Shown here: positions 1 to 64,000 of the stretch, piece by piece
Layout of the letters: each line of letters opens with the position of its first letter
Position numbering within the stretch: position 1 is the first letter of the stretch
From: Eledone cirrhosa
Taxonomy: Eukaryota
Direction: 5' to 3'
Length of the DNA stretch: 64,000 bases
Assembly: GCA_964016885.1 (NCBI GenBank)
Contig: OZ024758.1
Span: 27,776,001 to 27,840,000, forward strand
Notes under the pieces: generated by a model
The model's input: only the letters and a program-made list of their open reading frames with translations
Told to the model about the DNA's origin: nothing
The model's database searches: none
Made by a program: the position numbers and the translations under genes

Positions 1-179
1 GAGGGGTCAGAGACAGGGGAGGAGGTGAAGTTGAGGTTGTGATAGACTGAGCAGAAGAGAGAAAGGAGTTGAGCTGTTCCCAGGTGAGCCAGGTGGTGCT
101 GATACAGTCATTGATGTAGTGATCCTATAGATCAGGAGATGAGACTGATGAATTAGGCACAGATATGGGCATTCAACAT

Positions 180-495
180 AGCCAACAAATAAGTTGGTGT
201 ACCGCACCAACCAGCAGCTAGTCTCTTCTGCCATCTGCAAGCGACGCCTGGGCTGGTTTGGGCACGCTTTGAGACTTCCCCCGGAGAGACTGGCGAACCA
301 AGTACTTAAATGGAACCCACAGGGAAGCAGACGGAGAGGGCGACCCAAAATGAACTGGCGCCAGACAGTTGAGAGGGACCTGCGAGCGACAAACAGACAA
401 TGGCGGGACGCTGTGCAACTGGCTGCTGACCGAACGCGGTGGAACACTATGATTGCCTCATGCGTCGCAAGACGCGGGAGCTTCTGAGTCTGAGT
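180..495 (+). mobile_element. RTE/RTE-X LINE 3' fragment
   Basis: ORF 194-487 RRLGWFGHALRLPPERLANQVLKWNPQGSRRRGRPKMNWRQTVERDL is a typical RTE C-terminus. Ends in a short CTGAGT-repeat tail. Confidence 0.85.
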
Positions 496-749
496 AGTTG
501 GTGCCTACACTTGTGCACATGGCCACCTCGGTTACCTGTTGGTAAATCTCACCCAAGAAGGAAAACCAGCTGAAGGTGAGAGTCAGCTTGACAAGGTAGA
601 TAAGGGTAGAGATGAAGGGTTGAGGAGAGGCCCTTATGAGGAATGACAATGAACAACAACCTGATGTCCTGTGAAAAGGAGGGGATGAGCCAGGTGGGAA
701 AAGGAATACATATCTATACATACACATATATATATTATATATGTATATA

Positions 750-932
750 TGCCCACTGTAGAGTGGTCGTGTAGGAGTCACAACAAAAAGCACCCAAGAA
801 GGGCATCCAGCTGTAAAAAATGTAGCCAGAAACGGTTCTCTATGAGTAAGATATGGTCACCTGACCCAACTTGCCTCTAATGGAACAACCCGTCTAACCC
901 ATGCTAGCGTGGAAAAAGGACAATGATGATGA
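750..932 (+). mobile_element. SINE 3' fragment (Meta-like core + RTE-type tail); similar pieces at 1060-1250, 2050-2230, 2275-2420, 6290-6440, 6630-6755, 7680-7835, 56380-56575
   Basis: Shared motif GAAGGGCATCCAGCTGTA and 3' CCCATGCTAGCGTGGAAAA...(GAT)n. Confidence 0.7.
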
Positions 933-1284
933 TAATATGCCATGCACTCATCCCTCCCTCTGTACCTCCCATCCTACACATTCCTTGTTAACAAATGCCC
1001 TAGTGTTAATTAACAAATGCCCTAGTGTTAATGCCACACTGGAAAACACCTAGTGGCTCTGCACTGATGCCATAATACAATGCATTCAGTACCTGCTGTA
1101 AAGTGAATAGCATCAGGAAGGGCATCCAGCCATAGAAACCATGCCAAACTAGACCATATGAGCATGACATGGTCATCTAACCTGTTTAGTCTCAGAACAG
1201 GACAACCCATCCAACCCATGCCAGCATGGAAAATGAACATAAAACGAAGATATTGGTGTTTTAAAAAAAATTAGCTATAAATAT

Positions 1285-1480
1285 GAGGGTGTTTTAAAAA
1301 AAATTAGCTATAATTTGAGATGTAAGTATCCCAGAAACTACTACTATATATTGTAAATTAGTTTTGACAAATTTGGGAAAATAAATTTTGTTCAACATTA
1401 AGCCTCCTGTCTCGTCCTAGACTTTGTAGTTTCTGGGATATTTACATCTCAAGTGAAATCTAATTTTTAGAAACACCCTG
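1285..1480. mobile_element. Tc1/mariner-type MITE
   Basis: ~55-bp imperfect TIRs (AGGGTGTTTT...GAGATGTAAGTATCCCAGAAACTAC / GTAGTTTCTGGGATATTTACATCTC...AAACACCCTG) followed by TA. Confidence 0.7.
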
Positions 1481-1534
1481 TACATATGAACATACATAAG
1501 ACATGGCCTGAGCCAATACAGATTAAAAGTTGCT

Positions 1535-1562
<28 letters not shown>

Positions 1563-1565
<3 letters not shown>

Positions 1566-1774
1566 GAAGGCGAGTGGTTAGAGAATTGGATTCACAATCT
1601 TGAGGTTGTGAGTTTGATTCCTGGACTGGGCGATGCGTTATGTCCTTGAGCAAGACACTTTATTTCACGTTGCCCCTTCTACCTGGAGTTGCGACCGATA
1701 GATAGTACTAGCAACTGGAAAGACCAACGGAAACATTGTTCCCTCGGTCCGAATTGACGAAAGTCGATTGATCC
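1563..1774 (+). mobile_element. tRNA-derived CORE-type SINE, family B (distinct 3' tail)
   Basis: tRNA-like head and CORE-like TGTCCTTGAGCAAGACACTT; near-identical inverted copy at 6765-6981. Confidence 0.8.
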
Positions 1775-2009
1775 TTTTATATATCCAGGTAAATTTCTTT
1801 TGTTTAACCTGTTTAGCTTTCTTCGTTTTTTTTTTGCTCCGGTGCCTGATAGCTTCATGACCGCCGTTTTCAGTTTGTCTGGCCTCTATAACGTATGCTA
1901 ATTGCTCTGGTCTTCTTTTAGTCCATTGAACGCTTGCCGCATATCTCGAAAATTGCGTTTTACTTTCTTTTTTACCACAGTCGAAATACAATCTCACTGA
2001 AATTATATT

Positions 2010-2050
<41 letters not shown>

Positions 2051-2504
2051 ATGTGGTTGGTGTTAAGAAGGGCATCCAGGTGTAAAATACTCGGCCAAAT
2101 TTTTCTGTCCTTGCTGCAGCAAGATGCGACATGACCAACTATGGCCAGACATGCCTCCCAGCATCAACGACCTGTCTACCCATGCAAGCAGGATAGAATA
2201 TTGATGCTAAACAGAAATGATGATGGTGATTATATATATGTGTGTGTATCTGTAATGTGGTTTCACATCATAATATGGTTGGCATCCAACTGTAGAAACC
2301 AAGCCAAAATACAGATCTATATGAGCAAGACATGGTCTCCTGACCTGACTTGCTTCATAAAATGATACCCCATCTAACCCATGCAAGAATGGAAAATGGT
2401 TGTTCAACGATGATGATGATATATGTATACACCTTATATTTACTGAAGCCATAAAGTCACATGGACACATGCACAGCAACTTACATTTATTATTATCATT
2501 ACGA

Positions 2505-2872
2505 AGGCACATTGCAATCGAAAGGTTGTGAGTTCAATTCTCGGATCAGGTGATGTGTTGTTTCCTTGAGCAAGACACTTTATTTCACATTGCTCCAGTT
2601 TACTCAGCTGTAGAAATGAGATGATAGGGGCTGGGGTGCCTATCATTCCACTGTAAAGTGGTCGTGGAGGTGCCACGGCAAAATAGCACCCAGCACTCAC
2701 TGTAAATGAGGTTGGTGTTAGGAAGGGCACCCAGCTGTAGAAATCAAGCCAGAATCAGTTCCCGTATGAGCAAAACAAGGTCAGCCGACCGGACACTGCC
2801 CACAACAGGACAACCCGTCTAACCCATGCTAACGTGGAAGAACGGACGTAAAATGGTGATGATGATGATGAT
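2505..2872 (+). mobile_element. SINE family A (tRNA head partly deleted; CORE + Meta-like + RTE tail)
   Basis: High identity to 29936-30282; (GAT)n tail. Confidence 0.85.
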
Positions 2873-2894
2873 TACACACAGTTGCATATATGTT

Positions 2895-3090
2895 GCCTGA
2901 TTGAAGTGATGCGTTCTGTGTAGATGATGCTCATGATTTTTAGAATCTCATTTTGAATGTCAGTATTTTCCTCTGTAATTCTACATCTTGCAGGCATATA
3001 AAAAGATGGACAGCTCTGGAGCACACATGAGTTTCAGTTTGAGACTGATGATGTTATCTCCCCAAATAACTTGCTAATGCTGCTGATACT
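2895..3090 (-). mobile_element. Degraded RTE (BovB-like) RT fragment
   Basis: Minus-strand translation IWGDNIISLKLKLMCAPELSIFLYACK...ELQRKILTFKMRF*KIMSIIY resembles the RTE 'SIFLYACESWTL...ELQRRI' motif; contains stops/frameshifts. Confidence 0.6.
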
Positions 3091-3187
3091 TTTTTATATG
3101 TAGATATATGTATTTTTATTGATTTGGTAAACACTCTCTCTCTATATATATAAATGTATAAAAATTACTATTAAATCAGTCGCACAC

Positions 3188-4490
3188 ACATGTACACCAG
3201 GACCAAACACAGAGGAACCAAACTCCCACTGTCATCGCCCCGTCTTTCTCGCCCTCCCCATCTCTCATGTACACCAGGACCAAACACAGAGGAACCAAAC
3301 TCCCACTGTCATCGCCCTGTCTTTCTCGCCCTGTCTTTCTCGCCCTCCCCATCTCTCATGTACACCAGGACCAAACACAGAGGAACCAAACTCCCACTGT
3401 CATCGCCCCGTCTTTCTCGCCCTCCCCATCTCTCATGTACACCAGGACCAAACACAGAGGAACCAAACTCCCACTGTCATCGCCCTGTCTTTCTCGCCCT
3501 GTCTTTCTCGCCCTCCCCATCTCTCATGTACACCAGGACCAAACACAGAGGAACCAAACTCCCACTGTCATCGCCCTGTCTTTCTCGCCCTGTCTTTCTC
3601 GCCCTCCCCATCTCTCATGTACACCAGGACCAAACACAGAGGAACCAAACTCCCACTGTCATCGCCCCGTCTTTCTCGCCCTCCCCATCTCTCATGTACA
3701 CCAGGACCAAACACAGAGGAACCAAACTCCCACTGTCATCGCCCTGTCTTTCTCGCCCTGTCTTTCTCGCCCTCCCCATCTCTCATGTACACCAGGACCA
3801 AACACAGAGGAACCAAACTCCCACTGTCATCGCCCTGTCTTTCTCGCCCTGTCTTTCTCGCCCTCCCCATCTCTCATGTACACCAGGACCAAACACAGAG
3901 GAACCAAACTCCCACTGTCATCGCCCCGTCTTTCTCGCCCTCCCCATCTCTCATGTACACCAGGACCAAACACAGAGGAACCAAACTCCCACTGTCATCG
4001 CCCTGTCTTTCTCGCCCTGTCTTTCTCGCCCTCCCCATCTCTCATGTACACCAGGACCAAACACAGAGGAACCAAACTCCCACTGTCATCGCCCCGTCTT
4101 TCTCGCCCTCCCCATCTCTCATGTACACCAGGACCAAACACAGAGGAACCAAACTCCCACTGTCATCGCCCTGTCTTTCTCGCCCTCCCCATCTCTCATG
4201 TACACCAGGACCAAACACAGAGGAACCAAACTCCCACTGTCATCGCCCTGTCTTTCTCGCCCTCCCCATCTCTCATGTACACCAGGACCAAACACAGAGG
4301 AACCAAACTCCCACTGTCACTGCCACCATCTCTCCCACCCTCCCCACCCACCGCTCATGTTCACCAGGTCCGAACACAGAGGAACCAAACTCCCACTGTC
4401 ACCATCATCTTTCCCGCCCTCCCCACCCATCTCTCGTGTACACCAGGACCAAACTCCCACTGTCACCGGTACCATCTCTCCCACCCTCCT
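3188..4490. repeat. Minisatellite with 77-bp and 91-bp units (differing by a 14-bp internal duplication), ~14 clean units plus a degenerate end
   Basis: CATGTACACCAGGACC recurs with its ATG at 3190, 3267, 3358, 3435, 3526, 3617, 3694, 3785, 3876, 3953, 4044, 4121, 4198, 4275. Confidence 0.95.
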
Positions 4491-4513
4491 GATTTCTCAC
4501 TCTTATCAGAAGT

Positions 4514-4697
4514 GGATTGGCAGTATCAGTAGAGGGTCGGACGCCATGCTTTCTAGCATAGAGTTACGTCCCTTTACAGACTGAGTTCAAATCCCTCCAA
4601 GGTTAACTTTGCCTTTCATCCTTACGGGGTCGATAAAATAAAGTACCGGTAATGTACTGGGTAATTGCTGGCCTTGTGCCAAAAGTAGAAACAATTA
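4514..4697 (+). mobile_element. SINE family C (Nin/Deu-like domain)
   Basis: B-box-like GAGTTCAAATCC plus TTTGCCTTTCATCCTTACGGGGTCGATAAAATAAAGTACC, which resembles the recalled Nin/Deu domain; six copies in the window. Confidence 0.8.
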
Positions 4698-4719
4698 TGA
4701 GAAAATAGAGTCCCATGCG

Positions 4720-4880
4720 CTGGCCGCCCAGCGGCCCCAGTGGGCAGAATAGAGAAGGCATTCCCCTCGGTTGATGGTGAGGGAGATGCACTGGAGGAGC
4801 CATTCCAGTTCGTGATGATCACTCCTGCAGCTAGCCAGCTCAGCGCCAATGGTAGTGAGCAGCTATTCAGAGAATTTCCT
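4720..4880 (-). mobile_element. CRE-like non-LTR retrotransposon RLE C-terminal remnant
   Basis: Minus strand ELEWLLQCISLTINRG/NAFSIL (frameshifted) resembles the CRE 'LFQRLSIAIQRGNA..L' motif; related copy at 47470-47600. Confidence 0.55.
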
Positions 4881-4909
4881 GTTTTAGTGTTCCTTCAGTA
4901 TTGATGAGT

Positions 4910-5330
4910 GGAGGCACGTGGCCCGGTGGTAAAGGTGTTGGACTTACGATAATAATGTCATGGGTTTCATTCCTGGACTGGGTTGCGAGTTGTCAGTTGT
5001 GTTCTTGAGCAAAACACTTCATTTCACATTACTCCAGTCAACTGAAAATGAGGACCAACATTGAACTGGCGAGTAGAGAGATGCTGTACTGAAAAGGACC
5101 AGTCCAACCCATGCAAGGGTAGAAAAATTAAATCTCATAAAGATCATACAGAATCATTCTGACTGGCACGTTGCCATACTAGAAAAGACCCACACACTGT
5201 CATGCTAAAATGAGTACCTGCAATGAACTGGCGTCCTGTCCAGGGAGAAGTCTTGTACTCTCAGTCACTTCACACCACAGAAACCAGGATAAGCACCAGC
5301 CTGATGAACCTCCAGGTTCAAGACAGACTT
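4910..5330 (+). mobile_element. Old CORE-type SINE interrupted by a locally copied insert (5072-5206)
   Basis: tRNA-like head GGAGGCACGTGGCCCGGTGG, CORE-like segment, and a continuation after the insert. Confidence 0.6.
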
Positions 5331-5509
5331 TAGACAGTAATCATAACATGTAGGTATTTGATGTACACAACCATCTCAATTTCCAGGTCACTGACAGTGG
5401 TTCTGCTGTTTATCCTGTGATAACACATAAAAACTATGAGTATTTGACAAGTCAGGCAGCATAAAATAATCCTTTCTTTTTAATTCCATTGTTTTATGTA
5501 AATATATAT

Positions 5510-5690
5510 AATTGTTTCTACTTTTGGCACAAGGCCAGCAATTACCCAGTGCATTACTGGTACTTTATTTTATCGACCCCGTAAGGATGAAAGGCAAAGT
5601 CAACCTCGGCGGGATTTGAACTCAGATCGTAAAGGGACGTAACTATATGTTGGAAAGCATGGCGTCCGACCCTCTACCGATACTGCCAAT
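5510..5690 (-). mobile_element. SINE family C (Nin/Deu-like), inverted copy
   Basis: Reverse complement of 4514-4697. Confidence 0.85.
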
Positions 5691-5694
5691 ATAT

Positions 5695-5885
5695 AATGAA
5701 TGATGATCACTGGGTGAAGAAGTGCCAGGAAATCCCAGTGGAAGAAAGACCTGGCCAGAGGTGGTGAGAGCTGATTTCAAATTGCTGAAACCCACAGAGA
5801 AGACAATGAAAGAACGCAGCAAGTAGAGAGATGCTGTACTGAAAAGGACCAGTCCAACCCATGCAAGGGTAGAAAAATTAAATCG
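5695..5885 (+). mobile_element. RTE LINE 3' end fragment
   Basis: Homologous to the 3' end of 17518-18300 (WVKKCQE...KTWPEVVRAD...RDAVLKRT). Confidence 0.7.
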
Positions 5886-5974
5886 CATAAAGATCATACA
5901 GAATCATGCTGACTGGCACCTTGCCATACTAGAAAAGACCCACACACTGTGATGCTAAAAATAAAGTGACAGCG

Positions 5975-6290
5975 TTGGTACCACAATAAAATGCATCCAA
6001 CTGACTGTTCTAAATGGTTGTGTTGGTGCCACAATAAAATGCACCCAACTGACTGTTCTAAATGGTTGCATTGGTGCCACAATAAAATGCACCCAACTGA
6101 CTGTTCTAAATGGTTGTGTTGGTGCCACAATAAAATGCACCCAACTGACTGTTCTAAATGGTTGTGTTGGTGCCACAATAAAATGCACCCAACTGACTGC
6201 TCTAAATGGTTGTGTTGGTGCCACAATAAAATGCACCCAACTGACTGTTCTAAATGGTTGTGTTGGTGCCACAATAAAATGCACCCAGTA
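5975..6290. repeat. 48-bp minisatellite (~6.5 copies) derived from SINE sequence
   Basis: Unit TTGGTGCCACAATAAAATGCACCCAACTGACTGTTCTAAATGGTTGTG; runs directly into the Meta-like core at ~6300. Confidence 0.9.
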
Positions 6291-6764
6291 TACTGTGTAA
6301 AGTGGTTGGTATTAGGAAGGGCATCCAGCTGTAAAAACCAGGCCAAAATATAAAACATGAGAAAGACATGGTTCTCTACTTCTAGTCATGTACTGTGACA
6401 ATCTGACAAACCCAGCATCGAAATGGATGTAAAATGATAATAACAGACATAAATAGGTACAGATTACAGATATATGCTGGTGATACAATAAAAGGCTTTT
6501 GGTCCACACTTAAGTATTGGTGCCATGACAAAATGCATCCAGTCCACCTTCTGTTTATTCCATGATAAAAAACACGCATTTCTACCCTATCTGATGGTGG
6601 TGCAAGTGCCATGATAAAACACAGTGTTTAGCATTAGGAAGGGCATCTAGCTGTATAAACTATATCAGAATAGAATGTCTGACCAGTCTAGCCTCAGAAT
6701 GTAACAAGCCATCTAACCCAAGCAAGCATGGATCAGACATAAAATGGTGATGATATATATAGGA

Positions 6765-6981
6765 GATCGATCGACTTTCGTCAAATCGGACCGAGGAAAC
6801 AATGTTTTTGTCGGTCTTTCCAGTTGCTAATACTATCTATCGGTCGCAACACCAGGTAGAAGAAGCAACGTTAAATAAAGTGTCTTGCTCAAGGAGATAA
6901 CGCATCACCCGGTCCAGAAATCGAACTCACAGCCTCAAGATTGTGAATCCAATTCCCTAACCACTCAGCCATGCGCCTTCA
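6765..6981 (-). mobile_element. SINE family B, inverted copy
   Basis: Reverse complement of 1563-1774, with intact A box (TGGCTGAGTGG) and B box (GTTCGATTT). Confidence 0.85.
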
Positions 6982-7136
6982 TATATATTTAGGTTTGTTG
7001 GTTCACCACTGGATAGAACTGGATAGAACTCGAGGGGGCCGACTGAGGTAGAAGCTGCTAAATAGTCGGTCGTCCTCATGTCTCTGATTCTCAGCCCCAT
7101 GAATTTTATCTGTTATATTCCTTTGTTATATTTTGA

Positions 7137-7194
7137 ATACCTGATGATATCACCGGATTCATACTGAACCCGGTCATTGAAATGATCATAGTAT
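7137..7194 (+). ncRNA. Minimal type-I hammerhead-ribozyme-like motif in a Penelope-like pLTR island (~6985-7242)
   Basis: ATAC-CTGATGA-[T ATCACCGGATTCA TAC TGAACCCGGTCAT T]-GAAA-TGATCA-TA-GTAT, then AATAAA. Palindromic stem III. The stem II closing pair is T-T, so the copy may be inactive. Confidence 0.7.
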
Positions 7195-7238
7195 AATAAA
7201 CCTTTCAAGGATTTACACCAGTCCAGCCTCCTGTTATT

Positions 7239-7281
<43 letters not shown>

Positions 7282-7379
7282 ATATACATTGTGGAATCAT
7301 AAATAGACTGACAGAAAGAACAGACGTCATATGTGACAGTAAGGTTCCTCATGAAATATATATTCCCTCAAATTCTCAA

Positions 7380-7625
7380 AGCACAAGTGAACATTAAGAA
7401 AAGCTGAATATAAGAGGAAATATGATGTAGTGTGCAAGAGATGGCTGCACTGGTACAGACATGTTGCAAACAAATGGAGAATGACAGCAGTTTAATGAAA
7501 TATCGAGTGCTTGAAGTGGATAGAACCAGTAGAAGAATGATACTAAGGAAAACATGGAACAGAGTGGTGAAGAATGACACAAGAAACTAAATATCAGTAA
7601 AGAAATTACACAGGACATAGACATA
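7380..7625 (+). mobile_element. Degraded RTE C-terminal fragment
   Basis: Decayed homology to 'KL.IRGI.C.VQ.RRL.WYGHV' and 'RKTW.RVVK.D'. Confidence 0.5.
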
Positions 7626-8128
7626 AAAAACAAAATTCTATTTCAGAGAAGAAATATTTCACAAATTTTCACATGGTAAATGTGGTTGGCATTAGGAAGG
7701 GCATCCAGCCGTAGAAACCAAGTCCAAATCAGTTCTGTGTGAGCGAATCACAGTCCCCGACTTGATCCCTCACAAAGAGACAGCCCGTCTTACCCATGCT
7801 AGTGTGGAAGATGGACATTAAACGATAATTATGATGGACTCCATAAAATCGGAACGACACCAGCCCCTGTCTGAGGAAGGAGCCCAGCAATGTGGGGTGG
7901 CTGTTACAGCGGGTGTCACTGGCCATTGTCCATGGCAGTGCTTTTACCATTTTGTCCACGAGCCGCAGCTGAAACTTCTCTCTAACTTAGGTGTAGAGTC
8001 CGTCACCTTCTCACCTTCTCTTTCTTTCATTGCCTAATAATCCTTGCCTTTTTTCTCACATTTATAGTGTTTCGCAATGCTACTTTTTCTTTATGTTCAA
8101 CTAAATATTAAATTCTTTATTATTTTAA

Positions 8129-9070
8129 CCCTTTACCATTCACATTACTCTATATATACTATTGTATTTTCATGGTAAAGGCTTTATCTTACATAATTAT
8201 CTCACATAACATTCACATAACTCTATATATACTATTGTATTTTCATGGTAAAGGCTTTACCTCACATAATATTTTACATAACATTTACATTACTCTATAT
8301 ATACTATTGTATTTTCACAGTAAAGGCTTTACCTTACATAATATCTCACATAACATTTACATTACTCTATATATACTATTGTATTTTCACAGTAAAGGCT
8401 TTACCTTACATAATTATCTCACATAACATTTACATTACGCTATATATACTATTGTATTTTCACAGTAAAGGCTTTACCTCACATAATATCTCATAACATT
8501 TACATTACTCTATATATACTATTGTATTTTCATGGTAAAGTCTTTACCTCACATAATATCTCACATAACATTCACATTACTCTATATATACTATTGTATT
8601 TTCACGGTAAAGGCTTTACCTTACATAATTATCTCACATAACATTCACATTACTCTATATATACTATTATATTTTCATGGTAAAGGCTTTACCTTACATA
8701 ATTATCTCATAACAGTCACATTACTCTATATATACTATTGTATTTTCACAGTAAAGGCTTTATCCTACATAATTATCTCACATAACATTCACATTACTCT
8801 ATATATACTATTGTATTTTCATGGTAAAGGCTTTACCTTACATAATTATCTCACATAACAGTCACATTACTCTATATATACTATTGTATTTTCATGGTAA
8901 AGGCTTTATCTTACATAATTATCTCACATAATATCAAATCTATGAGACTTTGATATCATTTATTTTGAGAACAATACCTTAATATTGAATGAACAGCCAG
9001 TTACAGCCGGTTTGAACAAAATGATGTGAGAGAATTCTGGCTGGATTCAGGCAGTTTAAATGCTAAAGGG
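8129..9070. mobile_element. piggyBac-type MITE (TTAA TSD, CCCTTTA...TAAAGGG) whose left part has expanded into a ~73-bp tandem array (~11 units, 8138-8930)
   Basis: TTAA at 8125-8128 and 9071-9074. Unexpanded ~210-bp copies at 9149-9359 and 55590-55806. Confidence 0.85.
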
Positions 9071-9148
9071 TTAAAGTAATTTTATCCTAGAAATAAAAGA
9101 TACATATTTCCCATAAAGAGAAATTAAAAAATTAGTTTGGTGACGTAA

Positions 9149-9359
9149 TCCTTTAACATTTAAACTGGCCATATCCAGCCAGAATTCTCTCACGTCTTTC
9201 TGTTCAAACTGGCTGTAACTGGCCATGTTAAGGTATTGTTCTCAAAATAAATAATATCAAAATCTCATAGATTCGATATTATGTGAGATAATTATGTGAG
9301 GTAAAGCCTTTACTGTGAAAATACAATAGTAAATATAGAATAATGTAAATGCTGAAGGG
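9149..9359. mobile_element. Same piggyBac-type MITE, unexpanded, opposite orientation
   Basis: Reverse-complement homology to 8860-9070; ends AAGGG-TTAA. Confidence 0.8.
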
Positions 9360-9489
9360 TTAAGCCTTAAATCACATCAACTGAAACAATAACTTACAGT
9401 TACAACTGAAAAAGTAAAATATAAATCTACAGAATATAAATGGCAAATGGATAGATTGTTTGCCAAAGATCTGAAATCAGTGTCTGTAA

Positions 9490-9730
9490 AAAAATACTCC
9501 ATTAGAAGATCAAGTTGAAAGCTACTAGAAGTTTCTATGGTAAAGAAATAACGAGTTCAACAGGCAAGCTGTATGGCTAGAAAAACTAGAACAGGACTAC
9601 TGCAAGTATATTGAGTAAAAATATGAAATTGATGACATAGTATTGGAAAACAGCTATACAGATAATGACAAACAGAATATTCACAAGCCTAAACCTTATA
9701 ACAGGATATTGGTTTAAGAATTATACCTTT
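9490..9730 (+). mobile_element. Possible degraded R4/Dong-like non-LTR fragment
   Basis: NEFNRQAVWLEKLEQDYCKYIE and ITGYWFK resemble the pre-RT region of R4-clade elements (recalled similarity only). Confidence 0.4.
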
Positions 9731-10944
9731 TGTCAGCAAGATTTTATATTACTAGACCACCGTAACCTGTTGGGTCACGTTCACATAAATATATTTTTTC
9801 TTAAATCATGTTTACTTAAGAATAATGTTTAACTAATTGAAATATACACAGACATGTATATAATGTAAAATGAAATTGGAAGGCCCACATATATATATTA
9901 TGTGTGTGCGTATACATATTCTCTCTCCTTCTCTTTCAATCTACTCTCTCACAACCACTATCCCTTTCTTTCTCTCTCTCTCTGTTTATGAAGGTACCTG
10001 GAAAAAGCCCATATTTCAGGAACCCGTGCTCCGATTTATGCGAAACTTGTTTTATTCTATTTGTATTCCCATTTGGGGGACTACTTCTTTTCAAAGTATT
10101 TTCCCATTATGCGCCTTTTTGGCTGCATTAAATTACAGACAAGCACACAATCACAGAGAAACGGGGAAAACATTAGGGGGACGTTAGAACTATCCAAATA
10201 GCTCTAAATAGACTTTTCTCGTCTATATAAAAATTTGAGCAACATCCGTCTGTCTGTCCATCACACAATGTGTGTGTGTGTTTGTGTGAATGTATGTGTG
10301 TGTTTAAAAGGAACAAAGGAGATGGTGAAAAAACTATAGCAAAACAGTGGCTGGCGTTCCATTTGATACGCTTTGTGTGAGTGTGTTTGTGTGTTTGTGT
10401 AAATGTATGTCTGTGAGTGTGTATTTTTTGTGTGTCTCCCTTATACTAGCCACCCTGTAAAATCCCACTACACTTGCCATACACCCATAACATACTTATC
10501 TTTCTTTTCCTCTTGCCCCCAGCCCCCACAGAGCAGAGACAGTTCTTTAGGTGGGACACTAATCAACACCCTCTTCAGTGTTGGTGCCATGAAAATGCAC
10601 CCAGTATCCTCTGCAAGGTGGTTAGGAAGACACTTCAGCACAAAAACCTCTCTAGTATTGGTGCTCTACATGAATAATGGCCCCATTGCAGATTGTAAAG
10701 TGGTTGGTGATAGGAGGGGTATCAAGCCATAGAAAGCTTGTCAAAAAAAGTGCTCAGAGGACCCTTCAGTTGTGTCAAAGACATAACCTTTCTCGTGCTG
10801 ACTCAATCTGTGAAAACTTGTTCAACACTTGCGAGCAGAGAAAACAGAGATATTAAATGATGATGGTGGGGATGAGTATGATGATATACTGGGCAAAGAA
10901 TCAGAAAAAAATCAAAAAAAAGACAGTACATAATATGTAAGAAG

Positions 10945-11145
10945 TATAATGTTGCATGGCAGTGTGACCTGTAGTAGATGAGATGTGGTACTTGTAGAGA
11001 CATGAAGCAAGCATACTCCAATGGATGTGTAACGATAGGGAAATGATGGACTGAAACAAAAACTAAATATAAGAGGAGTCAAATATACTATCCAAGAGAA
11101 AAGACTGACTATGCTGGCACGGACATGTGATGCATATGGATTATA
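10945..11145 (+). mobile_element. Degraded RTE fragment
   Basis: SIMLHGS...RHEASILQWMCN...RGVKYTIQEKRL..WHGHVMHMD; homologous to 58893-59816. Confidence 0.7.
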
Positions 11146-11380
11146 ACCAGGAGATGAAGACGGGATGACAGTAGAAGTAACTCTTTCCTCATACATGCCT
11201 TATTGATTGTATTGACTCCTGCATTGTACACCCATGACATGAACTCTTCTCCAATGTTAAGATATCTTATATCTTATGTCTATCCTATCCCACATGTTTC
11301 CTTGCTTATAACTTTTATGCCTGTACTTTTTCCTTATACCTCTTACACTTTCAACCAGTGCTGCCTGTAATTGTGTTTTT

Positions 11381-11443
<63 letters not shown>

Positions 11444-11454
11444 ATATATATATG

Positions 11455-11534
<80 letters not shown>

Positions 11535-11647
11535 CATATATATATACATATATATACATATATATATATATATACATATATATATACATATATATATATA
11601 TATACATATATATATACATATATATATATATATACATATATATATAC

Positions 11648-11700
<53 letters not shown>

Positions 11701-11715
11701 CATATATATATATAC

Positions 11716-11747
<32 letters not shown>

Positions 11748-12003
11748 TCTCTTTTACTCTTTTACCTGTTTCAGCCGTCCGGCTGAGGCCATGCTGGGGC
11801 ACCGCCCTTGTTGCTACACATTTTATCTCCAGCCTGTATAGGTTGGCCACTGGTGTAGGAGGGAGTTTGTTGCTGCTGCCCTTAGGTTACCCTCGTGTCT
11901 TGCTGTGGGCTCATCCGGGATCCTGGATAACAAGGTGTCGAGATGTTTCTTAAAGACATCCACCTCCACGTCATGCAAGTCTCGCAGATGCCTCGGCAGC
12001 CTG
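11748..12003 (-). mobile_element. CR1-type LINE 3' end inserted in TA repeat
   Basis: [32 protein letters not shown]...RAAATNSL*, then a 3'UTR stem-loop (CAGCCG GA CGGCTG) and (GTAAAAGA)n tail. Confidence 0.8.
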
Positions 12004-12010
12004 TATATAC

Positions 12011-12077
<67 letters not shown>

Positions 12078-12103
12078 CATATATATACATATATATACAC
12101 ATA

Positions 12104-12137
<34 letters not shown>

Positions 12138-12232
12138 CATATATATACATATATATACACATATATATATATATATATACATATATATATACATATATAT
12201 ATACATATATATATATACATATATATATATAC

Positions 12233-12277
<45 letters not shown>

Positions 12278-12318
12278 CATATATATATACATATATATAC
12301 ATATATATATACATATAC

Positions 12319-12349
<31 letters not shown>

Positions 12350-12353
12350 CATA

Positions 12354-12387
<34 letters not shown>

Positions 12388-12394
12388 CATATAC

Positions 12395-12425
<31 letters not shown>

Positions 12426-12502
12426 CATATACATATATATATATATACATATATATATACATATACATATATATATATATATACATATATATATACATAT
12501 AC

Positions 12503-32189: not shown

Positions 32190-32778
32190 TTTTTTTTTGT
32201 CGTGACACCTACACGACCTCATTTATTTAGGATAGGATGTTGTGGTACCAACATAGAGCAAGGGGTGGTGTTGATGGGTGTGGGGAGTTGGGTTAGTGGT
32301 ACAGGGGTGTATATTTGGTTAAGAGGTGCCTACTGACTGTAGGTTTCGCTTTGTACTTAGGCAAGGCTGGTCTTCTGTATTACGCTTAGCGCCAAAGATC
32401 TCGGTCCAGTGACATTGTCTTGGAGAGGTGTAAGTGTGCGAGGTCGGAATTTATCACATCGTCCAGGTTTTTCTGGGTCCACCTACTCCGTAACTACCAG
32501 CAATTTTGATCGCCCTGCACTTTTTTATACAGCTGTCATCTTCCATGCGCATCACGTAACCATACCAACGTAGTCTTCTCTCGAGTAAACAGCATCTGAT
32601 CCCTCTTATACCTAATTTCTCCCTTAGTTCATTTATGCTTTGCTGTTCACGTATATTAATATTACACATCCAGCAGAGCATGCAAGCTTCGTTCTTCTCC
32701 AGTCTGCACAGATCCTCTGCACACAATGCCCATGTCTCACTGCCATGTAACATTGCTGTTCGTATGCAGGCATCATAC
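32190..32778 (-). mobile_element. RTE family 2 fragment
   Basis: DACIRTAMLHGSETWALCAEDL...RRLRWYGYVMRMEDD; highly similar to 58893-59316. Confidence 0.9.
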
Positions 32779-32849
<71 letters not shown>

Positions 32850-32940
32850 GTTAGGGAAGCAGAAAGTTGCTTATTGTAATCCATACCTGGATAAAATCTT
32901 TTTTTTAATGCTTACCTGTGTTTTCTCTTTCATTCTATAT

Positions 32941-32986
<46 letters not shown>

Positions 32987-33050
32987 ACATATATATATAT
33001 ACATATAGATATACATATATACATACATATAGATATACATATATACATAT

Positions 33051-33552
33051 AGAAAAACCTGGGATGACTTGATAAATTCCGACCTCACACACTTACACCT
33101 CTCCAAGACAATGTCACTGGCTGAGATCTTTGGCGGTACTCAGTAACAGAGAAGACCCGCCTTACCTAAATACAAAGTAAAACCTACTACAGTCAGTAGG
33201 CACCACTAACAAAATACACCCCTGTCCCACCACCCCCACCCCATCCACACCGCCCCTTTCAATGTAAAGTTATGTTGGTACCACAACATCCAGCCCGAAA
33301 CCAATGAGGTTGTGTAGGTGTCACGACAAAAAAACACAGTTCACGCTGTAATGTGGCCGTGTAGGTAACACGGTAAAAACCTCCCAGTTCCACACTGTAA
33401 ATGAGGTTGGTGTTAGGAAGGGCATCCAGCCGTAGAAAACCCGCCAGACAGTCCTATGCGAGCAAGACAACCACTCTTGTCTCAAGTGGGAAAACTCCTG
33501 TCCAAACCCATGCAAGCGTGGAATATGGACGTTAAATGATGATGATGATGAT
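33051..33552 (+). mobile_element. RTE family 2 3' end with Meta-like 3'UTR
   Basis: [12 protein letters not shown]...IEKTRLT*-like region, then 3'UTR and (GAT)n tail. Confidence 0.85.
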
Positions 33553-33867
33553 ACATATATATATATATATATACATATATATACATATACATATATATAC
33601 ACATATATACATATACATATATATATACATATATATACATATATATATATACATATAATATACATATATATATATACATATATATACATATATATATATA
33701 TACATATATATACATATATATATATATACATATATATACATATATATACATATATATATATATACATATATATACATATATATATATATACATATATATA
33801 CATATATATATATACATATATATATATACATATATATATATACATATATATACATACATATATATAC

Positions 33868-33900
<33 letters not shown>

Positions 33901-33969
33901 CATATATATATACATATATACATATACATACATATATACATATACATATATATACATATATACATATAC

Positions 33970-34650
33970 ATCATCATCATCATCATCATTTAACGTCCAT
34001 ATTCCACGCTTGCATGGGTTTGGACAGGAGTTTTCCCACTTGAGGCAAGAGTGGTTGTCTTGCTCGCATAAACTGTCTGGCGGGTTTTCTACGCCTGGAT
34101 GCCCTTCCTAACACCAACCATGTTTACAGTGTGGAACTGGGAGGTTTTTACCGTGTTACCTATACGGCCACATTACAGCATGGACTGTCTGGTGGGTTTT
34201 CCACGGCTGGATGCCCTTCCTAACACCAACCATGTTTACAGTGTGGAACTGGGAGGTTTTTACCGTATTACCTACACGGCCACATTACAGCGGGGACTGT
34301 GTTTTTTCTGTCGTGACACCTACACGACCCCATTTATTTCGGACTGGATATTGTGGTACCAACATAACTTTACATTGAAAGGGGTGGTGTGGATGGGGTG
34401 GGGGTAGTGGGACGGGGGAGTATTTTTGTTAAGAGGTGCCTACTAACTGTTGTATTTAGGTAAGGCGGGTCTTCTCTATTACTGAGTACCGCCAAAGATC
34501 TCGGTCCAGTGACATTGTCTTGGAGAGGTGTATGTCTGTGAGGTCGGAATTTATCAAGTCATCCCAGGTTTTTCTGGGTCTGCCTACTCCGTGGCTACCG
34601 TCTATCTTTATTGCCCTGCACTTTTTTATACAGCTGTCGTCTTTCATGCA
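33970..34650 (-). mobile_element. RTE family 2 3' end with duplicated Meta-like module
   Basis: ORF 34456-34683 end [31 protein letters not shown]; 3'UTR as in 58384-58890. Confidence 0.9.
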
Positions 34651-35301
34651 TATATATACATATACATATATACATAAATACATATATATTTACATATATA
34701 TATAGACATATATACATACATATACATATATACATATATACATATATATATACACATATATATATATATAGACATATATACATACATATACATATATACA
34801 TATATACATATATATATACACATATATATACATATATATATACACATATATATACATATATATACATATATATATACACATATATATATATACATATATA
34901 TATATACATATATATATACACATATATATACATATATATACATATACACATATATATACATATATATACATATACACATATATATACATATATATACATA
35001 TACACATATATATATATACATATATATACATATACACATATATATATATACATATATATACATATACACATATATATATATACATATATATACATATACA
35101 CATATATATATATACATATATATACATATACACATATATATATATACATATATATACATATACACATATATATATATACATATATATACATATACATACA
35201 TATATATACATATATATACATATACACATATATATATATACATATATATACATATACATACATATATATACATATACATACATATATATACATATACATA
35301 C

Positions 35302-35414
<113 letters not shown>

Positions 35415-35437
35415 CATATATATATATATACATATAC

Positions 35438-35494
<57 letters not shown>

Positions 35495-35526
35495 CATATA
35501 CATATATATATATATACATATACATA

Positions 35527-35607
<81 letters not shown>

Positions 35608-35643
35608 ATATATACATATACATATATATATATATACATATAC

Positions 35644-35812
<169 letters not shown>

Positions 35813-35825
35813 CATATACATATAC

Positions 35826-35856
<31 letters not shown>

Positions 35857-36001
35857 CATATACATATACATATATATATATATATATACATATATACATA
35901 TACATATACATATATATATATATATATACATATATATATACATATACATATATACATATATATATATATACATATATACATATATATATATATACATATA
36001 C

Positions 36002-36035
<34 letters not shown>

Positions 36036-36057
36036 ATACATATACATATATATATAC

Positions 36058-36118
<61 letters not shown>

Positions 36119-36149
36119 CATATATATATACATATATATATACATATAC

Positions 36150-36438
<289 letters not shown>

Positions 36439-36469
36439 TATGTATCTATCTATCTATCTAAGGCGGGTA

Positions 36470-36570
36470 AAATTCCCGAGCTCCGTTTCATTCTTTAGAA
36501 ATCATCAGGAATCTCTGATTCTTGATGATTTCTAAAGAATAAAACAGTTCTAGTCCTGTAGAATCTCATC
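36470..36570. ncRNA. Head-to-head pair of degenerate hammerhead-like motifs
   Basis: Plus strand GATTC-TTGATGA-TTTCTAAAGAAT-AAAA-CAG..CTG-TA-GAATC; minus strand ATTC-CTGATGA-TTTCTAAAGAAT-GAAA-CGGAGCTCG-G-GAAT. Confidence 0.45.
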
Positions 36571-37148
36571 TATATTATATATATATATATATACATATAC
36601 ATACACATATATACATATATATACATATACATATATATACACATATATACATATATACACATATATACATATATATACATACATATATGTCTATATATAT
36701 ACATATACATATACACATACATATATACATATACACATATACATATATATATACACACATATACATATATATATACACATATACATACATATATACACAT
36801 ATACATATATATATATATACACATATACATACATATATATATATACATATACACATATACATATACACATATATATATACACATATACATATATATATAC
36901 ACATATACATATATATATACACATATACATATATATATACACATATACATATATATATACACATATACATATATACATACATATATATATACACATATAC
37001 ATACATATATATATACATATACACATATACATATATATATACACATATACATATACATATATATATACACATATACATATACATATATATATACATATAT
37101 ATATACATATATATATACATATATATATATATATACATATATATATAC

Positions 37149-37191
<43 letters not shown>

Positions 37192-37418
37192 TATATACAT
37201 ATATATATATATACATATATATATACATATATACATATATATATACATATATATATATAGAAACATATATATATACATATATACATATGCAAAAGTTCTA
37301 TTTAAATTGTTGGGATACAACAGGCAAATATTTTTATAACTGATATGAAGCACTCAACAAGTATTTGGAGTAAACATACGATATTAACAAATGGAAACTA
37401 TATTTATAAAACCATATT

Positions 37419-37483
37419 TATTTCATTATACATATTTCAAGGACACCACGTTAAATTATGGTGTGCTTTCATCAGACAAAATA
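37419..37483 (-). ncRNA. Type-I hammerhead-like motif within a 222-bp island (37377-37598) bounded by 41-bp inverted repeats
   Basis: Minus strand TATTTTGT-CTGATGA-AAGCACACCA..TGGTGTCCTT-GAAA-TATGTA-TA-ATGAAATA; homolog at 61458-61523. Confidence 0.7.
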
Positions 37484-38501
37484 TAATATAGATCAGTTTT
37501 ATAAATAAATATTGACATACCCTTAAAGAATGCAACCATTCTGTTGGAAGCTCCCGGATATGGTTTTATAAATATAGTTTCCATTTGTTAATATCGTATA
37601 TATACATATATACATGTATACATACATATACACATGTATACATACATATATACATATACACATGTATACATACATATATACATGTATATATACATATACA
37701 TACATATATATATACATATACATATATATACATATATATATACATATACATACATATATATATACATATACATATATATACATATATATATACATATACA
37801 TATATATACATATATATATACATATACATATATATACATATATATATACATATACATATATATACATATATATATACATATACATATATATACATATATA
37901 TATACATATACATATATATACATATATATATACATATACATATATATATACATATACATATATATACATATATATATACATATACATACATATATACATA
38001 CATATATACATATATATATACATATATACATATATATATACATATATATATACATATATACATATACATACATATACATATATACATATACATACATATA
38101 TATATACATATACATATATACATGTATATATACATATACATATATATACATATATATATACATATACATATATATATACATATATATATACATATATACA
38201 TATACATATATACATATACATACATATATATATACATATACATATATACATGTATATATACATATACATATATACATGTATATATACATATACATATATA
38301 CATGTATATATACATATACATATATATACATATATATATATATACATATACATATATATATACATATATAGATAAACATATATACACATATATATATATA
38401 TACATATATACATACATATATACACATATATATATACATATATACATATACATATACATATATACATATACATATACATATATACACATATATATATACA
38501 T

Positions 38502-38538
<37 letters not shown>

Positions 38539-38866
38539 CATGTATATATACATATACATATACATATACACATGTATATATACATATACATATACATATA
38601 CATGTATATATACATATACATATATATACATTATACATATATATACATATATATACATATACATATACATATATACACATATATATATACATATACATAT
38701 ATACACATACATATATACACATATATATATACATATATACATACATATATACATATACATATATACACATACATATATACACATATATATACATATATAC
38801 ATACATATATACATATACATATATACATATATACATATACATATATACATGTATATATACATGTAC

Positions 38867-38903
<37 letters not shown>

Positions 38904-38963
38904 TATATACATATATATATATACATATATATATACATATATACATATACATATATATATACA

Positions 38964-38995
<32 letters not shown>

Positions 38996-39021
38996 CATAT
39001 ATATATACATACATACATATA

Positions 39022-39055
<34 letters not shown>

Positions 39056-39061
39056 CATATA

Positions 39062-39103
<42 letters not shown>

Positions 39104-39289
39104 CATATACACATATACACATATACATATATATATATACATATACACATATATATATATACATACATATATATACATATACACATATATATATATATAC
39201 ATACATATATATACATATACACATATATATATATACATACATATATATACATATATATATATACATACATATATATACATATACACATA

Positions 39290-39327
<38 letters not shown>

Positions 39328-39525
39328 CATATATATATATACATATACACACATATATATATATACATATACACACATATATATATATATATACATATAT
39401 ATACATATATACATATCTATACATATATATATATATACATATACATATATATATATACATATACACATATATATATATACATATACATATATATATATAC
39501 ATATACACATATATATATATATATA

Positions 39526-39558
<33 letters not shown>

Positions 39559-39566
39559 CATATACA

Positions 39567-39599
<33 letters not shown>

Positions 39600-39608
39600 C
39601 ATATACAC

Positions 39609-39717
<109 letters not shown>

Positions 39718-40788
39718 CATATACACATATATATATATATATATACATATATATATACATATACACATATATATATATACATATATACATATATACATAT
39801 ATATATATACATATATACATATATATATATACATATATACATATATGTATATACATATATACATATATATATATACATATACACATATATATATATACAT
39901 ATACACATATATATATACATATACACATATATATATATATACATATACACACATATATATATATACATATACACACATATATATATATACATATACACAC
40001 ATATATATATATACATATACACATATATATATATATACATATACACATATATATATATATACATATACACATATATATATATATACATATACACATATAT
40101 ATATATACATATACACATATATATATATACATATACACACATATATATATATACATATACACATATATATATATATACATATACACATATATATATATAC
40201 ATATACACATATATATATATACATATACACATATATATATATACATATACACATATATATATATACATATACACATATATATATATACATATATATATAC
40301 ATATACACATATATATATACATATACACATATATATATATATACATATACACATATATATATATACATATATATATACATATACACATATATATATACAT
40401 ATACACATATATATATACATATACACATATATATATATATACATATACACATATATATATATACATATATATATACACATATATATATATACATATATAT
40501 ATACATATACACATATATATATATATATACATATATATATACATATATATATACATTTATACATATATATATACATTTATACATACATATATATATATAC
40601 ATATATACATATACATATATACATACATATATACATACATACATATATACATATAAATACATACGCATTTATATATATCTACACACACACATATATACAT
40701 ATATATATATGTATATATATATATATACACACACATATATACATTCACATATATACATACATATACACATATATACACACACACACAC

Positions 40789-40819
<31 letters not shown>

Positions 40820-40888
40820 TATACATACATACATATATCCATGCATACACATTGCATATATATATACTGTATATATATATATAAGCAT

Positions 40889-40953
<65 letters not shown>

Positions 40954-40967
40954 CATATATACATACA

Positions 40968-41140
40968 TAAGGGTCAGCTGAAACATTCATAAGCTGACCA
41001 AGATACTCTCATGGAATGACCAAATGAGGTGTATTTTTCAACATAGTGCCTAGAAAGAAACAATGCTGTTATTAACAAGAGTTGAAATTAATGCATGCAG
41101 GATTTCACAGTCGGCCTATGAACTTTCCAGCCGACTATGA
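40968..41140. mobile_element. mariner-type MITE
   Basis: Imperfect TIRs GTCAGCTGAAACATTCATAAGCTGAC / GTCGGCCTATGAACTTTCCAGCCGAC in TA context. Confidence 0.65.
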
Positions 41141-41548
41141 TACATATATATACACATATATGTATATATATATATACATATATATATACGCGCACATATA
41201 TACACTTCATACACACACGCACAAACACATATACACACACACACATATACACATATACACACACACATATATATACACACATATACACACACACATATAT
41301 ATACACATATACATACACACACACACATATATATATATATATACAGACATACACACACACATATACACACATATATATATACACACACACACACACATAT
41401 ACACACATACACACACACACACACACATATATATACACATATACATACACACACACATATATACACAGACACATACACACACACATATACACACACATAT
41501 ATATATACACACACACACATATATACACACACACACATATATACACAC

Positions 41549-41587
<39 letters not shown>

Positions 41588-41647
41588 CACACATACACAC
41601 ACACATACACACACACACATATACATATATATATATATATATATATA

Positions 41648-41989
41648 CACATGGCTTAGTGGTTAGAGCATTGGCCTTGCAATCGAAAGGTTGTGAGTTC
41701 AATTCTCAGACCGGGTGATGTGTTGTTTCCTTGAGCAAGAGACTTTATTTCACATTGCTCCAGTTTACTCAGCTGTAGAAATGAGATGATAGGGACCCCA
41801 GTCCCTATCATTCCACTGCAAAGTGGTCGTGGAGGTGCCACGGCAAAAAAGCACCCAGCACTCACTGTAAATGAGGTTGGTGTTAGGAAGGGCATCCAGC
41901 TGTAGAAATCAAGCCAGAATCAGTTCCCGTCCCACCCTTGCAAGCAGGGAAAAGTGGACGTAAAATGAAATGAATGATGAAATGATGAT
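41648..41989 (+). mobile_element. Near full-length SINE family A
   Basis: High identity to 29936-30282. Confidence 0.9.
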
Positions 41990-42462
41990 ACACACACATG
42001 CCAGAATCCAATTCTTAGTATGTTCACCATAACCCCACATGCTATAAAAATCTACTAACTGGATTGGTTTAAGGAAGGGCATCGCGCTATAAAGCATTAT
42101 CTCAGAATTCCTGTCCTACTCATTCCAGCATGGAATGTCGACATAAAAACGATGATGGTACAGAGAGAGAGAGAGAGAGATACCTTTATATATACATAAA
42201 TAACTACACCTCTTTCTCACATATATATATATATATATATATATATAGATATATATATATGTATATATATGCGAAGAAATACCAATGAGAATCAGCAGAC
42301 TACTGATGATGGACTTTCCTGTTTTTCGGTCTATTTTTTATTCATATATATACATATATATATATATATAACGAAGGAGGTGTGGTAAGGAACCAGATGG
42401 ACCATAACGCACCAGAGTACTCAATACTTAGGGTAATAGAGTTGGTAATATGAAAAAGTATG

Positions 42463-42549
42463 ACCCCGACGGCAGAGCTCAAGCCGTTTCGACGGCTATT
42501 TCTGGTCCAGAAATAGCCGTCGAAACGGCTTGAGCTCTGCCGTCGGGGT
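42463..42549. repeat. Perfect hairpin (43-bp arms, 1-nt loop) built from the hammerhead 3' half
   Basis: ACCCCGACGGCAGAGCTCAAGCCGTTTCGACGGCTATTTCTGG-T-reverse complement. Confidence 0.92.
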
Positions 42550-42560
42550 TAAACATTTTC

Positions 42561-42627
<67 letters not shown>

Positions 42628-42814
42628 CTTCCCACACACAAACATATACATATGTATACACACACAAACATGTATACACATCACATATATATAAGAATCT
42701 ACGCACACTATATATATATACACACGTCCACACTAACATATCTACACACACACACACACACGTAATGGGTTCGGTTCCTGAGCAAGACGTTTTATTTCAC
42801 ATTAATTTCATGAT

Positions 42815-42938
42815 CCCTTTACGGACTGAGTTCAAATCCCGCCGAGGTTGACTTTGCCTTTCATCCTTACGGGGTCGATAAAATAAAGTACCAGTAATGC
42901 ACTGGTTAATTGCTGGCCTTGTGCCTAAAGTAGAAATA
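42815..42938 (+). mobile_element. 5'-truncated SINE family C with 14-bp TSD
   Basis: ATTAATTTCATGAT at 42801-42814 and 42939-42952. Confidence 0.85.
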
Positions 42939-42960
42939 ATTAATTTCATGATAGATGTGG

Positions 42961-43102
42961 CAGGGTCGTCATCTTAGCATTATAGGCCCCTGGGCAAAGC
43001 AGAAAACTGGGGCCCCTATCTACACAACCACTCACAAGAATAAAAATACAAATGGGCCCCCCGGGCAACTGCCCAGCGTGCCCATGCGTTAAGACGGCCC
43101 TG
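42961..43102. mobile_element. hAT-type MITE (142 bp)
   Basis: TIR CAGGGTCGTC / GACGGCCCTG; perfect 8-bp TSD AGATGTGG at 42953-42960 and 43103-43110. Confidence 0.9.
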
Positions 43103-43286
43103 AGATGTGGGGCTCCTCTCATTAAAACACCTGATTAACCCATGAAATACAACTCCGTGGGTGGCTAGTTAAACCTACATAGGTTTCAGTTGTACATTTC
43201 ATATACACACTACATAAATATATGTAGTGTGTGTGTAGATTCTTATATATATGTGTGATGTGTATACATGTTTGTGTGTGGGAAGA

Positions 43287-43322
<36 letters not shown>

Positions 43323-43326
<4 letters not shown>

Positions 43327-43435
43327 AACAAGTAAGACCCCGACGGCTGAGCTCAAGCCGTTTCGACGGCTAATTCTAGACTCATTAGCCGTCGAAACGG
43401 CTTGAGCTCAGCCGTCGGGGTCTTACTTGTTCCTA
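43323..43435. repeat. Perfect hairpin (52-bp arms, 9-nt loop) built from the hammerhead 3' half; a further remnant at ~44581-44619
   Basis: Right arm: stem II ...TAGCCGTC-GAAA-CGGCT TGAGCTC AGCCG-TC-GGGGTC; the left arm is its exact reverse complement. Confidence 0.92.
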
Positions 43436-43512
43436 ATACCCACTCTACTACCCTAAGTATTGAGTACTTTGGGGCGTTATGGTCCACCTGGTTCCTTACC
43501 ACATTTCCTTCG

Positions 43513-43551
<39 letters not shown>

Positions 43552-43833
43552 GGGTCGTTATTTATGTATATATAAAGGTATGTCTCTCTCTCTCTCTACA
43601 TATATATATGTGAGAGAGAGGGGTATATATATATACGTGTGTGTGTGTGTGTATGTATGTATACATACATCTGTCTATAAACATGCACAGCCACATTAAC
43701 AAAGACGTTAGCATGCAAATTACAACTGCAACGATGCTGCAACAACACATTACAGGGATACCAAATGATTATTCTACGTAAACAAAAATGTAAAAATAAA
43801 TCTCCGAACGAGTGTATGTGAATAAAAATAATG

Positions 43834-43867
<34 letters not shown>

Positions 43868-44299
43868 TATATATACATATATATATACATACATATATAT
43901 ATATACATATATATATACATACATATATATATATACATACATATATATATACATATATATATACATACATATATATATATACATACATATATATATATAC
44001 ATACATATATATATACATATATATATACATACATATATATATACATATATATATACATATATATATACATACATATATATATACATATATATATACATAC
44101 ATATATATATACACACACATATATATACATATATATATATACACACACATATATATATACATATATACATAGATATATATACATATATACATACAGATAT
44201 ATATACATATATACATACATATCCATTATATATATATATATACATTATCTCTCTCTCTCCCTATATATATATATATATATAGGGAGAGAGAGAGATAAT

Positions 44300-44398
44300 T
44301 ATTTCTACTTTTAGCACAAGGCCAGCAATTATCCGAGTACATTACTGGTACTTTATTTTATCGACCCCGTAAGGATGAAAGGCAAAGTTAACCTCGGT
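44300..44398 (-). mobile_element. Truncated SINE family C with AGAGATAAT TSD; other truncated copies at 46200-46290 (+) and 61652-61710 (-)
   Basis: Homology to 4514-4697. Confidence 0.8.
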
Positions 44399-44616
44399 GA
44401 AGAGATAATGTATATATATATATATAATGGATATGTATGTATATATGTGTGTGTGTATATATGTATATATATATATATGTGTGTATATATGTATATATAT
44501 AAATGTGTATATATATATGTATGTATATATATATATATATGTATATATATATGTGTGTGTGTGTGTGTGTGAAAAATTTATGGACCCCGACGGCTCAGCC
44601 CCTGCCGTTTCAACAG

Positions 44617-44688
<72 letters not shown>

Positions 44689-45236
44689 GTGTGTGTGAAT
44701 ATATACACCACGAATATCGAGACTCAGGTGATGCCAAATTCTTCGCGAAACCATCTCTCAGTTAACGTACAGCAGACACCAGCAGACACCAGCAGCAACA
44801 GGAGAGTCCCGTCTAAAATATGTAATTTGTTGTCCTTTACGAACCAAACCAGTCGCCAAGAAAATGTCTAAATGTCTAAATTGTCAGTGCTCGACATAGA
44901 AATGTCAACTCTAGTATGTTACATTACGATGGTAATATAATAATTAAAGGTGAATGCAAGAAAACATTAAATGAAAAAAAAAAATATGAGAGAGAGAGAT
45001 GCATTAGTTTTGTTTGTAAAATACTTCGTAGAAAAAAAAAATTATATATATATATGTGTGTGTGTGTGTGTATATATGTGGGGGTGTGTGTATATGTGTG
45101 TGGGTGTGTGTGTGTGTATAATGAGAGAAATCAAACTGGTTTGTTTATTTTTTTTTTGGTTTTTTTTTTGTATTTTTTTTTTTTTTTGCGAGTATATAGA
45201 TTGTGATCGGTAATATATGTCGATAAATGGACTTAC

Positions 45237-45294
45237 CCCTTTTCACGGCCTCCTCATAGGTGATGGCCGACAGCTTGGCGTTCCCACCTCCCAT
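45237..45294 (-). CDS. USP32: First coding exon of ubiquitin carboxyl-terminal hydrolase 32-like (EF-hand/DUSP/USP deubiquitinase)
   Basis: Minus strand reads ACCAGG-ATG GGA GGT GGG AAC GCC AAG CTG TCG GCC ATC ACC TAT GAG GAG GCC GTG AAA AGG G|GTAAGT = MGGGNAKLSAITYEEAVKR+1 nt. This aligns without gaps to the recalled human USP32 N-terminus MGAKESRIGFLSYEEALRR(V). Good Kozak context, perfect donor, phase-1 junction. Too short for the ORF track; downstream exons not found in the window. Confidence 0.85.
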
Positions 45295-46000
45295 CCTGGT
45301 GGTTAATAAGTTATTATTAATTCGATATCAATAATATGACAGCACACGGTAAAGTCCTTCAATCCCTCCTTCTTCTTCTTCTCCTTCTTCTTCTTCCACC
45401 CTGCACGAAGGAAGGGTGCTTGTTTTTGTTGTATTATAGTGACGGCACGTAAATGCTACAGTAGCAGAAGAGGGTTGTGTTGCGAGAGACATACATAGAT
45501 ACATAAAAATACGTTCATACATTCACGCGCACACACGGACAGACAAACAGACAGGCAGGCAGGCAGGCCAACTATGACAGTTTTCAGAGGTGGTGGTTGT
45601 ATTAAGTCGGGCCACTCACAAAAACCCTGTTGTTTTGATACAATAGTGGAGGGAGAAAACAGTAGTAGCAGTAAAAACATCAGCATGAGTGAGCGTCGTA
45701 GAAAAGTGATGATTGTCACTGCTATTGTTGACGTGGAAACCGAGACGATAAGAGTTACAATTTTTACTGCCAACCGTCAAGTTAATAGCGCTTACAGTTT
45801 CTGGAACCAATTCGGCTGTGGACCGAACCTCCATTTTGATTCACGTGACATAGTCTTAAAACCTGAACAGAAGCGTATGATATTGCCAAGGAAAGTAATG
45901 GAAGGGGAGGAGCTGGTTGGACATGATAAAGGGACGTAATTCTGTAGCGTTTACTTCTTTCTACATCCGGTCCGGTCATGCATCAAATGCCAACTACACA
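45295..46000 (-). promoter_or_regulatory. Putative 5'UTR/promoter of the USP32-like gene (CpG-rich unique DNA; YY1-like CAAAATGGAG 45829-45838 next to E-box GTCACGTGA 45841-45849)
   Basis: Non-repetitive and visibly CpG-rich relative to the window. Directly upstream of the ATG. Motifs read from the sequence; TSS not determinable. Confidence 0.55.
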
Positions 46001-46529
46001 TGACCGATTTTTCTTAATCTAACTATTATTGACGTTTCATTTATTTCAATTGCCTAGCCAAATACTACTTATTATACGCATCTAATTAACGTAACGAATT
46101 TAGCTTTTGTTTGAAGATTTAATAAACCTTAATGTAAAATAAATTATCCCTGATGAATAATTTTCAACAAGCATTATTTGTGGAATACCGATTTGTGGAA
46201 TTGTCTTTCATCCTTTCCGGGTCGATAAAATAAAGTACCAGTAATACACTGAATATTTGCTGGCCTTGTGCCAAATGTAGAAACAATTATTTGTGGAATT
46301 TTAAACATCTCTAGAAAAAAAAAAAATTAAAAAAATAAAAAAAGGAATTTCTTATATGGTGTCTCTTTTTATTTTATTATTTAAAGATTTTTGAAAATAA
46401 ATACTTTGCTCCAACAACTTCATATACATTTTTTTTTTAAAGAAAAATATCTTCTAAATAAGAGATTCAAGTAGAAAATTATACAATTCAGTGGTAATTG
46501 TAATAAAGCATCTTCTTTTCTTCACACAT

Positions 46530-46820
46530 TTATTCCTGAGAGGGTCGTGGGGGAAGAGTCCTCAAATATTCCCTCCAGCGGGGTCCTGTGAGAAACAACC
46601 GTCTCCAATTGATCCAGCTGGATCCCCAAGCAAGACCAGCCAAGCTCATGGATGTTATCCAAACATCTTGCTCAGGGTCTACCCCTGGGTCACCTGCCTG
46701 TTGGTTTCGCCCATAAAATCTGTCCAGCGATTCTTTCCTGAGACATTCTAACAACATGCCTATAGTATCGGAGCTGTGGTCTCTTAACTCGGAGAAGAAG
46801 TGACTCTCTGATCTCCGAGT
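46530..46820 (-). mobile_element. RTE (Rex3/Expander-like) 3' fragment
   Basis: SLLLRVKRPQLRYYRHVVRMSQERIAGQILWAKPTGR*PRGRP*ARCLDNIHELGWSCLGI. Confidence 0.75.
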
Positions 46821-47011
46821 TACTCCCGTTATCGAGTAACGTTACTCCAAAGACCCTTTAGGAAATGCACACATATATATATATGTAGAACATTTTGAAA
46901 ACAATACAATGTTGCTTATACTTAGTTATATATAACTGTCTTACTGTACATAAGATTGTTTTTCTCTGTATATAATATGTACAAAACTAAACTAAACAGA
47001 AACATGGTTTG

Positions 47012-47193
47012 CAGACCTGTCGACTCTCCCCGTCCGACAGGGAGATCTTCCACCCACTTCAGGGTAGTTGAGAGATGTCTTCTCTTATGAAAATAGGTAT
47101 AGCTTTCATTATGTAAAATCTCCCCATTTTGCCTCATTTCTCACTTTTTTTCATGGTACTCCCCGTTTGTGTTTTTAGAGGTTGGCAGGTCTG
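47012..47193. mobile_element. Possible old hAT-type MITE
   Basis: Imperfect TIRs CAGACCTGTCGAC / GTTGGCAGGTCTG; no clean TSD. Confidence 0.45.
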
Positions 47194-47469
47194 GCTTTGT
47201 AAAGATGTGGATTAAATATATTTTTTCTGCAACATACAGCCTTGGGATTTTGGAAGAAGTTTGTTGAAGGAGATAGAGCAACTGCACTGAATACACAGGG
47301 TAACTAACAGCTTTGTCATGTGACAGTATGTATGTGTGTAATGGCCAATGGTAACATCAGTAGCCAGTCTGTGAAAGTTTGGCATGCCCCCACCTCCTCT
47401 TCCTGTTTCTTTGTTCTGTCTCTCCAGCAAGTAGGTGTATGCCACATCATAGGTGTATGCCACATCATA

Positions 47470-47600
47470 GTCCCTGCAAACAGAGTAGAGAGAGCATTAC
47501 CCTGGATGATAGCAAGGGAGATGCATTGAAATAGCCATTCCAACTTGCAGGGTTCACTCCTGCATGTGACCTACTCCATCCTGAAAGCAACAAGCTGAGA
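47470..47600 (-). mobile_element. CRE-like RLE C-terminal remnant
   Basis: LEWLFQCISLAIIQGNALSTL. Confidence 0.55.
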
Positions 47601-47714
47601 GATGGTTCAAGGACCCAGAACTATGCACTGTTGGAGGTTACTAGAGAAGGGTTTAAAACTAGATTCAAGATAATCAAATCTGTTGAAAGTTGAAAATACT
47701 TGTTTATTGTTGGA

Positions 47715-50700
47715 GCCAGTGAGGAATAGCATAGCTCAGAGGTTACAGGCAAGGCTGTAGTATGAAGATGTTCATTGCTGTAGCCAGTGGGGAATAGCAT
47801 AGCTCAGAGGTTACAGGCAAGGCTGTAGGATGAAGATGTTCATTGCTGTAGCCAGTGAGGAATAGCATAGCTCAGAGGTTACAGGCAAGGCTGTAGGATG
47901 AAGATGTTCATTGCTGTAGCCAGTGAGGAATAGCATAGCTCAGAGGTTACAGGCAAGGCTGTAGGATGAAGATGTTCATTGCTGTAGCCAGTGAGGAATA
48001 GCATAGCTCAGAGGTTACAGGCAAGGCTGTAGGATGAAGATGTTCATTGCTGTAGCCAGTGAGGAATAGCATAGCTCAGAGGTTACAGGCAAGGCTGTAG
48101 GATGAAGATGTTCATTGCTGTAGCCAGTGAGGAATAGCATAGCTCAGAGGTTACAGGCAAGGCTGTAGGATGAAGATGTTCATTGCTGTAGCCAGTGAGG
48201 AATAGCATAGCTCAGAGGTTACAGGCAAGGCTGTAGGATGAAGATGTTCATTGCTGTAGCCAGTGGGGAATAGCATAGCTCAGAGGTTACAGGCAAGGCT
48301 GTAGGATGAAGATGTTCATTGCTGTAGCCAGTGGGGAATAGCATAGCTCAGAGGTTACAGGCAAGGCTGTAGGATGAAGATGTTCATTGCTGTAGCCAGT
48401 GGGGAATAGCATAGCTCAGAGGTTACAGGCAAGGCTGTAGGATGAAGATGTTCATTGCTGTAGCCAGTGGGGAATAGCATAGCTCAGAGGTTACAGGCAA
48501 GGCTGTAGGATGAAGATGTTCATTGCTGTAGCCAGTGGGGAATAGCATAGCTCAGAGGTTACAGGCAAGGCTGTAGGATGAAGATGTTCATTGCTGTAGC
48601 CAGTGGGGAATAGCATAGCTCAGAGGTTACAGGCAAGGCTGTAGGATGAAGATGTTCATTGCTGTAGCCAGTGAGGAATAGCATAGCTCAGAGGTTACAG
48701 GCAAGGCTGTAGGATGAAGATGTTCATTGCTGTAGCCAGTGGGGAATAGCATAGCTCAGAGGTTACAGGCAAGGCTGTAGGATGAAGATGTTCATTGCTG
48801 TAGCCAGTGGGGAATAGCATAGCTCAGAGGTTACAGGCAAGGCTGTAGGATGAAGATGTTCATTGCTGTAGCCAGTGGGGAATAGCATAGCTCAGAGGTT
48901 ACAGGCAAGGCTGTAGGATGAAGATGTTCATTGCTGTAGCCAGTGAGGAATAGCATAGCTCAGAGGTTACAGGCAAGGCTGTAGGATGAAGATGTTCATT
49001 GCTGTAGCCAGTGGGGAATAGCATAGCTCAGAGGTTACAGGCAAGGCTGTAGGATGAAGATGTTCATTGCTGTAGCCAGTGGGGAATAGCATAGCTCAGA
49101 GGTTACAGGCAAGGCTGTAGGATGAAGATGTTCATTGCTGTAGCCAGTGAGGAATAGCATAGCTCAGAGGTTACAGGCAAGGCTGTAGGATGAAGATGTT
49201 CATTGCTGTAGCCAGTGGGGAATAGCATAGCTCAGAGGTTACAGGCAAGGCTGTAGGATGAAGATGTTCATTGCTGTAGCCAGTGAGGAATAGCATAGCT
49301 CAGAGGTTACAGGCAAGGCTGTAGGATGAAGATGTTCATTGCTGTAGCCAGTGAGGAATAGCATAGCTCAGAGGTTACAGGCAAGGCTGTAGGATGAAGA
49401 TGTTCATTGCTGTAGCCAGTGGGGAATAGCATAGCTCAGAGGTTACAGGCAAGGCTGTAGGATGAAGATGTTCATTGCTGTAGCCAGTGGGGAATAGCAT
49501 AGCTTAGAGGTTACAGGCAAGGCTGTAGGATGAAGATGTTCATTGCTGTAGCCAGTGAGGAATAGCATAGCTCAGAGGTTACAGGCAAGGCTGTAGGATG
49601 AAGATGTTCATTGCTGTAGCCAGTGGGGAATAGCATAGCTTAGAGGTTACAGGCAAGGCTGTAGGATGAAGATGTTCATTGCTGTAGCCAGTGGGGAATA
49701 GCATAGCTTAGAGGTTACAGGCAAGGCTGTAGGATGAAGATGTTCATTGCTGTAGCCAGTGGGGAATAGCATAGCTTAGAGGTTACAGGCAAGGCTGTAG
49801 GATGAAGATGTTCATTGCTGTAGCCAGTGAGGAATAGCATAGCTCAGAGGTTACAGGCAAGGCTGTAGGATGAAGATGTTCATTGCTGTAGCCAGTGGGG
49901 AATAGCATAGCTCAGAGGTTACAGGCAAGGCTGTAGGATGAAGATGTTCATTGCTGTAGCCAGTGGGGAATAGCATAGCTCAGAGGTTACAGGCAAGGCT
50001 GTAGGATGAAGATGTTCATTGCTGTAGCCAGTGAGGAATAGCATAGCTCAGAGGTTACAGGCAAGGCTGTAGGATGAAGATGTTCATTGCTGTAGCCAGT
50101 GGGGAATAGCATAGCTCAGAGGTTACAGGCAAGGCTGTAGGATGAAGATGTTCATTGCTGTAGCCAGTGGGGAATAGCATAGCTCAGAGGTTACAGGCAA
50201 GGCTGTAGGATGAAGATGTTCATTGCTGTAGCCAGTGAGGAATAGCATAGCTCAGAGGTTACAGGCAAGGCTGTAGGATGAAGATGTTCATTGCTGTAGC
50301 CAGTGGGGAATAGCATAGCTCAGAGCTTACAGGCAAGGCTGTAGGATGAAGATGTTCATTGCTGTAGCCAGTGGGGAATAGCATAGCTCAGAGGTTACAG
50401 GCAAGGCTGTAGGATGAAGATGTTCATTGCTGTAGCCAGTGGGGAATAGCATAGCTCAGAGGTTACAGGCAAGGCTGTAGGATGAAGATGTTCATTGCTG
50501 TAGCCAGTGAGGAATAGCATAGCTCAGAGGTTACAGGCAAGGCTGTAGGATGAAGATGTTCATTGCTGTAGCCAGTGGGGAATAGCATAGCTCAGAGGTT
50601 ACAGGCAAGGCTGTAGGATGAAGATGTTCATTGCTGTAGCCAGTGGGGAATAGCATAGCTCAGAGGTTACAGGCAAGGCTGTAGGATGAAGATGTTCATT

Positions 50701-51540
50701 GCTGTAGCCAGTGGGGAATAGCATAGCTCAGAGGTTACAGGCAAGGCTGTAGGATGAAGATGTTCATTGCTGTAGCCAGTGGGGAATAGCATAGCTCAGA
50801 GGTTACAGGCAAGGCTGTAGGATGAAGATGTTCATTGCTGTAGCCAGTGGGGAATAGCATAGCTCAGAGGTTACAGGCAAGGCTGTAGGATGAAGATGTT
50901 CATTGCTGTAGCCAGTGGGGAATAGCATAGCTCAGAGGTTACAGGCAAGGCTGTAGGATGAAGATGTTCATTGCTGTAGCCAGTGGGGAATAGCATAGCT
51001 CAGAGGTTACAGGCAAGGCTGTAGGATGAAGATGTTCATTGCTGTAGCCAGTGAGGAATAGCATAGCTCAGAGGTTACAGGCAAGGCTGTAGGATGAAGA
51101 TGTTCATTGCTGTAGCCAGTGGGGAATAGCATAGCTCAGAGGTTACAGGCAAGGCTGTAGGATGAAGATGTTCATTGCTGTAGCCAGTGGGGAATAGCAT
51201 AGCTCAGAGGTTACAGGCAAGGCTGTAGGATGAAGATGTTCATTGCTGTAGCCAGTGAGGAATAGCATAGCTCAGAGGTTACAGGCAAGGCTGTAGGATG
51301 AAGATGTTCATTGCTGTAGCCAGTGAGGAATAGCATAGCTCAGAGGTTACAGGCAAGGCTGTAGGATGAAGATGTTCATTGCTGTAGCCAGTGAGGAATA
51401 GCATAGCTCAGAGGTTACAGGCAAGGCTGTAGGATGAAGATGTTCATTGGTGTAGCCAGTGGGGAATAGCATAGCTCAGAGGTTACAGGCAAGGCTGTAG
51501 GATGAAGATGTTCATTGCTGTAGCCAGTGGGGAATAGCAT
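47715..51540. repeat. 68-bp satellite, ~56 near-identical copies
   Basis: Unit GCCAGTG(A/G)GGAATAGCATAGCTCAGAGGTTACAGGCAAGGCTGTAGGATGAAGATGTTCATTGCTGTA. Confidence 0.97.
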
Positions 51541-51544
51541 TGCA

Positions 51545-51715
51545 GGCTGGAAGGGACCCTGCAACAGGTGGCTGGATATCATCAGAGAAGATCTCCGGAG
51601 GCTCAACATCACCTTCGAAGATGCAGAGGAGCTGGCACAGGACCACCAATGATGGAGGGCACTGGTGGACCCGGTTAGCTCTACACACAACGATGCCTTA
51701 GGATCGTTGACTTAG
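51545..51715 (+). mobile_element. RTE/RTE-X LINE 3' fragment
   Basis: NRWLDIIREDLRRLNITFEDAEELAQDHQ*WRALVD. Confidence 0.7.
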
Positions 51716-51919
51716 GATGACCCTGGGGTTGTTGAGCAAGACCAAGAAGAAGAGGTTACAATGAAAACTGTAGGGGGAAGAAGTACATTCACAACCATGT
51801 GGTTCCAAGTTCGATTCTATTGTAGAGTATCTTTGGCAAGTAATTTCTACCATACTCTTGGATTGACTATGGCCTCGTCAATGAAATTGGGTAGACAGAC
51901 ACTGTGTGGAAAGCTATGC

Positions 51920-54600
51920 TCTTCCTATCACCAACCACATTACAGAGTGTACTGGGTGCATTTATCATGTAAATCATCAACATTAGGGAGTTTGTCATGT
52001 CTTTGACACAGCTGAAGAGCCCCACTTCCCAACATTTATTTAGTGGGTTTTTTACATCTAGAAGTCCTTCCTATCACCAACCACATTACAGAGTGTACTG
52101 GGTGCATTTATCATGTAAATCATCAACATTAGGGAGTTTGTCATGTCTTTGACACAGCTGAAGAGCCCCACTTCCCAACATTTATTTAGTGGGTTTTCTA
52201 CATCTAGAAGTCCTTCCTAACACCAACCACATTACAGAGTGTACTGGGTGCATTTATCATGTAAATCATCAACATTAGGGAGTTTGTCATGTCTTTGACA
52301 CAGCTGAAGCGCCCCACTTCCCAACATTTTATTTAGTGGGTTTTCTACATCTAGATGTCCTTCCTAACACCAACCACATTACAGAGTGTACTGGGTGCAT
52401 TTATCATGTAAATCATCAACATTAGGGAGTTTGTCATGTCTTTGACACAGCTGAAGAGCCCCACTTCCCAACATTTATTTAGTGGGTTTTCTACATCTAG
52501 ATGTCCTTCCTAACACCAACCACATTACAGAGTGTACTGGGTGCATTTATCATGTAAATCATCAACATGAGGGAGTTTGTCATGTCTTTGACACAGCTGA
52601 AGAGCCCCACTTCCCAACATTTTATTTAGTGGGTTTTCTACATCTAGATGTCCTTCCTAACACCAACCACATTACAGAGTGTACTGGGTGCATTTATCAT
52701 GTAAATCATCAACATTAGGGAGTTTGTCATGTCTTTGACACAGCTGAAGAGCCCCACTTCCCAACATTTTATTTAGTGGGTTTTCTACATCTAGATCCTT
52801 CCTAACACCAACCACATTACAGAGTGTACTGGGTGCATTTATCATGTAAATCATCAACATGAGGGAGTTTGTCATGTCTTTGACACAGCTGAAGAGCCCC
52901 ACTTCCCAACATTTTATTTAGTGGGTTTTCTACATCTAGATCCTTCCTAACACCAACCACATTACAGAGTGTACTGGGTGCATTTATCATGTAAATCATC
53001 AACATGAGGGAGTTTGTCGTGTCTTTGACACAGCTGAAGAGCCCCACTTCCCAACATTTATTTAGTGGGTTTTCTACATCTAGATGTCCTTCCTAACACC
53101 AACCACATTACAGAGTGTACTGGGTGCATTTATCATGTAAATCATCAACATTAGGGAGTTTGTCATGTCTTTGACACAGCTGAAGAGCCCCACTTCCCAA
53201 CATTTTATTTAGTGGGTTTTCTACATCTAGAAGTCCTTCCTAACACCAACCACATTACAGAGTGTACTGGGTGCATTTATCATGTAAATCATCAACATTA
53301 GGGAGTTTGTCATGTCTTTGACACAGCTGAAGAGCCCCACTTCCCAACATTTTATTTAGTGGGTTTTCTACATCTAGAAGTCCTTCCTAACACCAACCAC
53401 ATTACAGAGTGTACTGGGTGCATTTATCATGTAAATCATCAACATGAGGGAGTTTGTCATGTCTTTGACACAGCTGAAGAGCCCCACTTCCCAACATTTA
53501 TTTAGTGGGTTTTCTACATCTAGAAGTCCTTCCTAACACCAACCACATTACAGAGTGTACTGGGTGCATTTATCATGTAAATCATCAACATGAGGGAGTT
53601 TGTCATGTCTTTGACACAGCTGAAGAGCCCCACTTCCCAACATTTTATTTAGTGGGTTTTCTACATCTAGATCCTTCCTAACACCAACCACATTACAGAG
53701 TGTACTGGGTGCATTTATCATGTAAATCATCAACATTAGGGAGTTTGTCATGTCTTTGACACAGCTGAAGAGCCCCACTTCCCAACATTTTATTTAGTGG
53801 GTTTTCTACATCTAGATCCTTCCTAACACCAACCACATTACAGAGTGTACTGGGTGCATTTATCATGTAAATCATCAACATGAGGGAGTTTGTCATGTCT
53901 TTGACACAGCTGAAGAGCCCCACTTCCCAACATTTATTTAGTGGGTTTTCTACATCTAGAAGTCCTTCCTAACACCAACCACATTACAGAGTGTACTGGG
54001 TGCATTTATCATGTAAATCATCAACATGAGGGAGTTTGTCATGTCTTTGACACAGCTGAAGAGCCCCACTTCCCAACATTTTATTTAGTGGGTTTTCTAC
54101 ATCTAGATCCTTCCTAACACCAACCACATTACAGAGTGTACTGGGTGCATTTATCATGTAAATCATCAACATTAGGGAGTTTGTCATGTCTTTGACACAG
54201 CTGAAGAGCCCCACTTCCCAACATTTTATTTAGTGGGTTTTCTACATCTAGAAGTCCTTCCTAACACCAACCACATTACAGAGTGTACTGGGTGCATTTA
54301 TCATGTAAATCATCAACATGAGGGAGTTTGTCATGTCTTTGACACAGCTGAAGAGCCCCACTTCCCAACATTTTATTTAGTGGGTTTTCTACATCTAGAA
54401 GTCCTTCCTAACACCAACCACATTACAGAGTGTACTGGGTGCATTTATCATGTAAATCATCAACATGAGGGAGTTTGTCATGTCTTTGACACAGCTGAAG
54501 AGCCCCACTTCCCAACATTTATTTAGTGGGTTTTCTACATCTAGATCCTTCCTAACACCAACCACATTACAGAGTGTACTGGGTGCATTTATTATGTACA
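51920..54600. repeat. ~146-bp satellite, ~18 copies, containing the antisense SINE Meta-like module
   Basis: Each unit contains CCTTCCTAACACCAACCACATTACAGAGTGTACTGGGTGCATTT, the reverse complement of the SINE segment AAATGCACCCAG...GGTTGGTGTTAGGAAGG. Confidence 0.95.
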
Positions 54601-55299
54601 TCACCAACACCAGAGAAGTTGTGCTCTTGACATATTTGGAGTGTCCCCTTGACACTTTTTGCATAGCTTCTACTGCAGGATGATCTTTCTATTGCTCACC
54701 GCCTTACAGGGTGTGCTGGGTACATTTCTTGTGGCACTAACGCTAGGGAGGTTTCAATCCTTTATTCAACTGAAGAGCCCTCCCTAATTTATAGGGTGGA
54801 AGGTAGGATGAGAAAGTGATAAATATGTCATGGGTGTATGATAAGTGTTGTGAAGTGGTGGGATTTAGAAGGGTGCTGAGTAAGAAGATGCTGTGATAAG
54901 AATTACTGAGATGGGTGTGGTAGGTGTGTCATAAGGGTGTGTAAGATAAAACTAGTGTGTTAGGGTTTTAGGGAGTGGGGTGGGGGTTTATCCTGAGTAG
55001 AGTTACTAATCAGGATACAGTGTGGGTATTTTGATTTAAGGAGTGGTTGTGAGTGAGCAGGTGATGAAACTGGATTATGTGTGGATGTTAGGATTTGACA
55101 GGTGGTGGGGGTTTTACTGGGTGAAGAGAGGGTAGGGGAGTACAATGATGATTAGAATGGTTACTAAGGAATGATAGGGGAGGAGTGGAGAATAGCTACT
55201 AAGGAGGGTTAGTGAGAGAGGGTATATGAGTGAGTCAGGTTACGTTTTATGTACAGCATGTCTTCATTCCTTGAGATCTTTTGTTATTTCTGGTGTGAA

Positions 55300-55460
55300 A
55301 TTCAGCTTTTGAAAGTCAGTTTTCACTACCTCATCCCATGTCATGTCTTCCTTAGTCTGCCTCTTCTCCAAGTCCTATCCATTGAGATTTCTCTACACTT
55401 CTTAATACAGCTCTCATCTTCCATATGTATCACACGTCCATACCAACACAGTCTTCACAC
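55300..55460 (-). mobile_element. Degraded RTE 3' fragment
   Basis: Minus strand RLCWYGRVIHMEDESCIKKCR...RGRLRKT*. Confidence 0.6.
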
Positions 55461-55589
55461 TACATCCAATTCCTCTAATGCCAAGATTGTCTCTCAGCTT
55501 GCACTATTTGATTAATTATTCATCTAACTGCCATGCCAGACGTTTTCATCATCTCAGCAAATATGCCTGTTGGTCAAGCTGCCTTCCCT

Positions 55590-55806
55590 ACTTTAGCATT
55601 TAAACCGACCATATCCGGCTGGAATTCTCTCACCTCTTTCCGTTCAAACCAGCTGTAACCAGCCACTCATACCGATGTTAAGGTATTGTTCTCAAAATAA
55701 ATATCAAAATCTCATAGATTCAATATTATGTAAGATAATTATGTGAGTTAAAGCCTTTACTGTGAAAATATAATAGTATATATAGAGTAATGTAAATGGT
55801 AAGGGG
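55590..55806. mobile_element. piggyBac-type MITE copy
   Basis: Homologous to 9149-9359; ends AAGGGG-TTAA. Confidence 0.8.
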
Positions 55807-56176
55807 TTAATTGCTTTATCTATCAAACTGCTGTTGACTTTTATGGCTGGTCCCTCAGTTGAGTCTACAGGGAGTAGGTCTTCAAGCTTCTATTTATTCT
55901 CTTCACTCATTAGTCTCTTGTAACAGGACATCCATGGCACTTTCTTTTCAGCATCACTGCTTCACTATCATTTCAGAAAACACTTTTCTCTAACTACATC
56001 ATGGCTTTCTCTGGTCCATGTTCTTCTAATCTGGAACACTTCATGGTTCTCATCCGTATATGGTAAAACATGTGCAAACTTCTTCTTTTCCTTTAATATA
56101 CCCTCTCTGTATCCTACCATACATCAAGTACTACTCAGATTTGTGGTCTTCCCATTCTTCATATCACAGACACACA

Positions 56177-56263
<87 letters not shown>

Positions 56264-56599
56264 TATACATATACATATATATATATATATACACACCCCA
56301 TGAGCACAAGCTAAAGCATATGTACAGTATGCCCCGCTCTAAACACCCCCAACCCTCTACCCCCAGCCCACATTATAAATGTGGTTGGCGTTAGGAAGGG
56401 CATCCAGCCGTAGAAAACCTGCCAGAAACACCCTTATTTGAGCGAGATATGGTCACCCAACACAACTTGTCTTAAAATAGGACACATGTTAGCGTGGAAG
56501 ATGGATATCTAACCCATGCTAAGCTGGAAGATGGACAGACATTAATCGATGATGATGATGATGATGATGATGAGATACATATATACATACAGACACAGG

Positions 56600-57121
56600 G
56601 GGAAACTGGGATACTCCTGTACTAAGAATATGAAGGCCCACATCACCAACAACCCTAAGAGCAGAACCCCACCTGGATGTTCTTGCCGAAGGCCTGAAGC
56701 TTGTCCCCTTCAAAAACAATGTAACACACCCGCTGTAATTTACGAAGCTGTAGTCATTTCTGACTAAATCAACAACAAGAGGTCAAATCCTATGTAGGTA
56801 TGGCAGAGGGTCGTTTAAAGAACGCTTCCTGAATCATCTGTTGACTTTCAGATGCCCGGACAAATGATCGTCCACGAAGCTCATGAGCCACGTATGGTCC
56901 CTTAAGAACAAGGCATGGATTACTCTATTCAATGGAAAATTATTACTAAGTATAAGCCATACAGAAATGTGAATCATCTTGTGGGGCAGTGCATTGAAAA
57001 AAAAATCTATATCCTGAGAAGGTTGCATAATAGCGCTTGTCTAAATCCAAGGAATGAACTTTTTTCACATTGTTCACACATCTGGAAACACCTATTACAT
57101 AATTACAAAGCCCCAGACTGA
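56600..57121 (+). mobile_element. Penelope-like element, degraded GIY-YIG endonuclease region
   Basis: YSCTKNM...CSCRRPEACPLQKQCNTPAVIYEAVV, SYVGMAEG, YSIQWKII, CIEKKIYI, LNPRNELFSHCSH; contains stops and frameshifts. Confidence 0.85.
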
Positions 57122-57344
57122 CTAACATGAACAATCTATAATATTCTCCCTTCTTTTGCCGAAAAGAAGTACATAGTCACTACTAGAGTGTGGTCTTCTA
57201 AATGTTTTTAATTAAACATACGGTATATTGCCAAATACACTATACATACATTCATGTATACATCACTATTTCAGAGCACCAATCCTAATATATGTACGTT
57301 CATGTATACATCGCTCTTTCAGAACACCAATCTTAATATATATA

Positions 57345-57708
57345 TGCACAAAGCGAAACCTACAGTTGGTAGGCACCTCTTAACCAAATATACACCCCAA
57401 TCCACTACCCCTACCCTATCCTCCCACTCCCACCAACAGCACGAGAAAATGAGATCGAGATCGTGTAGGTGTCACGACAAAAAACACACAGTCCACGCTG
57501 TAATGTGGCCGTGTAGGTAACACGGTAAAAAGTTCCCAGTTCCACACTGTAAATATGGTTGGTGTTAGGAGGGGCACCCAGCCGTAGAAAACCTGCCAGA
57601 TAGTCCTATATGAGCGAGACACGGTCACCCGATCAGCCTTGCCTCAAGTGGGACAACTCCCGTCTAACCCATGCTAGCATGGAAAATGGACGTTAAACGA
57701 AGATGATA
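57345..57708 (+). mobile_element. RTE family 2 3'UTR-only copy (Meta-like module + tail)
   Basis: Homologous to 33170-33552. Confidence 0.75.
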
Positions 57709-57895
57709 TATATATATACATATATATACATATATGGGATAACAAATTATCATTATAGGTAATCCAGTTAGAGGTTGTGAGTACTCTGTACTATGGATAG
57801 TTTTCACGTACGGAGTTGTTTGACTCAACAAGAGGTTTCCTTAGTTAGGTGACGAGTTATTGGGAATTCCTATGCAGGTTAATCTTGGAGTAATA

Positions 57896-58017
57896 ATAGT
57901 GAAAGAGTGAAGAATAACATGGTCAACAGTACAAAAAGGGTTCTATTTACAGTATTAATACTGTAAATAAATCCCTTTTTGTACTGTTGACCATGTTATT
58001 CTTCACTCTTTCACTAT
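57896..58017. repeat. Spacerless palindrome, 61-bp arms, 2 mismatches
   Basis: ATAGTGAAAGAGTGAAG...CAGTATT|AATACTG...CTTCACTCTTTCACTAT. Confidence 0.92.
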
Positions 58018-58361
58018 ATCATCATCATCATCATCATCATTTTACGTCCGCTTTTCCCTGCTTGCAAGGGTGGGACAGGAACTGATTCTGGCTTGATTTC
58101 TACAGCTGGATGCCCTTCCTAACACCAACCTCATTTACAGTGAGTGTTGGGTGCTTTTTTTCCGTGGCACCTCCACGACCACTTTACAGTGTGGGCTGGG
58201 TGCTTTTTTTGCTGTGGCATCTCCACGACCACTTTGCAGTGGAATGATAGGGACTCCAGTCCCTATCATCTCATTTCTACAGCTGAGTAAACTGGAGCAA
58301 TGTGAAATAAAGTGTCTTGCTCAAGGAAACAACACATCACCCGGTATGAGAATTGAACTCA
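58018..58361 (-). mobile_element. 5'-truncated SINE family A with internal duplication
   Basis: Reverse-complement homology to 29936-30282. Confidence 0.85.
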
Positions 58362-58383
58362 TACATATATATATATATATATA

Positions 58384-59849
58384 TCATCATCATCATCATC
58401 ATCATCAGGTTTAGCGTCCGTGTTCCACGCTTGCATGGGTTTGGACGGGGGTTTTCCCACTTGAGGCAAGAGTGGTTGTCTTGCTCGCATAGGACTGTCT
58501 GGCGGGTTTTCTACAGTTGGATGCCCTTCCTAACACCAACCACATTTACAGTGTGGGGCTGGGAGGTTTTTACCGTGTTGCCTACACGGCCACATTTACA
58601 GCGTGGACTGTCTGGCGGGTTTTCTACAGCTGGATGCCCTTCCTAACACCAACCACATTTACAGTGTGGGGCTGGGAGGTTTTTACCGTGTTGCCTACAC
58701 GGCCACATTTACAGCGTGGACTGTGTGTTTTTTGTCGTGACACCTACACGATCTCATTTGTTTCGGCCTGGATGTTGTGGGACCAACATAACTTTACATT
58801 GAAAGGGGCGGTGTGGGTGGGGTGGAGGTGGTGGGACGGGGGTGTGTTTTGATAGAGATGCCTACTGACTGTAGTAGGTTTTTACTTTGTATTTAGGTAA
58901 GGCGGGTCTTCTCTATTACTGAGTACCGCCAAAGGTCTCGGTCCAGTGACATTGTCTTGGAGAGGTGTAAGCGTGTGAGGTCGGAATTTATCAGCTCGTC
59001 CCATGTTTTTCTGGGTCTGCCTACTCCGTGGCTACCGTCTATCTTTATTGCCCTGCACTTTGTTATACAGCTGTCGTCTTTCATGCGCATCACGTGACCG
59101 TACCAACGTAGCCTTCTCTCGAGTAAACAACATCTGATCCCTCTTATTTCTAATTTTTTCCTTAGTTCGTTTATGCTTTGCCGTTCACGTATATTACTAT
59201 TGCACATCCAGCGGAGCATGCAAGCTTCGTTCCTCTCTAGTCTGCGTATATCCTCTGCACACAATGCCCAGGTCTCACTGCCATGCAGCATTGCTGTTCG
59301 TATGCAGGCATCGTATAACCTGCCTTTCATTTTTAGGGAGAACCCTCTAGCGGCTAATAGTGGTATAAGCTCTCTGAACTTTTTCCATCCAGTTCTGACT
59401 CTAGCTACTGTACTTTCAGAGCACCCTCCCCCACTGCTGATTTTGTCACCCAGATAACGGAAGCTGTCCACTATTTCTATAGAACCCTCTGCGCAGTTGA
59501 AGGAGCTAGTATTTTGTGGGCACTTGCTGCTACTTATTGCACCAGAGCACCGGCCACATGTAAAATCTATGTTCTTAGTTAGCTTACCTGTGATCCCACT
59601 ACATCTTTTATGCACCCATACTTTGCATTTGGGACATAAAATGGAGTTTCTACCTACGCCTTTCCTACACACTGAGCATGGCCATTTCCCAGAAGGGACC
59701 GCCGCCTTATTATCTTTCCTACAAACTAGAACTTTAGTCTTAGCCAGGTTAATTTTAAGGCCTTTTGATTCTAGGCCGTGCTTCCATGTTTGGAATTTCT
59801 TCTCTAGTTCGGTCATTGATTCAGCTATGAGCGTTAGATCATCTGCGTA
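58384..59849 (-). mobile_element. RTE LINE family 2, 5'-truncated at the YADD motif; open RT C-terminus (58893-59849) with PHD-like Cys finger and Meta-like 3'UTR
   Basis: YADDLTLIAESMTELEKKF...GLKINLAKTK...WPCSVCRKGVGRNSILCPKCKVWVHKRC...FTCGRC...FRYLG...RRLRWYGHV...GRPRKTW; no stops. Confidence 0.93.
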
Positions 59850-60468
59850 TTATCATATATATATATATAAATGGAATAGAATGAAACAAAATTTCATTTC
59901 TCACTCTTAGTACGGCACTTACTTAAATGTAAGTATGTATGTATACGTACATACATATATGTATACAGACGTACAGTAGTATGTATATATATACATACAT
60001 GCATGCATATATATATGCACGTATCGGTTTACCGACCATTTATTATAATGCTCGGTTTGTTTGTTTGAAAACAAACAAACAGCCCGAATTACGCCATACA
60101 GTGTTTAGGCAACCACGTCACCTTTTTGTTCAACACTGACACAGGAACGATGTACTAGTTTCAAGCTTATTAGCTATCGTCAGCAACGTATACCTTCCTG
60201 CCAGATGGTTGAATGTCTGAAAGTATATACTTTCCTTATGCATATTAACGGCCGAGTAGCCTAATTTGCATATATATGTATATATATATATACATATATA
60301 TACATATAAGGATTAGAATACTGGAGCGTGTTTGAGTCAAACACCCTCTTCGTATTATAGAAATGACAGTAAAAGGTATAGCTCAAAACAGCCAAAAAAT
60401 TAAGAGAGTAAAACAAAGAATCCTTTAATACATCAAAAGTTTTTATTAGCCGACAATGTTATATATAC

Positions 60469-60521
<53 letters not shown>

Positions 60522-60920
60522 CATATATATACAATAATGAGAGGTACGCACGTATATGTGCATACATACATACACATGTATATATACACATATATTTTTT
60601 CATAAGTATGTGAGATTGTGTGTTGTTGACCTTAACCAGTGTTGCTCTCTGATTATGAGAGACAAGATAATCAAAATAATTAAATTGACTCGATATCAGA
60701 GCTATGTAACAAATTATAAAGTAAGAAGAAATAATAGACACAAATATATACTTATTTTTTCTTCAAGGTGTTCCCTTGAAAAGCTGGCTTACCTTACAAC
60801 AATGTTGCATCTCTATGATATAAGATTGTTGCATACTGACCAGCGAAAATGTACAGGCAGGACATTGTAGAAAAAATAGGTATATATAGCTATTATTTCT
60901 TCTTACTTTATAATTTGTTA

Positions 60921-61267
60921 CATCATCATCATCATCATCATCATTTTACGTCCACTTTTCCTTGCTTGCAAGGGTGGGACGGGAACAGATTCTGGCTTGA
61001 TTTCTACAGCTGGATGCCCTTCCTAACACCAACCTCATTTACAGTGTGGGCTGGGTGCTTTTTTTCCGTGGCACCTCCACGACCACTTTGCAGTGGAATG
61101 ATAGGGACCCCAGTCCCTATCAACTCATTTCTACAGCTGAGTAAACTGGAACAATGTGAAATAAAGTGTCTTGCTCAAGGAAACAACACATCACCCGGTC
61201 TGAGAATTGAACTCACAACCTTTTGATTGCAAGGCTAATGCTCTAACCACTGAGCCATGTGCCTCCA
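60921..61267 (-). mobile_element. Full-length SINE family A
   Basis: Reverse complement of 29936-30282. Confidence 0.9.
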
Positions 61268-61457
61268 TATATATATATATATATATCCAGGGGGTGTAAC
61301 TAGGAGTTACTGCGTCACCTATCAATAAATGCAATGAAGGAGTAATCAATCGTCCTTGTTATCCTTTCAATATATATATATATTATTCAAAATATAAATA
61401 AATAAGACTGGAATTGAACCATCAGCACAGTTGAGGTATGTCATACATCAATTTATG

Positions 61458-61523
61458 TATTTTATCTGATGAAAGCGCACCATAATTTGCCTTGGTGGCC
61501 CTTGAAATATGTATAATAAAATA
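61458..61523 (+). ncRNA. Best-preserved minimal type-I hammerhead ribozyme candidate
   Basis: TATTTTAT-CTGATGA-AAGCGCACCA TAATTTGCCT TGGTGGCCCTT-GAAA-TATGTA-TA-ATAAAATA. Perfect 8-bp stem I, intact core, quasi-palindromic stem III. Confidence 0.75.
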
Positions 61524-61742
61524 AATATGATTTTATAAATATAGTTTTCATTTGTTAATATATTGTATATACACATATATATATACACACACATATATAT
61601 ATACACACACATATATATATACACACATATATATATATATATATATATATGCATTACTGGTGCTTTATTTTATCGACCCCGTAAGGATGAAAGGCAAAGC
61701 TAACCTCGGCTGGATATAATAGAGGCGATGTATTATCATCAT

Positions 61743-61773
<31 letters not shown>

Positions 61774-62357
61774 GTTTAAGGTCCATTTTTCTATGCTATA
61801 GCTTCCTCTCAGGCCATTCCTGGATGAGACTGTCTACTACCCTGTTAGGTACCATGTCCCATGGTTTTCATATTCTGTTGGACGGTTTTAATCTATTAAA
61901 AGAACATTTTAAATAGGAAAATAAGTGGTTTTGTTTCATAGAACCAGAGCCAGATTTAGCCGGCTTAGTATCAAGAGTTAAAAACGGTTTAACATTAAGA
62001 GTTGTTTCCCTTACATTTCCTCCAGCTCAGAGAGTTAGAAATTCCACATGGCGGTTTTTTTCTTTCATTTTTCTATTTATATTTTTAAATCTTAAAAATA
62101 TAAGTTTTATTGTAAAAAAATGCAAGTGTCGTTTGTGGTTATGAAAACGGAAAAGGAAGAGAAAGGCAAGGGCCCTAGGTCACAGAAAAAATGTGAGTGT
62201 GAAGGGAGAGGGTGATGTGCTCTAGGCCTAGGGCATGGTGGTATTGTTGCTGCACCCCGCAGACAAGACTGCAAGAGCATTCCTACAGACAATGGCCAGT
62301 GTTAAAATGGCATCTCTTATTTCACATCTAAACAATGATATTCTCCTAGGGCAAGAG

Positions 62358-64000
62358 TTGGTAAGAATAAGATAGAAATGTCTGGAGGAATCTCACATAA
62401 TGGTTAGAATAAGATGGAAATATGTCTGGAGGAATCTGACATATTGGTAAGAATAAGATGGAAATATGTCTGGAGGAATCTCACATATTTGTTAGAATAA
62501 GGTGGAAATATGTCTGGAGGAATCTCACATATTGGTAAGAATAAGATGGAAATATGTCTGGAGGAATCTCACATATTGGTTAGAATAAGATAGAAATATG
62601 TCTGGAGGAATCTCACATATTGGTTAGAATAAGATAGAAATATGTCTGGAGGAATCTGACATATTGGTTAGAATAAGATGGAAATATGTCTGGAGGAATC
62701 TGACATATTGGTTAGAATAAGATGGAAATATATCTGGAGGAATCTGACATATTGGTTAGAATGAGATGGAAATATGTCTGGAGGAATCTCACATATTGGT
62801 TAGAAGAAGATGGAAATATGTCTGGAGGAATCTCACATATTTGTTAGAAGAAGATGGAAATATGTCTGGAGGAATCTGACATATTGGTTAGAAGTAGATG
62901 GAAATATGTCTGGAGGAATCTGACATATTGGTTAGAATAAGATGGAAATATGTCTGGAGGAATCTGACATATTGGTTAGAATAAGATGGAAATATGTCTG
63001 GAGGAATCTCACATATTGGTTAGAATAAGATGGAAATATGTCTGGAGGAATCTCACATATTGGTTAGAATAAGATGGAAATATGTCTGGAGGAATCTCAC
63101 ATATTGGTTAGAAGTAGATGGAAATATGTCTGGAGGAATCTGACATATTGGTTAGAATAAGATGGAAATATGTCTGGAGGAATCTCACATATTGGTTAGA
63201 ATAAGATGGAAATATGTCTGGAGGAATCTCACATATTTGTTAGAATAAGATAGAAATATGTCTGGAGGAATCTCACATATTGGTTAGAATAAGATAGAAA
63301 TATGTCTGGAGGAATCTCACATATTGGTTAGAATAAGATAGAAATATGTCTGGAGGAATCTCACATATTGGTTAGAAGTAGATGGAAATATGTCTGGAGG
63401 AATCTCACATATTGGTTAGAAGAAGATGGAAATATGTCTGGAGGAATCTCACATATTGGTTAGAATAAGATAGAAATGTCTGGAGGAATCTGACATATTG
63501 GTTAGAACAAGATAGAAATATGTCTGGAGGAATCTCACATATTGGTTAGAAGAAGATAGAAATATGTCTGGAGGAATCACATATATTGGTAAGAATAAGA
63601 TAGAAATATGTCTGGAGGAATCTGACATATTGGTTAGAATAAGATGGAAATATGTCTGGAGGAATCTGACATATTGGTTAGAATAAGATGGAAATATATC
63701 TGGAGGAATCTGACATATTGGTTAGAATGAGATGGAAATATGTCTGGAGGAATCTCACATATTGGTTAGAAGAAGATGGAAATATGTCTGGAGGAATCTC
63801 ACATATTTGTTAGAAGAAGATGGAAATATGTCTGGAGGAATCTCACATATTGCTTAGAAGTAGATGGAAATATGTCTGGAGGAATCTGACATATTGGTTA
63901 GAATAAGATGGAAATATGTCTGGAGGAATCTGACATATTGGTTAGAATAAGATGGAAATATGTCTGGAGGAATCTCACATATTGGTTAGAATAAGATGGA
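62358..64000. repeat. 44-bp minisatellite, ~37 copies, runs off the window end
   Basis: Unit GGTTAGAATAAGATGGAAATATGTCTGGAGGAATCT(C/G)ACATATT. Confidence 0.95.

Follow-up and report, generated by a model that had tools for sequence, protein, structure and literature searches.

Two hairpin islands lie between (TA)n tracts

The window, a stretch of 64,000 nucleotides from Eledone cirrhosa (contig OZ024758.1, positions 27,776,001 to 27,840,000), contains two islands that are 87% alike, lie in opposite orientation and are each located between (TA)n tracts. Both contain a hairpin at the place given by the first-pass annotation of this DNA. In the hairpin of island 1 (42463-42549), 43 of 43 positions pair about a single central base, and in that of island 2 (43323-43435) 52 perfect pairs enclose a 9-nt loop. 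Their folding z-scores are -16.7 and -22.2, and none of 200 shuffled sequences was equally stable. Read outward, each arm gives TAGCCGTC-GAAA-CGGC-TTGAGCTC(A/T)-GCCG-TC-GGGGT, as had been claimed. The 5' half of the hammerhead had been reported missing and is indeed missing from the islands: CTGANGA occurs in neither of them, and its sole occurrence in 42001-45000, at 42303, lies outside island 1. Each island also extends further on one side, by 80 nt (42371-42450 and 43434-43513). The hairpins are centred on GACGGCTA...TAGCCGTC, as the annotation states, but such a centre is forced by any inversion that includes TAGCCGTC and is uninformative on stem II.

Positions within the element are numbered from the A of TTYAGTCCAG, which is +1. 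In island 1, the 80-nt tail (42371-42450, minus strand) corresponds to +59 to +138 according to its sequence and the positions in the natural copy L133, and ends CGT|TA against (TA)n. It adjoins the tailed arm (42451-42505, minus strand, +58 to +4), which comprises the hammerhead 3' half, that is the 3' strand of stem II, GAAA, stem III, GUC and the 3' strand of stem I. The untailed arm (42506-42561, plus strand) runs from about +3 to +58 and ends CC|TA against (TA)n; its last 14 nt come from another subfamily than the tailed arm. The (TA)n target tract to the right occupies 42562-42622 (unstranded), and similar tracts adjoin all four island ends. In island 2, the untailed arm (43325-43382, minus strand) covers +58 to +1 and is followed by a G before +1 (43383, minus strand) that is in neither arm's natural sequence. 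The tailed arm (43384-43433, plus strand) covers +9 to +58, with GAAA at 43394-43397 and the GUC triplet at 43414-43416, and the 80-nt tail (43434-43513, plus strand, +59 to +138) again ends CGT|TA against (TA)n. This tail belongs to a young subfamily, copies of which are 96-99% identical elsewhere. The G at 43383 may be a copied RNA cap; it is a single base, and the case for it rests on the genome-wide counts given below.

The islands sit mirror-wise in an older inverted duplication (42164-43600), the inner flanks of which (42659-42719 and 43218-43280) are 90-94% alike and the outer flanks (42164-42225 and 43538-43600) 88-90%. The mirror-placed islands nonetheless differ in subfamily and centre, which can be read either as conversion by a young copy or as independent insertion into the duplicated (TA)n tract. 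A 37-nt piece of the hammerhead 3' half, about 84% identical, reversed and ending in (TA)n, is located at 44583-44619 and probably comes from a relative family. Another dispersed repeat lies between the islands (42815-42945) and is found again at 4569-4697, 5509-5637 and 44296-44397, with copies 93-96% identical. About 29 kb of the window (about 12000-41000) consist of strand-biased TA/CA microsatellite with a GC content of about 10-15% and a GC skew near -1, and 4 kb (48001-52000) show a steady G-rich skew (0.27-0.40) at 47-48% GC and may be a tandem array. A repeat search over 38-48 kb was dominated by microsatellites, and an Rfam scan of the window returned low-complexity matches and no hammerhead family among the 150 of 651 matches listed.

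The islands belong to a Hydra-type Penelope-like element

A 24-letter pattern of the tail had 28,235 exact matches in the 3-Gb genome, the control none. A GIY-YIG frame beside some of these matches led to tandem arrays with a unit of 3,531 nt, in which 784 codons are open (715 amino acids from the first Met) and YRDDG and VIY...YIG motifs can be read by eye. The tandem copies thus carry an open frame with reverse transcriptase (RT) and GIY-YIG motifs, which bears out the earlier identification as a Penelope-like element. Full-length relatives numbered 818 at E<=1e-20, and a Pfam search with the ORF gave no family at E 0.1.

The element has the features of Penelope-like (EN+) elements: a single ORF with RT and C-terminal GIY-YIG endonuclease, tandem or partial-tandem units that form pseudo-LTRs, an inverted truncated copy and a one-sided tail. 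Motifs of the Hydra clade are present in its protein as LRWRT (with R for K), HSDKTG, CNCPDRSIC, CNLC and CKH, there is no CCHH, and one Cys lies within the GIY-YIG core. Insertion into (TA)n, visible at the outer ends and in (TA)n loose ends of contigs from public runs, also agrees with this clade; the canonical hammerhead core CUGANGA occurs in none of 37 distinct natural copies. On its protein motifs the element is classed as Hydra-type, its ribozyme being a variant. Past the tail, full units continue into the ORF, and the island ends CC|TA (+58) and CGT|TA (+138) are therefore internal TA sites. The islands are short insertions of this very abundant Hydra-type Penelope-like element in (TA)n.

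At L152:6770-10000 (G000:C1 about 91.489-91.492 Mb), the inner end of a multi-unit insertion is formed by a 55-nt ORF piece repeated in a long tandem array, which looks like the product of repeated template slippage by the RT.

Un-inverted copies carry a complete predicted hammerhead fold with a long loop II

The arms had been interpreted as the 3' half of a type I hammerhead, and the 5' half is present in un-inverted copies, where it gave 5,071 pattern matches genome-wide at about -55 to -28. In 37 distinct natural copies the order is ACCCC-YTGANRA-GHTCGGCTA, followed by a loop II of 37-39 nt. Their core reads TTGANAA (29 copies), CTGAGAA (7) or TTGAAGA (1) and never CTGANGA; it is mostly the U3-A8 variant, with an unpaired C3-A8 in 7 of the 37. 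U3-A8 is a described variant in Penelope-like elements (PMC4209133, accessible part). Of the 37 copies, 36 have G(C/A/T)TCGGCTA as the 5' strand of stem II, ACCCC/GGGGT is found in 30, and a change in stem III is tolerated as G-U. The 5' strand proper thus reads GHTCGGCTA, and what stands as GACGGCTA in the hairpins is a mirror image of TAGCCGTC and not a strand of stem II itself. The un-inverted repeat has a complete predicted type I hammerhead fold with three-way junction, stems I-III, GAAA and NUH, and with the long loop II. The minimum free energy fold of one copy (L133:4674-4776) has three stems and the three-way junction at a z-score of -0.79, and is no stabler than shuffled sequences.

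Arms stop inside loop II

Genome-wide, 35,681 arms reach +8, 4,466 reach -7 and 5,071 sequences match further up; these counts were obtained with exact patterns of differing degeneracy and are not strictly comparable. The ends of both arms thus fall into a stretch of about 15 nt in loop II, at an initiator-like site located 29 nt below a TATA-like box. In 103 distinct hairpins with both arms reaching +11, every arm end was found between -7 and +11. At 90 tail-anchored loci, 45 tailed arms ended in this interval, 36 earlier, one in -8 to -60 and eight beyond, and the partner arm ended in it in 45 of 54 cases. BLAST-based arm ends include artefacts of palindromic centres and spurious (TA)n matches, and centres were re-determined by a walk. 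The same depth step, together with loose ends into (TA)n at both sites, was observed in public-run contigs (X1, X3, X5 and X6), the kind of which is unrecorded, which may include the assembly's own sample and in which depth does not equal copy number.

The stop zone contains initiator-like TCATTT and TYAGTC, with YYANWYY sites at -4 and +1, and the TATA-like TATTTAAA starts at -29 in L133 and varies among subfamilies. By promoter consensus, we take TCATTT, TYAGTC and TATTTAAA to be promoter-like motifs. A capped RNA start likely lies inside hammerhead loop II, as far as motifs and arm ends can tell. Against this reading counts that the inner ends are spread over -7 to +11 and do not fall on one base.

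Runs of 9-23 A or T occur at arm ends beside the UUU at -3 to -1 (loci L157, L314, L324, L341, L008 and L307), suggesting RT stutter at the template end. Some centres have direct repeats of the +5 to +20 sequence (L011, L225, L233, L250 and L267), and a C stands before a G at +2 in 17 of 26 cases; both are consistent with re-priming at the GTC at +16 to +18 after run-off.

Almost every insertion has one tailed and one untailed end

Short head-to-head hairpins with a tailed and an untailed end numbered at least 10,765, compared to 86 with two untailed and 78 with two tailed ends, which means that 98.5% have one end of each kind. The same was found for 13 of 13 long inverted pairs analysed; 16 had been fetched, and L147-L149 were left out because they are tandem or an outer end was not covered. 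The tailed arm reaches further in for eight of these 13 pairs and the untailed arm for five (by 33-1,605 nt). In the 103 short hairpins the tailed arm is further in 57 times, the untailed arm 32 times, and 14 are equal; at tail-anchored loci the untailed arm is further in by at least 10 nt in 14 of 54. A copy of one cDNA must lie within that cDNA, and the cases with a longer untailed arm therefore imply either another synthesis on an RNA template or a deletion at a later time. If palindromes lose part of their centre after insertion, nested arms could come to look non-nested.

The two arms belong to the same subfamily in 86 of 90 classifiable hairpins, where 70% mismatch would be expected at random. 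In 12 of 13 pairs the long arms differ at 0-5 of about 1,600 nt (L141 has 18 differences), and for eight long pairs of diverse subfamilies the nearest other copy is 15-32 differences away. Arms of two subfamilies are seen in island 1 and in L078; they make up 6 of 40 symmetric and 4 of 90 ordinary hairpins (p=0.07), with a further 49 ordinary and 15 symmetric hairpins unclassifiable. Because of these few two-subfamily hairpins, island 1 included, a source of both arms in one RNA is not universal. The 103 centres comprise 11 blunt joints, 51 with 1-6 nt of microhomology and 41 with inserts, some of them copied from nearby sequence.

A cap-like G precedes many arms

Natural copies have T or C at -1 (31 of 31). 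Genome-wide patterns for arms, in contrast, gave G before +1 in 3,045 and A in 599 matches. The partner arm explains 12 of 30 G and 4 of 30 A cases, so that about 40% of the G may come from the partner; the unexplained 18 of 30 and 26 of 30 leave a ratio of about 3.5 to 1. Among 187 hairpins chosen without regard to this base, and with the count restricted to junctions that contain unexplained letters, G stands in front of 29 of 72 arms whose first base is A and of 17 of 120 others (p=9e-5). It is found before 18 of 27 arms starting at +1 and is weakly enriched at +6 (8 of 22); at -4, 21 arms have an extra T instead, which confounds the third start suggested there. At least eight palindromes, all found in the first 100 of the 3,045 G matches, have a G on both arms, and in seven of the eight 0-2 nt separate the two Gs. 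Such centres do not result from fold-back, since a single strand cannot loop through 0-2 nt and copy its own last base. In LINE-1, an untemplated G is an accepted sign of a copied cap (PMC4859970, accessible part).

A model with two target-primed cDNAs

We propose, with a probability of about 0.7 and on the strength of these junctions, that an insertion would consist of two target-primed cDNAs, begun at two RT start sites, run off at the capped RNA end and joined head to head. Pol II would start inside loop II, and the first repeat of the RNA would be without the ribozyme 5' half. An RNA starting at +1 should accordingly not self-cleave: it lacks this half and is predicted to fold a different hairpin at +12 to +27. 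The enzyme would cut the (TA)n target on both strands, and the resulting 3' ends would prime at the internal TA sites +58 and +138 of the RNA, a step based on the junctions in this genome and on in-vitro work with another Penelope-like element. With start sites only a short way downstream of the RNA 5' end, both cDNAs would run off at that end, and the cap would often be copied into an additional base. Their 3' ends would then be joined, bluntly, by 1-6 nt of microhomology or with short inserts, and each would template the second strand of the other. The templates would be RNA of the same source, probably one molecule with strand displacement, and long inverted copies with ORF would arise from the same event with earlier, unequal stops.

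Several points count against this model. Among them are the spread of the inner ends, the weak G enrichment at +6 and the extra T at -4, the share of G that may come from the partner arm, possible central deletions, the variation of the TATA-like box among subfamilies and the hairpins with arms of two subfamilies, all described above. Self-priming or later conversion would yield identical arms just as readily. Furthermore, the anole element showed no strand preference for its two start sites and no target homology in vitro (PMC11167929, accessible part), which is unlike the one-of-each rule and the TA match found here.

A stricter version, to which we would give an even chance, is obligate double priming: one RNP would use two fixed start sites on one RNA, and the overlapping cDNAs would be fused at their 3' ends. 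With the promoter in loop II and the first ribozyme disarmed, short capped 'strong-stop' RNA ends would seed tens of thousands of hairpins. If this is true, a single reaction accounts for both the inverted pseudo-LTR and the one-sided tail.

The main rival to the two-cDNA model, although an unlikely one, is that a single cDNA from +138 folds back at the RNA 5' end by microhomology or added bases and copies itself up to a stop at +58, the centre being trimmed later on either side. Only one nick would be needed, and the identical arms and the microhomology at 51 of 103 centres would be accounted for; the 6-nt spacer of L393 could be a minimal loop. However, the spacing of the double-G centres cannot be a loop, and in island 2 the untailed arm has the G while the tailed arm is the shorter one. 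In addition, the very young pair L144, without any difference between its arms, is non-nested by 1,022 nt, two-subfamily arms exist, and the fixed end at +58 fits the second RT start site measured in vitro for another element.

Two cDNAs might also be made from a longer, uncleaved RNA on which the RT stalls in loop II at a structure or bound protein. An inner helix in loop II, with its 3' strand at about -5 to +5, the spread of arm ends over 18 nt and the A-runs at some ends, which suggest stalling and slippage, would fit this. We consider it improbable, as the RT has by then read through stems III and II, which are stronger, hardly any ends lie in -8 to -60, the extra base is biased to G before A, and the spacing of the TATA-like and initiator-like motifs is canonical.

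Self-priming of an antisense transcript, proposed for head-to-head palindromes of rotifer Penelope elements (PMC3846280, accessible part), is very improbable here: the extra G precedes the sense +1 on both arms, and the +58/+138 rule is left unaccounted for. Self-priming in general is contradicted by the non-nested arms and by the double G with 0-2-nt spacers.

The first-pass annotation had put forward a particular form of self-priming, in which the nascent cDNA snaps back on hammerhead stem II and primes its second strand. Inversion centres do cluster, as it expected, between the two strands of stem II, and a stable stem II folds in the un-inverted copy. For this mechanism the cDNA would have to reach -33 to -36, and the natural 37-39-nt loop would be kept at the centre. 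The predicted junction had no match in the subfamilies covered by the pattern, compared to 10,765 short hairpins, and all 206 arm ends of the 103 hairpins lie at -7 or downstream. The cDNA cannot fold on the 5' strand of stem II, because the arms end some 20-40 nt short of it. Non-inverted copies had been expected to have CTGANGA directly before GACGGCTA; none of the 37 does, and the real 5' strand GHTCGGCTA is found 37-39 nt upstream. Snap-back on stem II is thus refuted for the bulk of the copies. What holds of the earlier interpretation is the Penelope-like identity, the hammerhead 3' half, the clustering of centres and the absence of transposon TIR/TSD ends, none of which were found at the element.

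The TA flanks, small size and high copy number would also fit assembly artefacts or DNA transposons of the foldback or MITE type with TA target duplications, but this reading is already refuted by the continuity with the retroelement ORF: the termini are different sites (+58 and +138) of a retroelement and not mutual inverted repeats, the same two ends bound RT and GIY-YIG copies and tandem arrays, the centres are all different, and the boundaries are the same in the run contigs.

Relation to known systems

Earlier work has already described this class of element, as well as the inverted copy, the tail and the U3-A8 variant. For Penelope-like elements, inverted truncated copies, the one-sided tail, (TA)n targeting and junction palindromes have been reported (accessible parts of PMC8557442 and PMC3846280), self-priming has been published as a proposal for the junction palindromes (PMC3846280), and the origin of the inverted 5' ends and the one-sided tail is named as open (PMC8557442). 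The accessible part of a preprint (10.64898/2026.07.22.740005) has no bearing on inversion. The present family adds a one-of-each rule based on counts, a stop position and a cap-like base on both arms; no prior statement of the one-of-each rule, the double cap sign or the start in loop II was found in a literature search outside older reviews and supplements. Together with the in-vitro observations of 2024 on two start sites and the extension of both strands, the counts join into one testable model. The two-cDNA model would explain the long-unexplained inverted-end signature of Penelope-like elements and suggests why a hammerhead in the repeat spares the mRNA 5' end. The element is also a source of more than 10,000 perfect palindromes of 50-60 bp in one animal genome.

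The element resembles the Hydra clade (Craig et al., 2021; PMC8557442), as described in the accessible part of that work, in its C-terminal GIY-YIG, in RW(K/R), DKT, CxCX5C, CxxC and CxH motifs without CCHH, and in the (TA)n target, the inverted 5'-truncated copy at the 5' end and the tail at one end. It differs in its unit of about 3.5 kb (mostly under 3 kb in the clade), a tail of 80 nt (30-40 nt described for Penelope-like elements generally) and a U3-A8 core with a 37-39-nt loop II in place of the canonical hammerhead. Tens of thousands of 200-nt hairpin copies are likewise unlike the description of the clade.

For Poseidon of the green anole, both target strands were cut and extended in vitro, and a dimer was predicted (Frangieh et al., 2024; PMC11167929). 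As here, two internal RT start sites bound the tail downstream of the hammerhead, and uncleaved RNA is used. Only in the element described here are the two sites used one each per insertion and do they match the target TA. A link from the two start sites to inverted ends was not found in the accessible text of that paper or by a word search of it.

Junctions of Adineta vaga Penelope elements (Arkhipova et al., 2013; PMC3846280, accessible part) share the head-to-head palindromes, the one-sided tail and TATA- and initiator-like motifs in the repeat. Their palindromes were attributed to self-priming, possibly on antisense RNA (PMC3846280). The counts obtained here favour two cDNAs templated by sense RNA.

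The start sites of our element are both fixed and 80 nt apart, and the same stretch is copied twice, which gives a palindrome. LINE-1 twin priming is similar in that both target ends reportedly prime cDNA on one RNA and the products are joined to give an inversion. Unlike here, it reportedly uses a variable internal site and copies non-overlapping parts. Twin priming goes back to Ostertag and Kazazian (2001), as cited in PMC4859970 (accessible part).

Hammerheads of Schistosoma Penelope-like elements (Cervera and de la Pena, 2014; PMC4209133, accessible part) have the U3-A8 core, a palindromic loop 3 and the occurrence of neighbouring motif pairs on opposite strands in common with the ribozyme described here. 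The Schistosoma hammerheads are minimal, whereas the present element has long stems II and III and probably carries its promoter in loop II.
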